From contig CBDDDG010000021.1 of NCBI GenBank assembly GCA_965226555.1, positions 375,707-439,706 on the forward strand: a DNA stretch of 64,000 nt, read 5' to 3'. Of this stretch, positions 1-64,000 are shown piece by piece. A program made the translations under genes and the position numbers. The first letter of the stretch is position 1, and the number at the start of each line of letters is the position of its first letter. Under the pieces are notes generated by a model. It was given only the letters and a program-made list of their open reading frames with translations, made no database searches and was not told where the DNA came from. The stretch comes from Salinispira sp. GTDB lineage: Bacteria > Spirochaetota > Spirochaetia > DSM-27196 > Salinispiraceae.

Positions 1-762
1 CGATTTGCGGAGTATCTTGCGAATCTCGATAAATCGTATTGTGCTGAGCTGAGCTTTGGAGCCGAGACAGATACATTAGACCCTCACGGCAGGGTTGCGG
101 CTACCGGTCCATTACCGCATAGGGATTCGCTGCTCAGATGCATGAGGCAATTTCAGGGAAAAATAGATCAGACGCCGCCTGAATTTTCTGCCATTCACAT
201 ACAGGGAAAAAGAGCTTATCAACGCGCCCGCTCTGGAGAAGAATTTACGATGCCGACCCGCAGAATACATATATATTCTCTTCGCCTGCTCAATTATGAT
301 GGTTCTCATGCGTCAATTTCTCTTGAATGCTCGAAGGGAACCTATGTGCGGAGCCTTGCCCGCGATATTGCCCATTGCGCGGGAACCCGGGCTCATCTCA
401 CACAACTTCAGAGAACCTCCATTGGCGCATTCACCTCACTCAATGCCCTTGATCTTGACGATTTTCTCGCACTCTCGAACGCGGAAATAGGAAAACGCCG
501 TATCTGGGGCAGTAAGCTTCTTCAGGCAGTTCCCCATATCCAGAAAATCACAATATCCGATACTATACTGCCGGCTATCAGAAATGGTAAACAATTATAC
601 CTCTCCGACATTGCCGGCGCATCAGCAGAATTGGAACCTGGCCTCAGCGCCTTAGTGAATAGTTCGGATGACATACAGGCCATTGTTGAAGTGCCGGAAG
701 ATCTTTCATCTGCGCCGGTACGGATAAAATACCGAAGAGTATTTTATACACTTGACATATAG
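1..762 (+). CDS. truB: tRNA pseudouridine(55) synthase TruB (5' partial)
   Basis: Frame open from base 1 (DKSYCAELSFGAETDTLD); motifs PPEFSAIHIQGKRAY and CSKGTYVRSLARD. Confidence 0.95.
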   Translation, partial: RFAEYLANLDKSYCAELSFGAETDTLDPHGRVAATGPLPHRDSLLRCMRQFQGKIDQTPPEFSAIHIQGKRAYQRARSGEEFTMPTRRIHIYSLRLLNYDGSHASISLECSKGTYVRSLARDIAHCAGTRAHLTQLQRTSIGAFTSLNALDLDDFLALSNAEIGKRRIWGSKLLQAVPHIQKITISDTILPAIRNGKQLYLSDIAGASAELEPGLSALVNSSDDIQAIVEVPEDLSSAPVRIKYRRVFYTLDI

Positions 763-780
763 ATTGATTATCATCATAAT
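752..780 (+). promoter_or_regulatory. sigma70-type promoter of rpsO
   Basis: TTGACA-17 nt-CATAAT upstream of the rpsO RBS AAGGAG. Confidence 0.65.
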
Positions 781-839
781 TATTCAGAAATTTTTATGCG
801 GTAAGATAATTACCGGACGAAAAAAAGGAGTTACAATAC

Positions 840-1109
840 ATGCCGCTTTTGAAAACACGGGTGGAGAAAATTATAAAAGAATTTGGAAGTTCTGAACAAG
901 ACTCTGGTAGAACAGAGGTGCAGATTGCTCTTTTACATGAGAGAATCCATGAACTGAATGAGCATCTTCAAACCCATAAAAAAGACCACGCATCCCGTCG
1001 CGGACTGCTTAAGCTTGTCGGACAGCGGCGCAGGCTACTCCGCTATTTAAAGCGGAAAAATCTTGAAAGTTATCGTGCTATTCTTGCAAAATTAGGTCTG
1101 CGAAAATAG
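840..1109 (+). CDS. rpsO: 30S ribosomal protein S15
   Basis: [37 protein letters not shown]; 89 aa. Confidence 0.98.
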
Positions 1110-1180
1110 TACAAAGTTTTGCAGAAATAAAATTTTCTGCAAATTGAGAGAATGCTGAGAATAGAAAAAGCATTCCAACC

Positions 1181-1222
1181 CGGACGTATGGGCAAGCGGG
1201 AGGCGCAGCCTCCGACCAGCCC
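1181..1222. repeat. GC-rich dispersed repeat (REP-like, family G)
   Basis: GGACGTATGGGCAAGCGGGAGGCGCAGCCTCCGACCAGCCC matches copies near 10775, 13080, 23472, 35730, 35812, 53810, 53862 and 62298. Confidence 0.7.
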
Positions 1223-1257
1223 TCTGAAACCTGCGCGTTACGCAAAAGTTTCATGTA

Positions 1258-1311
1258 GAAAATTTTGCATTGGAAAATTGTGCGTGCACAATTTCCAGTA
1301 GCAAAAGTTTC
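1258..1311. repeat. AT-rich nested palindromic element (outer A arms around inner B hairpin)
   Basis: GAAAATTTTGCATTGGAAAATTGTGCGTGCACAATTTCCAGTAGCAAAAGTTTC between rpsO and pnp. Confidence 0.85.
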
Positions 1312-1333
1312 ATGTACTATCTTAGGAGAACCA

Positions 1334-3622
1334 ATGCATCGTATCGCATTACAAATTGGGGCGGAAACCCTTACTCTTGAAACCGGCAGAATGGCTAAGC
1401 AGGCAAATGGATCTGTATTTGCTACCTTAGGCGAATCTGCTGTTATCGCAACAACCTGTTGCGGATCAGAACCAGTGGAAGGACTCGATTACGTCCCTCT
1501 TTCTGTCGAATATAACGAAAAATATTATGCCGCAGGCAAAATTCCCGGGGGCTTCCTGAAACGGGAAGGGCGCCCGAAGGATAAGGAAATACTTGTCTCA
1601 CGCCTCATTGATCGGCCCCTGCGCCCGCTTTTCGACAAGGCATTCGGCAGGGAGATACAGGTTGTTCCAACAGTTATTTCAACCGATATGGTAAACCCGC
1701 CGGATATACTTGGCATGGTTGCCGCATCGGCTTCTGTTGTTATTTCAGACATTCCCTTCAATGGTCCTGTGGGGGCTGTGCGGGTGAGTCTGACGAATGA
1801 TGAATACATCATTAATCCATCATTCCAGCAAATTTCTCAGAGCACACTGGATATTGTTGTTGCAGGTACTATGGACGGTATTACCATGGTCGAAGGCGGC
1901 GCAAAGGAAGTGAGTGAAGAGCAGATGATTGAGGCCATTGAGAAGGCCCGTCCTGTTATTACACAAATTTGCGAACTTCAGATGGAACTGCAGAAACTGG
2001 CAGGCAAAAGTAAGTTGCCCATTCAGAAGGAAAAAGACGATCTTGAATGCGCCGATGCCATACGCTCGAAAGCGCGAGCGGGAATGGAAAAGGCCTGTTT
2101 TATAAAGGGTAAATTTGAACGGCGTGAAGCCATAAACGCAATTATCCATGAATGCGCCGCCGAATTTGCCGACAAACTTGCGGAAGGGAGCGAAAAGCAA
2201 TTTCATGCGATCTTTGAAGATATGGAACAGAGCATTCTCCGCACTTCCATTATTGAAAAAAATCTTCGTGTAGATGGAAGGTCTCCCGTTGACATTCGTC
2301 CGATACGTGTTGAGAAAGATGTGCTCCCGAGGGCCCATGGTTCGGCCTTGTTTACCAGAGGAGAAACGCAGGCTCTGGCAGTAACAACTCTCGGTACCGT
2401 AAACGATGAGCAGGTTCGGGATGACATTGATGGAGACAGGCGCGAGTCCTTTATGCTCCACTATAACTTTCCCCCATTTAGTGTTGGTGAAACAGGCCGC
2501 CTCGGAACCGGCCGCAGAGAAATTGGTCACGGACATCTTGCCTACAGGGCATTGTCTTCTGTACTGCCGGTAAAGCATGATTTTCCATATACAATCCGGA
2601 TTGTTTCCGAAGTTCTCGAATCAAACGGATCATCATCCATGGCAACAGTCTGCGCCGGTGCGCTCTCCCTCCTCAATGCGGGGGTTCCTGTGAGCAAGCC
2701 GGTCGCCGGTATTGCAATGGGAATGGTTCAGGAAGGTGAAAATACTGTCATACTCAGTGATATTCTTGGAGAAGAGGATCATTTGGGCGATATGGATTTT
2801 AAGGTTGCGGGCACGGAAAATGGAATTACTGCCTTCCAGATGGATATAAAGGTCTCAAATGTCAGCCCTGAAATAATGAAAACAGCGCTTTCTCAGGCTC
2901 GTGAAGGACGTTTGCACATACTTAACATTATGAATGAGCTCATATCGGAACCGCAGACTGAGTTGAGTGAGTATGCTCCCCGTATTATCACCTTCACTGT
3001 CGATGCCGATGTTATCGGAACCCTCATTGGTCCCGGCGGTAAAACAATTAAGAGCGTAAATGAAAAGTATGGAGTCGAAACCAACATTGAAAACAGCGGC
3101 ACCATTACCATCTATTCCACGAATGCGGATGCTGCCCGCAAAGCCAAGGACAGCTTTCTCACTCTCCTAGAAGACCCTGAGGTCGGGAGGGTATACGATG
3201 GCGTTGTCAGGCGGATAACCGATTTCGGCGCCTTCATTGAAATACTGCCCGGTAAGGACGGGCTGTGCCACATTTCAAAAATGTCAAAGGAACGGATTGA
3301 TAAGGTTGAAGATGTTCTTCAGATGAATCAGCAGGTGAGCGTGCGGGTTATTGAGGTTGATAGAATGGGTCGGGTGAATCTGACAACTCTTATTGATGAA
3401 GATATCAAACCATACCGGAGAGATGACGGCGGGCCGCACCGGAGAGACGGAGGCGGGTCGCACCGAAGAGACGGCGGCGGATCGCATCGGCACGATGGCG
3501 GCGGTTCACATCGTCGGGATAGCGGACCCTACCGGAGAGATGACGGTGGTTCGCACCGGAGAGATGACGGCTCCTATAACAGACGAAAACCAAACCATCG
3601 CCCAAGGAATCCGCGAGGCTAG
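1334..3622 (+). CDS. pnp: polyribonucleotide nucleotidyltransferase (PNPase)
   Basis: ETGRMAKQANG, RREIGHG, ESNGSSSMA, EDHLGDMDFKVAG, KH and S1 domains; start placed at ATG 1334 after RBS AGGAGA (the ORF-track start lies inside the palindrome). Confidence 0.97.
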   Translation: MHRIALQIGAETLTLETGRMAKQANGSVFATLGESAVIATTCCGSEPVEGLDYVPLSVEYNEKYYAAGKIPGGFLKREGRPKDKEILVSRLIDRPLRPLFDKAFGREIQVVPTVISTDMVNPPDILGMVAASASVVISDIPFNGPVGAVRVSLTNDEYIINPSFQQISQSTLDIVVAGTMDGITMVEGGAKEVSEEQMIEAIEKARPVITQICELQMELQKLAGKSKLPIQKEKDDLECADAIRSKARAGMEKACFIKGKFERREAINAIIHECAAEFADKLAEGSEKQFHAIFEDMEQSILRTSIIEKNLRVDGRSPVDIRPIRVEKDVLPRAHGSALFTRGETQALAVTTLGTVNDEQVRDDIDGDRRESFMLHYNFPPFSVGETGRLGTGRREIGHGHLAYRALSSVLPVKHDFPYTIRIVSEVLESNGSSSMATVCAGALSLLNAGVPVSKPVAGIAMGMVQEGENTVILSDILGEEDHLGDMDFKVAGTENGITAFQMDIKVSNVSPEIMKTALSQAREGRLHILNIMNELISEPQTELSEYAPRIITFTVDADVIGTLIGPGGKTIKSVNEKYGVETNIENSGTITIYSTNADAARKAKDSFLTLLEDPEVGRVYDGVVRRITDFGAFIEILPGKDGLCHISKMSKERIDKVEDVLQMNQQVSVRVIEVDRMGRVNLTTLIDEDIKPYRRDDGGPHRRDGGGSHRRDGGGSHRHDGGGSHRRDSGPYRRDDGGSHRRDDGSYNRRKPNHRPRNPRG
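3411..3580 (+). repeat. 24-nt coding tandem repeat (RRDxGGxH, about 7 units) in the PNPase tail
   Basis: PYRRDDGG PHRRDGGG SHRRDGGG SHRHDGGG SHRRDSG PYRRDDGG SHRRDDG. Confidence 0.85.
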
Positions 3623-3639
3623 GGGAACGCAGGGCCATC

Positions 3640-4128
3640 ATGAACGACGAAAGCCGCCCGCAGGAAAATCGGCAGAGAAGCCACCCGCGCATTTCCATAC
3701 GCTGCCATGTTTCCGGCGGCGGCCCTGTGCCATTCTACGGAACGCCGTATTCATCGGGCTGTGACATCGCAGTAGCAATTTCACAGCCTGTGAATGTTCG
3801 CCCCATGGAGCGGGCGCTTCTTCCAACGGGAATCCGCCTAGAAATTCCAGCCGGATACGAGGCCCAGATACGCCTTCGTTCGGGAAAGTCGCTGAACGGT
3901 CTGATCCTGCCCAATGCGCCCGCAACCATTGATGCCGATTACCGCGGTGAAATAAAACTCATATGCGCAAATGTGGGCATTGAACCGATTCTCATACAGC
4001 CCGGCGAGAAAATTGCCCAACTTGTCTTTGCCCCGGTCGTCCATGCCAATTTTATTGAAGTTGAAAACGAGGAAGATTTACTGAAAAGCACACGGGGCGG
4101 TAAGGGCTTTGGAAGTACCGGATTCTGA
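3640..4128 (+). CDS. dut: dUTP diphosphatase
   Basis: PTGIRLEIPAGYEAQIR.RSG, TIDADYRGEI, RGGKGFGSTG. Confidence 0.93.
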   Translation: MNDESRPQENRQRSHPRISIRCHVSGGGPVPFYGTPYSSGCDIAVAISQPVNVRPMERALLPTGIRLEIPAGYEAQIRLRSGKSLNGLILPNAPATIDADYRGEIKLICANVGIEPILIQPGEKIAQLVFAPVVHANFIEVENEEDLLKSTRGGKGFGSTGF

Positions 4129-4129
4129 C

Positions 4130-5440
4130 ATGACAATTCCCTCAGCTATCGGGCGCAGCCGCGCACCCTATGATAGAAAAATACCATTACCCGGTCTTAT
4201 GTTACAGCGCTATATATGCGCGGAATATTTGTTTTCGTTTTTTGTGGCATTTCTGTTTTTCGTTTCCATTTTTTTTGTTAACCAAATACTTGTGCTCGCC
4301 AGAAATCAGTTGGCGGAGATGGTCTCACTGCTGGATACCCTGCGCCTTATTCTCTACGCATTGCCGGCAATTATCGCGCTTGCGGTGCCCTATGCATCCT
4401 TCATTGGTGTTATTCTGGCAATTGGTAAACTCAGCGAGGGTTGCGAGATTCTTGCCGCAAGAGCCAACGGGTTCGGCATATTTACCCTCCTCATTCCGGT
4501 GTTACTCACTGCGCTGGGGCTCAGCAGTATATCGTTCATGGTTAATGATTATTTACTGCCGGTAAGTACAATGAATTACAGTCGATTTTATCAGGAATTA
4601 CTTTACTCAAACCCCCGGCTGGTAATTGAACCCTATGCTATCCGAAAATATGACAATAGCATTCTCATTACCGGCAATGTCGATGATCTGAGTATCGATG
4701 GTCTTATGATTCTCGACAAAACAAACGATGGCACTGACCGCACAATAAATGCCCGTCAGGCTGAACTGCAGCGCAATGATCGTCAACAGGGAATTATCAC
4801 ACTTAAGCTGGAAAATGTGGAAATGTTCAGCATGACCAATTCAATTATCCAAGAGAGTTCCGCGGACTCCATGGAATACAATATCCTCCTTGAAGACATT
4901 GCGCTCAGTGTCGGTAATCCAAGTGTGCGTGAAATGAGTGCCAGAGATGTGCATGGACTCATACAGGAGCAGGAAATAGTCGCGGAAACCCAATTCAAAA
5001 CCGATCTGATGCAGTATGTTAATGCCGCTTCGGCATTCTATATCAATTACTTCGCCCACATAGCCATGGAAAACAGCAATGATCATTCGCAGATTTTAGA
5101 TTATCATAAAAACCTTCCCGAACTTCCCAGGGAGTCCGGATATAATCGCACGCTCAGGTTATATCGGATGGAATTCTGGAAAAAATTTTCCATACCCTTT
5201 GCAAGCCTGACCTTTATTCTCATAGGATTTCCGCTTGGCCTCACAGCTTTGAAGGTTGGAAGAAATGTCGGTATCTTTACCGGCTTTCTTCTCGGCGGAA
5301 TATACTGGGGACTGCTTCTTCTCAATGAGTTTATCGGCATTCGGCTCATTGAGGTTCCGACCTTCTTCATTGCCTTTTCCCCCAATTTTGCAATGATTAT
5401 CGTTGGCATTTTATTGATCCGTCTTTACTTCAAGCACTGA
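4130..5440 (+). CDS. lptF: LptF/LptG family permease
   Basis: 3+3 TM layout, EILAARANG, EFWKKFSIPFA; paired with a second permease. Confidence 0.8.
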   Translation: MTIPSAIGRSRAPYDRKIPLPGLMLQRYICAEYLFSFFVAFLFFVSIFFVNQILVLARNQLAEMVSLLDTLRLILYALPAIIALAVPYASFIGVILAIGKLSEGCEILAARANGFGIFTLLIPVLLTALGLSSISFMVNDYLLPVSTMNYSRFYQELLYSNPRLVIEPYAIRKYDNSILITGNVDDLSIDGLMILDKTNDGTDRTINARQAELQRNDRQQGIITLKLENVEMFSMTNSIIQESSADSMEYNILLEDIALSVGNPSVREMSARDVHGLIQEQEIVAETQFKTDLMQYVNAASAFYINYFAHIAMENSNDHSQILDYHKNLPELPRESGYNRTLRLYRMEFWKKFSIPFASLTFILIGFPLGLTALKVGRNVGIFTGFLLGGIYWGLLLLNEFIGIRLIEVPTFFIAFSPNFAMIIVGILLIRLYFKH

Positions 5441-5535
5441 GAAAATCGCTCGCAACGCAAAACTTTCCATTATGTGTATGCAAAGTGTGAGACAGAATCA
5501 TACAAATTGTGTATATTAGCGTTCTGAGCTGTTTC

Positions 5536-6633
5536 ATGTCTACGTTGTCGAAGTTATTGCTAATTAATTTTCTTCCGGTATTTATCGGAGCATTCGCATT
5601 TTTTGTTATTCTCATTAACATTGCCGATCTCTTTGTAAGTATTGTCCGATACATTGAAAACGATGTTGCGTTTCTGAACATCCTCCAGCTTCAATATCTC
5701 TTTTTACCCCAATGTATGGTATTTGCGCTCCCAATTGCGCTCCTCTTTTCTGTATCGTATTCCATGGGAATGCTGTATTCCAATAATGAAACAATCGCAA
5801 TTTTCGGGAGCGGAATCAGTCTGAAGCAATTTATCACTCCCCTGATCATAATTGCAGTGTTCCTGAGCGTCGCTCTTTTTCTTACACAGAATTATCTTGC
5901 TATCCCCCTGTTAAAAGATAAGGATACCCTGAGTCAGCAGTTGCTGAGAAATCAACCAATTAATCTTGATCAATCCGATGTGAACATTCAGACAGAAAGC
6001 GGGAGGGTAATTTACAGCGCGGGATATTACGACAGCGCTGACAATAAGCTCACCGATGTAACAGTCATTATCCGCGATGAGAATAGGGCGATACTCACTC
6101 ACATTGCAGCTGAATGGGCGCTGTGGGAGGATGAAAAATGGCAATTTTATGAAGTAACATATATTACCCGTCTTCCGGCATCAGATAATGCTGAGAGTTC
6201 CGACTTTGTTATAGAGGAACATGCCGTGCATTCACAGGACGATGTGAACCTTCTTCCTGAAAATTTCCAAAACCAATTTGGCGAAATTGAAGAAATGGAT
6301 ATTACAGAGGCGCGGAACTATGTGCGGTTTCTCCGAAACAGCGGATTTCCCTTCAGAGAAGAGCTCACAAAATATCATGAGCGCTATTCATTCGCATTAA
6401 CGCCCCTCATTGTTACCCTGCTTTCTGTGGCAATTGGCGGAAGGTACCGGAAAAACATTCTGGGCATGAGCCTTCTGGTTTCACTCAGCCTTTCAATTGT
6501 GTATTACTGCATTCAATTATTGTCTGGTCTTCTTGCCACCGTCGGCGCTCTCGACAGCATTGTCGGCGCGTGGGCAGGAACACTTCTTACCGGAAGCAGC
6601 GCGATGTATCTGCTGAATAAGGCCAAAACCTAG
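5536..6633 (+). CDS. lptG: LptF/LptG family permease
   Basis: LPIALLFS, NETIAIFGSGIS, YHERYSFAL. Confidence 0.8.
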   Translation: MSTLSKLLLINFLPVFIGAFAFFVILINIADLFVSIVRYIENDVAFLNILQLQYLFLPQCMVFALPIALLFSVSYSMGMLYSNNETIAIFGSGISLKQFITPLIIIAVFLSVALFLTQNYLAIPLLKDKDTLSQQLLRNQPINLDQSDVNIQTESGRVIYSAGYYDSADNKLTDVTVIIRDENRAILTHIAAEWALWEDEKWQFYEVTYITRLPASDNAESSDFVIEEHAVHSQDDVNLLPENFQNQFGEIEEMDITEARNYVRFLRNSGFPFREELTKYHERYSFALTPLIVTLLSVAIGGRYRKNILGMSLLVSLSLSIVYYCIQLLSGLLATVGALDSIVGAWAGTLLTGSSAMYLLNKAKT

Positions 6634-6642
6634 GAAGCATGA

Positions 6643-9338
<2,696 letters not shown>

Positions 9339-9395
9339 GCATAATAAGTAGATCATGGTAAGTAGATCATGGTAAGTAATAGAGGAGGCAGGGCA

Positions 9396-10727
9396 ATGAA
9401 GATAATAGGTGTTTTTCTTATAATTCTCTCCATATCAATCGGCGCAGAAAACATCGACACTGAAGGAGAAGATCAGACTGCGGAATGGAAAAAAACATTG
9501 CAGTTTGGTATTGAACAGAATGTACTTTCGACTATTGATTCCATGATTGAAGAGAAATCGGATATTCTCACGGAAGATGTCTCAGCTCTTTTCGGCAGCA
9601 GGCGCGATTCTCTGCGCATAAAGGTCATGGATTTTTTTGAGGCCTTCGAAAGCGATGACCTCATTCCCTTGGTCATTGATGAACTCCAATTTTATCAGGA
9701 TGGTACTTCTCCGCAGTTTACTGCCCGTCTTATCGAACATCTCTCAGAACGCAGGCATAGTATCAATGAAGATCTGTGGGATCTGTTTCAGGAAATGCTG
9801 CAGGAAGAGGGTAATCTCGTGAAATCGACAATAATCGCATATCTTGGAGATAGTCAATATCAGCCAGCGGCAGTAATTCTGGAAGAATTGTATACAAAGG
9901 CAGATCAATCGCTCCAGGAAAACATTCTGCGGTCTCTGGGAAAAATACAGGATGAAAATAGTCGGAGATTGATTTTTGATCTGATTCAGGATGAAAATAT
10001 CGACCGCTCTCTGCGCATTGCCGCAGTGTATGCCGCTGGATCATATGCTGATGCCGCAGCGCTCGAACAGATCATCCGACTTGTTTCGGTTCAGGATATT
10101 TTTCTGAGAACTGCCGCTGTTTCTGCCCTGTCTGAATTTTCTTCCCCCGATGTTCAGGAACTCTATCTTGAAGCCCTCAGAGATGAACAGTGGAGAATAC
10201 GCCTCAATGTTCTCAAGAGCATTGAGAAGGATCCCTTCCCGCAAAGCTTTCCCGCGCTGGAATATATGGCGAAAAATGATCCTGAAACAGTTATTCGTCA
10301 GCAGGCGCTGCAGACTATTTCAGCTCTCAATATCGATGCGGGCTGGGAATTTCTGCGTACTATTCTCACCGATACCATGTTTGCTGAATCGTACCGGCGC
10401 AGTGCCGCAATCCTTCTTATACAAAATGACTTCGCCGCCTCTTCCGACATTATTGAAGACAGTATGATGAATGAATGGGATAAAAAGGATAGCCGACTTC
10501 TCGATGCCATATGTAAAGAGCTGAGTATTACAGAATTATCTGCTGCGGCAGGGCTATATGAGAAAATGCTGCATCATAGTAATTTTGTTATCCAGATATA
10601 TGGTGTTCGGGGAATCGGCCGGAACAGAATTTTCGCCCTCCGGCAAAACCTAGAAGCTATCGCCGACCGGAAGAACATTAATTCTTCCCTAAAAAGAAAC
10701 ATCGAAGAGGCTCTTAAACAATTATAA
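9396..10727 (+). CDS. exported HEAT-repeat protein
   Basis: Signal peptide; HEAT-like repeats (ALRDEQWRIR, NDPETVIRQQA); RBS GAGGAGG. Confidence 0.8.
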   Translation: MKIIGVFLIILSISIGAENIDTEGEDQTAEWKKTLQFGIEQNVLSTIDSMIEEKSDILTEDVSALFGSRRDSLRIKVMDFFEAFESDDLIPLVIDELQFYQDGTSPQFTARLIEHLSERRHSINEDLWDLFQEMLQEEGNLVKSTIIAYLGDSQYQPAAVILEELYTKADQSLQENILRSLGKIQDENSRRLIFDLIQDENIDRSLRIAAVYAAGSYADAAALEQIIRLVSVQDIFLRTAAVSALSEFSSPDVQELYLEALRDEQWRIRLNVLKSIEKDPFPQSFPALEYMAKNDPETVIRQQALQTISALNIDAGWEFLRTILTDTMFAESYRRSAAILLIQNDFAASSDIIEDSMMNEWDKKDSRLLDAICKELSITELSAAAGLYEKMLHHSNFVIQIYGVRGIGRNRIFALRQNLEAIADRKNINSSLKRNIEEALKQL

Positions 10728-10761
10728 AACCCATCATCCGGCAATGGCGATATTGGCGGAT

Positions 10762-10860
10762 TATCCCCGGGCGCATGGGCGAGCAGGCGCGGAGCGCCGA
10801 CCAGCCACGGGCGCGCGCATGGCGAGCCGGATGCTCGGTCGAGCAGGCAGAGCTGTTCCA
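10762..10860. repeat. GC-rich repeat cluster (family G) downstream of rpn
   Basis: GCATGGGCGAGCAGGCGCGGAGCGCCGACCAGCC..GCATGGCGAGCCGGATGCTCGGTCGAGCAGGCAGAGC; also at 13060-13165 and 14680-14727. Confidence 0.75.
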
Positions 10861-10861
10861 A

Positions 10862-11137
10862 TTAATGCGGTCCGTTCCGCACTGTCCGCATTTCCTCATC
10901 GCTCAGCCCGGTAACATCCTGAATGTCATGGGCTGAAAATCCTTTGGAAAACATACTGCGGGCCGTTTCTCGAATGCCTCTCGCCATTCCTTTTGCAAGA
11001 CCTTTCTGCATTCCCTGCTCAAGACCTTCAACACGACCTTTCAGAATGCCTTTCTCCATTCCCTGCTCAAGACCCTCAATCCGGCCCTTCGCAATACCTT
11101 CCCTGACGAAGGCGTTGGTAATATTATATGTCCGCAT
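10862..11137 (-). CDS. putative small intragenic Rpn antitoxin (RpnS-like), 91 aa
   Basis: AGGAG-8 nt-ATG; MRTYNITNAFVREG followed by EGxxKG repeats and a C-terminal GLSDEE helix motif. Confidence 0.6.
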   Translation of the reverse strand: MRTYNITNAFVREGIAKGRIEGLEQGMEKGILKGRVEGLEQGMQKGLAKGMARGIRETARSMFSKGFSAHDIQDVTGLSDEEMRTVRNGPH

Positions 11138-11150
11138 ACTGTTTTCTCCT

Positions 11151-11280
11151 ACTGAAACTTTTGCATTGGAAAATTGTGCAGAGCACAATTTCCAGTAGCA
11201 AAAGTTTCAAATTTGGCAGGCCTCGTTGCGCTTGGCATTCTCTCATTTTGTAGAAAGTTTTGCCTGCGGCAAAACTTTGT
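11151..11280 (-). mobile_element. 130-nt palindromic insertion in rpn
   Basis: Absent from the intact allele (CCTAG|AGGAGAAAAC); same insert at the same site at 13455-13584. Confidence 0.85.
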
Positions 11281-11345
11281 CTAGGATATAGTTTCCTGTC
11301 AATTTTCTCAAACTGTTCATACAGTTTTGGATCCAGATCTTTTAT

Positions 11346-11447
11346 ACCGAAAATTGTGCTCCGCACAATTTTCTAATCTGGATTCTCTCATCTCTATTCG
11401 TGATTCTCTCAAGATATAGAAAGTTTTGCCTGTGGCAAAACTTTGGT
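11346..11447 (-). mobile_element. 102-nt palindromic insertion in rpn
   Basis: Sense strand ACCAAAGTTTTGCC..CACAATTTTCGGT between codons GY and IKDL; absent near 13645. Confidence 0.85.
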
Positions 11448-11641
11448 ATAACCCAGCACACTCTCTGCCAGATCAGTAAAGTCTTGTGATGACAAACCGT
11501 TTAGGAGCTGCGCAATCTCTTTCAGCCCCTCAGCATTCATTTTATTGAAAATTGTGCGGAGCAAAATTTTCAGTAATGAACAGGGCTTTCCGATCGGGGT
11601 CTGAGAGGAAGGGGGCGCTGAGGCAATGCGCGGCTGTGCTG

Positions 11642-11881
11642 TTACTTTTTACCGTTTTCCCTGCTATTTTCACTACCGTTTTTCCGGGCGTTTTTCTGAA
11701 ATGCTCGAATTTCATCCTTGCTGAGCTTAGTGTACTTACGAATACGGTCTATCGACAGACCATCCATAAGCATATTGAGCGCATGATCACGCTGAGCCTG
11801 AGCTTGCCCTTGCTCAAGTCCTTGCTCAAGCCCCTGCTCAACACCTGCCCGCCATGGGTCATCTAAAAGATCTACCAACAT
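11642..11881 (-). CDS. putative small intragenic Rpn antitoxin of subfamily B, 79 aa
   Basis: GAGGAGGT-AAAACGT-ATG; MLVDLLDDPWRAGVEQGLEQGLEQG..LNMLMDGLSIDRIRKYTKLS. Confidence 0.6.
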   Translation of the reverse strand: MLVDLLDDPWRAGVEQGLEQGLEQGQAQAQRDHALNMLMDGLSIDRIRKYTKLSKDEIRAFQKNARKNGSENSRENGKK

Positions 11882-11968
11882 ACGTTTTACCTCCTCAGGA
11901 TTGTCCTGAAATAATTTCTTTGTTTCATCCCTAGTTATCTTACCAGAAAATCTCTTGAGTATCCATCC

Positions 11969-12070
11969 ACAGAAAATTGTGCTCTGCACAATTTTCCAAT
12001 GAGGATTCTCTCATCTCTATTCTTGATTCTCTCAAGGTATAGAAAGTTTTGCCACAGGCAAAACTTTGTC
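11969..12070 (-). mobile_element. 102-nt palindromic insertion in rpn-B
   Basis: Sense strand GACAAAGTTTTGCC..CACAATTTTCTGT between codons FY and GW. Confidence 0.85.
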
Positions 12071-12169
12071 ATAAAATCGCTCTTTCTTTTCGGGATTCTC
12101 ATCCTGTATTATATCTTTGAGTATGGCGATTGTTTCTTCTGTGTACTCTTCTATTGTTCCAAGATTTTC

Positions 12170-12298
12170 ACAGAAAATTGTGCTCTGCACAATTTTTCAA
12201 TAAGGATTCTCTTATCTATATTCTTGATTCTCTCAAGATATAGAAAGTTTTGCTACTGGAAATTGTGCTTGCACAATTTTCCAAGGCAAAACTTTGGT
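12170..12298 (-). mobile_element. 129-nt palindromic insertion in rpn-B (extra B hairpin nested in the A loop)
   Basis: Sense strand ACCAAAGTTTTGCC..CACAATTTTCTGT between codons YI and EN. Confidence 0.85.
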
Positions 12299-12862
12299 GA
12301 TGTACATTATTGCCGAAATAACCCCTCCGACAGCCTTCAGTTCCTTGTTGCTGAAATTACTAATGTTGATCTGATAATAGGGAGATATCCGATTTCCTGA
12401 GTGAAAATATGATTGAAAATCGAGCGTGCGCGGATTCGAATTCGTCATTGACGCGCTGCGCCTAGTGTATATCACAAGGGTGATTATCAGGTAGTCGGTT
12501 TTCTCATCCCCCGATGAGGAAAGGTCTTCGGATAGGTGATGGGCGTATGTATATATTCTCCCCGGCATGTCGCTATCCACTGTCGACTGAAACTCAATGA
12601 TGAAATACACATCAAGTGGTTTCAATTTCAGCATGTTATCGTAAAAATTGCATGTGGTTTTGTAAATGATATCGGAGACTGAACGTTTGGGGTCATCTTT
12701 GGGGATATGCTCTGAGTCAATACGCTCTATACTCCCGGGAACAATGCTCCGCGCGAGGCCTTTGTTGAAGTAGGAGTATATGAAATCCTGGAATATCTGA
12801 GCATTCCTGAAAGCATATTTCCAACTTTTGTCGTGTACCATTCCTATATATTTTCCGCTCAT

Positions 12863-13060
12863 ACCATATAGACGGGTAAAATATGAATGGTGTATGACAA
12901 AATGAGAAAGTTTTTCAAAAAGTTTTATTATTTTGAGATATTACAAAGTTTTGTTACTGAAAATTGTGCTCTGCACAATTTTCAAATGAGGATTCCCTCA
13001 AGGTATAGAAACTTTCTACAAAATGCGAGAATGCTAAGCACAAAGAAAACATTCCTGACG
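12863..13060 (-). repeat. conserved rpn upstream/leader block containing palindrome modules
   Basis: Near-identical copies at 14482-14680 and 15997-16190, inverted at about 35855-36072, partial at 53918-54000 and 63950-64000. Confidence 0.9.
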
Positions 13061-13165
13061 GACGCATGGCGAGCCGGATGCTTGGGCGAGCAGGCGCGGA
13101 GCGCCGACCAGCCCCGGGCGCATGGGCGAGCCGGATGCTTGGTCGAGCAGGCAGAGCTGTTCCAA

Positions 13166-14327
13166 TTAATGCGATCCGTTCCGCACTGTCCGCATTTCCT
13201 CATCGCTCAGCCCGGTAACATCCTGAATGTCATGGGCTGAAAATCCTTTGGAAAACATACTGCGGGCCGTTTCTCGAATGCCTCTCGCCATTCCTTTTGC
13301 AAGACCTTTCTGCATTCCCTGCTCAAGACCTTCAACACGACCTTTCAGAATGCCTTTCTCCATTCCCTGCTCAAGACCCTCAATCCGGCCCTTCGCAATG
13401 CCTTCCCTGACGAAGGCGTTGGTAATATTATATGTCCGCATACTGTTTTCTCCTCCTGAAACTTTTGCATTGGAAAATTGTGCAGAGCACAATTTCCAGT
13501 AGCAAAAGTTTCAAATTTGGCATGCATCGTTGCGCTTGGCATTCTCCCATTTTGTAGAAAGTTTTGCCTGTGGCAAAACTTTGTCTAGGATATAGTTTCC
13601 TGTTAATTTTCTCAAACTGTTCATACAGTTTTGGATCCAGATCTTTTAGATAACCCAGCACGCTCTCTGCCAGATCAGTAAAGTCTTGTGAAGACAAACC
13701 GTTCAGGAGCTGCGCAATCTCTTTCAGCCCCTCAATATTCATTTCATTATCTCGCATTATATACCACAATGCAGTCGATGTATATCGTTTTCCATCGAAA
13801 CGCCATGCCAACTGCTCCTTTTTCATTCTACAAAGATCACGCACAATGTACGACACTTTTACCCTGACATCTACCGTGCCTTCAGTCATAGATTCGGAAG
13901 CAGCATTTCCATGTGAACTGTAAAATGTGAGTGGGAGGTTCCATTCCTTTTTTCCATGGTAAAGCAGTAATATATAGATAGCATCCTTTTCATTGTACAC
14001 ATTGCTGTTTCTGAGGGCATATTGATAGTCATCGATCTGTGTGAGAACGTGTTTGTGCAGGTAGCTTTTGTGTTCAATAATAAAAAAGGCCTTCCGGTCG
14101 GGGTCTGACAGGAAGGGTGCGCTGACAACGAGAGCGCAGTGAAGGTTCTTTTTTCCTGCAATGTAGCTGGGGGTTTCAATGCGGATTTTGTCCATGTCCA
14201 GCTTGGCAAGCGTTGTATCCTCACAGAACAGGCGCAGCAGGTCGGGAATCATACGGGGGGTTCTGTAGTAGGCGATCTTGAAGGCTAGGTCGTGGATATG
14301 GTATTTGCTGTGGGATGATTTTTTCAT
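13166..14327 (-). pseudogene. Rpn subfamily A, interrupted by a 130-nt element and carrying a D-to-A change
   Basis: HIHDLAFK, LHCALVV (other copies LHCDLVV), IIEHKS; insert at 13455-13584; small ORF 13166-13441 intact. Confidence 0.85.
13455..13584 (-). mobile_element. 130-nt palindromic insertion in rpn
   Basis: Same element and site as 11151-11280, directly 5' of the internal AGGAG. Confidence 0.85.
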
Positions 14328-14727
14328 AAACATTCCTCCTACATCTATAACGGGTAAAAAGTCATTTTTGACTATGTATTTGGAAAGAATTTGAAAAGAA
14401 ATTGAAAGAATGTTGTGTTTTTTTTCGGGGAGTCGGGAATGGGGGGCTGGTATGCTCTGTGTCGATATAATCTTTGCTCATACTATATAGACGGGTAAAA
14501 TATGAATGGTGTATGACAAAATGAGAAAGTTTTTCAAAAAGTTTTATTATTTTGAGATATTACAAAGTTTTGTTACTGAAAATTGTGCTCTGCACAATTT
14601 TCAAATGAGGATTCCCTCAAGGTATAGAAACTTTCTACAAAATGCGAGAATGCTAAGCACAAAGAAAACATTCCTGACGGACGCATGGCGAGCCGGATGC
14701 TTGGTCGAGCAGGCAGAGCTGTTCCAA

Positions 14728-15765
14728 TTAATGCGATCCGTTCCGCACTGTCCGCATTTCCTCATCGCTCAGCCCGGTAACATCCTGAATGTCATGGGCT
14801 GAAAATCCTTTGGAAAACATACTGCGGGCCGTTTCTCGAATGCCTCTCGCCATTCCTTTTGCAAGACCTTTCTGCATTCCCTGCTCAAGACCCTCAACCC
14901 GACCTTTCAGAATGCCTTTCTCCATTCCTTTCAGAATGCCCTTCTCCATTCCCTCAATTCGGCCCTTCGCAATGCCTTCCCTGACGAAGGCGTTGGTTAT
15001 GTTATATGTCCGCATACTGTTTTCTCCTCTAGGGTACAGTTTCCTGTTAATTTTCTCAAACTGCTCATACAGTCCCAAGTCCTTCAGGTAACCCAGCACA
15101 CTCTCTGCTAGATCAGTAAAGTCTTGTGAAGACAAACCGTTCAGGAGCTGCGCAATCTCTTTCAGCCCCTCAGCGTTCATTTCATTATCTCTCATCATAT
15201 ACCACAACGCAGTCGATGTATATCGTTTTCCATCGAAACGCCATGCCAACTGCTTCTTTGTCATTCGCCTCAGATCGCGCACGATGTACGACACTTTCAC
15301 CTTGACATCTACCGTGCCTTCGGTAAGGGATTCGGAAGCAGCATTTCCATGAGAACTGTAAAATGTGAGTGGGAGGTTCCATTCCTTTTTTCCATGGTAG
15401 AGCAGCAGTATATAGATAGCATCCCTTTCATTGTACACATTGCTGGTTCTGAGGGCATGCTGATAGTCATCAATCTGTGTGAGAGCATGTTTGTGCTGGT
15501 AGCTTTTATGTTCAATAATAAAAAGGGCCTTCCGGTCGGGGTCTGACAGGAAGGGAGCGCTGACAACGAGATCGCAGTGAAGGTTCTTTTTTCCCGCAAT
15601 GTAGCTGGGATTTTCAATGCGGATTTTGTCCATGTCCAGCTTGGCAAGCGTCGTATCCGTACAGAACAGCCGCAGCAGGTCGGGAATCATACGGGGGGTT
15701 CTGTAGTAGGCGAGCTTGAAGGCTATGTCGTGGATATGGCCTGTGCTCTGGGATGATTTTTTCAT
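14728..15765 (-). CDS. Rpn family recombination-promoting nuclease/putative transposase (PD-(D/E)xK), subfamily A, intact, 345 aa
   Basis: HDIAFK, CDLVV, IIEHKS, LLLYHG, C-terminal EGMEKG repeats; RBS AGGAGG before MKKSS; internal ATG at 15015. Confidence 0.88.
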   Translation of the reverse strand: MKKSSQSTGHIHDIAFKLAYYRTPRMIPDLLRLFCTDTTLAKLDMDKIRIENPSYIAGKKNLHCDLVVSAPFLSDPDRKALFIIEHKSYQHKHALTQIDDYQHALRTSNVYNERDAIYILLLYHGKKEWNLPLTFYSSHGNAASESLTEGTVDVKVKVSYIVRDLRRMTKKQLAWRFDGKRYTSTALWYMMRDNEMNAEGLKEIAQLLNGLSSQDFTDLAESVLGYLKDLGLYEQFEKINRKLYPRGENSMRTYNITNAFVREGIAKGRIEGMEKGILKGMEKGILKGRVEGLEQGMQKGLAKGMARGIRETARSMFSKGFSAHDIQDVTGLSDEEMRTVRNGSH

Positions 15766-15869
15766 AAATATTCCTCCTACATCTATAACGGGTAAAAAGT
15801 CATTTTTAACTATGTATGTGGAAAGAATTTTGCAAAATGTGTGAATTTTTTTCGGGGGATGGGGGAATG

Positions 15870-15996
15870 CGGGGACAATGCTCCGCGCGAGGTCTTTATT
15901 GAAGTAGGAGTATGTGAAGTTTCTGAATATCTGAGCATTCCTGAAAGCATATTTCCAACTTTTGTCGTGTACCATTCCTATATATTTTCCGCTCAT
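15870..15996 (-). pseudogene. N-terminal stub of Rpn subfamily B upstream of rpn-A
   Basis: MSGKYIGMVHDKSWKYAFRNAQIF..LARSIVP nearly identical to 12862-12737. Confidence 0.8.
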
Positions 15997-16246
15997 ACCA
16001 TATAGACGGGTAAAATATGAATGGTGTATGACAAAATGAGAAAGTTTTTCAAAAAGTTTTATTATTTTGAGATATTACAAAGTTTTGTTACTGAAAATTG
16101 TGCTCTGCACAATTTTCAAATGAGGATTCCCTCAAGGTATAGAAACTTTCTATAAAATGCGAGAATGCTAAGCACAAAGACAGCATTCCAAATGAGATAT
16201 TGACCTGAGCCCCCGTCTCAGCAACAGGCGCATAGGCGAGCTATCG

Positions 16247-16280
16247 AAAAAAGGCAGGCACGGATTGCCCCGCGCCTGCC
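16247..16280 (-). terminator. rho-independent terminator after the lipoprotein gene
   Basis: GGCAGGCGCG..CGTGCCTGCC-TTTTTT on the minus strand; homologous to 35708 and 53739. Confidence 0.75.
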
Positions 16281-16310
16281 GGAGTTGAATTGCAACTCGT
16301 TAAATTGCCG

Positions 16311-18608
16311 CTACTGGTTATACCATGTTGGAAAGGCTACATCGCCTGTTTGGCCGCGGCCCACCTTGGAATTCCGAAACATATTGGTGTCGGTTCCGGT
16401 AAATGTGCTGGGGGTATCCGTGTCCATATCCTTATCTTCGAGTGTCAAATGATCCTTCCACTCCTCAAGATCCTGATTGAATGCGCTTGCTCCATCGAAC
16501 ATTTGAGTCATATTCGGTGCCGCAGCAATTGTCCAGCCGGAAATATCCTGATTGAAACTGGTTGCTCCATCGAACATATAGGACATATTCGTTACCTTAC
16601 TGACATCACCCCATCCCGAGATATCGCCATTGAAACTGGTTGCTTCAGCGAACATATAGGACATATTCGTTACCGAGCTGACATCCCAGCCAGAGATATT
16701 CTGATTGAATGCGCTTGCTTGAGCGAACATACCGAACATACTCGTTACCGAACTGACATCCCAGTTTGAGATATCTTGATCGAATGCGCTTACTTCCTGG
16801 AACATCTGAGTCATAAATGTTACCGAACTGACATTCCACTTCGAGATATCGCCATTGAATGCGTCTGCGTTATAGAACATACTGTTCATACTCGTTACCG
16901 AACTGACATCCCAGCGTGAGATGTCGCCATTGAATTCGCCTGGGTTATGGAAAATAGTGGTCATATCCGTTACTGCCGTGGTAACAATGTAGTTGAGATC
17001 GGCAGTATTGCCCCAATTACTTATTCCCGCAGCTACCGCTGCGTCCAGTTCATCGTTACCGCCATCGGTATTAGCAGCGCCCGCGCTGCCATCGCCATCA
17101 GCAGGTCTCACGGTAACATAAAACTTTTCGGTAAGCCGTGTATTCTCATCGGTTCCGTCTATGACAGATACATTGTATGTTCCTGCCGTTGTACTTGCGG
17201 CAACCGTAATAACTCCGGTACGTGCGTCAACTGTCGGCAGGGTAACGGTAACCCCTGAGGGCGGGGAAGTAACCCCAGCCACAGTAACGCTTGGATTCTC
17301 CGCATTGGCAGCGGCGTCATCAATGTCAGCCGAAAGAATGACGGATGTTGTTGATGTACCAAAGGGAACCTGTGCCGCAAGCGGCAGCAGTGTTCTCGTT
17401 GCGGAGGCAGACCAGCCGCCAGTGCCCAGCGCGTTAACGGCGCGCACCTGCACATTGTAGGAGGTGCCGTCGTTCGTCAGGCTCGGGATGGTGTAGCTCG
17501 TAGCACTGATAGGGTCGGTGACCAGCGTCCAGTTAGTTCCGCTGTCTGAACTATACTGCACATCATATGAGGTAATGGGGCTGCCGCCGTTGTTGGGCGC
17601 TGTCCATATCGCGGTGAGCTGGGTGTCTCCAACTGTGAGCCTGGGAGCATTCGGCATGGCAGGAGGCCCAATAGGGGTTGCGGTGCCGGTCGCTGGGTTG
17701 CCATTGCCCTCTGTATTGACAGCGTAGACCCGCGCCTCATACTCGGTGCCGTTTGTCAGGTTGGGGATGGTGAGGGTGTAGGTGTCGGCATCGGCGGTTG
17801 CAATGACAGGTTCCCACGCGCTTACTCCGACTACGCGATGTTGCAGTTCATAGCGAATAATGTCGCTGTCGCCAGTATCGGTCGGCGCAGCCCATGTTGC
17901 GGTAATTGTCGTATCGTCCGCTGCGAGCGTGAACGCAGTCGGCGCCAAGGAAACGGTAATAGGGGTTTCTGTGGAAGATTCCGACCAGTTTCCCGCACCA
18001 TGCGCATTGACCGCGCGCAGCCGCACATCGTAGGGGGTGCCGTTTGTCAGCCCGGTAATGGTGGAGCGTGAGGTCGGAGGAGTAATAATGGCGGTATCTG
18101 TATCGTCCGCTGGCCAGTCTGCGCTGCTTTGTTTGTGCTACACATGGTACGCGGTAATTTCGCTATCGCCGGTTTCTTCCGGCGGAGTCCAGTTAACCGT
18201 TAGTTGCTTATTCCCCGCTTCAAGGATTGGGGCAGCCATGGTGCCCGGCACGGCTGGTTCAGGTACATCTGAATTCTGCCGGGTATAGACAGTGCCATCC
18301 AATGTTAAGGTATCTCCATCAATGGTATACTCTACCGTTGCCCCATTACGGTTTTCCGCTCCTTCTCCTATACAATTACTGAACGTAATTGAGTTTCCGT
18401 TATCCGTGTAATCACAAATAACCTCCAAAAACACATCTATGTACGTTGTCGCGGTGAATTCTATGGTATGAAACTCATTATCCGCGGTCCACACGCCTAT
18501 TAGGGGAGATGTATCCATGGGCACTGGTTCCGGTTCCGTCATTGGTTCCGGTTCCGGCAGTGGACATCCGGCAAGTAATGCGATGAGAACCACGCTCATT
18601 ATAATCAA
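16311..18608 (-). pseudogene. FN3 + DUF285/BspA-like repeat surface lipoprotein with an in-frame TAG
   Basis: ORFs 18138-18608 and 16311-18026 are in the same frame, separated by TAG at 18138-18140 inside an FN3 domain; lipobox LLAGC; 7 FNxDISxWxVS repeats. Confidence 0.85.
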
Positions 18609-18727
18609 TACAGAGGATGCCCCCCATAACTTTCGTAGTGGATTAAAAAGATTAATACTCCTTTTTCTAAAAAATATTTGTCGGACAATGTCCGCTTATG
18701 TTTTATTGCGGATACGCGCTGAAACCT

Positions 18728-18763
18728 TATAGAAAGTTTTGCATTTTGCAAAACTTTGTTATA
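18728..18763. repeat. solo A hairpin of the palindromic family
   Basis: TATAGAAAGTTTTGCATTTTGCAAAACTTTGTTATA. Confidence 0.75.
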
Positions 18764-18856
18764 CAAAGGTTACTACAAAGTATCGGAAATATCAACTACT
18801 ACATGAAAATTGGTGCGAATTCAACCATAAGTTTCATCAAGAAAAAATTCCCCCAA

Positions 18857-21595
18857 TCAGATGCTGACCGACATCGGCTCAATTTCATCAAAATTCACCG
18901 GGAGAATGTTCTTTATTTCATATCGGTAGTCTCGTTTATTAATGGTAAATTCAATTACCTGTCCAACAGTATTGTTCAGTAATTTTGAAGCAAAGGGAGA
19001 TAAATGGCTGAGGATCTTTTTTTCAGGATTTGATTCCCAAGGTCCCATTATGGTAACAGTTTCTTCTGTGTTTGTTATAAGATTCAAAAGAACAATCATC
19101 GTGCCGAAACCGACCTTGTCGTAATGTATGCTGTCGGGCTGAATGATTTGTACAGATTGAAGTTCTTCTTCCCATTTACGGGCTGTTGTATTGAGAATAT
19201 CCTGCCGTTCCTTTGCCGCTTTATACTCCGCGTTTTCTTTCAGATCTCCATATTCCCGAGCCGCCGCAATTTCTTTGGAATTTTTCGGAACTTCAACATC
19301 ATGAAGCCTTTTGAGCGCCTTTTGCCGGCCCTCATAGCTTTTCATAATGGAAAGAAAACCACTTCGGGTTGTTGTTTCCAGAACATCTGCCTGGTTGGAA
19401 AAGAATGCGAAGTTGGGGAAACGTTCTGAAATTGTTTTTTGAATCATCTTCATTACTTTCGCGTCCATATCCTTGACATCTTCGAGAAGGGAATAGATTC
19501 TTCCAACGATATCTTCATTACTCATGCGTATATAGTCGAACAGTGTATTGTCCTTCACAAGGAAATTGAAAACCTGCTTGTGAAGCTTACGGTTAAGAAT
19601 GACGTCCCGTTTATTATCAATATCCCGCGCGGTAATATCCAATAAATGAATCATGGAAATAAGAATTTTTTCACGTTCAACGCCTGTTTTTGCAAACCAG
19701 TCATCATGTATGCAGTTTTTTACGAACCAGATATAGGGTTCGCGCATATCCCGATAATTATTGTAGAGCTCCAGAAATTTTTGTATGACGGTATCCTGAT
19801 GGTTTGCGGTGATAAGCTCACGCACTACGTCCTTATGAAGATAGTAGGGAAGGAGCGTAATGTAAATTTTATTCCAATCGGGTATTTTGTGTTTGTGAAT
19901 ATGGGTAAGGAATAGTTTGCGTATATCGGTATTGTTGATTTTTTGAAACATTTCCTCGTAATCTTCAAGATTAGTGAAATATTCCTTGAAATTAAGATTA
20001 ACCCCCGGATTTAGAAACGGAAATTGGTTAACAATCCGTAAAATTATTAACATGGCTGAAATAGTATGTTCATTGTAACTTCCAGGATTCCGAACGTAGG
20101 TAACAAAATAATCGAACATATCAAGAAAAAGATCATTTTCCAGCGATTCTCCATTGTCGCCGATAAATTCCATGAATTCCTGAAGAGTTTTTATACGGTC
20201 AAAGAAATCTTTTTCAGCTTTAAACCGATTATAGGTTCGTTCCTCTAGGCTCATAGGCTGATCACGAACCGTATATATATCGGGATTATCAGGAAGATTC
20301 CCGAATGCTTCACCAGTTTTGAGGATATCCCGCGCTTTCAGGCTCCAGCTGGGCCACTCATTTATGCTGAGAATACCGGGAACGAGTTCCGCCTTTATTT
20401 TTTTCAAATCTGCGGCGTTATCGAAACTTCTGATAATTGTTTTAAGCGCCCAGAGAGAATCTGTTTTGACCTTTTTATTCAGAACCTCTTTCTTTTTCGT
20501 GATCCGATATACCCATATATGGTTTTTGTCCAGAACCTGAAAGCTGCTGACAGCCATTTTCAGAGACATCTTATGATTTTTCTTTTGGGCAAAATCAACA
20601 ATAATTTCATCATCCTTTGTTGATGTAATTCTGCCGATGCCCCATGAACGGTGATACACAAAATTGCCCTTATCGAATGCAATGTGCTTCTCAAAATCCT
20701 GTATGGCATCATGAACGTTTCTCCAGTTCTGATTAAGGTTTGATAACCGGATGTATTCTTCAAGATGACTATGGTTTTCGTATTTTGCCTTGTAGCAATC
20801 AACTATCTCTTTTCTCGCCTTAATGTCTTTGCTATCGCAGGTAAGGATCTGTTTCAGAATGCTTATTGATGTTGTCCAGTCCTTCTTACGGAAAAAATAC
20901 GGGTACTGCAGTTTGAGTAACTCCACCGCTTCCTGCTTACCGATGATTTTTGAAACTCTTCCCTCCGCATGGTGAAAAAATTCTGTTTCAGAAGGCACAA
21001 GTTCCATGAGTTTCAGCATTATTTCGTGGATTTGATCAAAAGATTTTTTGTTTATATAACGGTGCAGAGCTCGTTTATAGTATGAAGCTGCTTCCTCCAT
21101 ATGTCCCTGCGCTTCTTCATATTTTGCAAGTTTATATACGATGTCAGCTTCTTCATAATCGACGCGTATGAGACGTTCCCAGATTTTATATTGTTGTTCC
21201 GGTTTATTTTCATGGACATAGCACTCCGCAAGATTCCGCAGGGCATGACGGTTTTCTCCGAAGTCCAGAATTCTCTTACACAGATGCTCTATAATGTTCC
21301 AACGCTGCTTTTCATTGAATAAATTAATCAGCAAAAGGAGATTTGAGTCATCAATAAATTGACGGTTGAGATTAATAATTCCCGATAAGTAGAGAGCAAC
21401 AATGCTATTCTTGGAGGTAGTGAGCTGTTCCGCGCATAGTTCCATTGCCTGTTCTTCAATGTCTGCTGTAAAAATCTGCTCGAGAAGATTATCTAATTCC
21501 AGAAAATCATTGATAGTATAGTTTGGTACTGTCAATCGAGTCCATTTTTCCTTGGTTAAGTGTTCGCTGAGAAGTTTCAGAATTTTTTCCGACAT
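18857..21595 (-). CDS. greA: long-form transcription elongation factor GreA
   Basis: C-terminal EIAAAREYGDLKENAEYKAAKE; long helical N-terminus; start MSEKIL after GGAG. Confidence 0.92.
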   Translation of the reverse strand: MSEKILKLLSEHLTKEKWTRLTVPNYTINDFLELDNLLEQIFTADIEEQAMELCAEQLTTSKNSIVALYLSGIINLNRQFIDDSNLLLLINLFNEKQRWNIIEHLCKRILDFGENRHALRNLAECYVHENKPEQQYKIWERLIRVDYEEADIVYKLAKYEEAQGHMEEAASYYKRALHRYINKKSFDQIHEIMLKLMELVPSETEFFHHAEGRVSKIIGKQEAVELLKLQYPYFFRKKDWTTSISILKQILTCDSKDIKARKEIVDCYKAKYENHSHLEEYIRLSNLNQNWRNVHDAIQDFEKHIAFDKGNFVYHRSWGIGRITSTKDDEIIVDFAQKKNHKMSLKMAVSSFQVLDKNHIWVYRITKKKEVLNKKVKTDSLWALKTIIRSFDNAADLKKIKAELVPGILSINEWPSWSLKARDILKTGEAFGNLPDNPDIYTVRDQPMSLEERTYNRFKAEKDFFDRIKTLQEFMEFIGDNGESLENDLFLDMFDYFVTYVRNPGSYNEHTISAMLIILRIVNQFPFLNPGVNLNFKEYFTNLEDYEEMFQKINNTDIRKLFLTHIHKHKIPDWNKIYITLLPYYLHKDVVRELITANHQDTVIQKFLELYNNYRDMREPYIWFVKNCIHDDWFAKTGVEREKILISMIHLLDITARDIDNKRDVILNRKLHKQVFNFLVKDNTLFDYIRMSNEDIVGRIYSLLEDVKDMDAKVMKMIQKTISERFPNFAFFSNQADVLETTTRSGFLSIMKSYEGRQKALKRLHDVEVPKNSKEIAAAREYGDLKENAEYKAAKERQDILNTTARKWEEELQSVQIIQPDSIHYDKVGFGTMIVLLNLITNTEETVTIMGPWESNPEKKILSHLSPFASKLLNNTVGQVIEFTINKRDYRYEIKNILPVNFDEIEPMSVSI

Positions 21596-21670
21596 TATAT
21601 AATGTTCTCCCTGAGTGTAATGGTGAGCGGAGAAGATCAATGAAAATCATGTATCCGCTCTGAATGTTTT

Positions 21671-21733
21671 TATAGAAAGTTTTGCTACTGGAAATTGTGC
21701 TTGCACAATTTTCCAATGCAAAAGTTTGTTATA
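21671..21733. repeat. nested A+B palindromic element
   Basis: GAAAGTTTTGCTACTGGAAATTGTGCTTGCACAATTTTCCAATGCAAAAGTTTG upstream of greA. Confidence 0.85.
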
Positions 21734-21761
21734 GTATATAGAAATGTAATGAGTGTGAGAA

Positions 21762-22706
21762 CTATCCATTTGTATATAACTTGTATATTTCAGGAGCTAC
21801 ACTACGGACCTTCAGAAGAATTTCATCAATTTTATGTTGTTTTTCCTGATTCAATACAAAATAATCAATTAACCAGAAGTAATGGTTGAGTAATTTTGGG
21901 AGAATTGTGTGCGCTGTTTCATGTTTTTTGAGTTCCTGCTCATAATTGAAAATGCGCTGCCGTAGTTTTCCATACTCCAGAGCCCGAAGTTCCCTTTTAA
22001 TATTCAGGATGCCCCAGAGGGTTCCGTAGACCGGTATCCATTCACGTAGTTCATTCGGACCGAAGGTAAAATCGTTCCTCATTTTTTGTATAAGCCTGAC
22101 AAATAAATCCGATTCAAAGGCATCAATGTCAATATCCCGCGGATCAAGAAAAAATGCCTCGCGAAAAAATACCCGCGCTTTCTGTTCTTCTCCAACAAGA
22201 GCGCAGGTATCAGCAAGCTCAGCAAAAAGGCGCGCGCGCGGCATACCATTCTGCATCGCCTTCAAAAAACACTGCTGCGCGTCATCAAAATTTCCCATTC
22301 CCTTATATGCAATGCCCTGCCATAACTGCATTTCCTGCTCATTGTCATTATAATTCAGGCTCGTAAAAATTTTTAGTACCCGAGAGAAAATATTGAGTCT
22401 GAAACTCTGTATAAATTGAATGTCATTGGGGAAGGTCGTCGTAAATTCTCTGAACCTCTTCCAGTATTGCAGTAAAATTTCAGCGTGTTCAATTGGTTCC
22501 TGATAATGAGACAGAGAATCTATTCTTTTTTCCCAGAATTTCATATACTTAAGGCCCCCGATAATTCTCTGATGATTAAAGTCGAGTGAGAATGCTTCAT
22601 TCAGACATTCATGCGCGGCAGTAAATTTATCATTCGCAATGAATTCAGCTGCCCTATTAATGAGAAGTTCAATATCTTTCTGATGGTCCTTACGCTTTGA
22701 TACCAT
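21762..22706 (-). CDS. TPR-like conserved hypothetical protein
   Basis: GIAYKGMGNFDDA, AELADTCALVGE, FREAFFLDP. Confidence 0.75.
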   Translation of the reverse strand: MVSKRKDHQKDIELLINRAAEFIANDKFTAAHECLNEAFSLDFNHQRIIGGLKYMKFWEKRIDSLSHYQEPIEHAEILLQYWKRFREFTTTFPNDIQFIQSFRLNIFSRVLKIFTSLNYNDNEQEMQLWQGIAYKGMGNFDDAQQCFLKAMQNGMPRARLFAELADTCALVGEEQKARVFFREAFFLDPRDIDIDAFESDLFVRLIQKMRNDFTFGPNELREWIPVYGTLWGILNIKRELRALEYGKLRQRIFNYEQELKKHETAHTILPKLLNHYFWLIDYFVLNQEKQHKIDEILLKVRSVAPEIYKLYTNG

Positions 22707-22751
22707 TAGTCTCCACTATGCAGAAATTACTATTTCTGATATATATATTAT

Positions 22752-23453
22752 ATGGGTATCTATCAAAATACAACTACTCGCAGTAATTCTCATCTGCCGC
22801 CGTACATTGCGCCTTCAATACTGTCGGCAGATTTTTCATCTCTCCGGGATGAGTTGCGAATTATCGAAAATTCAGGGGCTGAATGGGTTCATCTTGATGT
22901 TATGGATGGACACTTTGTGCCTAATCTTACCTTTGGTCCGCAGATTGTTTCTGATCTCCGTTCCCATTCACCGCTCATTTTTGATGTGCATCTCATGGTG
23001 AGTAAGCCCATGGAAATGATTGAACAATATGTTACTGCAGGAGCTGATAATATAGTATTCCACATTGAGGCGGTAACACATGCTCATAGATTAATTTCAA
23101 TGATCCGGAATTGTGGAAAATCTCCGGGTATTTCTCTTGTGCCCTCATCGCCGGTTGCGCTCTGTACGGAACTTCTCCCGCTTGTGGATCAGGTTCTGGT
23201 TATGAGTGTGAATCCGGGATTCAGCGGGCAGTCATACATTGAACAAAGTACCTCTAAAATTCGTCAGCTTTCTGATATTAGAAAAGATCATAATTATTCC
23301 TATCTGATAAGTGTTGATGGAGGAATAAACCTTAATACCGCGCCTCGGGTTATTGATGCCGGGGCTGATGTGCTCGTAAGCGGCAGCGCCTTTTTTACGG
23401 CACAAGAGAAATCTCTCTTTGTCCGTCAACTCAAGGGAGAGCAAATTGCATAA
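22752..23453 (+). CDS. rpe: ribulose-phosphate 3-epimerase
   Basis: IAPSILSADF, HLDVMDGHFVPN, DVHLMV, MSVNPGF, VDGGIN. Confidence 0.97.
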   Translation: MGIYQNTTTRSNSHLPPYIAPSILSADFSSLRDELRIIENSGAEWVHLDVMDGHFVPNLTFGPQIVSDLRSHSPLIFDVHLMVSKPMEMIEQYVTAGADNIVFHIEAVTHAHRLISMIRNCGKSPGISLVPSSPVALCTELLPLVDQVLVMSVNPGFSGQSYIEQSTSKIRQLSDIRKDHNYSYLISVDGGINLNTAPRVIDAGADVLVSGSAFFTAQEKSLFVRQLKGEQIA

Positions 23454-23545
23454 AAACGCTTTGCTCCGTGTGGCGCAGCCTCCGGCCAGCCATCGGAAAC
23501 TTTTATTTTATGCAAAAGTTTCCGATAATAAAAAAGGAGCTGAAC

Positions 23546-24550
23546 GTGAAAAGATACTGCATATTAGTATTCACCTGTATGATTTCATTTTCTCTGTGGT
23601 CGCAGATACATACAAACGATTTTAATTCCGGCATCGTTAAATATCAGGAAGAAAAATATTCTGAAGCACTTTCTACCTTCAGGCAGATACTGCTTGATCC
23701 GCAGTATCGAAATTATCACGGCGATGCGTATCTCTGGATAGGCAAAACCCTTATTGCGGAGAATCGTTTTGAGGATGCCGAACGAAACATTGAGTTTTTT
23801 CTTTCAAATTACCCCAACAACAGTAATTATCCTGAGGGCCTTTACCAACGCGGGAGAATACTCTTTTTCAGTATGCGCTATGAGTCGGCAATAGTGGCTT
23901 TTTCGGAGTTTACCTCCCAGTACCCCGATCATCCCTTTGCAGCTAATGCCTATTACTGGACAGGTGAGGCGCTCTTTCACACCGGGTATTTGGATCAGGC
24001 AGAGAAACTGTTTCTTATAGTAATTAGTGAATTTCCGAAAAGCTATCGGGTTGAAGCAGCCCGATATCGGCTATCCGTTATCAATTTAAGCCGACGAGAA
24101 CAGGAACTTCTCAATCTTCTTCAATGGACCCAGGAAGAATATCTGCATTACATAGAGGGTTTCCGTACAGAGGAATTGGAATATCAGGAGGCCATACGTT
24201 TGTATCAGGCCGGAGCTGCGCCTGATTCATCCGGTCTGGCAGCGCGGGAACTCGAAGAGTTACTGCGAAGGATTACCCAGCTTGAATCGGAAAATACACG
24301 ATTGAGGCAATTGAATAATGAACAACGGGAATTTGTCCGGGTACTTGAGAATGATGTCAGAACTATTCAGAATAACCGATCATCTGCGTCTCAGGAAAAC
24401 CTGGCGGAAAGCCAGATCATCCGAAGTACCGATGCCGATTTTCAGCAACGTCTTGATCTTCTTGCCCTCAAAGAAAAAAGCCTTATTCTCAAGGAAAATT
24501 TAATTGAGAATCTTGAGCGTCTCATTGCAAATTCCGGGTATCAGCAGTGA
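23546..24550 (+). CDS. exported TPR protein (BamD/CpoB-like) with coiled coil
   Basis: GTG after AAGGAG; TPR motifs AYLWIG, YPDHPFAANAYYWTGE. Confidence 0.75.
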   Translation: MKRYCILVFTCMISFSLWSQIHTNDFNSGIVKYQEEKYSEALSTFRQILLDPQYRNYHGDAYLWIGKTLIAENRFEDAERNIEFFLSNYPNNSNYPEGLYQRGRILFFSMRYESAIVAFSEFTSQYPDHPFAANAYYWTGEALFHTGYLDQAEKLFLIVISEFPKSYRVEAARYRLSVINLSRREQELLNLLQWTQEEYLHYIEGFRTEELEYQEAIRLYQAGAAPDSSGLAARELEELLRRITQLESENTRLRQLNNEQREFVRVLENDVRTIQNNRSSASQENLAESQIIRSTDADFQQRLDLLALKEKSLILKENLIENLERLIANSGYQQ

Positions 24551-25653
24551 AACATCTTGCTGCAGGATTGTTTATATTCCTGTGTATACTCCCTGCCATG
24601 TATCTTCACGGGCTTGATTATGTCGTTGGAAACTATAATCTCGGTATATTTGAGGAGAATGGACATTTTTCCCTGTCCTATCGTAAACAGACATCGCATG
24701 TTCCCCTTCTGGACAACGAAAATCCGCGAAGCAGTTTTATTGAAATCCTGTATAATAATAGAATCATACGTTTGGCGAATGAGAGCGTTTTTTATATTAC
24801 TGTCCTCGAAACAGATGAGGCAATCATCGTACAATATGACCTAGGGGGAATTATTGTTGAAGAACGGTTTTCCTTTCTCCGGCAGGAAAACAGAATTCTT
24901 GCGGTCAAAATTACCTACAGCATCCATAACAATTCTGGAAATGATGTATTTATTGGTATCCGCAACATTCTGGATACTGTGCTTGGAGAATCGGAAGCTG
25001 CCCATTTTTCAACGCAGAACGATGGGGCGGTATTTGATGAGCTCATGTTCCTGCCTGACCCCGATAATTCCGACACCGATAATTCCTACATTCTCAGCGC
25101 GAATGAAACCGATCAACTTGCAATATACTTCTGGGGTAAAACAGGGCCGGATAAGGTACTGCTTGCAAACTGGAAGCGCTTATCTGATAGTAATTGGGAA
25201 TATACCGTTCAAAATGGAAGAAATTTTACCGAAGCGCCGCTCTCAATTAATGACAGTGCAGTTGCGCTTGTTTTTGAACCTCGAACTATTGGCGAGGGGC
25301 AGAAAGTACATTACGAAATTGTTCTCAGCTATGTGCCAAGTGATACCGATCCTCTTGCATGGCGTGAAAATCTCATACATGCGCATGTTCATACATTACG
25401 CTATGGGACAAGCCGAATTACACACATTGATGACAACGCATTTCCTCAATCCATAGATGGTTTGAATTCCGAAAACTATAGCTCTGAGCAGCTTCGGACA
25501 GTGTCATCATATCTTCGTGATCTGGAGATTCTTGACAGTTTCATTAGTCAAATTGATAGTATCCTTTATTCGCGGGGAATAGTAACATCGCAGGATATTA
25601 TCCGGATGGAGGATATATTGGCTATAATTCGTAAAAATAGTTCACATTATTAG
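24547..25653 (+). CDS. exported hypothetical protein
   Basis: 368-aa ORF overlapping the upstream stop (GTGA); signal peptide. Confidence 0.7.
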   Translation: MKHLAAGLFIFLCILPAMYLHGLDYVVGNYNLGIFEENGHFSLSYRKQTSHVPLLDNENPRSSFIEILYNNRIIRLANESVFYITVLETDEAIIVQYDLGGIIVEERFSFLRQENRILAVKITYSIHNNSGNDVFIGIRNILDTVLGESEAAHFSTQNDGAVFDELMFLPDPDNSDTDNSYILSANETDQLAIYFWGKTGPDKVLLANWKRLSDSNWEYTVQNGRNFTEAPLSINDSAVALVFEPRTIGEGQKVHYEIVLSYVPSDTDPLAWRENLIHAHVHTLRYGTSRITHIDDNAFPQSIDGLNSENYSSEQLRTVSSYLRDLEILDSFISQIDSILYSRGIVTSQDIIRMEDILAIIRKNSSHY

Positions 25654-25657
25654 CAGC

Positions 25658-26731
25658 ATGAAAGATACGCATAATGATCTTCGGGCAGCTCAGACATTAT
25701 TCGCCAGACAAAAGTATGGACAGATTATTTCCCAACTTACCCCGCAGATTGTACTTTATCGGAAGGATCCGGCATTTTATACGATACTCGGGTTTTCATG
25801 CCTGTACACTGAAGATTTTGGCGGCGCCTATAGTTATTTGAAAAGAGCCCGCGATCTTGCGCCTGAGAATGTTTCTGTTTTCCTTGGCCTTGCAGTTGTT
25901 ATGCTCAGGCGCCGAAAACTTACTGAAGCCCTGAATATCTGGCTGCAGGTACTGGAGCTTGACCCGAAAAATAAACGGGCAAAACGCGCTCTGGATATGG
26001 CCCGAACTTTTTCAGAGAACGATTGGCTTCAACTCATTGAGAAAAAAAAGTATTCTTCCATACTTCCTGCTCAACGCAGCCTCGTACTCTCCAGAATAAT
26101 TCCATGGACAGTTGCCGGATTGCTGCTCGTTGCCCTGCTTGTAGTTATCATATCTGCTATTTCTGGAATTGAACCTCCTTATCGTGTGAATTCGGAATTG
26201 TTGGAGTTTGATCGGAACGATTATACGCCCGGAGATTACTCACAATTTGCAGCCATCATTTTTACTGATGCGGAACTGGAAAGAAAAGTTGCCGAAATAA
26301 AATATCTCTTCCATCATTTTCAGGATAATCTCATTCGATATCATGGAAATACCATACTTATGTCAAATGCTCCTCTCGGCTTGAAAGATCGCATCTCCTT
26401 CATTATGGCGCAGCTTCAGGTGCCCAACTTCACCAATTTTCAGGATAATTTCGAATACACAGAAGTGGCGGAAAATCCCCAATTCTATAATGGGGTATAT
26501 GTCCGATGGCGGGGAAGGGTGGCCAATTTTTCAATAGCTGATGACTTCATCATATTTGATCTGCTGGTGGGCTTCGATGATGGGCGGATTGTTCAGGGTA
26601 CTGTACCTGTTATTCTCGATTTTGCCGTTAATCTTCGAGGCGGTGAGGCGGTTGAGGTTATTGCGAGAGTGAGCAGTGAAGACGGTACCATCAGATTATC
26701 TGCTACATCTATCCGGCTCATCATTCAATAA
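25658..26731 (+). CDS. TPR membrane protein
   Basis: N-terminal TPRs, one TM helix, C-terminal OB-like region (VRWRGRVAN). Confidence 0.72.
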   Translation: MKDTHNDLRAAQTLFARQKYGQIISQLTPQIVLYRKDPAFYTILGFSCLYTEDFGGAYSYLKRARDLAPENVSVFLGLAVVMLRRRKLTEALNIWLQVLELDPKNKRAKRALDMARTFSENDWLQLIEKKKYSSILPAQRSLVLSRIIPWTVAGLLLVALLVVIISAISGIEPPYRVNSELLEFDRNDYTPGDYSQFAAIIFTDAELERKVAEIKYLFHHFQDNLIRYHGNTILMSNAPLGLKDRISFIMAQLQVPNFTNFQDNFEYTEVAENPQFYNGVYVRWRGRVANFSIADDFIIFDLLVGFDDGRIVQGTVPVILDFAVNLRGGEAVEVIARVSSEDGTIRLSATSIRLIIQ

Positions 26732-26739
26732 AGGGCTTA

Positions 26740-27741
26740 TCATTCAGTAAGCTGACGTGATCTCTTCCGCTCAATCATCCCCATGACCATATAGACAAGT
26801 TGAGCGGCAGTGAATTCGCAGAAATGACCCCCGAGATTCGGAGCAAGTTCAACAACATCGAATGCAATAACATTCCGCTGCTGAATGACCGATTCAATGA
26901 TGGACAGTGTCTGGTACCATTGCAGCCCTCCGGGAACGGGTGTGCCGGTTGCAGGAAGAATACTCGGGTCGAGACCATCGAGATCGATGCTCAGGTATAT
27001 ATCGGCAGGAAAATCTTCAGGCAAAGTTACCGTATTTATCTGATCAGGCTGCCCGGGCGCGAGCTGGGGAGCATCATAATAATGTACATGGGGGCAGGAG
27101 TTTCTGTATTCCACTTCTTCCCGGCAAAGTGCCCGTACACCCAGTTGAAACACCGGAATTCCGGCATCTGCGCAGCGGCGCATAATTGAAGCATGCGACC
27201 AGACCTTACCCTGATATGCGAGCCGCATATCGGCATGGGCATCAATGTGTACAATGCCCAGAGAATTCCCTCTGTTTCTGGAATGTTCCCGGCAGGCCAT
27301 TACCGGACCGTATGTTATGCTGTGTTCTCCGCCGAGGATAACCGGCAGCGCTCCATGTTCAAGAATGTCTCCTGTCTTACGGGCTGCGGACTGAAAGAGC
27401 CCGTCAACTAATTCATCGCTGAGCCTGTCGTTTTCAGGAGCATTGTACGCAGCCCGAGCATTGTACGCAGCCCTGCGACTGTTCAGCATCAGTGGTTTGT
27501 GGGTGAAAATTCCTGCTAATCCGGGATAACTTGTTCCGTCGTAAAGTTCTAATTGCTGACTGGCGCGGATAATCGCTTCAGGTCCTGCATTGGCGCCGCC
27601 TAAATAGCTGACCGATGCCTCAAACGGAAAGGGGACTACGTGAAATGCCGCCTTGTCGGGAGGTATTGCATCATGTTCACTCTCAAGGAATCCCAGCCCC
27701 TCGTAGCCCTCGTAGGCGGTAAATTCTGCTCTGTGCTTCAT
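26740..27741 (-). CDS. speB: agmatinase
   Basis: GGEHSIT, HIDAHAD, SIDLDGLDP, PATGTPVPGG. Confidence 0.92.
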   Translation of the reverse strand: MKHRAEFTAYEGYEGLGFLESEHDAIPPDKAAFHVVPFPFEASVSYLGGANAGPEAIIRASQQLELYDGTSYPGLAGIFTHKPLMLNSRRAAYNARAAYNAPENDRLSDELVDGLFQSAARKTGDILEHGALPVILGGEHSITYGPVMACREHSRNRGNSLGIVHIDAHADMRLAYQGKVWSHASIMRRCADAGIPVFQLGVRALCREEVEYRNSCPHVHYYDAPQLAPGQPDQINTVTLPEDFPADIYLSIDLDGLDPSILPATGTPVPGGLQWYQTLSIIESVIQQRNVIAFDVVELAPNLGGHFCEFTAAQLVYMVMGMIERKRSRQLTE

Positions 27742-27754
27742 ATGATCTCCAGTG

Positions 27755-29071
27755 TTATGAAAGCCTGTTACGGAAATCGTTGTAATTAAATGTTTTTACC
27801 ACTTCATACGCGCCATTGCGGCTGTCGAAGGTACAGATGGCCGGAAGCGGTATTCCATTGAAGGTTGTCGTCTTCACCATTGTGTAATGCGCCATATCAT
27901 CAAAGATCAGCCGTTGACCGCGTTTCAGCGATGAACTGAAACTGTAGTCTCCCATTACATCGCCCGCAAGACATGTCTGACTGCCGAGCCGGTAAAGGCA
28001 GGGAAGGGTACCGGGATCAGCCGCTCCCCAGATCTCAGCCCGATATGGCATCTCCAGAGTATCGGGCATATGGCAGGTTGCGGAAGCATCAAGAATTGCC
28101 ACATCCATGCCGTTATGGAGAGTATCAAGAACTGTTGTAAGCAAAATACCTGTGTGTATGGCTATTGCCTCTCCGGGTTCAATATACACCGTAAGATTAT
28201 ACTCGTCCCGCATCATTTTTATACAGTCAATAAGGAGTTGGCGGTTATAATCATCTCCGGTAATGTGATGCCCGCCTCCGAAATTGATCCATGACATATT
28301 TTTGAGGACATGTCCGAATTTTTTAATAACAACCTTCAGTGTACGTTCGAGAGGTTCCGCGCCCTGTTCACAGAGAGTATGAAAATGCAGGCCGCTTATG
28401 CCTGCCAGCCCTTCCAATCCTGCCAGCCCTGCCAATCCTGCCAGCCCTTCCAATCCTGCCAGCCCTTCCAATCCTGCCAGCCCTTCCAATCCTGCCGGTT
28501 CATCTTCCTCTTCACGGAATTCCTTCTCAGTTACGCCAAACCGGCTATGAGCTGCGCAGGGATCGTAGAGGGGAATTGTTCCTTCGCTGTGCTCCGGGTT
28601 AATGCGCATGCCGAAATGAATTCCTTCCCGCTGAGCTTGAGCTGCCAGAGCCTGTTCACGGTAATGCTTCCATTGAGAAAAACTATTAAAAACAATGTGA
28701 TCAGCAATTTTCAGTAGTTCAGTAAATTCTTCTTCCTTAAAAGCCGGCGCGTATACATGCACTTCCTTTCCAAATTCTTCCCGTCCGAGACGAGCCTCAT
28801 ACACCGAACTTGCGGCGGTTCCCTTGAGAATGGAGCTTATCTGCGGAGCGAGGTGAAACATTGAAAAACCCTTAAGGGCGAGAATAATGTTCGCGCCGGA
28901 TAGCTCCATAATTTCACCGAGAACATCAAGATTGTATTGTATTGCCGCCTTGTCTATGACAAAGGCCGGCGAGGGAACTTTGCTCGGGTCAAAGCCCCTG
29001 AAGAAGGCAGGCCGTTTTCCGTTTCCGTGGAAGGTCACTCCGGCGCTGCCTGTACTGTCTGTACTGTCCAT
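27755..29071 (-). CDS. nspC: carboxy(nor)spermidine decarboxylase
   Basis: LALKGF, YDPC, GLHFHTLCEQ, NFGGGH, YIEPGEA, TCLAGD, YTMVK. Confidence 0.93.
   Translation of the reverse strand: MDSTDSTGSAGVTFHGNGKRPAFFRGFDPSKVPSPAFVIDKAAIQYNLDVLGEIMELSGANIILALKGFSMFHLAPQISSILKGTAASSVYEARLGREEFGKEVHVYAPAFKEEEFTELLKIADHIVFNSFSQWKHYREQALAAQAQREGIHFGMRINPEHSEGTIPLYDPCAAHSRFGVTEKEFREEEDEPAGLEGLAGLEGLAGLEGLAGLAGLAGLEGLAGISGLHFHTLCEQGAEPLERTLKVVIKKFGHVLKNMSWINFGGGHHITGDDYNRQLLIDCIKMMRDEYNLTVYIEPGEAIAIHTGILLTTVLDTLHNGMDVAILDASATCHMPDTLEMPYRAEIWGAADPGTLPCLYRLGSQTCLAGDVMGDYSFSSSLKRGQRLIFDDMAHYTMVKTTTFNGIPLPAICTFDSRNGAYEVVKTFNYNDFRNRLS
28401..28496 (-). repeat. 18-nt tandem repeat (LAGLEG, about 5 units) inside nspC
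   Basis: Tandem CCTGCCAGCCCTTCCAAT units. Confidence 0.9.
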
Positions 29072-30243
29072 GGCAGGCCATGTGCCGGTAGTTCATCCAT
29101 GAAAGGATCGGGGTCAAACTGTTCCATATTATACACGCCTGCTTTATGCCAGATGCCTGTCAGCATCATTTTTGCCCCAATCATGGCTGGAACCCCGGTC
29201 GTATAGCTAATGGCCTGGCTTTGAACCTCACGGTAGGCCTCCTGATGATCACAGATATTGTATATATAAACTTCCCGATTTTTGCTGTCTTTTACCCCTC
29301 GAAGTATGCCTCCGATGCAGGTTTTTCCCTTTGTGCGGGGGCCGAGACTTGAGGGTTCAGGCAGTACTGCCTTAAGAAACTGCAGGGGAACTATCTCCCT
29401 GCCATTGAAGTCAATTGGCTTAATACTTGTCATTCCCACATTGGTTAATACTTCGAGGTATTTGAGGTAATTATCAGAAAAACTCATCCAGAACTGAGCC
29501 TTTTTGATATCGGGAAAATGCTTTGTCAGCGATTCAAGCTCTTCATGGTACATGCGGTATATATTGTAGGTTCCGACCTCGTTGGGGCAGGTAAATTCCC
29601 GTGACATGGACATTGGGGGTGTTTCAATAAATTTTCCATTTTCATAGTGAACGCAGGCAGCGCTCACCTCACGGATATTAATTTCAGGATTAAAATTTGT
29701 TGCGAATGGCCGGTCATGTGTGCCGCCGTTAACATCAATAATATCCAGATAATCGAGCCTGTCGAGATAGTGCTTCAGCCCATACGCGGTAAAGACATTT
29801 GTTACGCCGGGATCAAAACCGCTTCCAAGAAGAGCCATTATCCCCTTTTTTTCAAAACGTTCATGATATTCCCACTGCCATCGATACTCAAACTTTGCAG
29901 TGTCCTTCGGTTCATAGTTTGCTGTATCGAGATAATCAACACCTGTTTCAAGGCAGGCATCCATTAACGGCAGATCCTGATACGGGAGAGCGAGATTGAT
30001 GAGGAGATCAGGCTGAACTTTCTTAATAAGTTTCACCGTCTGAGATACATCATCGGCATTGAGCTGCGCTGTGGAAATGCTCCGTCCGCGCATTTCATCT
30101 ACTTGTTCGGCAATTACTTTGCATGTGCTTTCTCTCCGGCTTGCAAGGGTAATTTCGGAAAAAATATCTGAGTTCATGGCGCATTTATGGGTTGTTACCT
30201 GCCCAACGCCTCCGGCTCCGACAATTAATACATGTTTGCCCAT
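29035..30243 (-). CDS. carboxy(nor)spermidine dehydrogenase (saccharopine dehydrogenase family)
   Basis: GAGGVG, DYLDTANYE, GFDPGVTN, FATNFNPEINIRE; between speA and nspC; start MGKH after GAGGAG. Confidence 0.9.
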   Translation of the reverse strand: MGKHVLIVGAGGVGQVTTHKCAMNSDIFSEITLASRRESTCKVIAEQVDEMRGRSISTAQLNADDVSQTVKLIKKVQPDLLINLALPYQDLPLMDACLETGVDYLDTANYEPKDTAKFEYRWQWEYHERFEKKGIMALLGSGFDPGVTNVFTAYGLKHYLDRLDYLDIIDVNGGTHDRPFATNFNPEINIREVSAACVHYENGKFIETPPMSMSREFTCPNEVGTYNIYRMYHEELESLTKHFPDIKKAQFWMSFSDNYLKYLEVLTNVGMTSIKPIDFNGREIVPLQFLKAVLPEPSSLGPRTKGKTCIGGILRGVKDSKNREVYIYNICDHQEAYREVQSQAISYTTGVPAMIGAKMMLTGIWHKAGVYNMEQFDPDPFMDELPAHGLPWTVQTVQAAPE

Positions 30244-30258
30244 TGTTTTATTCTCCTC

Positions 30259-30298
30259 GAAACTTTTGCTACTGGAAATTGTGCAAGCACAACTTTTC
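30259..30298. repeat. partial palindromic element in the speA-dehydrogenase spacer
   Basis: GAAACTTTTGCTACTGGAAATTGTGCAAGCACAACTTTTC. Confidence 0.8.
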
Positions 30299-32213
30299 AA
30301 CGCTTGAAATAGGTATATCCGTTCATACTTGAATTAAAGGTCTGCATAATTATCTTCCCTTCTGAAACAGTTATTTTACCCTTCGTAATTGCAGTTTCTG
30401 TTTTCCTGCGGAACTGCTCCCGCACATGATCCGGCTCATATTCCACATAGCTGAGAACATCGGAAATTGAATCGCCGTGAATCTCCCTGACAATGTCGTA
30501 GGTTCCGTCATTCTCTACCCTGATGGAAACAACATTCGGATCACCAAAAAGATTATGCAGATCTCCCAGAGTTTCCTGATACGCGCCCACAAGAAAAATT
30601 CCAAGGTAATATTCTTCATTATCTTTAAGGCTATGGAGGGGAAGTGTCCGTTTAATATCATGAATATCGGGAAAATGATCAATTTTTCCATCGGAGTCGC
30701 AGGTAATGTCGCCTAAAATACCCTGCCGATCCGGTTTTGTATTATGCCGATGAAGAGGAATAACCGGAAAAATCTGGTCAATTGCCCATGCGTCCGGCAG
30801 GCTTTGAAACACACTGAAATTACAATAATAAATGTCATACAATGCCTCTCCGAGGTTCCTGAGCTCGCGGGGAATGCGCTTTACCTTTTTCAGATTAATG
30901 ATTATCTGATTTATAAGCGACAAAAATATATTCTCACCCAGAGCCCGATCTCTCAGGCTTATGCCTCCGCTTTTGAAGCGTTCGCGCAGCTCATTACGAT
31001 GGTGGACAGCATCATGATAACATTCCTGAATGTTTTTCAGGTCCATATATCCATGAATTTCCCACAGGTGAAAAATTGTGTCATCCACAGCTTCGGGCAG
31101 TTTCTCCGGCGGCTGGGGGTGCTGTACAGGAGTAACATCGAGAACATTGCAGACAAGAATGGTTGAGTATGCGACAGTTGCTCTTCCCGATTCAGTCATA
31201 ATGCATGGGTGGGGAGTGTGTGAGTCGTTAAGAATATAGGTTAACGATTCAATAATGTCAGTACAATATTCTTGGAGAGTATAGTTTTTACTGTGGACAA
31301 AATTTGTCTGGCTTCCATCGTAATCAATTGCCAATCCGCCTCCAAGATCCAGAAAACCCATGGGAGCTCCTTCCTGAATAAGCCCGACATAAAAGCGCGC
31401 CGCTTCCTGTATGGCATTTCGTATGTCCCGAATGTTTGGAATCTGACTGCCCAGATGATAATGCAGCAATTGAAGTGAATCCAGAATGTTTTCAGCCCGG
31501 AGGATATCAATAATATCGACAATTTCTGAAGTTGTCAGTCCAAAAAGGCTGTTATCGCCCCCGCTGTCCTGCCAATGACCGCCGGCTTTGCTTGAAAGCT
31601 TGATGCGCAGACCGATAAGAGGCTGAATGCCAAGTTTTTTGCTTCTCTCAATGAGAATGGGTAACTCACTGGGGGCTTCAATAACAAAAAAACAACGGTA
31701 CCCCATCTTATGCGCGTAGAGCCCGAGATCAAAAAAATCAGCGTCTTTGTAACCATTACATACAATAACGTTTTCGGTGCTGTACAGCATGTGAAGGGCA
31801 ACAATGAGCTCGGCCTTACTGCCGGCTTCAAGGCTATGATTATACCGAGCGCCGCATTTTGTTATTTCTTCAATGACTTGCTGCTGTTGGTTTACCTTTA
31901 TGGGGAAAAGCCCCTGATATTTTCCGGTATAATTGAATTCTTTCATTGCCGCATGAAAACTTTCATTAAGCAGGGTGATTTGCCCTTCAAGAAGATTCTC
32001 CACTCGCAGAAGAGCAGGCATTTGAATGCCTCGGTCAAGCAAATTTTTTATAATATCAAGAAAACGTATTTCATTGGATTTTCCATCTGTGGATACCCTG
32101 AGAATGACTTCTCCAGAATTGTTAATATCAAAATATCCTCCGCCCCATTCCTTTATTCCATAAAGATTAGCGGAATCCTGCGGAGACCATTCACTCAGTA
32201 AATCATTGCTCAT
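30297..32213 (-). CDS. speA: biosynthetic arginine decarboxylase
   Basis: FPIKVNQ, LEAGSKAEL, HYHLGSQI, DLGGGL, TCDSDG, GAYQETLGDLHNLFG. Confidence 0.96.
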   Translation of the reverse strand: MSNDLLSEWSPQDSANLYGIKEWGGGYFDINNSGEVILRVSTDGKSNEIRFLDIIKNLLDRGIQMPALLRVENLLEGQITLLNESFHAAMKEFNYTGKYQGLFPIKVNQQQQVIEEITKCGARYNHSLEAGSKAELIVALHMLYSTENVIVCNGYKDADFFDLGLYAHKMGYRCFFVIEAPSELPILIERSKKLGIQPLIGLRIKLSSKAGGHWQDSGGDNSLFGLTTSEIVDIIDILRAENILDSLQLLHYHLGSQIPNIRDIRNAIQEAARFYVGLIQEGAPMGFLDLGGGLAIDYDGSQTNFVHSKNYTLQEYCTDIIESLTYILNDSHTPHPCIMTESGRATVAYSTILVCNVLDVTPVQHPQPPEKLPEAVDDTIFHLWEIHGYMDLKNIQECYHDAVHHRNELRERFKSGGISLRDRALGENIFLSLINQIIINLKKVKRIPRELRNLGEALYDIYYCNFSVFQSLPDAWAIDQIFPVIPLHRHNTKPDRQGILGDITCDSDGKIDHFPDIHDIKRTLPLHSLKDNEEYYLGIFLVGAYQETLGDLHNLFGDPNVVSIRVENDGTYDIVREIHGDSISDVLSYVEYEPDHVREQFRRKTETAITKGKITVSEGKIIMQTFNSSMNGYTYFKR

Positions 32214-34030
32214 ACGTCAGCTTCCGATAGCTTGAAACGTTGAGTTACTAACTGAACGAGATTCTTTGTCCTTGAGTCAATTTGATCATGGCTCCAGCCT
32301 GTAGCAACGGCCAAGTCCTTATTAAGCGTGAGTCCGTTTTTGTAGCCGACAGGAAGACCTTGTTTATCAGTATGATCCCTCTTATCCTCAAAGCTCCTAT
32401 TACCAAGTTTACTATTGAAAGCGGAAATCGTCAGGTTGCCCAATTTGTGAACATGTGTCTCTTGTATTTCCTTCGCTCTTTTCTCATCGCCATCGGCGAT
32501 CATGGTTATCCACGGCATTGGGATATTTTCTCCTTTCGGAAAAATATGTTCAATTGTCCATACGAATTTCTTATTTTCACCGCGCTGCCAAAGATCAACC
32601 CAACTTTCTTTTGTCATGGACTCTTCGGCCAAAGCGCAGAGAATAAACCGGGTTACCCCAACATTTTCTTCATAAATCGGCCCCCTTAGCTTGCGTTGGA
32701 AGTAATCGTCCGTAACAGAGACAGCCAGTAATTCTTGCTTAATTGATTCCGTAATCGCATGTGCGCGCAACCCACTGATCTTGTTAATTACTGTTATAAA
32801 CAGTCGGGGAAGATCTCGGGTTGAAGGGGTATCGGTCAAATTACGATAAACGAAGAATCGGACAAGTAATTTGACTATTGATGATAGGTGAGAATTCTCA
32901 AGTTTGAGCTCATTCTTTCGTACGAGTAAATACAAAATGAGCAAATATGATGGGGTGCCCTGAATCCGTTCTAAATCCTTTAGCGGTTTCTTAAGATCAT
33001 TCTCAAGAGCATTGAGGGCTTCATCCTCGTTTCGTGAAAGTATCAGCGAATACAGTCGTCCAGCGTCACTGAGCTTCTGTAAACAATCTTTCGCGTTATG
33101 GTCAATGAGCTTTTCATAAATTTGAATTAGGTTGGATCGGATGGCGACCTGTACCTGAGGGATCGCTTTAAGTTGATTCCTGAAGGCGTTGTAGTACTGA
33201 CGAAAAAAACGTTCCTGAATAGTATAGTCATCGCCTAGGTAATTCAGGAGACGCTTCCAATTCTCAAAATTGTGATCTACCGCGCCTTCGCCTGATGGTT
33301 CAATGGATTCCAGACGGGCCAATAGCTTGTTCTTGATCAGATCAACGGCGGTAAGCGGAATCCCCCGATCGTTTAAAGTCTCGAACAGGATATACGCGTC
33401 AGCGTGGCTTGCCACCTCAATTTTGACCATGCACGCGTGGCTGACTTTTTCTATGAATGCCATGATCGTATGTAGCAGATTGTTTTCTTCATTGCTTATT
33501 CGATTAATGCGATCTTGAAAATATCGATAAGCGCGAAATATCTGACGGTTACCAGCGTGATGGGGGTAGGGCGCATCCCCAATAATTCCGGCATCGGCGA
33601 GAACAGCGCGGTAATCATCGAAATTATTACCCTGATTCTGCGGAAGCAGACGAATTTTATCGCCCCCTTTCTTGAGAACCAACTTGTGCTTCAAATTGAT
33701 CAGCTCAGCGCCCTGTTCATCATCCAAATCATTTTTATAAGATTTTAGAATCTGGTAAACAGCGGACAGAAGTAGTGAGAGCGTTGTTAGGCGTTGTTGT
33801 CCGTCAACGAGCTCAAGCTTCTGAATAGAAAGCGCATCGGTCGATTGATTGATGCAGATAATTGAGCCAAGGAAATAGCCCTGCTCGTTTTCAAGCACAT
33901 CATCAAAAAGTTTTTTCCACTGATTTTTGCCCCATGAGTATGCACGCTGGTAGCGAGGAATGGCGTAAACCACTCCCGCTTCAATATCGAAAAGCTGTGA
34001 GACTGGGTAGTTATTTACAGATTGAATCAT
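32210..34030 (-). CDS. DUF262/DUF1524 (GmrSD-like) modification-dependent restriction endonuclease
   Basis: IPRYQRAYSW, VDGQQRLTT, FETLNDRG; C-terminal HNH-like IEHIFP..LGNL..N. Confidence 0.9.
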   Translation of the reverse strand: MIQSVNNYPVSQLFDIEAGVVYAIPRYQRAYSWGKNQWKKLFDDVLENEQGYFLGSIICINQSTDALSIQKLELVDGQQRLTTLSLLLSAVYQILKSYKNDLDDEQGAELINLKHKLVLKKGGDKIRLLPQNQGNNFDDYRAVLADAGIIGDAPYPHHAGNRQIFRAYRYFQDRINRISNEENNLLHTIMAFIEKVSHACMVKIEVASHADAYILFETLNDRGIPLTAVDLIKNKLLARLESIEPSGEGAVDHNFENWKRLLNYLGDDYTIQERFFRQYYNAFRNQLKAIPQVQVAIRSNLIQIYEKLIDHNAKDCLQKLSDAGRLYSLILSRNEDEALNALENDLKKPLKDLERIQGTPSYLLILYLLVRKNELKLENSHLSSIVKLLVRFFVYRNLTDTPSTRDLPRLFITVINKISGLRAHAITESIKQELLAVSVTDDYFQRKLRGPIYEENVGVTRFILCALAEESMTKESWVDLWQRGENKKFVWTIEHIFPKGENIPMPWITMIADGDEKRAKEIQETHVHKLGNLTISAFNSKLGNRSFEDKRDHTDKQGLPVGYKNGLTLNKDLAVATGWSHDQIDSRTKNLVQLVTQRFKLSEADV

Positions 34031-34129
34031 CCATCATCTCCAAAATATCAATTCTTGCCCCCAATGAGCATAAATATGATACTATGAATTGCTTAAAACA
34101 TCAACGGAATAGTAATTCTGCTCGGTGAT

Positions 34130-34240
34130 ATAAACTTTTGCTTGACACAAAGTTTCTCAACTGTTGTATACAACAATCTCGGAAATAATAGTGAAAGCCG
34201 TCAGAATTTTTCTGAGGCAAAACTATTAGCCACAGGAGGC
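34130..34240 (+). promoter_or_regulatory. promoter/leader of the lipoprotein cassette
   Basis: TTGACA at 34142; block homologous to 51917-52060; RBS AGGAGG. Confidence 0.55.
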
Positions 34241-34247
34241 AAAATAT

Positions 34248-35657
34248 ATGAGAACTAGGTCATACTCAGGAACAATCCTTTGCATTTTCTGCTCAATACT
34301 TATTGCATTGATTGCCGGATGTCCAATGCCGGAACCAGAACCAATGCCGGAACCAGAACTAACCGCGCCGGGTACCATGGCTGCTCCAACCCTCACAGCA
34401 GGGAACGGGCAAGTAACTGTTGAATGGGTTGCGCCGACCAGCGATGGCGGCAGCGCAATTACCGCGTATGAGCTGCAATATCGATCGGCCGGAAGTGAAT
34501 CTGATTGGAAGTTAATCTATTCCGGTATTGATGGCACAGATCACACCATCACCCATGTGGCAAATAACATCAGCTACGAGGTACAGGTTCGTGCTGTCAA
34601 CGCTGTTGGCAATGGTCCATGGTCCGCAACAGCAACATCAATGTTGCCGTTTGCAACACAGGTTCCCGCGGGGACAGCGGCGCTCGTACTTCTTTCGGCT
34701 GATATTGATACCCGTATTGCCGCTGAGAACCTCGCCGTTTTTTTGACCACGGTAGAGCCGGGCACATACGCGGTCGATGAATCAGATGTCATTACGATAA
34801 CCCCCGCAACTGTGCCCGAAAATGTCACCCCGCCGACAGTTGATGTAAGTACCGGAATTATTACCGTTACAGCAAATACAACGGCAGGAACATATCTGGT
34901 ATACGGCAGTAAAACAGGAACCGGAGACATACTGTTTGCCGAATATTTCTATGTTACTGTGAGTCCTCAAGATAGTGATGGTAATAATGATGGCGGTAAT
35001 GGTGAACTGAAAATGGCGGTAACTGAAGGGATATCTGTTTTGGGCACAGAAGTCATGGTTGATACTGACACCACCTATACCTATGCCGATCTCAACTACA
35101 TTGTTACCACGGCAATAAGGGATATGTCTGAGGTGTTCAAGAATAACAGCACATTCAATGGCGATATCTCACTCTGGGATGTCAGTTCAGTAACGGATAT
35201 AAACAATATGTTCAATAGCGCAGTCGCATTCAATGGTGATATCTCGGGCTGGGATGTCAGTAAAGTAACAAATATGAGTGGATTGCTCGGTTCCGCCAAC
35301 GCATTCAATGGCGATATCTCTGTTTGGGATACTGGCACGGTAACGAATATGAGCAATATGTTCACTTTTGCAATCTCATTCAATGGCGATATCTCACTCT
35401 GGGATGTCAGTTCGGTAATGAATATGAGCTCCATGTTCGGTTTAGCAAGCTCATTCAATGGCGATATCTCCGGTTGGGATGTCAGCTCGGTAGCGAATAT
35501 GGAATATATGTTTAATATAGCAAGCGCATTCAATCAAGATCTTGAGGAGTGGAAGGATCATTGGACGCTTGATGGTAATGGCAAATATACCGGATTTAAA
35601 ACAGGTATGTTTGTGAGTTCCGGCGTGACAGGTAGTCTGGTGCCGTCATGGTATTAG
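34248..35657 (+). CDS. FN3 + DUF285/BspA-like repeat surface lipoprotein
   Basis: Lipobox LIAGC, PEP linker, FN3 ([12 protein letters not shown]), 6 FNGDISxWDVS repeats. Confidence 0.9.
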   Translation: MRTRSYSGTILCIFCSILIALIAGCPMPEPEPMPEPELTAPGTMAAPTLTAGNGQVTVEWVAPTSDGGSAITAYELQYRSAGSESDWKLIYSGIDGTDHTITHVANNISYEVQVRAVNAVGNGPWSATATSMLPFATQVPAGTAALVLLSADIDTRIAAENLAVFLTTVEPGTYAVDESDVITITPATVPENVTPPTVDVSTGIITVTANTTAGTYLVYGSKTGTGDILFAEYFYVTVSPQDSDGNNDGGNGELKMAVTEGISVLGTEVMVDTDTTYTYADLNYIVTTAIRDMSEVFKNNSTFNGDISLWDVSSVTDINNMFNSAVAFNGDISGWDVSKVTNMSGLLGSANAFNGDISVWDTGTVTNMSNMFTFAISFNGDISLWDVSSVMNMSSMFGLASSFNGDISGWDVSSVANMEYMFNIASAFNQDLEEWKDHWTLDGNGKYTGFKTGMFVSSGVTGSLVPSWY

Positions 35658-35707
35658 TTTCATAGCCCATAGCCCGCAGCGGCTAATGAAACGTTGCAAT
35701 TCAACTC

Positions 35708-35783
35708 AGGCAGGCGCGGATTTTCCCCCGGATGCTTGGGCGAGCAGGCGTGCAACGCCGACCAGCCCGTGCCTGCCTTTTTT
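35708..35783 (+). terminator. terminator with a family-G repeat in its loop
   Basis: AGGCAGGCGCG..CGTGCCTGCCTTTTTT; loop about 45 nt versus about 10 nt in the paralogous terminators. Confidence 0.65.
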
Positions 35784-36318
35784 CGATAGAGACGGCTGAT
35801 CGGCGTACGCTTGGGCTGGTCAGAGGCCTGCGCCTTCTGCTCGCCCAAGCATCCATCAGGAATGCTTTCTTTGTGCTGAGCATTCTCCTATTTCATAGAA
35901 AGTTTCTATACCTTGAGAGAATCAAGAATATGGATGAGAGAATCCTCATTTGAAAATTGTGCAGAGCAAAATTTTCAATAGCAAAACTCTGTAATATCCC
36001 AAAATAATAAAACTTTTTCAAAAACTTTCTCATTTTGTCATACACCATTCATATTTTACCCGTCTATATAGTATGAGCAAAAAATATATTGGTATGGTAC
36101 ACGCTGAAAATATGTTTTCGGGAATGTTCAGATATTCCGGCACTTCATATATTCATACTTCAACAAAGGCCTCGCGGGGAGCATGGAGAGCATCAACACA
36201 GAGCATACCATCCCCCATTCCCGACTCCCCGAAAAAAATTCACAAATTTTGCAAAATTCTTTCCAAATACATAGTCAAGAATGACTTTTTACCCGTCACA
36301 GATGTAGGAGGAATGTTT

Positions 36319-37447
36319 ATGAAAAAATCATCCCACAGCACAGGACACATCCACGACATAGCCTTCAAGATCGCCTACTACAGAACCCCCCGTATGATTC
36401 CCGACCTGCTGCGGTTGTTCTGTGAGGATACAACGCTTACCAAGCTGGACATGGACAAAATCCGCATTGAAAACCCCAGTTACATTGCGGGAAAAAAGAA
36501 CCTTCACTGCGATCTCGTTGTCAGCGCCCCCTTTCTGTCAGACCCCGACCGGAAAGCTCTATTCATTATTGAGCATAAAAGCTACCAGCACAAACATGCT
36601 CACACACAGATTGATGACTATCAGCATGCCCTCAGAAACAGCAATGTGTACAATGAAAATGATGCTATCTATATACTTCTGTTTTACCATGGAAAAAAGG
36701 AATGGAACCTCCAGCGCGAATTTTACAGTTCGCATGGAAATGCTGCTTCCGAATCCCTTACCGAAGGCACGGTAGATGTCAGGGTGAAAGTGTCGTACAT
36801 TGTGCGCGATCTTTGTAGAATGACAAAGAAACAGTTGGCATGGCGTTTCGATGGAAAACGATATACATCGACTGCGTTGTGGTATATAATGCGAGATAAT
36901 AACAAAGTTTTTCCTTTAGGAAAAACTTTCTATACCGTGAGAGAATCAAGAGTATAGATGAGAGAATCCTCATTTGAAAATTGTGCAGAGCACAATTTTC
37001 AGTGAAATGGACACTGAGGGGCTGAAAGAGATTGCGCAGCTCCTGAACGGTCTGTCATCACAAGACTTTACTGATCTGGCAGAGAGTGTGCTAGGCTATC
37101 TGAAAGATTTGGGACTGTATGAGCAGTTTGAGAAAATTGACAGGGAACTGTTCCCTGGAGGAGAAAACAGTATGCGGACATATAATATTACAAACGCCTT
37201 CGTCAGAGAAGGAATGGAGAAAGGTATGGAAAAGGGTATTCTGAAAGGAATGGAGAGGGGCATTCTGAAAGGACGGGTTGAGGGAATGGAGAAAGGTATT
37301 CTGAAAGGTCGCGCTGAGGGGCATATTGAGGAGCGGAGAAAAAACGCCCGCAGTATGTTTTCGGAAGGCTTGTCAACAGAGGCTGTTCAGAGGATTACCG
37401 GGCTGAGCGATGAGGAAATGCGGACAGTGCGGAACGGATCGCATTAA
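36319..37447 (+). pseudogene. Rpn subfamily A interrupted by a 103-nt element (341 aa when removed)
   Basis: CDLVV/IIEHKS intact; insert 36901-37003 between RDN and EMD; small ORF 37172-37447 intact; degraded B stub from 36073. Confidence 0.87.
36901..37003 (+). mobile_element. 103-nt palindromic insertion in rpn
   Basis: AACAAAGTTTTTCCTTTAGGAAAAACTTTC-linker-GAAAATTGTGCAGAGCACAATTTTCAGT; absent at 54850. Confidence 0.87.
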
Positions 37448-37467
37448 TTATTGCTGCTCTGCCTGCG

Positions 37468-37760
37468 CGCAGTTCCTTTCTCAATCGTTTGTTCTCGGCC
37501 AGGGCTTCCTGAAGTTCCCGAAACTCGGGACCATTGTTCATTTTCTGGTCGTTCCGAACCCATTTCGCGAGGGTATGATAACTTGCTATACCCAGCTTTT
37601 CCGTCGCCTGCTTCGTGCCAATTTCTTTGGCAAGCTCCACAGCCTGTTCCTTAAAATCCTCAGCATAGAATTTTCTGACTTTCCGTGTTTCCATAACACT
37701 CTCCTCTCCCTATAGTATCGTGCTTAGAAGAGTGTCCGTTAAATCGAAGCAAGAGTTCCA
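37468..37760 (-). mobile_element. truncated IS3-family element (left end plus partial OrfA)
   Basis: RKFYAEDFKEQAVEL..LGI..TLAKWVR..LAENKRLRKE (HTH plus leucine zipper); TGGAACT..GGACAC terminal repeat; no OrfB. Confidence 0.78.
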
Positions 37761-37779
37761 TTATTCATTTTATGCGCCG

Positions 37780-39021
37780 TTAAAATATTCTTACTTTCCC
37801 GCTCATCAATTTTGGCAAAAGCAGATCGCGTAGGTTTTCGAGTGTGCGGATTTGGCGACAATTTTTTAAAATCTTGTCTATGGAGGGTTTTGCAAGAGAG
37901 TCAAACTCTTCAATTTTTTCTTGTGGTGGAATAGTTACCGCAAGTGATTTGATTGCCCGTTGATTAATTCCGGGCTGAACCGAACTGGTATTCAATTCGC
38001 GAAGTGCTTTTTTTTCTAAAAGAAAGTAAAGGAAAATTTGAGTTGCCTTTTCGTTAGTTCTCAAAATAAAGACATGTTCATTAATTGCGTATTCCGAAAA
38101 CGGAAATTTATGTCCATACATTGCCTTTTTGCCAATATACGCACCATCTTTATATATCAATACATCGTATTCTTTTGCTTTGCCTTTTTGCATGTTCTGA
38201 AAATATTCCTCAGAAATGTATTTTGTTTTTGAAAAATCGAAGTTGCCGATACCGTTAATGCTTTCTGCGCCTATGCTTGCAATTCCCACTTTTAGATTGG
38301 GGTCAATACCGCCTTTTGGTCTGGAACCGGATTCTATTACATCAATGATATCTTCTAATTTTCCAATTTCCCAATCATCATCCGCATCCTCCACAAACCA
38401 CTTGCGGAACAAGGTCTGCGCCATATTTTCCAGAGTTGTGTTTTGGCGGCGGAGCAGGTCTATTTTGTCATCCAGAGATGATAGGACTTCGGCAATGGCT
38501 TTTTGTTCGGGGAGTGGGGGGAGTAGGATTTCTATTCCCTTTATGTCTCCACTAGAAACTGATGAAAAAACCGTTCCAGAGGCACTATTTTCAAATTGTG
38601 CTTCGGATGCTTTGAGCAGATAAAAAAGAAATCTTTGGTTGTTTTTTTCTGTTTTGAGACCACAATTTCCGCGACCTATAGAGCATTGCTCTCTTGTCAT
38701 GTTAACGCGCCCAACGGGAGCACGGACACTCAGAAGTATGGTGCCAGCGTTAATTACTTTTTTTGGTGCTGAGCAATATATGCGAGGCGTAACAAATATA
38801 TCACCAAAATCTACCACACCTTGGTAAAAAGGCATTCCGTCTCTGGTAGTGTTGTATGTTTCCGATTTGGGCGATTGTCCCATCACTATTTCTTCAACAA
38901 TATCCCCCAATTTCACTTCCCGCCACCCCTCCGGCACGGAGCTTTGCTGAATAATTGTTTTCAGCAACCTTAATTGCTTCGGCTCCAAATCCATGAATTT
39001 TTCTTTATCATCTACGCTCAT
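37780..39021 (-). CDS. hsdS: type I restriction-modification specificity subunit (orphan in this window)
   Basis: PEGWREVKLGD, LPPLPEQKAIAEVLSSLDDKI, LRDLLLPKLMSG; two TRDs. Confidence 0.93.
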   Translation of the reverse strand: MSVDDKEKFMDLEPKQLRLLKTIIQQSSVPEGWREVKLGDIVEEIVMGQSPKSETYNTTRDGMPFYQGVVDFGDIFVTPRIYCSAPKKVINAGTILLSVRAPVGRVNMTREQCSIGRGNCGLKTEKNNQRFLFYLLKASEAQFENSASGTVFSSVSSGDIKGIEILLPPLPEQKAIAEVLSSLDDKIDLLRRQNTTLENMAQTLFRKWFVEDADDDWEIGKLEDIIDVIESGSRPKGGIDPNLKVGIASIGAESINGIGNFDFSKTKYISEEYFQNMQKGKAKEYDVLIYKDGAYIGKKAMYGHKFPFSEYAINEHVFILRTNEKATQIFLYFLLEKKALRELNTSSVQPGINQRAIKSLAVTIPPQEKIEEFDSLAKPSIDKILKNCRQIRTLENLRDLLLPKLMSGKVRIF

Positions 39022-39079
39022 CTTCTTTAAGATGCCTGCCTTTCTTGATTATCCTCAATCGATATGATACTACAAAACA

Positions 39080-39988
39080 ATGATTTCTCAAATAATTGAT
39101 GGAAAAAAAATATCCGCTGACCTGCGCAAAAAAATTTTTCAGGATGTGCAGGAATTACGGAAAAACAATACTGTTCCGGGTCTTGGAGTTATTCTTGTGG
39201 GTAACAATCCTGCGAGTAAAAGTTATGTTCGCGCAAAGAAGCGGGCCTGTGAAGAAATAGGCATACATTCACAGGACATTCTGTTACCCGAAACAATCAG
39301 TGAAACTGAGTTATTGAACCACATAAGCAATTTGAATGCCGATGAGAAAATTCACGGCATTCTTGTGCAGCTCCCGCTCCCGCAGCATATTAATGAAAGC
39401 AGCGTGTTGGCATGTATCTCTCCAGAAAAAGATATTGACGGATTCCATGCCATGAGCCTTGGAAAGCTCATGCTCGGACAGGATACCTTCATTTCCTGTA
39501 CGCCCCACGGTATCATTCAACTTCTTCGTTCTATTGATCAGCCTCCCGAAGGCAGGCACTGCGTTATCGTTGGAAGGAGCAACATTGTGGGAAAGCCTCT
39601 GGCAAACCTTCTGCTCCTGAAAAATTCAATGGGTAACGCAACAGTTACCGTGTGCCATAGCCGTACTCCCAATGTGTCAGCCTATACCCGACAGGCAGAC
39701 ATTCTTATTGCGGCCATAGGTCAGCCGGAAACAATCCGCGGCAGTATGATTAAACCAGGAGCCATTGTTATTGATGTGGGAGTTAACCGTATTGAAGACA
39801 ATACACGGAAAAATGGATATCGGCTTGTCGGAGATGTTGCCTTTGATGAGGCCCGAGAATGTGCCTCATACATTACGCCTGTGCCGGGAGGAGTCGGACC
39901 CATGACCATAAGCATGCTCCTGTGGAATACCGTTAAGGCGGCGCGGGATCAATTGTCTGCGCAGCGCATGAAATCGGCGCAACACTAG
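39080..39988 (+). CDS. folD: methylenetetrahydrofolate dehydrogenase/cyclohydrolase
   Basis: GILVQLPLP, KDIDGFH, GRSNIVGKP, TPVPGGVGPMT. Confidence 0.97.
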   Translation: MISQIIDGKKISADLRKKIFQDVQELRKNNTVPGLGVILVGNNPASKSYVRAKKRACEEIGIHSQDILLPETISETELLNHISNLNADEKIHGILVQLPLPQHINESSVLACISPEKDIDGFHAMSLGKLMLGQDTFISCTPHGIIQLLRSIDQPPEGRHCVIVGRSNIVGKPLANLLLLKNSMGNATVTVCHSRTPNVSAYTRQADILIAAIGQPETIRGSMIKPGAIVIDVGVNRIEDNTRKNGYRLVGDVAFDEARECASYITPVPGGVGPMTISMLLWNTVKAARDQLSAQRMKSAQH

Positions 39989-40003
39989 CAGGATTCTGAA
40001 AAT

Positions 40004-40783
40004 ATGAAAGACATTCAGAATTCTTTTGATCATCGAAAGCTTGACCTCGATCGGGTTGGGGTCAAAAATATCCGCTACCCCATAAAAATTTTAGATAAGT
40101 CCGTTGAATATCAGCATACAAGCGCGGAAGTCGATTTGTATGTCAATCTTCCTCATTATTTCAAAGGTACTCATATGAGCCGCTTTATTGAGGTCTTCAA
40201 TGAACATGCTCATAACATCCGCATGAACAATTTTCTCCACATGCTTGAGGAAATTCGCTTGGCGCTTCATGCCGAACAGTCCCATGGAGAAATACGTTTT
40301 CCCTTTTTCATGGAGAAAAAAGCGCCGGTCTCCGGGCGGACAAGTATTATGGAATATAACTGTAAATTCATCGGTAATGTGCATTCGGACTTTCGGGAAT
40401 TTTACGTGGGAATTCGAGTTCCGGTGTTAACGCTTTGTCCCTGTTCACGGGAAATATCGGAATATGGAGCTCATAATCAACGGAGTTTTGTGCAGGTGCT
40501 GGTACAGCTTGGGAAATTCTTCTGGATAGAGGATATGATATCACTCATTGAGGAATGCGCATCTGCTCCCGTATATACCCTCCTCAAAAGAGAAGATGAG
40601 AAGTACATTACCGAACGAAGTTATGATAATCCGGTTTTTGTTGAAGACATGGTTCGTGAAGTTACTCTGAAAATTGAAGGGCTTGAATTGTTTCCATGGT
40701 TTTCGGTAGAGGCGGAAAATATGGAGAGTATTCATAACCATGAGGCCTATGCCTGTATTACACGCGGAACAAAAACAGTATGA
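40004..40783 (+). CDS. folE2: GTP cyclohydrolase FolE2
   Basis: KGTHMSRF, TLCPCS, AHNQRS, FVEDMVR, ESIHNH. Confidence 0.95.
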   Translation: MKDIQNSFDHRKLDLDRVGVKNIRYPIKILDKSVEYQHTSAEVDLYVNLPHYFKGTHMSRFIEVFNEHAHNIRMNNFLHMLEEIRLALHAEQSHGEIRFPFFMEKKAPVSGRTSIMEYNCKFIGNVHSDFREFYVGIRVPVLTLCPCSREISEYGAHNQRSFVQVLVQLGKFFWIEDMISLIEECASAPVYTLLKREDEKYITERSYDNPVFVEDMVREVTLKIEGLELFPWFSVEAENMESIHNHEAYACITRGTKTV

Positions 40784-41784
40784 TGGGTATTATGAAGGAT
40801 AGAGATTTTCTGACAATGAGGGATTTTTCGCCGGATGAAATTTCTTATCTGCTGAATTTGAGCGCTGAACTCAAGAAGAAGCGAAGGGCAGGTATACCGG
40901 GTTCTTCTCTTCGGGGAAAGGCAGTTGTTCTTATTTTTGAGAAGAAATCTACAAGAACGCGCTGCGCCTTTGAACTCGCGGCTACTGAAGAAGGAGCCCA
41001 TGCGACCGTTCTCAGTAATAGTCATGCGGGGGAAAAGGAATCGCTCGAAGATAGCGCAAAGGTTTTCAGCCGTTTTTACGATGGAATAGCCTTCAGAGGT
41101 TACGCGCAATCGACTGTTGAGGAACTGGCCAGGCATTCGACGGTTCCCGTGTGGAATGCGCTTACGAATGACTATCATCCTACTCAGGTTCTCGCCGATC
41201 TTCTTACTATTCAGGAGCATATTGATATGCCCCTGTCAAAGGTCAAATTGGTATATGTCGGAGATGCCCGTAACAATGTGTCAAACAGTCTCATAATTAC
41301 CGCGGCAAAAATGGGCATGAATTTTACTGCGCTTTCTCCTCCCGAACTTGCCCCTCCCGGGAATTTATTCACGGAGGCCTGCGAGTTTGCCGGGAAAACC
41401 GGCGCTCGAATTGAACAGACAGCCGATTTTTCCCGAGGGCTGCGGGGAGCATCTGTTATTTATACCGACACCTGGATTTCCATGGGCGAGGAAGCCATGC
41501 TGGCTAAGCGTATTGAATTGCTGCGTCCGTACCGGGTAACAATGGATATGCTCAAAAAAACAGGTAATGAGAATGTTCTTTTCCTACACTGCCTTCCCGC
41601 CTTTCATGATCAGAACAGCACAACGGCGCAGATGATCAGGGAGAAATACGGGATGACGGAAATGGAAGTAAGCGATGAGGTTTTTCGTTCACATCATTCT
41701 GTTGTTTTCGATGAAGCTGAGAACAGACTGCATACAATTAAGGCCCTCATGCTTGCAACCATGCTGCCGCATGGTTCGTATTGA
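40780..41784 (+). CDS. argF: ornithine carbamoyltransferase
   Basis: STRTR, HPTQ, DTWISMGE, HCLPAFH, EAENRLH. Confidence 0.9.
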   Translation: MMGIMKDRDFLTMRDFSPDEISYLLNLSAELKKKRRAGIPGSSLRGKAVVLIFEKKSTRTRCAFELAATEEGAHATVLSNSHAGEKESLEDSAKVFSRFYDGIAFRGYAQSTVEELARHSTVPVWNALTNDYHPTQVLADLLTIQEHIDMPLSKVKLVYVGDARNNVSNSLIITAAKMGMNFTALSPPELAPPGNLFTEACEFAGKTGARIEQTADFSRGLRGASVIYTDTWISMGEEAMLAKRIELLRPYRVTMDMLKKTGNENVLFLHCLPAFHDQNSTTAQMIREKYGMTEMEVSDEVFRSHHSVVFDEAENRLHTIKALMLATMLPHGSY

Positions 41785-42793
41785 GTTCGTAACAGAAATG
41801 TTTGGAAGCGCAGGCACTATTCACAACAATTCCGGACGGAATTTCAATTTTCAACAATCGCGCATATGTGATCCGGCTTTTAATCTCAGTACGGAAGAAA
41901 CTCTGTTTTCCCGCTATAGTCCAGAACCGGATAATTGGGAAACATTGTTCATCTACATAAATAGTCCGGCAGTAATTATCGGGAAGCATCAAAATCCGTG
42001 GAAGGAATCGGATCTGATATGGCTCTCTGAGCATGACATTCCTCTCTTCAGGCGCATTAGCGGCGGCGGAGCAGTTTTTCATGATACCGGAAACATTCTT
42101 TGGGCCTTCATTAGTTCCCGAACAAAATTTTCTCAGGAATCGAATCTTACAATCATACAAAATGCTGCTGCCGAATATTCAAACCTTCCCATTGATCGCT
42201 TTTCGCTCACGGACAGAGGAGACATTCTCTATGAAGGAAGAAAAATTTCAGGTAATGCCCTTGCATTCAGAGCAGATAAGGTTCTGCATCATGGTACTCT
42301 CCTTTTGAATTCTGACATTGATGCTCTCGGTAACAGTTTGAAGGGGCTCCATCATTTCCACGATCTGCAGTTTTCAGGCCCTGCCGTGAATTCTCGTCCT
42401 GCGCCGGTAGCAGCGCTTCACTCATTCATTCCGAATGCGGACAATAATATTTCACCCAACAATATTTCACCTGCGCTTCTTCAGGAAAATTTTGTAACTT
42501 CCCTGAAAAAGGTACTTATTGAGCGATTGCATAGTATCCGCATTGAAGATGAAGAAGAGGATAATGAGGTTTTGTTTAACACAATTTATCATCGTCATAA
42601 TTCTGTCGAATGGCGGCTGAGGCGCTCTCCAAACTTCAACATTTTGTTAAAAAAAAATCTGTCCATAGTAATAAACAGGGGCATTGCTCATCTGAATAGT
42701 GAAAATTCTGACATTCCTCATTGGGACATTACCACAATTACGGGTTTGCAGGCATTTACGGACTATATTCGCGCGCTGCACTTGCCCACATAG
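41771..42793 (+). CDS. lplA: lipoate-protein ligase A
   Basis: IGKHQNPW, RRISGGGAVFHD, KISGNA, HHGTLL; directly upstream of the PDH genes. Confidence 0.9.
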   Translation: MVRIEFVTEMFGSAGTIHNNSGRNFNFQQSRICDPAFNLSTEETLFSRYSPEPDNWETLFIYINSPAVIIGKHQNPWKESDLIWLSEHDIPLFRRISGGGAVFHDTGNILWAFISSRTKFSQESNLTIIQNAAAEYSNLPIDRFSLTDRGDILYEGRKISGNALAFRADKVLHHGTLLLNSDIDALGNSLKGLHHFHDLQFSGPAVNSRPAPVAALHSFIPNADNNISPNNISPALLQENFVTSLKKVLIERLHSIRIEDEEEDNEVLFNTIYHRHNSVEWRLRRSPNFNILLKKNLSIVINRGIAHLNSENSDIPHWDITTITGLQAFTDYIRALHLPT

Positions 42794-42864
42794 AGAGATG
42801 ATGCTATACTTCCAAGGCAAAACTTTATCAATGCAAAAAATTCTCATCAATCAAGGATAACTAT

Positions 42865-43860
42865 GTGAGTAGAGTAAAGAATTATGACAAGCAATTTCTC
42901 TGGGATTCTCTCAGAGAAATGCTTTTTGTCCGGCGTTTTGAAGAAAAGGCAGGTCAAATGTACGGGCTCCGAAAAATTGGAGGCTTCTGCCATTTGTATA
43001 ATGGTCAGGAGGCTGTTTCATCAGGATCAATACGCGCGCTTGATCTATCTAGGGACTATGTTCTCACCAGTTATCGCGACCATGCGCATGCCATAGTCTG
43101 CGGTATGGATCCGAAAAAAATTATGGCTGAGCTTTATGGAAAAGTTACCGGAGTGAGTAGGGGAAAGGGCGGCAGTATGCATATGTTCGACCTTGAACGT
43201 CACATGCTCGGGGGAAACGGCATTGTTGGAGGACAAATTCCCATAGCAACCGGCGTTGCCTTTGCTCAGGCATATTGGTGTAAAATGGGAAAGGTCAAAG
43301 ACAGGGGCGTAACCCTTTGTTATTTTGGCGATGGGGCAATTCATCAGGGCGCATTCCATGAAAGTCTTAACCTTGCAAAAATATGGGATTTGCCGGTACT
43401 TTTTCTCGTTGAGAACAATCGTTACGGAATGGGAACAGCTGTTGCCAGAGTTTCCGGAGTGGAGGATTTTAGTGTTAAGGCCGCTGGCTACGGAATTGAG
43501 GGGCGGGTTCTTAATGGCATGGATTTTCTGGAGATGTATGAGGGAATAAAGGAAATGGTCGGAATGAGCCGTAAGACCGGACAGCCTTTTCTTGTTGATG
43601 TGAAGACCTACCGATATCGGGGGCACTCAATGTCTGATCCTGCAAAATACCGCACGAAAAAAGAGCTTGAATCATTCAAATCTCAGGATCCCATCAATAA
43701 TCTTAAAAATGAAATGATTGAAGCAAAATTACTCACTGAAAAGGACTTTAAAGATATGGATACTAAAATTAAGGCAGAATGTGAAGAAGCGGTAGAGTTT
43801 GCTGAAAAAAGCCCCGAACCGCCACTTCAGAGTATGTATGAAGATATCTATGCGGACTAA
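42865..43860 (+). CDS. pdhA: pyruvate dehydrogenase E1 alpha
   Basis: GFCHLYNGQEA, GKGGSMH, FGDGA, YRYRGHSMSDP. Confidence 0.95.
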   Translation: MSRVKNYDKQFLWDSLREMLFVRRFEEKAGQMYGLRKIGGFCHLYNGQEAVSSGSIRALDLSRDYVLTSYRDHAHAIVCGMDPKKIMAELYGKVTGVSRGKGGSMHMFDLERHMLGGNGIVGGQIPIATGVAFAQAYWCKMGKVKDRGVTLCYFGDGAIHQGAFHESLNLAKIWDLPVLFLVENNRYGMGTAVARVSGVEDFSVKAAGYGIEGRVLNGMDFLEMYEGIKEMVGMSRKTGQPFLVDVKTYRYRGHSMSDPAKYRTKKELESFKSQDPINNLKNEMIEAKLLTEKDFKDMDTKIKAECEEAVEFAEKSPEPPLQSMYEDIYAD

Positions 43861-43874
43861 GGGGGCAGATAATT

Positions 43875-44870
43875 ATGATTTTAACAGTTAGAGATGCGTT
43901 GAGAGAAGCGCTCGATGAAGAAATGAACCGCGATGAGTCTGTTGTGCTCATGGGAGAAGAGGTTGCTGAATACAATGGAGCCTACAAGGTCAGTAAGGGA
44001 CTTCTGGACAAATACGGTCCGCACCGTGTTCTGGATACGCCAATTACCGAATTGGGTTTTACCGGTGTCGGAATTGGCGCCGCGCACATTGGTCTGCGCC
44101 CTGTTGTTGAATGGATGACCTTCAATTTCTCCCTTCTTGCGCTTGATCAGGTAGTAAACAATGCAGCAAAACTCCGCCACATGTCGGGTGGTCAACTTCA
44201 GGTTCCTGTCGTATTCAGGGGTCCGAACGGTCCGGCGGAATACCTCAGCTCGCAGCACAGTCAGAGCTTTGCTTCATATTATGCGCACATTCCCGGTCTC
44301 AAAGTGGTGGCAATTTCAACAGCCCATAATGCAAAGGGGCTCATGAAATCGGCAATTCGGGATAATAACCCCGTTGTTGTGCTTGAGGCGGAAATGATGT
44401 ACGGACTAAAGGGTGAGGTTCCTGAAGGTGAATATACTCTTCCTCTGAACAAGGCTGAAATTGCGAAAGAAGGAAAGGATATAACCCTCATTACATTTGG
44501 TAAACCGCGGCATATGGTAATGGATGCCGCTGCGGAATTAGGTAAACTGGGGGTTGAGGCGGAGGTTATTGATCTTATATCGCTTCGTCCCATTGATGAA
44601 GAAGCACTATATGCCTCGGTGCGTAAAACGAACCGGGCTGTTGTCATTGATGAGGCCTGGCCCATAGCTTCCGTGGGGAGTCATGTTGCGCATCTTATCA
44701 GTCTGAATTGTTTTGACGATCTCGATGCTCAGGTTGAGTTCATATCATCTGAAGATGTTCCGCTGCCGTATAACCATACCCTTGAACTTGAGGCGCAGCC
44801 TACGGTTGCAAAAATTGTCGATGCCGCAAAACGTGTGCTATATTTAAATGAGCGTACTGCAATAAAGTGA
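43875..44870 (+). CDS. pdhB: pyruvate dehydrogenase E1 beta
   Basis: GEEVAEYNGAYKV, DTPITE, FRGPNG, QHSQ. Confidence 0.95.
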   Translation: MILTVRDALREALDEEMNRDESVVLMGEEVAEYNGAYKVSKGLLDKYGPHRVLDTPITELGFTGVGIGAAHIGLRPVVEWMTFNFSLLALDQVVNNAAKLRHMSGGQLQVPVVFRGPNGPAEYLSSQHSQSFASYYAHIPGLKVVAISTAHNAKGLMKSAIRDNNPVVVLEAEMMYGLKGEVPEGEYTLPLNKAEIAKEGKDITLITFGKPRHMVMDAAAELGKLGVEAEVIDLISLRPIDEEALYASVRKTNRAVVIDEAWPIASVGSHVAHLISLNCFDDLDAQVEFISSEDVPLPYNHTLELEAQPTVAKIVDAAKRVLYLNERTAIK

Positions 44871-44877
44871 GGATACT

Positions 44878-46140
44878 ATGGCTGAAAAAATATTTATGAT
44901 TGCGCTCTCTCCGACAATGGAAGAGGGAACAATTTTAAAGTGGATGAAATTGGAAGGCGATGAAATTGATACCGGCGACATTATCTGTGAAGTTGAAACT
45001 GATAAGGCGAGCATGGAATATGAATCGGCTCAAGAAGGAACCCTTCTGAAAGTTCTCAAAAACGAAGGAACGAGCGCCCGAGTCGGTGAAACCATTGCCA
45101 TTCTGGGAGCAAAGGGTGAGGATATCAGCAGTGTGCTTGAAGAAGGAGAACAGCAGAGTACTGCCGGCGCGCCGGCAGCAGTGCCTACTCCTGAAAAAGC
45201 TCAGGTTCAACCCGTCACTGCAGCAGGTTCCTCATATTCCATTGAAGGAACGGCTTCGGGCGGCAGGTCGGCTGCTGAGGCTGCTGAAGGAACGGCTTCG
45301 GGCGGCAGAGTGGTATCGAGCCCACTGGCACGGAAGCTTGCCGAACAGCGGGGAATTGATATTGCTGCCGTTAGCGGTACCGGCCCCCGGGGCAGAATTG
45401 TGAAACGGGATATTGAAAATCACACATCTACTCCATCATCAGCAATGACAATGAGGTCTGAAGATATCACAATTCCTGTAAGCGGGAAGCGCGCTGTTAT
45501 TGCCCGCCGACTGTCTGAAAGTAAATTTACTGCGCCGCATTACTATGTGAAGAATACTGTTGCTATGGATAATCTCATATCGGCGCGCACCATGCTGAAC
45601 AAAGAAACCCCTGAAAAAGTAAGTTTCAATGCATTCATACTCAAATTTGCTGCGGAAGCAATAAAACGATATCCTGAAATAAACTCAAGCTGGCAGGGAG
45701 ATAGTATTTTACAGTTCGGCAGTATTGATATCGGACTTGCTGTTGATCTTGGAAGCGGTCTGATCACACCTATTGTTCGAAATGTCGGCAATAAGGGAAT
45801 TGAACACATTGATGAAGAACTCAAACACCTCATACAAAAGGTACGGGAAAATTCCCTCAAACCTGAGGAATACAGCGGAGCGACCTTTACCATATCGAAC
45901 CTCGGTTCCTTTGGTGTTGATGAATTCACAGCCATTATCAATCCGCCGGGAAGCGCAATACTTGCGCTTGGAAGGGTAAACACCGTGCCGGTTTATGATG
46001 AAAATCTTAACCTGAAACCATGCCGACAGATGCGTATTACTCTGAGCTGCGATCATCGTGTTATTGATGGCGCCCTTGCCGGCCGATTCATCTCCGAACT
46101 GCAGCGCATGATTGAGGCTCCGGTACGGGTGTTGTTCTGA
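44878..46140 (+). CDS. pdhC: dihydrolipoamide acetyltransferase E2
   Basis: Lipoyl EVETDKA, GTGPRGRI, DHRVIDGA. Confidence 0.95.
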   Translation: MAEKIFMIALSPTMEEGTILKWMKLEGDEIDTGDIICEVETDKASMEYESAQEGTLLKVLKNEGTSARVGETIAILGAKGEDISSVLEEGEQQSTAGAPAAVPTPEKAQVQPVTAAGSSYSIEGTASGGRSAAEAAEGTASGGRVVSSPLARKLAEQRGIDIAAVSGTGPRGRIVKRDIENHTSTPSSAMTMRSEDITIPVSGKRAVIARRLSESKFTAPHYYVKNTVAMDNLISARTMLNKETPEKVSFNAFILKFAAEAIKRYPEINSSWQGDSILQFGSIDIGLAVDLGSGLITPIVRNVGNKGIEHIDEELKHLIQKVRENSLKPEEYSGATFTISNLGSFGVDEFTAIINPPGSAILALGRVNTVPVYDENLNLKPCRQMRITLSCDHRVIDGALAGRFISELQRMIEAPVRVLF

Positions 46141-46228
46141 CAATAAGGAAAAATTCTAATGATATTTGCTTTTCCTGTTTATTCAGGAAGCGGCACAGTT
46201 TATCAGTTATGTAACAGGAGATATGCTA

Positions 46229-47632
46229 ATGGTAGAAAAAAAATGTGATCTTGCAATAATTGGCGCCGGTCCGGGAGGATATGTTGCCGCAATTCGGGCA
46301 CATCAGCTTGGACTTACTGTTCTTGTCATCGAAAAAGACAAGGCTGGCGGAGTATGCGGAAATTGGGGTTGTATTCCTTCCAAAACACTTCTGAATCAGG
46401 CAACGATGTTCAGTAACATTCCGACCCTTGAAAAGATGGGACTCAAAATTGACACCTCTGGTTTTGCCTATTCCACGGTACAGGCAGTTTCCCGAAAAGC
46501 CGCAACAAAGAGCGGGAAGGGAGTGGAATATCTCCTGAAAAAAAATTCTATTGAACTCATCAAGGGATCGGCAGCGATTACTGCTCCCGGAGAATTGCTC
46601 ATTTCAGGAGGAGCCGATGGCGATCGTAAGGTTCGGGCAAAATCTATTCTCATTGCTGCCGGCTCGCGTCCGAGAGAATTGGCAGGTTTTGAATTTGATG
46701 AACAAAATGTGCTGAGTTCTACCGGTATTCTTTCACTCAAAGAACTGCCCTCAAACCTTATAATCCTCGGCGCGGGAGCAATTGGTATGGAGTTTGCCTA
46801 CCTGATGAACGCCTTTGGAGTGCAGGTTACGATAGTCGAAATGATGGACCATCTTCTGCCGCTGGAAGACAATGATGTCAGTAAAATTGTCGAGGATGAA
46901 TTCAAAAAACAGGGGATACACTTTTTCACCGGTGTAAAGGCCGATAATTTGCAGCGAACTAAGAGCGGAATAAGCATCACGCTGAGCTCTCAGGACGGGA
47001 AAAGCGAAACGATCACTGCCGATAAAATTCTGGTTGCCGTTGGACGGACGGCAAACACTGAGGGACTCGGGCTTGAAAACATTGGAATTCGTACCGAGAA
47101 GGGTTTCATAAAAGTTGGCGATTATTATCAAACAGATATCCCGGGACACTATGCGATTGGTGATATTATTGCCACACCGCTTCTGGCCCACCTGGCCAGT
47201 AAAGAAGGAGAAACAGCCGTTGAGCACATTGCCGGACATTTTCCCGAACCGCAGGTTAATCTGCATGAAAATCCTTCCGCAGTGTATACAGAACCCGGCA
47301 TTGGCTCCTTTGGCCTCACCGAAGAACAGGCAAAGACCAATAATCTCAATTACGGAAAATATATTTTTCCCTATAGCGGTATTGGAAAGGCAAATGCCAT
47401 TGAAAAGACCGAAGGGCTTATAAAGATCATATTTGATAACAGTACGCATGAAATTATTGGAGCGCATATCGTTGGCTATTGCGCTACTGAATTGATTCAT
47501 GAACTTCTTCTTGCAAAGAAAGCCGAACTGTTGCCTGAGGATGTGGCAGAAATGATTCATGCTCATCCAACAATTAGCGAAGGTATAATGGAAGCTGCCC
47601 GAGGAGTTGAAGGCTGGGCTATTCACATATAG
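46229..47632 (+). CDS. lpdA: dihydrolipoyl dehydrogenase E3
   Basis: GAGPGGYVAA, GGVCGNWGCIPSK, HAHPTISE. Confidence 0.95.
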   Translation: MVEKKCDLAIIGAGPGGYVAAIRAHQLGLTVLVIEKDKAGGVCGNWGCIPSKTLLNQATMFSNIPTLEKMGLKIDTSGFAYSTVQAVSRKAATKSGKGVEYLLKKNSIELIKGSAAITAPGELLISGGADGDRKVRAKSILIAAGSRPRELAGFEFDEQNVLSSTGILSLKELPSNLIILGAGAIGMEFAYLMNAFGVQVTIVEMMDHLLPLEDNDVSKIVEDEFKKQGIHFFTGVKADNLQRTKSGISITLSSQDGKSETITADKILVAVGRTANTEGLGLENIGIRTEKGFIKVGDYYQTDIPGHYAIGDIIATPLLAHLASKEGETAVEHIAGHFPEPQVNLHENPSAVYTEPGIGSFGLTEEQAKTNNLNYGKYIFPYSGIGKANAIEKTEGLIKIIFDNSTHEIIGAHIVGYCATELIHELLLAKKAELLPEDVAEMIHAHPTISEGIMEAARGVEGWAIHI

Positions 47633-48525
47633 AAAATTGCGCTCCGCAAAATTTTTCATATCCACTTCAGAACATCCACAAAAAACTCTTCTTTCGAGGC
47701 AGCAGGACCTACTATAATGCGGTACGGTTTTTTCCTCCTCAAATACGTAAGCGGGTAACTTTTCTCTATGCCTTTGTCCGTCAACTCGACAATATTGTTG
47801 ACACAACCCAACAAGACAGAGAAGCCTTTGAAATGTATTGCGCAGACTATAAGGACTTTTATCGGAAAGCAGTCCGCGGCGCTGTTTCTTGGGATGATGC
47901 CGATCCTGTTCTTGCTGGTTTTGTCTGGCTGCATCTTGAGTGTTCATTTGATCCTTCATGGGTAGAAGCCTTCTTTTACAGCATGAGTCTTGACCTTGAT
48001 AAGAAAAATTATAACACTCTTGAAGAGACTATTGAGTATATGTACGGTTCAGCTGAGGTCATCGGCCTGTTCATGGCGAAGATTATGAACCTCCCTGATG
48101 CTGCTCTTTCTGGAGCAAGAATGCTTGGACGATCCATGCAGTATATAAATTTTATCAGAGACATTAAGGAAGATAATACATTTGGCAGACGGTATATTCC
48201 GCTTTCAGATGCACCGTTCAAAAATCTTCAGGAAGAGGAAACACGTAAATATCCCGATGATTTTGAAAAATTCATTCGCCGGGAACTTCGGCGATTCCTT
48301 GAGTGGCAAGAAGAGGCTAACGCTTCGTTCATGTATCTTCCGCGAAGGTTCAGAGTAGCAGTTGGCACTGCTTCCGATATGTATCTGTGGACAGCCGAAC
48401 AGCTATACCGCAATCCCTGGCGGGTTTATCGGGGGAGCCTGAAACCCTCTAAGAGTCACATTATCCTGCGCGCTATTGTGAACAGTTTTACCGGCGCCGC
48501 TCCGCATCGAACTCGCTACACCTGA
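47614..48525 (+). CDS. crtB: phytoene/squalene synthase family protein (start uncertain, non-ATG)
   Basis: Frame open from 47611 with GSRTYY..LYAFVRQLDNIVD upstream of the tracked ATG; YMYGSAEVIG, QYINFIRDIKED..GRRYIP. Confidence 0.85.
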   Translation: MGYSHIENCAPQNFSYPLQNIHKKLFFRGSRTYYNAVRFFPPQIRKRVTFLYAFVRQLDNIVDTTQQDREAFEMYCADYKDFYRKAVRGAVSWDDADPVLAGFVWLHLECSFDPSWVEAFFYSMSLDLDKKNYNTLEETIEYMYGSAEVIGLFMAKIMNLPDAALSGARMLGRSMQYINFIRDIKEDNTFGRRYIPLSDAPFKNLQEEETRKYPDDFEKFIRRELRRFLEWQEEANASFMYLPRRFRVAVGTASDMYLWTAEQLYRNPWRVYRGSLKPSKSHIILRAIVNSFTGAAPHRTRYT

Positions 48526-48539
48526 GTCGGGAAACACGC

Positions 48540-50057
48540 ATGGACAAGAGCGTAGTAATTATTGGAGCCGGCATTGGAGGCCTTGCGGCAGCATTGTACT
48601 GCGCAGCTTCAGGTTGTACGGTCGATGTGTTCGACAAGCGTGAACAGGCGGGAGGAAAGGCCTATTCCTTCAATCTTGGGAATTACCGTTTCGATGCCGG
48701 ACCAAGTCTCCTGACACTTGCCGGATATTTTAGTGATATCTTCGCGTATAGCGCTGCAGATTTTACCGACTATATTACTCTCAAACCGCTTAATCCTATT
48801 ACACATTATTTCTTCAGCGACGGCAGCCAATTATACAGCCGTCCGCTTCCGTATTTCCTCAATGAAATTGAAAATTTTGCGCCTTCCGACAGAGTAGGGA
48901 TGGAGCGTTATTTTCAACATTCCCGGGTAATGTATGAAATAAGTGATGGTATGTTCCTCAGAAATCCTATTACTCATTGGAAAGACGGAGGAATTTTTCA
49001 GAGCGTCCGTAATCTTTCCCTTCTGGGAAGTATGGATATTTTCCGTACAATGAACCAGGCAAGCAGCAGTTTTGTACAAGATTGGCGTTTGAGGCAGTTT
49101 CTGAACCGTTTTGCAACATATAATGGTTCAGATCCCTTCAGAGCGCCTGCCGCATTACATGCCATCGCCTGGGTTGAGCATGGACTTCCTGTGTATGTGC
49201 CTGAAGGCGGTATTGTTGAAATTCCGCGCGCGCTTGAGAAGCGCTGTATTGAGCTTGGAGTAAATTTTCATTATTCTCATGAGCTCACGGAACTGCAGCC
49301 CCATGGCATGCAGCAGCGGGGCAGCGCATGGAAGCTCCTTTTCAGGGGAGGGAGTTCTTTTTCGGCAACACATATCATTTCGGACATTGATATTCGAATC
49401 TGGTATACACACATTATGAAAAAAATGGCGGGCGGGGCATTTCAAAATAAAATCAATACACATTTTCGTGGAGAACAAAGCAGTTCCGCAATCGTTTTTT
49501 TCTGGGGTATCAACGCCGCCTTTTCTGAACTCAACCTTCATAACGTATTTTTCTCATCAAATTATGAAAAAGAATTTCATGAAATACACAAAGAACATAT
49601 TTTCCCAGGTGATCCGACCATTTATGTACACATTACTTCAAAAAATTGCAGTACCGATGCCCCTCCTGAAAGAGAAAACTGGTTTGTAATGATAAATGCT
49701 CCCAGCATCCGGAAAGATTCACGAGCAAACATTGAACTACTTCGCCGAACAGTGCTCAGAAAGCTTAGCGGGCATCTGGGCAGAAATATCGAAGCGCTTA
49801 TTGAGGAAGAACGTATACTCAGTCCTGAGCTCATCGAAGAAGAGACAGGAAGTTATCGCGGGAGTCTATATGGTATGAGTTCAAATAGTATTTTGTCTGC
49901 GTTCAGGCGCCACCCAAATACTTCACCATACTTTACCGGCATATACCACTGCGGAGGGAGTGTTCACCCCGGGGGAGGAATGCCGCTTGCCCTCAGTTCT
50001 GGTATAATTGCCGCGAAAAGTTTCCTAAAGAATAATGGAGGAAAATGTCTTACATGA
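48540..50057 (+). CDS. phytoene desaturase family carotenoid oxidoreductase (CrtI/CrtD-like)
   Basis: GAGIGG, FDAGPSLL, GSLYG, CGGSVHPGGGMP. Confidence 0.9.
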   Translation: MDKSVVIIGAGIGGLAAALYCAASGCTVDVFDKREQAGGKAYSFNLGNYRFDAGPSLLTLAGYFSDIFAYSAADFTDYITLKPLNPITHYFFSDGSQLYSRPLPYFLNEIENFAPSDRVGMERYFQHSRVMYEISDGMFLRNPITHWKDGGIFQSVRNLSLLGSMDIFRTMNQASSSFVQDWRLRQFLNRFATYNGSDPFRAPAALHAIAWVEHGLPVYVPEGGIVEIPRALEKRCIELGVNFHYSHELTELQPHGMQQRGSAWKLLFRGGSSFSATHIISDIDIRIWYTHIMKKMAGGAFQNKINTHFRGEQSSSAIVFFWGINAAFSELNLHNVFFSSNYEKEFHEIHKEHIFPGDPTIYVHITSKNCSTDAPPERENWFVMINAPSIRKDSRANIELLRRTVLRKLSGHLGRNIEALIEEERILSPELIEEETGSYRGSLYGMSSNSILSAFRRHPNTSPYFTGIYHCGGSVHPGGGMPLALSSGIIAAKSFLKNNGGKCLT

Positions 50058-50773
50058 AATTTTCAATAGCACTGCTGGTCATACTGATCATCCTCTATAC
50101 TGTTGGAGTCTTCGGACATCTGTATCAGCCAACCTACGATCTCATGCTTGCGCTTACACCGCTGTTTTTGATACTCGCTGCTGGTTTTGTTATTCTTCAG
50201 ATACTCTTTTCACATCTTCGAACAGTACATGAGAAGCGGCACATTATATTCTGGTTCTTTCTCTGTTATGTTATTGCCTGGCTTCTTGAATACGCAGGGG
50301 TAGAAACAGGCGCTGTTTTCGGAGAATATTCATATGGAACAACTCTGGGGCCGAAGTTACTTGGCGTGCCGCTTGTCATCGGTCTCAACTGGTGTATTAT
50401 TGTTTTTGCTGCCATTGAGACTCTGCGGGTACTACGGCTAAGTTTGTTTTTACGACTCCTCATTACACCGCTCTGGATAGTACTCTTTGACCTTGTGCTG
50501 GAACCATTCGCCATGGGAAAAGCGAATTATTGGACCTGGGCTAATAATCAGGTTCCCCTTCAGAACTATCTGATGTGGGGAGGTGTTGCCTTTGTTTTCA
50601 GTATTTTTTATATCTGGATGGTACCGGAATCAGGCTCTGTCGGCAGAAAGAATACATCAGATCACAATGCCCGTGGATCTGCTGTTCCTGTTTTTTGCGA
50701 TAAATATTTTCCGGGTCTTGTAGGAATTCTTCAGTTTGTATTTATTTTTCTCCTCAGATTTTTTCTTAATTAA
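50045..50773 (+). CDS. carotenoid biosynthesis membrane protein (CruF-like hydratase)
   Basis: EYAGVETG.VFGEYSYG..LG, GVPL.IGLNW, DLVLEP, VPLQNY. Confidence 0.85.
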   Translation: MSYMKFSIALLVILIILYTVGVFGHLYQPTYDLMLALTPLFLILAAGFVILQILFSHLRTVHEKRHIIFWFFLCYVIAWLLEYAGVETGAVFGEYSYGTTLGPKLLGVPLVIGLNWCIIVFAAIETLRVLRLSLFLRLLITPLWIVLFDLVLEPFAMGKANYWTWANNQVPLQNYLMWGGVAFVFSIFYIWMVPESGSVGRKNTSDHNARGSAVPVFCDKYFPGLVGILQFVFIFLLRFFLN

Positions 50774-50784
50774 AATTATTGAAA

Positions 50785-50840
50785 GAAACTTTTGCTACTG
50801 GAAATTGTGCTTGCACAATTTTCCAATGCAAAACTTTGTC
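50785..50840. repeat. nested A+B palindromic element
   Basis: GAAACTTTTGCTACTGGAAATTGTGCTTGCACAATTTTCCAATGCAAAACTTTG upstream of trpS. Confidence 0.85.
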
Positions 50841-50872
50841 ACTGAAACTTTATATTTTGTGAAGGAAGTATT

Positions 50873-51916
50873 ATGAAAAGGCTTTTAACTGGTGATCGAC
50901 CAACAGGAAAACTACACCTTGGTCATTATATTGGTTCAATCAGAAATAGAGTGCGGTTTCAGAATGAATATGAATCGTTCATTTTTGTTGCCGATCTCCA
51001 TATGCTGACAACCCGGCCAAGCCGAGATAGCATCATGGAAATTGGTGAACACAGTAGAGACATTGTTCTGGATTATCTGGCCTGCGGCATTAATCCTGAA
51101 AAAGTGTGTATCTATCTTCAATCGGCCATTCATGAAGTATATGAACTCAATCTTCTTCTCGGAATGTTGGTAACCGTTCCCCGGCTCGAGCGGCTTCCAA
51201 GCCTCAAGGATATGCTTCGCGATGCCCACATGGAAGAAATGTCATTCGGGCTCCTCGGATATCCGGTTCTTCAAAGCGCTGACATTCTCCTTCCGAGGGC
51301 GCATGTAGTACCGGTTGGAAAGGATAACGAGGCTCATGTTGAAATTGCGCGTGAAATTGCCCGGCGCTTTAATTATCATTACGGTGAAGTATTTCCCGAA
51401 CCCGAACCCATAATTCAGGGAGGCACACTCATTGGAACTGATGGAAAGGCAAAAATGTCCAAGAGTCTGGGAAATGCTATTTTACTTTCTGATGATGCAA
51501 AAACCACAGCGAAGAAAGTACACGGTATGTATACCGACCCCCAACGCACCAGAGCCGACATTCCCGGAAAAGTTGAGGGGAATCCGGTGTTTATATATCA
51601 TGAAACATTTAATGAAAATGCGGATGAAGTTGAGGATCTAAAAAGCCGATATCGAGAAGGAAAAGTGGGAGATGTGGAAGTAAAGCAAAAATTGGCGAGA
51701 GCGATCAATTGCTTTATGGAACCGATCCGCGAACGTCGGGAATGTTTTGCATCAAAAAACGGTTTTGTTGATGAACTCATGTATTCCGGGAGTATAAAAA
51801 TGCGCGAAGTGGCTCAAAGCACAATTATCGAAGTAAAAAAGGCCATGGGTTTGACCGGAGTATGGAACCGTATAAGCAGAAAAGCTGAAAAATACCGTAA
51901 CAAAGTTTCGCATTAA
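50873..51916 (+). CDS. trpS: tryptophan--tRNA ligase
   Basis: TGDRPTGKLHLGH, GYPVLQSADI, VPVGKD, KMSKS. Confidence 0.97.
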   Translation: MKRLLTGDRPTGKLHLGHYIGSIRNRVRFQNEYESFIFVADLHMLTTRPSRDSIMEIGEHSRDIVLDYLACGINPEKVCIYLQSAIHEVYELNLLLGMLVTVPRLERLPSLKDMLRDAHMEEMSFGLLGYPVLQSADILLPRAHVVPVGKDNEAHVEIAREIARRFNYHYGEVFPEPEPIIQGGTLIGTDGKAKMSKSLGNAILLSDDAKTTAKKVHGMYTDPQRTRADIPGKVEGNPVFIYHETFNENADEVEDLKSRYREGKVGDVEVKQKLARAINCFMEPIRERRECFASKNGFVDELMYSGSIKMREVAQSTIIEVKKAMGLTGVWNRISRKAEKYRNKVSH

Positions 51917-51927
51917 TAAACTTTTGC

Positions 51928-51956
51928 TTGACGCACAGTTTCTCAACTGTTACTAT
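51928..51956 (+). promoter_or_regulatory. sigma70-type promoter of the lipoprotein gene
   Basis: TTGACG-17 nt-TACTAT. Confidence 0.6.
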
Positions 51957-52088
51957 ACCAAAGTTTTGCTACTGGAAATTGTGCTTGCACAATTTTCCAA
52001 ACAACAATCTCGGAAACAATGGTGAAAGCCGTAAGAATTTTTCCAATGCAAAACTTTGTCATAGTACCTTAGAAGGAGGTAACATACT

Positions 52089-53688
52089 ATGAAAATTACG
52101 ACATACAGTTGGGGGGGGGGTAACCCTTTTTATTCTCTGCTCAATATTTATTGTATTGCTTGTCGGATGTCCAACATTAATTACTCCGCCTTCCATGTAT
52201 GCGCCGACTCTCACAGCGGAGAACGAACAGCTCACCGCATCGTGGGTTGATCCGACTACATGGAATTGGGGGGAGAACAACGCAGGAAACGATATTACCT
52301 CGTACAACCTGCGCTATCGGGAAGACGGTAGCGAGAGCTGGACAGATATCACATCCGGTATTACCAGCATAAGCCACGTCATTACCGAGCTGACAAACGG
52401 CGTCAATTATGCTGTGCAGGTGCGTGCTGTCAACGCGCAGGGCACCGGCGGCTGGTCGGCATCTTCCACGGCAACACCTACCGCAACTCTCACTGTTCCT
52501 GATGCGCCGACTGCTCCAGCCCTTGAAGCGGGCACTGGGCAGATCATTGCGAAATGGACTGCGCCAACCGATAACGGCGGCAGTCCCATTACCGGGTATG
52601 AGCTGCAATATCGTACAGATGACGGAGATTGGACGATCATGAGATCCGGCATTGCCTGCCGCGCACGTAGCGAGGGGCAGACAGAAGTCTGTCATTTTTC
52701 CTTCTCATCGTACTCCCCTTACACAATTCACAGCATTACGGCAGACGGCACCAACTACCAACTGCGGGTACGCGCCATCAACGCGCAAGGAGCGGGCGAA
52801 TGGTCTGCAACAGCAATGTTCCCGTTTCCGTTTGCAAGGCAGGTTCCCGCGGACTCGCAAGCGGTCGTAATTGTTCCGGCTGATATTGATAACCCCATTG
52901 CCCCTGAAATTGCCACCGAGCTCAGCGTTTCTTTGACCACGGTGGGGGCGAGCAATATCACGGTCGTTAATGGAGACATTACGGAGGTTATCCCCAAAGA
53001 TACGCCCGATGGGGTCACCCCGCCGACTGTCGATTCGAGCACCGGACTTATTACGCTTACGGTTAGCGCGGATACAACGGCAGGAGCATATGTGATATAT
53101 GACAACAATGCAACCGGAACCGATGGTCGACGGTTTGCCGAGTATTTTTACGTTACCGTGAGTCCTCAAGATGGTGATGGTAGTGCTGGTGTTGCTAATA
53201 ATGATGGCGGTAATGGTGAACTGAAAGCAGCGGTAAATGCGGGGATAACTACTTGGGGCAATACTGCCGACCTCAACTACATTATTACCACCGCAGTAAC
53301 GGATATGGTCACTGTCTTCTCTAACAACACCACATTCGATGGCGATATTTCGGGTTGGGATGTCAGTTCGGTAACGAATATGAACAATATGTTCAGTATC
53401 GCAGCCTCGTTCAATAGAGATATCTCCGGATGGGATGTCAGTTCGGTAACGGATATGTCCTACATGTTCAATGTCGCAGCCTCGTTCAATAGAGATATCT
53501 CTGGATGGGATGTCAGCTCGGTAACGAATCTGAACTCTATGTTCGCTAGCGCAGCCGAATTCAACCAGAATCTTGAGAAGTGGAAGGATCATTGGACGCT
53601 CAATACCTCTGGCAAATATACCGGAACCACAATAAATATGTTCAATGGTTCCGGTGTGACAGGTAGTCTGGTGCCGTCATGGTATTAG
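52089..53688 (+). CDS. FN3 + DUF285/BspA-like surface lipoprotein, frameshifted at a G10 tract in the signal peptide
   Basis: AGGAGGT..ATG 52089; with G9 it reads MKITTYSWGGVTLFILCSIFIVLLVGC into ORF 52156-53688; 2 FN3 domains, 4 repeats. Confidence 0.85.
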
Positions 53689-53738
53689 TTTCATAGCCCA
53701 TAGCCCACAGCGGCTAATGAAACATTGCAATTCAACTC

Positions 53739-53774
53739 AGGCAGGCGCGGAAAAAATCTGTGCCTGCCTTTTTT
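53739..53774 (+). terminator. rho-independent terminator
   Basis: AGGCAGGCGC-loop-GTGCCTGCCTTTTTT. Confidence 0.75.
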
Positions 53775-54000
53775 CGATAAGACGGCTGGTCGGCAGCGGA
53801 GTCTCCTAGGCTGGTCGGCGCGCTCCGCGCCTGCTCGCCCATGCGACTGTTGCTGAGACGGGGGCTGGTCGGAGGTTTGCGCCTCCTGCTCTCCTATGCG
53901 TCCGGGGCTGGTCAAACAGTAATATCCCAAAATAATAGAAACTTTTTACAAAAATTTCTCATTTTATCATTCACCATTCAATGTAACCCGTCTATATGGT

Positions 54001-54160
54001 ATGGGGAAAAAATATATCGGCATGGTACATGACAAAAGCTGGAAATATGCTTTCGAAAATCCTCAGATATTCAGGAACTTCATCTATTCATACTTCAACA
54101 AAAACCTCGCGCGGAGCATTGTCCCCGGGAGTATGGAGCGTATCGACACAGAGCATACCA
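54001..54160 (+). pseudogene. N-terminal stub of Rpn subfamily B
   Basis: MGKKYIGMVHDKSWKYAF..SIVPGSMERIDTEH, after which similarity to rpn-B ends. Confidence 0.8.
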
Positions 54161-54268
54161 GCCCCCATTCCCGACTCCCCGAAAAAAATTCACAAATTTT
54201 GCAAAATGCTTTCCAAAAACATAGTCAAGAATGACATTTTACCCGTTATAGATGTAGGAGGAATATTT

Positions 54269-55282
54269 ATGAAAAAATCATCCCACAGCACAGGCCATAT
54301 CCACGACATAGCCTTCAAGATCGCCTACTACAGAACCCCCCGGCTGATTCCCGACCTGCTGCGGCTGTTCTGTGAGGATACGACTCTTTCCAAGCTGGAC
54401 ATGGAAAAAATCCGCATTGAAACCCCCAGCTACATTGCAGGAAAAAAGAACCTTCACTGCGATCTCGTTGTCAGCGCCCCCTTCCTGTCAGACCCCAAGC
54501 GGAAATCTCTGTTTATTATTGAGCACAAAAGCTACCTGCACAAACATGCTCTCACTCAAATCGATAACTATCAACATGCCCTCAGAAACAGCAATGTGTA
54601 CAATGAAAATGATGCTATCTATATACTTCTGTTTTACCATGGAAAAAATGGATGGAACCTCCCACTCACATTTTACAGCTCGCATGGAAATGCTGCTTCC
54701 GAATCCATGACTGAAGGCACGGTAGATGTCAGGGTGAGAGTGTCGTACATTGTGCGCGATCTGAGGAGAATGACAAAGAAGCAGTTGGCATTGCGCTCCG
54801 ATGGAAAACGATATACATCGACTGCGTTGTGGTATATAATGCGAGATAATGAGATGGATGCTGAGGGGCTGAAAGAGATTGCGCAGCTCCTGAACGGTCT
54901 GTCTTCACAAGACTTTACTGATCTGGCAGAGAGTGTGCTAGGCTATCTGAAAGATTTGGGACTGTATGAGCAGTTTGAGAAAATTGACAGGGAACTGTTC
55001 CCTAGAGGAGAAAACAGTATGCGGACATATAATATTACCAACGCCTTCGTGAGGGAAGGCATTGCGAAGGGCCGGATTGAAGGTCTTGAGCAGGGTATCA
55101 CAAAGGGCCGGGCTGAGGGCATTGAGAAAGGTATTCTGAAAGGTCGCGCGGAGGGGCATATTGAGGAGCGGAGAAAAAACGCCCGCAGTATGTTTTCCAA
55201 AGGATTTTCAGCCCATGACATTCAGGATGTTACCGGGCTGAGCGATGAAGACTTGCGGACAGTGCGGAACGGATCGCAGTAA
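54269..55282 (+). CDS. Rpn family nuclease/putative transposase, subfamily A, intact, 337 aa
   Basis: HDIAFK, CDLVV, IIEHKS; RBS AGGAGG; internal AGGAG..ATG at 55019. Confidence 0.88.
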   Translation: MKKSSHSTGHIHDIAFKIAYYRTPRLIPDLLRLFCEDTTLSKLDMEKIRIETPSYIAGKKNLHCDLVVSAPFLSDPKRKSLFIIEHKSYLHKHALTQIDNYQHALRNSNVYNENDAIYILLFYHGKNGWNLPLTFYSSHGNAASESMTEGTVDVRVRVSYIVRDLRRMTKKQLALRSDGKRYTSTALWYIMRDNEMDAEGLKEIAQLLNGLSSQDFTDLAESVLGYLKDLGLYEQFEKIDRELFPRGENSMRTYNITNAFVREGIAKGRIEGLEQGITKGRAEGIEKGILKGRAEGHIEERRKNARSMFSKGFSAHDIQDVTGLSDEDLRTVRNGSQ

Positions 55283-55306
55283 TTCGCCCTAATGTGCTTT
55301 ATGTAG

Positions 55307-55335
55307 TTGACAGACTACCGTTGTACCGCTAATCT
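55307..55335 (+). promoter_or_regulatory. sigma70-type promoter of tRNA-Asn
   Basis: TTGACA-17 nt-TAATCT. Confidence 0.65.
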
Positions 55336-55343
55336 TGTACCAT

Positions 55344-55416
55344 TCCCCTGTAGCTCAGCTGGTAGAGCAAATGACTGTTAATCATTGGGTCGTTGGTTCG
55401 AATCCAACCGGGGGAG
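55344..55416 (+). tRNA. tRNA-Asn(GTT)
   Basis: Acceptor stem TCCCCTG/CGGGGGA, anticodon arm AATGA-CTGTTAA-TCATT, T-loop GGTTCGAATCC; CCA not encoded. Confidence 0.96.
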
Positions 55417-55483
55417 CTTTAATGAATATGCTTATTGCGATGTATCATCCTGATCACGGGGTATATCCGCAACGGAGGAGGAC

Positions 55484-56662
55484 ATGAGTCAGCAACCGCT
55501 TATTGTCTTCACAGGCGGAGGAAGCGGGGGCCATGTATTTCCCGCCTTTGCTGTGATCGACCGCTTGGGAATGAATGCGCGGATTCTGTGGATTGGTTCG
55601 CGGCGAGGTATTGAAGCTGATATTGTTGCCCGCCGCGGTATTGATTTTAGGGGAATAAGCGCCGGTAAACTGCGGCGGTACATTTCCCTGAAAAATTGTA
55701 TCGATTTTTTCCGTTTTCTTGCGGGAATAGGAGAATCTCTCGTACTTCTTGCCCGTTTCCGTCCCGCGCTGGTATTTTCCAAGGGGGGGTTTGTCAGTGT
55801 GCCGCCGGTTATTGCGGCATACATCCTGAAAATTCCTGTTGTATGCCATGAATCCGATTATGACCCGGGGCTTGCGACCCGAATATGCGCATTGTTCTGT
55901 TCAGCGCTCTGTATTCCCTATGAAGAATCGCTCCGGTTTTACCGCAGAAATAGCCGGAATAGCAGAAAAACAGTAGTTGTTACAGGGAATCCTGTCCGCA
56001 GCGATGTTCTGAAAGGTTCACGGAGGGCTGCCTTTGCAATGACGGGTTTTTCATCAACTCTGCCGGTTCTCCTTATACAAGGCGGAAGCCTCGGAGCCCG
56101 CCAGATTAACACCTTTGTGAAAAATAACATCATCCGCCTGCTTGAATCGGCGCAGGTCATTCACCAGACAGGAGACAGTTCCTGGGAGCTTGAAGTACCC
56201 GCCCGCCTCCGCTCCCGATATTTTTCACGGTCTTTTTTTAGTAATACATATTCCGATATACTGAAGATATCGGATATTGTCATTTCCCGGGCAGGGGCAG
56301 GGACTGTGTGGGAGCTGGGGCTGGCGGCAAAGCCAGCGGTATTTATTCCGCTTACGGCGGGTTCACGGGGCGATCAACTGCGTAATGCCCGCTATGTTGA
56401 AGGGCACGGCGCTGCTCTGGTCTGTGAATCGGAGGAGGGGCTGGAAAATCTTGCAGAAAGAGTTACGGCGCTCCTTGCCGATCTGCCGAAACAACGGGCA
56501 ATGGCGGCAGCATGGAAAACAATTGTGCACAATGAGGGTGCTGAGCGTGTTGCCCGGGTTATCAGAAAAATTCTTGCATCTGAGAAAAATGTCCACCGGA
56601 ATTTTCCACCGGATCCGATGGCGGAAATTCCGAAAAAGGAAGGAAAAATTGAATCCTCTTGA
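55484..56662 (+). CDS. murG: lipid I N-acetylglucosaminyltransferase MurG
   Basis: GGGSGGHVFP, KGGFVS, GNPVR, GGSLGA, SRAGAGT, DQLRNA. Confidence 0.96.
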   Translation: MSQQPLIVFTGGGSGGHVFPAFAVIDRLGMNARILWIGSRRGIEADIVARRGIDFRGISAGKLRRYISLKNCIDFFRFLAGIGESLVLLARFRPALVFSKGGFVSVPPVIAAYILKIPVVCHESDYDPGLATRICALFCSALCIPYEESLRFYRRNSRNSRKTVVVTGNPVRSDVLKGSRRAAFAMTGFSSTLPVLLIQGGSLGARQINTFVKNNIIRLLESAQVIHQTGDSSWELEVPARLRSRYFSRSFFSNTYSDILKISDIVISRAGAGTVWELGLAAKPAVFIPLTAGSRGDQLRNARYVEGHGAALVCESEEGLENLAERVTALLADLPKQRAMAAAWKTIVHNEGAERVARVIRKILASEKNVHRNFPPDPMAEIPKKEGKIESS

Positions 56663-57119
56663 TATTATCTGTATACTGCTGCTTCTGGTTTTTATTGTTC
56701 GGGGACTCATTCGTGGTTTTGTGACAGAATTCAGCGCAATTGCGGCCATTCTCTCCGGTGTGCTCATTGCGAGCTTTTTCAGCGGGATTGCGGCCTCCGT
56801 ACTGGATCAATACCTTGAACCATCGTTCTGGAATCAGGTCATTGCCTTTCTTTCTCTTTTTATTGTTACATATCTCATAGTTAAGCTTTTTGAAGCGGGA
56901 TTGAAGAGCCTGATAGAAAAGGCGAATCTCACTAATCTGAACAAGGCTCTGGGAGTATTTCTTGGTCTTCTTGAGGGATTCGCGCTCATTTTTATTGTTA
57001 TCTTCATTCTTCAGCTTCAGCCCTTCATACAGACAGATACGCTTATTGCAGAAAGTTTATTTGCACCTATGCTGCTGCCGCTCTTTCCCTATGCGCATAA
57101 GCTTATTTCACGGGAATAA
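56649..57119 (+). CDS. cvpA: CvpA family membrane protein
   Basis: LNPLDII..RGLIRGFVTE, NKALGVFLG; TTG start. Confidence 0.85.
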   Translation: MNPLDIICILLLLVFIVRGLIRGFVTEFSAIAAILSGVLIASFFSGIAASVLDQYLEPSFWNQVIAFLSLFIVTYLIVKLFEAGLKSLIEKANLTNLNKALGVFLGLLEGFALIFIVIFILQLQPFIQTDTLIAESLFAPMLLPLFPYAHKLISRE

Positions 57120-57122
57120 TGT

Positions 57123-58280
57123 ATGTTTGAAAATCTTCTGTATCAGGACAAGGTACGCGATGCCCTGAAGCGGGAAATTACAACAGGCCGTCTTCCGCCT
57201 GCCATTATCTTTGCGGGGCCTCCTCAGAGCGGAAAAATGACTGCCGCTCTGGAACTTGCCCGCGCGCTGAACTGTAAGGTTTCGGGCGCGCCATGGGCAT
57301 GTCATTGTTCTTCCTGCGCGCAGTACCGGCTTCTGGACAGCCCCTACATGCTGCTTATGGGCCGCCGCAATTTCAGCGATGAAATTCAGGCTGCGCAGAA
57401 CATGCTTATGCGGGAGAAAAAAAAGGAACTCTATTACCTTTTTCTGCGGAACGTCAAAAAACTTGTCCGCCGTTTCGATTATCTCCTCTGGCAGGACGAT
57501 AACAGAAAACTGAACATGGCAATCAAGTTCATGGATCGCCTGAATGAACTCATCGGCGATCCGAAAAAACTCAATGCCGACCTCATGAGCCGTTCAGAAG
57601 AGATCATCAGCTCCGATCTTGTCCGCAGCATCGATCAACTTCTTCCCGCCGACGGCGTCGGCATCAATATGCTCCGCAGGGCTGTGTACTGGGCGCGCAC
57701 GGCAGACCGCTCGCTCAACAAGACTATTATTATCGAAAATGCCGATAGCATGAATAACTCAGCCAGAAACAGCCTGCTGAAAGTTCTTGAAGAGGCGCCC
57801 CCGCAAACCTTCTTCATTCTTACCACCGAACGCCCCGGGGCAATTGTCCCCACCATACGCAGCCGCGCACGGTTTTTCCGTTTTCTTTCCCGCAAACCAG
57901 AAGAATTGCGGGAGGTTATCAGCAGGGTCTACCGTTGTTCCGAAGCGGAGCGCTATAATACCATTCAGGATTTTTTTGACGGCATTCTGCGCTGGCACAT
58001 TGATCGGAAGCATGTGGAGCTCATGTTTGTTCTCCTCAGGAAAAAAAGCATTGCTGCCCGCGATACGCTCGCCGCATATTTTCGTTCTGACCGTCAGAAC
58101 CTGCGGCGTCTCATCATCCTCTGTCTGGAAAAACTCCGTACAGCACTTTCGGGGGCTGAGGGAAATTTTGAAAACATTCATGAACTATTTATCATGCAGA
58201 GAAAACTTGAGGAAATGTATTATCGCTGTGAAACCTATAACATCCCGGTAGCATCAATTCTGGAATGTGGATATAGGTAA
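57123..58280 (+). CDS. holB: DNA polymerase III delta-prime-like clamp loader subunit
   Basis: GPPQSGKMT, Cys cluster, NSLLKVLEE, TIRSR. Confidence 0.75.
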   Translation: MFENLLYQDKVRDALKREITTGRLPPAIIFAGPPQSGKMTAALELARALNCKVSGAPWACHCSSCAQYRLLDSPYMLLMGRRNFSDEIQAAQNMLMREKKKELYYLFLRNVKKLVRRFDYLLWQDDNRKLNMAIKFMDRLNELIGDPKKLNADLMSRSEEIISSDLVRSIDQLLPADGVGINMLRRAVYWARTADRSLNKTIIIENADSMNNSARNSLLKVLEEAPPQTFFILTTERPGAIVPTIRSRARFFRFLSRKPEELREVISRVYRCSEAERYNTIQDFFDGILRWHIDRKHVELMFVLLRKKSIAARDTLAAYFRSDRQNLRRLIILCLEKLRTALSGAEGNFENIHELFIMQRKLEEMYYRCETYNIPVASILECGYR

Positions 58281-58285
58281 GAACA

Positions 58286-59446
58286 ATGCGGAAATTTATT
58301 CAGCGGGCGCTTAACAAATTATCAAAACTCAATGAACAGCAAATTCATGCCCTCATGTATGATCTTGCTCGATCAAATGATCAAATGGAAACAGTGCTCG
58401 ATTCCATCGCCGATGGTATTTTGGTCTCCGATCAGAATAATCGGGTCATTCTCGTGAACAAGGCTGCTGAGCGTCTTATATCTGCGCACGAGCAGGAAGA
58501 TAGCGAAAAAATTATATGGGATGTCATAGACGATAAGGACATTGCCGACTTTGCGCGGGAAATTATCAGCAGAGAAGAACCATCCTCCGATCGGGAATTT
58601 ACCCTCCAAGATCCCTACAGAATTCTGTCGGTGAAAGTTATGCCTCTGGTGCGGAAGGGGGAGGTGCACGGCAACCTGATACACATTAAGGACATTTCCG
58701 AGAAACGCTTTCGCGAAACTCGCCTCAGACGCGCCGAAAACCTTGCGAGCCTTACCAACCTTACCGCTGCGGTTGCCCATGAAATAAAAAATCCTCTCGG
58801 GAGCATAAGCATTCACATTCAGCTCATGGAACGTATTCTCACCACCGATAAAAATTCCGAGCTCAGGAAATATCTTGATATTATTGATGAAGAAGTGGAT
58901 CGGCTCAACCGCATTGTTATGGATTTCCTCTTTGCCGTCCGGCCAATTGACATTAGCTTTGAACTCCACGATTTGAACATTCTCCTGCATGAAACTCTGG
59001 ACTTCCTCAAATATGAACTTGAGGAAGCAAAAATCGGACTCCGTGAAAAATATCAGACCGACATTCCCCACATCCTTCTCGATGAGAAATTTATTCGGCA
59101 GGCTGTGCTGAACATCGTGAAAAATGCCATTAATGCCATGCCGCATGGCGGAGCGCTTACTGTGCAAACGCATTTTTCGGGAAGCGAGGTGCAGCTCAAA
59201 ATAGGCGACACAGGTTGCGGCATGAATGAAGATATCATGGAGAAAATATTTGAACCCTATTTCACCACCAGGGAATTCGGCAGTGGTATTGGGCTGACAA
59301 TTGTATACAAGATAATAAAAGAACACAGCGGCGATATTTCGGTTATTAGTAAGGAGAATGAGGGCAGTACATTTCTGCTGTCATTTCCTGTTCCCGATGA
59401 TCAGCGTCATCTGCTTAAGGATTCTCCATGCGGAGGCGAGGTATGA
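58286..59446 (+). CDS. PAS-domain sensor histidine kinase (NtrB/Hk2-like)
   Basis: AHEIKNPL, NIVKNA, DTGCG, FEPYFTT, GIGL. Confidence 0.93.
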   Translation: MRKFIQRALNKLSKLNEQQIHALMYDLARSNDQMETVLDSIADGILVSDQNNRVILVNKAAERLISAHEQEDSEKIIWDVIDDKDIADFAREIISREEPSSDREFTLQDPYRILSVKVMPLVRKGEVHGNLIHIKDISEKRFRETRLRRAENLASLTNLTAAVAHEIKNPLGSISIHIQLMERILTTDKNSELRKYLDIIDEEVDRLNRIVMDFLFAVRPIDISFELHDLNILLHETLDFLKYELEEAKIGLREKYQTDIPHILLDEKFIRQAVLNIVKNAINAMPHGGALTVQTHFSGSEVQLKIGDTGCGMNEDIMEKIFEPYFTTREFGSGIGLTIVYKIIKEHSGDISVISKENEGSTFLLSFPVPDDQRHLLKDSPCGGEV

Positions 59447-60786
59447 GGTTTCATGTGTTGGTTGTTGACGATGAGAAAAATATACGCGAGGGGCTTGCCC
59501 GAAGTCTGGAAATGGATGGCTACCATATATCGCTTGCCGAAAATGGACTTGCAGCGCTTGAAATTATGGAGACAGAGAATGTTGATTTGGTCATTAGTGA
59601 TCTGAAAATGCCCGGCATGGGGGGGGAGGAACTTCTTCGCAGAATTGTCAGTAACTGGCCGACGGTTTCTGTTATCATTCTCACAGGTCATGGGAACATT
59701 GAGACTGCTGTTCAGTCCATGCGTGATGGCGCCTTCGATTTTCTGAGCAAGCCGGTGAATTTGGGGCGGCTCAGTATGCTGGTTAAGAGGGCGCTTTCGA
59801 CCAGATCGCTCATACTCCAGCATGGCGCCCTTCAGGAGGAACTGCGGCAGCTCCGACAGAGCAATTTTATTATGGGTAAGAGCCCAGCCATTCGGAGGGT
59901 TATGGAGCTCATTCAGCAGGTAGCGCCCGCGCGGGCCTCGGTGCTCATTACCGGCGAGAGCGGCGTGGGTAAGGAGTTGGTTGCCGATGCCATCCACAAC
60001 ATGAGCCCGCGGGCAAGTAAGCCCTTTATTAAGGTACATTGCGCCGCCCTGAGCGAGGGCCTTCTGGAGAGTGAACTTTTCGGTCATGAAAAGGGGGCCT
60101 TTACCGGTTCCGTTGGCCGTAAGCGGGGACGCTTTGAGCTTGCCGACAGCGGGAGTATCTTTTTGGATGAAATAGGCGAAATTAGTCAGACTGTGCAGAT
60201 AAAGATTCTCCGTGTTCTCCAGGAAAGATCGTTTGAGCGGGTGGGAGGCGAGCAGACAGTTGAGGTCGATATCCGTCTGATCGCTGCCACAAACCGCGAT
60301 CTTACGGCAGAAATTGAACGGGGCGCATTCAGGGAAGATCTCTACTATCGTCTGAATGTCGTTAACATTCATGTGCCGCCTCTTCGTGAGCGTAAGGAAG
60401 ATATTTCCCTGCTTGCCGCCGCATTCCTCAAGGAAATAAGCGAGGAGAACGGAAAGAACATTCTCGGCATGAGTAAGGATGTCCTTTCGGCATTGTACAA
60501 ATACGACTGGCCCGGGAATGTGCGCGAACTGCGCAACAGCATTGAGTCGGCGGTTGTTATGTGCCGCGATACAATTCTCTCTCTGCACGATTTGCCCCCG
60601 AGAATTGAGGACAGCAGGGCTGAAGGATATATTAGTATTCGGCAGGGTACATCGTTATCGGAGGCGGAGCGTAAGATTATTCAGCAGACGCTTCTTTTTA
60701 ATCATAATAATAAAAGCCGCAGCGCAGAGATTCTCGGCATTGGACGGAAAACCCTCCACCGTAAAATTGATGAATATGGTTTGTAG
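59443..60786 (+). CDS. sigma54-dependent response regulator (NtrC/Rrp2-like)
   Basis: REC domain (VVDDE, DLKMP), GESGVGKE, GAFTG, WPGNVREL, Fis-type HTH. Confidence 0.95.
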   Translation: MRFHVLVVDDEKNIREGLARSLEMDGYHISLAENGLAALEIMETENVDLVISDLKMPGMGGEELLRRIVSNWPTVSVIILTGHGNIETAVQSMRDGAFDFLSKPVNLGRLSMLVKRALSTRSLILQHGALQEELRQLRQSNFIMGKSPAIRRVMELIQQVAPARASVLITGESGVGKELVADAIHNMSPRASKPFIKVHCAALSEGLLESELFGHEKGAFTGSVGRKRGRFELADSGSIFLDEIGEISQTVQIKILRVLQERSFERVGGEQTVEVDIRLIAATNRDLTAEIERGAFREDLYYRLNVVNIHVPPLRERKEDISLLAAAFLKEISEENGKNILGMSKDVLSALYKYDWPGNVRELRNSIESAVVMCRDTILSLHDLPPRIEDSRAEGYISIRQGTSLSEAERKIIQQTLLFNHNNKSRSAEILGIGRKTLHRKIDEYGL

Positions 60787-60809
60787 AAAGTTTTCGCGCA
60801 GGTGGGTGT

Positions 60810-61250
60810 ATGAATGTTGTTGTTCTTGATTATGCCGCGCTGAATTACCCGGAGCCGAGCGGTTTTGCGCCGATTCGGGAACATATGCGGGAACATATGG
60901 CGGAGTTCGGCAGGCTGATGGTCTTTGAACGGAGTAGCGGTCTTGAAGTGCTTGATCGTGCCCGCAGCGCAGACATTCTGCTCACATGCCGCGCTCCCAT
61001 CGGCAGGGACCTTATGGACATCTTTACCCGCCTCCGGTACATCGGGGTACTGGGGTCGGATTTCGCTCATGTTGATACAAACTATGCCCGCATGCTCAAT
61101 CTGCCGGTAAGCTGCGTTCCGGCTTCGGCGCTGGCTTCGGAGCCGGTTTCAGAATCCGGCGCCCGCGAAAATGACATACAGTACTGCATGCGTATTGCGG
61201 CATTGAACATACGGGCATGGCTTCGCGGTGAGGTACTGAATCGCGTATGA
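60810..61250 (+). CDS. D-2-hydroxyacid dehydrogenase-like protein lacking the NAD-binding domain
   Basis: VVLDY..LN, ADILLT, LRYIGVLG..VD, then directly the terminal NIRAWLRGEVLNRV. Confidence 0.65.
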   Translation: MNVVVLDYAALNYPEPSGFAPIREHMREHMAEFGRLMVFERSSGLEVLDRARSADILLTCRAPIGRDLMDIFTRLRYIGVLGSDFAHVDTNYARMLNLPVSCVPASALASEPVSESGARENDIQYCMRIAALNIRAWLRGEVLNRV

Positions 61251-61269
61251 TTGCTGAATGTTGGAGCTG

Positions 61270-62193
61270 TTATGGGTCGGCAGTAGGGGTTGCGATGGAA
61301 ATTTCCGACCATTCGCCGTGGCCCAGCTCGTTGACGGCGAGCACCAGTATGAGATAGCTGACATCGTTTGTTAATTCGGTAATGGTGTAGCTTGTGTCGG
61401 TAATATCTTCAATGAGCTTGTATCTGTACGACAATTTGTCCGATGCATCGGTCTTATAAGCGCATATCAGACGATACTCGGTAATTGGACTGCCGCCGTC
61501 ATTGAGCGGTTCAGTCCATGTTGCGGTGAGTTGGGCGTTCCCTGTTGTGAGCGTTGGAGCGGGCGGCGCGGCGGGAGGGGTAGCCGGAAGGAGCATTGTA
61601 GAGCTGTCCGACCATGAGCCAGCGCCCCGCGCGTTGACGGCGCGCACCTGTACTTCGTATGCGGCGCCGTTTGTCAATTCGGTAATGGTGTAGGAGCGCG
61701 CGTGTGCGCCAATGCCGGAATTGAGCACTGTCCAGTTGCCGCTGCCGTTTTCGCGGTGTTGCAGGTGATACTCGGTCATTGCGCTGCCGCCGTCATTGAG
61801 CGGTTCAGTCCATGTTGCGGTGAGTTGGGCGTTCCCTGTTGTGAGCGTTGGAGCGGGCGGCGCGGCGGGAGGGGTTTCTTCTTCGGTTGCGGGTTCTTCA
61901 TCGGTTGGGGGTTCTTCCTTGGTTGCGGGTTCTTCATCGGTTGCGGGTTCTTCCTCGGTTGCGGGTTCTTCCTCGGCTGCGGGTTCTTCATCGGCTGCGG
62001 GTTCTTCCTCGGTTGGGGGCTCTTCATCGGTTGCGGGTTCTTCCTTGGTTGCGGGTTCTTCCTCGGCTGCGGGTTCTTCTTCGGCTGCGCCAACACGTTC
62101 AAGACTGAAAAATAGCCCCATTGTTCCCTGTCCACAGGATATGAGAAGGATGAGAAGAATGAGAAATGTTGTCGACATGGCTTTATATATCAT
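61270..62193 (-). CDS. lipoprotein with acidic Pro-rich repeat and two FN3 domains
   Basis: LLISC lipobox, EEPxxx about 12 times, duplicated APPAPTLTTGNAQLTATW FN3 starts. Confidence 0.85.
   Translation of the reverse strand: MIYKAMSTTFLILLILLISCGQGTMGLFFSLERVGAAEEEPAAEEEPATKEEPATDEEPPTEEEPAADEEPAAEEEPATEEEPATDEEPATKEEPPTDEEPATEEETPPAAPPAPTLTTGNAQLTATWTEPLNDGGSAMTEYHLQHRENGSGNWTVLNSGIGAHARSYTITELTNGAAYEVQVRAVNARGAGSWSDSSTMLLPATPPAAPPAPTLTTGNAQLTATWTEPLNDGGSPITEYRLICAYKTDASDKLSYRYKLIEDITDTSYTITELTNDVSYLILVLAVNELGHGEWSEISIATPTADP
61875..62090 (-). repeat. 18-nt coding tandem repeat (about 12 units)
   Basis: GAAGAACCCGCAACCGAN units. Confidence 0.9.
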
Positions 62194-62345
62194 TTGTTAC
62201 CTCCATAGCTTATTGAGAATGATGATATTATAAGGTTTTACTATTGCAATAGATTTTTTGTGAATTGATGGGATATAAACCTTCCAACCGTATCGGAAGG
62301 CTGGTCGGAGGCGGAGCGCAGGGCTGGCTACTGCGGGCTATGAAC

Positions 62346-63812
62346 CTAATACCATGAGGGGATCAGATTAGCTGTTACGCCGGAACTCACAAACATCCCT
62401 GTTTTGTCTCCGGTATATGTGCCAGCGGCATTGAGCGGTAAATGCTCCTTCCAATTCTCAAGATCGCCATTAAATGCGCGTACACCATAGAACATCCAAG
62501 ACATATCCCTTACCGAGCTGACATTCCAAGCGGAAATATCGCCATTGAATACGCGTGCGCTATCGAACATCCCTGACATATTCCTTACCGAGCTGACATC
62601 CCAGCGAGAGATATCGCCATTGAAGGCGGATGTATAACGGAACATAACTTCCATATCCGTTACCGAGCTGACATTCCAGCGAGAGATATCGCCATTGAAT
62701 GCGTCTGCAGAATTGAACATTTCGGACATATTCGTTACCGAGCTGACATTCCAGCCGGAGATATCGCCATTGAATGCGTCTGCGCTCCGGAACATCCCTG
62801 ACATATTCGTTACCGAGCTGACATTCCAGCCGGAGATATCGCCATTGAATACGGTTGCATAAGAGAACATATTTCTCATAGTCCTTACCGAGCTGACATT
62901 CCAGCGAGAGATATCGCCATTGAACATGTTTGGATTTGACGGAGTCCCCTCAAAAATTCCAGACATATCCGTTACATTTGTGGTAATAATGTAGTTGAGA
63001 TCGGCAGTTTGTCCCCAGGTTGATATTCCCGTATTTACCACTGTTTTCAGGCTGGCAGTAGTTTTCAGGCGGGCATTAGTTGTTGGACTCTCGGTAACAT
63101 AAAAATGTTCGGCAAACAGTACCGTTCCCCCGCTGTCTTCGCCGGATACGATGTATGTTCCTGCCGTTGTACTCGCGCTAACGGTAATAACTCCGGTACT
63201 CGCATTCATTGTCGGCACAGTAACTCCTGCGGGCGCAGGAATGACCGCGGTGGTCAGGGAAACGGTGATATCCCCATTGGCAATAAGGGCATCAATAGCA
63301 GCCGAAGGGCTTATGGAGGCTGCTGTTCCCGCGGGAACCTGTGTTGCAAAACCCGACACGAGCACTATTGCTGTTGAGGGAGCCGACCACTCACTCTGAC
63401 CCTCCGCATTTACGGCACGCACCAGTACGGTGTAGGTTTTGCCGTTTGTTAGTCCGGTAATGGTGTAGCTTGTGCTGGTAATTCCCTCAACAAGAAAGTG
63501 CGCATTCGTGGAATTGTCAGTGTACCGCAATGTATACCCGGTAATGGCACTGCCGCCGTTGTCGGTCGGCGCAGTCCATGAAACAGTAAGCTGACCGTCT
63601 CCCGCGGCGAATGTTGGAGTTCCCGGCGCTGTCGGCACAGCGGGAACTGCGGGGGGATCTCCGGCGGTGAGCATGGGAGCTGTCGGCTCGCTGGGCCTAA
63701 TGTCGGGGATTTCGACAAGGGCTGAGGGGCAGGCCGCAAGTATAAGCATAAAAACAAAAAGAACAGTAATAATGCAAAAGTTTCTCACGGTTGTTTTTTT
63801 TCGAAGATTCAT
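62346..63812 (-). CDS. FN3 + DUF285/BspA-like repeat surface lipoprotein
   Basis: ILAAC lipobox, one FN3, 7 FNGDISxWNVSSV repeats, terminal PSWY. Confidence 0.9.
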   Translation of the reverse strand: MNLRKKTTVRNFCIITVLFVFMLILAACPSALVEIPDIRPSEPTAPMLTAGDPPAVPAVPTAPGTPTFAAGDGQLTVSWTAPTDNGGSAITGYTLRYTDNSTNAHFLVEGITSTSYTITGLTNGKTYTVLVRAVNAEGQSEWSAPSTAIVLVSGFATQVPAGTAASISPSAAIDALIANGDITVSLTTAVIPAPAGVTVPTMNASTGVITVSASTTAGTYIVSGEDSGGTVLFAEHFYVTESPTTNARLKTTASLKTVVNTGISTWGQTADLNYIITTNVTDMSGIFEGTPSNPNMFNGDISRWNVSSVRTMRNMFSYATVFNGDISGWNVSSVTNMSGMFRSADAFNGDISGWNVSSVTNMSEMFNSADAFNGDISRWNVSSVTDMEVMFRYTSAFNGDISRWDVSSVRNMSGMFDSARVFNGDISAWNVSSVRDMSWMFYGVRAFNGDLENWKEHLPLNAAGTYTGDKTGMFVSSGVTANLIPSWY

Positions 63813-63926
63813 TGGTAATACTCCTTAATTTGGTAATGGCTCAATGAGAAATCGCTGCATGGCAACGGTTTCATAAGCATATGAACAGTATATTGGCGAT
63901 CAAAAAACTTGTCAATCATAAAATTC

Positions 63927-64000
63927 ATGCTCCGCGCGAGGTCCTTGTTGAAATATGAATGGTGTATGACAAAATGAGAAATTTTTGTAAAAAGTTCGCA
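63927..64000 (-). pseudogene. internally deleted rpn-B stub/leader remnant (runs off the window)
   Basis: ATGCTCCGCGCGAGG..TTGTTGAA fused to ATATGAATGGTGTATGACAAAATGAGAAA; compare 12744-12910. Confidence 0.7.

Follow-up and report, generated by a model that had tools for sequence, protein, structure and literature searches.

IS200/IS605 derivatives and REP/RAYT elements have hairpin ends and make no target duplication. They are moved by Y1 HUH transposases and enter at a fixed 5' tetra- or pentanucleotide. Miniature inverted-repeat elements (MITEs) are short, gene-less, high-copy and mainly intergenic and are moved in trans by an insertion sequence (IS) with the same terminal repeats; we use the definition in the excerpt of PMC11602168. 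Rickettsia palindromic elements (RPEs) are described in the excerpted text of PMC10969869 as palindromic inserts of ~100–150 bp inside coding sequences.

Rpn nuclease genes can reach high copy numbers, with 26 copies in one example, and the proteins have been argued not to be transposases, there being no evidence that they transpose (PMC10400941). According to the excerpt of PMC5350276, RpnA acts without sequence specificity, the 3'-OH ends that it produces can prime template switching, and RecA-independent recombination has been shown for Rpn.

Here, we analysed palindromic inserts in the Rpn genes of a Salinispira sp. The window is the whole stretch of DNA analysed (64,000 nucleotides).

Inserts and rpn genes in the window

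The features of the window were as follows:

1258..1311, unstranded: 54-bp member at the 5' end of pnp, perfect 5-bp duplication ATGTA
10862..11137, minus strand: short RpnS-like frame within rpn-A: 91 aa with four-residue repeats, its ATG preceded by a GGAG motif
11151..11280, minus strand: insert, 'site 246'; core 11154-11279, 126 bp (hairpin A, linker L2, nested hairpin)
11346..11447, minus strand: insert, 'site 229'; core 11349-11445, 97 bp (A, linker L1, B)
11547..11571, unstranded: single B hairpin at a deletion junction in rpn-A
11642..12862, minus strand: rpn-B (PF04754), split by two inserts; RpnS-like ATG at 11881
11969..12070, minus strand: insert, 'site 220' of the B subfamily; core 11972-12068, 97 bp
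12170..12298, minus strand: insert, 'site 186'; core 12173-12296, 124 bp, nested left hairpin
12933..13062, unstranded: one-ended element remnant upstream of rpn-B
13166..14333, minus strand: rpn-C1, interrupted at site 246
13455..13584, minus strand: insert; core of 126 bp (13458-13583); shares its site and origin with 11151-11280
14728..15765, minus strand: rpn-C2, intact, 345 aa
18732..18758, unstranded: 27-bp minimal member (end, 5 nt, end), perfect duplication TTATA
21675..21728, unstranded: 54-bp member, perfect duplication TTATA
36319..37447, plus strand: rpn-D, interrupted at site 194; RpnS-like ATG at 37172
36901..37003, plus strand: insert, site 194; core 36903-37000, 98 bp

The initial annotation had described six inserts, and all six were confirmed at the positions listed. 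They consist of hairpin A, a linker and hairpin B or nested hairpins, and every one reads A-first along the coding strand. The folds of the inserts at 11151, 11346, 11969, 12170 and 36901 had z-scores of -6.1 to -8.1 (200 shuffles each). The inserts break the Rpn frames, as annotated: excision in silico restored open frames of 329 (rpn-B), 345 (rpn-C1) and 341 codons (rpn-D). Paralogues supply empty alleles for all five insert sites, including both rpn-B sites, and the empty allele of site 186 is exact.

Two kinds of feature had been overlooked. The single B hairpin at 11547..11571 is a seventh copy, which joins the flank of site 85 to that of site 194 and is likely the product of recombination between two inserts. 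With this deletion junction, rpn-A is a fragment, and its RpnS-like frame is undamaged by inserts. Moreover, element remnants lie upstream of four rpn units: the one at 12933..13062 has near-identical copies at 14552-14681 and 16067-16193 and a related copy at 35855-36002.

All five rpn genes of the window carry a GGAG motif and an ATG before the repeat tail (a putative internal start), and the insert at 11151..11280 lies directly upstream of this internal ribosome-binding site. In rpn-C1, the second catalytic Asp is replaced by Ala.

The element family and its target duplication

The family comprised 631 loci and 53 kb of the genome. Cores of 25–127 bp were the commonest, and larger compounds were also present. 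It was not confined to Rpn genes, as had been supposed: 393 of the 631 loci had no Rpn homology within 600 bp. Insertions inside other genes, none of which had been noticed, were found at four sites genome-wide.

No target duplication had been annotated. This was correct for the six window inserts (e.g. AATAA and AGTGA flank the 36903-37000 core, with no clean duplication), but not for the family, in which 69 of 263 unique sites had a perfect 5-bp duplication (shuffles: mean 2.3, maximum 6). Among duplication lengths of 1 to 10, only 5 bp was above its own shuffle range. The terminal inverted repeats at perfect-duplication sites were variants of one word of 11–12 bp, which was matched more poorly by the B-type ends of some Rpn inserts.

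A strain pair gave a filled and an empty site. Contig L084 carries a 126-bp copy between two GAATA, and host contig C16 has a single AAATA (95.6% identity over 1,399 bp).

Outside Rpn genes, the orientation relative to the neighbouring gene was random (19:17 and 12:11), and GT at +2/+3 was at chance level (30 of 245). Elements were depleted in convergent spacers (25 of 184, compared with 119 of 250 divergent spacers).

The hairpin pattern was found in none of seven family genomes and in one of 30 relatives, as a lone, unrelated-looking match. The genome contigs searched gave one match (L084). No metagenome or viral contig searched matched the linker pattern. One isolated hairpin was seen in a metagenome contig (L139) that was otherwise without similarity to the host genome.

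A probable resident IS5-family partner

A cognate transposase had been annotated as absent, on the basis of the window only. The host genome carries an IS5-family element of 1,340 bp with matching ends; seven of its 11 left ends have a perfect 5-bp duplication. Six copies of 1,340 bp and a longer one with an open transposase frame were 98.6–100% identical. The 338-aa transposase scored 228 bits with NF033581 (cut-off 140) and has the domains DUF772 (PF05598) and DDE_Tnp_1 (PF01609). The commonest MITE end (35 of 138) was identical to each IS5 end at 11 of 12 positions. The IS5 ends may resemble those of IS1106.

Duplications of 5 bp are also made by a second IS5 (363–377 aa), but it matches the MITE less well at its ends. 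The other multi-copy IS families (including one of 395 aa), which we take to be IS481-, IS3-, IS30- and IS1182-like, were rejected as partners, as their ends are unlike the MITE. Nine pairs of ends with equal 5-mers, spaced 0.4–3.5 kb, did not correspond to plain IS copies and are candidate composite Rpn transposons; in one of the nine, an IS copy adjoins a MITE end.

An HUH/Y1 origin had been proposed. PF01797 gave no match in the host genome (93.5% complete), while six of 14 control genomes matched. IS110, reverse transcriptase and serine recombinase were each searched in the host genome without a match, and tyrosine recombinases gave three matches. IS91 had no match in the host genome, but none in any control genome either.

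Because of the 5-bp duplication, the filled and empty strain pair, the resident IS5 with matching ends and the lack of a Y1 match, the family is, judged by sequence, an IS5-type MITE. The annotated non-autonomous family is thus supported, and its reading as an HUH-type family without duplication is not: MITE ends with a target duplication and random orientation were found outside Rpn genes. The resident IS5 transposon likely moves the hairpin elements.

Junctions inside Rpn genes

PF04754 had 138–140 matches in the host genome and 0–4 in seven family genomes. That inserts disrupt many Rpn copies was borne out, since 28 of 60 near-full C-subfamily loci were filled and none of 28 filled loci kept a frame of 330 codons or more. 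At Rpn coding sites, stop codons occurred inside the insert. Among C loci, 24 of 33 without an insert and 14 of 27 with one had all three exact catalytic motifs. No insert site was inside the RpnS-like frame; avoidance of this frame was rejected as an effect, as it holds only 12% of the target weight (p about 0.08–0.11, not significant).

There were 20 independent Rpn sites genome-wide, in five subfamilies. A perfect duplication was present at two of them and in one of 10 copies of a third site, compared with 23 of 54 sites elsewhere. A G two bases past the right end (+2) was found at 19 of the 20 Rpn sites; of the linker-bearing sites elsewhere, three of 54 had it (Fisher p 1e-13). The annotated sense orientation proved to be a bias (16 of 18 Rpn coding sites, p 0.001; 14 of 15 with homologous positions merged, p 0.001) rather than a rule, as two of the 18 were antisense.

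The annotated NN-core-NGT ends without duplication do describe the Rpn inserts taken as a class. Their junctions were off a duplication by ~2.5 of 10 bases, more than the 2–6% divergence among same-site copies, and converged on NGT right ends. The 5' flanks varied (TAAT, TTAT, CATC, CGAT, CGTT, CCCT, TTAA and others). Plain IS5 transposition does not account for this signature. Age was rejected as the cause, since the linker subtypes seen in Rpn inserts carry perfect duplications between genes. Sites such as 85 and 186 are at odds with fossil-target and hairpin-perfecting explanations.

By hand arithmetic, there were 20 Rpn sites per ~275,000 of target-motif weight and 245 intergenic sites per ~709,000, so that Rpn sites are about five-fold rarer than non-Rpn sites per unit weight. 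Hence, no targeting to Rpn genes is needed. The DUF285 and FG-repeat families, with equal target weight, had no interrupting sites; given this, dispensability alone may be an incomplete account for Rpn.

Spread and probable loss among paralogues

Each insert arose once and then spread among paralogues. All 18 site-194 copies, including that at 36901..37003, carry one compensated hairpin variant, which indicates a single origin. All four presence/absence combinations occurred in six of 10 site pairs. At the three common sites, filled loci were as similar to each other (0.909–0.918) as to empty loci (0.912–0.916). The r2 between inserts and SNPs at 3–12 nt was 0.007 (17 SNPs), compared with 0.183 between SNPs (236 pairs, not independent).

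Insert-edge scars were found at two sites. At site 246, both reciprocal scars were present (2+2), all in open frames of 331–448 codons. One is in rpn-C2 at ~15020-15033, where a rare junction haplotype equals the left flank of the filled allele (two of 53 empty alleles). At site 85, an Ile-to-Thr scar beside the catalytic Glu was present in three alleles, two of them in open frames.

Paralogue recombination likely adds and removes inserts, because of the single origins, the lack of SNP linkage and the insert-edge scars in intact genes. The scars and the linkage lend indirect support to the suggestion that silencing is perhaps reversible, most likely by way of paralogue recombination and not of a dedicated excision. 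The scars could also be short conversion tracts that end at the insert edge, in recipients that were never filled. The host genome has both mutS and mutL, so patchy conversion does not come from their loss. An empty joint at 12170-12298 was found in assembled runs X2 and X6, but X2 has paralogue-like differences nearby, so the joint does not prove excision. None of the joints listed from assembled contigs was of the circle type, and the empty joints there are indistinguishable from paralogues.

Alternative explanations

On balance, we favour MITEs that are moved by IS5, persist in Rpn copies, and are reassorted and removed via paralogue recombination. The IS5 transposase would insert the elements into AT-rich targets, and insertions would persist mostly in intergenic regions and in redundant, potentially toxic Rpn copies. 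In a heteroduplex of filled and empty paralogues, the hairpin insert may loop out and be copied or removed independently of its flanks, which would turn Rpn copies off and sometimes back on. The weakest step is the duplication-less NN-core-NGT junction. Such junctions may be ends that have been remodelled beyond excision by the transposase; locked ends would survive, and excisable copies in a multi-copy gene would be repaired from empty paralogues. Against this survivorship idea, near-intact duplications flank at least 10 two-ended copies that are kept upstream of rpn genes, at a site present in many copies. Moreover, convergence on NGT is not obviously expected from chance locking mutations.

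We regard two routes as possible but rather unlikely: IS5 would generate the intergenic copies, and a second, duplication-free and strand-biased route would lead into Rpn genes. A circle closed over a 5-nt spacer (NGT joined to AC, AA or GA) would cross over between the third and fourth base of the target and be precisely reversible. The enzyme would be Rpn itself (cutting, then primer-template switching) or an HUH-like protein that is outside the assembly or since lost. At the same doubtful strength, the Rpn inserts would then be stochastic on/off cassettes, with toxin frames removed and antitoxin frames spared. The G at +2 and the sense bias fit such a route, as do the missing SNP linkage and the scars. 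Nearly every site has four to five extra bases (one to two left, three right), often against exact empty alleles, but this extra length is also the IS5 duplication length, and two to three Rpn sites have ordinary duplications. The linker subtypes that are perfectly duplicated when intergenic argue against age. No circle-type joint was among those listed from contigs, only one of 11 head-to-tail spacers of the genome has the NGT form, there is no fixed target motif, and the searches of the host genome for Y1, IS110, reverse transcriptase and serine recombinase were negative. One IS5-transposase site and the inside of a linker show this junction too, and the single origin of same-site copies means spread by copying, not repeated insertion. 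As for Rpn, the 3'-OH ends left by RpnA can prime template switching, but RpnA lacks sequence specificity (excerpt of PMC5350276), and there is no evidence that Rpn transposes (PMC10400941).

One-way decay, in which MITEs kill redundant rpn copies, duplication and conversion spread them without reactivation and a few old events left the odd junctions behind, is improbable. Insert-free loci were in excess (33 of 60 versus 27.0 expected, p 0.003), which fits dead copies collecting more inserts, and the deletions between inserts (window 11547; C2:50549) and the catalytic Asp change in rpn-C1 point the same way. The reciprocal scars in open frames and the absence of linkage at 3–12 nt speak against it, and about 20 sites in five subfamilies with the same signature are too many for a few chance events. 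A role in RNA or translation is very unlikely. Sense inserts would be selected and removed or bypassed in mRNA, or would restart translation for a C-terminal antitoxin. The sense bias, an element GTG or TTG in phase with the downstream frame at seven of nine B-ended sense sites and the RpnS-like frame without sites would fit, but antisense sites show the same junction in element orientation, the small RpnS share of target weight leaves the missing sites non-significant, and take-off and landing codons are unmatched. We know of no self-splicing introns as short as these inserts. Least probable, and largely refuted, is that HUH enzymes mobilise the whole family as REP- or IS200/IS605-type palindromes with incidental duplications. 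Hairpin ends, the many Rpn sites without duplication and the incomplete genome favour it; against it are the far-above-chance duplication, also seen in the strain pair, the matching resident IS5, the lack of a Y1 match where six of 14 controls had one, the random orientation outside Rpn and the depletion, not enrichment, in convergent spacers.

Comparison with known systems

If IS5-driven movement with paralogue recombination is true, this is a clean MITE-IS5 pair with a smallest unit of 27 bp. Within one of the larger Rpn expansions, the hairpin inserts would be alleles that reassort freely and can revert, and the dose of a toxic defence nuclease would be tunable without a dedicated switch. 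If the junctions reflect a second route of integration, a MITE would have a new, duplication-free way to move, and there would be a concrete substrate on which to ask whether Rpn proteins mobilise DNA.

The elements share with MITEs the terminal repeats of 11–12 bp, the duplication of fixed length and the resident IS with matching ends. In contrast to MITEs, each end is a hairpin of two end-like arms, units of 27, 54, 97–98 and 124–127 bp coexist with larger compounds, and the subclass in Rpn genes has NGT right ends and a sense bias without duplication.

The hairpin ends are also those of IS200/IS605 and REP/RAYT elements, and the Rpn subclass resembles these in being duplication-free, orientation-biased and removable with restoration of the target. 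The differences are the family-wide 5-bp duplication, the near-symmetric ends, and the lack of a fixed 5' target word and of a Y1 gene match. RPEs are likewise palindromic inserts of similar size within coding sequences. They fuse in frame into unrelated metabolic genes, whereas the inserts here break the frame and, where they interrupt genes, are nearly confined to one multi-copy family.

The host genes resemble Rpn/YhgA in PF04754, the Asp/Asp/Glu core and tandem arrays (PMC10400941; excerpt of PMC5350276) and in the internal ribosome-binding motif and ATG ahead of a tail of four-residue repeats. They differ in their 138–140 matches, compared with 26 in the high-copy example of PMC10400941, and in that the host C subfamily has Lys, not Gln, after the catalytic Glu and is interrupted by MITEs in about half of its members.

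Target duplication of the MITE family

BLAST plus arm clustering found 631 loci of the hairpin element (53 kb) in the genome (2.98 Mb in 26 contigs, 93.5% complete). A simple hairpin pattern had 358 matches here and none in seven family genomes. The element core, from the first left arm through the last right arm, could be defined for 426 of the 631 loci, giving 263 unique sites. A perfect 5-bp direct repeat was present at 69 of these (shuffles: 2.3, a maximum of 6), and no other repeat length from 1 to 10 bp was above the shuffle range. The target consensus was c-T-A-W-T-A-g, within AT-rich DNA. Moreover, a 126-bp element lies between two copies of GAATA in the public contig L084, with a single AAATA in the genome studied. 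The family thus has a 5-bp target duplication, and its absence, which the initial annotation had described, is not a family trait. L084 is labelled Anderseniella sp.; its 95.6% identity to contig C16 and its MITE copy make it likely that a spirochaete contig was misbinned.

MITE copies with a perfect 5-bp duplication in the window (C21:375707-439706)
1258-1311
18732-18758
21675-21728

By the PNPase of the window (76–77% identity to Salinispira sp. assemblies, the top matches among 80 loci listed), the genome is that of a Salinispira-like spirochaete. A literature search, mostly outside subscription papers, yielded no report of MITEs within Rpn genes or of the present family.

Probable IS5 partner

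Ends were compared across the multi-copy IS families of the genome. An IS5-family element of 1,340 bp has ends like those of the MITE: GAAACCTTTGCA and GAAACTTTTGAA are each identical in 11 of 12 bases to the commonest MITE end, GAAACTTTTGCA (35 of 138 ends). Seven of its 11 left ends have a perfect 5-bp duplication of the same kind (TTATA, TATTA, ACGTA, TTATA, TAATA, TATAA and TCATA). Its seven open transposase frames are 98.6–100% identical and belong to the IS5 family (NF033581, 228 bits, cut-off 140; DUF772 plus DDE_Tnp_1). We infer that this transposase moved the MITE. An HUH/Y1 origin without a cognate transposase in sight is not supported, given the resident IS5 element with matching ends and duplication; searches of the 93.5% complete genome for Y1, IS110, reverse transcriptase and serine recombinase had no match.

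IS elements and derivatives
C18:62204-63543, IS5-family element of 1,340 bp, type copy
C1:57591-58682, C14:98679-99812, C21:352660-353793, second IS5-family element (363-377 aa)
C10:557052, C2:107066, C2:84359, C1:218508, C1:329197, C26:21578, C23:24699, orphan IS5 right ends
C1:38881-40095, C12:39100-40314, IS481-like element, example copies

The second IS5-family element also makes 5-bp duplications, and the MITE interrupts it at two sites. The seven orphan right ends of the 1,340-bp element have a different internal sequence in common and are possibly another MITE or a derivative of this IS. An element of 19–25 copies, which we take to be IS481-like, is flanked by direct repeats that differ in length and reach about 15–16 bp.

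Distribution of the MITE and interruption of Rpn genes

By the gene positions of our own gene caller, 393 loci were >600 bp away from Rpn homology, 128 inside it, 57 upstream and 53 downstream. Of the far copies, 119 lay in 250 divergent spacers versus 25 in 184 convergent ones. The hairpin together with its AT-rich target could act as a promoter-like site. Intergenic MITEs often adjoin ribosome-binding sites. Elements outside Rpn were oriented at random relative to the adjacent gene (19:17, 12:11). Some elements are nested in the loop or linker of others (C2:5240, C10:429563, C20:18022), showing growth in place.

Rpn/YhgA (PF04754) matched 138–140 places in this genome, in at least five subfamilies, versus 0–4 in the seven family genomes. 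A gene was counted as interrupted when both element flanks matched the same intact paralogue at the protein level, a test that misses most single-copy genes. Of the 121 interrupting elements that it identified, 114 were in Rpn and seven at three other sites; a frame-joining test added one site, in the second IS5 transposase. The view that inserts occur in Rpn genes only does not hold for the family, with 393 loci far from Rpn and other genes hit.

The 114 interruptions formed 24 flank clusters, curated by hand to 20 sites (one chimeric dropped, four duplicates merged, one split), of which 18 are in coding sequence and two at start codons, in five subfamilies. By hand arithmetic, there were ~7 sites in Rpn DNA per 100,000 target-motif units, ~35 outside Rpn (245 unique sites outside Rpn genes over intergenic weight) and ~3 in five IS families. 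The DUF285 and FG-repeat families had no MITE site on a target weight equal to that of Rpn. By these rates, Rpn genes are tolerant: they accept inserts and are not hit more than neutral DNA.

The six inserts of the window were confirmed at the coordinates first described, all reading hairpin A first on the coding strand.

Inserts and hairpins in window rpn genes
11151-11280, insert
11346-11447, insert
11547-11571, seventh hairpin, in the fragment rpn-A
11969-12070, insert
12170-12298, insert
13455-13584, insert
36901-37003, insert

The five inserts that were folded had z-scores of -6.1 to -8.1. With inserts left out, rpn-B, rpn-C1 and rpn-D have open frames of 329, 345 and 341 codons. The seventh hairpin fuses the flanks of two insertion sites about 110 codons apart. 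The short C-terminal RpnS-like frame is present downstream of the inserts in all five window rpn genes, which would fit a toxin-antitoxin model. It has no insertion sites, a shortage that was not significant (p about 0.1).

Short N-terminal pieces of B-type rpn often lie in frame ahead of C-type genes, at window 12862 and before many genes of the C subfamily; ORF 14728-15996, for example, has the B-type start. Genes for Fn3 plus DUF285 surface proteins adjoin rpn units (window 16311-18026 and 34248-35657); no MITE interruption was detected in this family of >100 members. A second, GC-rich modular repeat family, with one 10-mer present 213 times, lies between most rpn units.

GC-rich modular repeats between rpn units, window
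10740-10860
13060-13160
35720-35860

Junctions at Rpn sites

A G two bases beyond the right end, in element orientation, was found at 19 of 20 Rpn sites versus 3 of 54 linker-bearing sites elsewhere, one of the three being an Rpn chimera (Fisher p 1e-13). Perfect duplications were present at 2 of 20 Rpn sites, plus one of ten copies of a third, and at 23 of 54 elsewhere. Relative to the best-matching empty alleles, many of which agree exactly over 26 nt, Rpn inserts comprise the core, one or two left bases (A, AA, AC, GA) and three right bases (mostly NGT), i.e. four to five extra bases. The ends NNCAAAG..TTTTCNGT of the initial annotation are this core with its extra bases. Its claim that all inserts are in sense applies to 16 of 18 coding sites (p 0.001).

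Age was ruled out as the cause, as the same linker subtypes are perfectly duplicated between genes. Outside Rpn such ends were not in excess (30 of 245 sites). The Rpn-type junction also occurs at one IS5-transposase site and within a MITE linker, both multi-copy targets.

Exchange among paralogues

Among 60 near-full C-subfamily loci, 28 were intact without insert, 28 had inserts and four were short; the underlying locus chaining undercounts some sites relative to the linkage analysis. Rpn paralogues are finely scrambled, with SNP linkage decaying within ~25 nt (r2 0.196 at 1–10 nt, 0.059 at 11–25 nt). This decay speaks against an assembly artefact, as do contig pieces of 97–170 nt that matched without differences in both runs of a single sample, although the assembly may derive from that sample.

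All 18 copies at site 194 (the rpn-D insert) carry the same compensated hairpin variant and hence have one origin. Filled copies resemble each other no more than they resemble empty ones, and six of ten site pairs show all four presence/absence combinations. Insert-SNP r2 at 3–12 nt was 0.007 (17 SNPs, three sites) versus 0.183 for SNP pairs (236 non-independent pairs); at 13–30 nt the difference was not significant.

The filled allele's edge was found in rare empty alleles at sites 246 (the rpn-C1 insert) and 85. At site 246, two of 53 empty alleles carry the left edge and two the right, all four in open frames; one left-edge scar is in the intact gene of the window. At site 85, Thr replaces a conserved Ile next to the catalytic Glu in 3 of 51, and two of these three have open frames. 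The edge was ambiguous in 7 of 48 at site 194. As the reciprocal scar forms cannot both be the ancestral target, exchange extends as far as the edge of the insert and can yield an open gene. Loci without any insert were in excess (33 versus 27.0 expected, p 0.003), and decay is seen as deletions between inserts and a catalytic Asp-to-Ala change in rpn-C1. Both speak against a freely toggling system.

Proposed mechanism

The MITE is most likely scattered by the IS5 transposase, and selection would leave the copies that lie in spacers or in Rpn genes that are redundant. Hairpin loops are processed separately from mismatches. In heteroduplexes of filled and empty paralogues, the folded insert would loop out and be copied or removed without the flanking sequence; the genome has both mutS and mutL.

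The NGT-type junction signature may mark ends that are no longer excisable. In mariner, flank bases are reported to matter for excision (PMC2800235). This step is weak because it leaves the convergence on G and the sense bias unexplained, and two-ended copies survive at a multi-copy site upstream of rpn (10 of 78 units). The main rival is a second entry route by a circle closed over a 5-nt spacer, which agrees with the Rpn junctions and orientation, but no enzyme for it was found, nor any evidence of circles in the contigs examined.

The feature is real and mostly of a known kind, an IS5-type MITE plus its partner. The behaviour of this MITE inside a very large Rpn family is unusual and partly unexplained.
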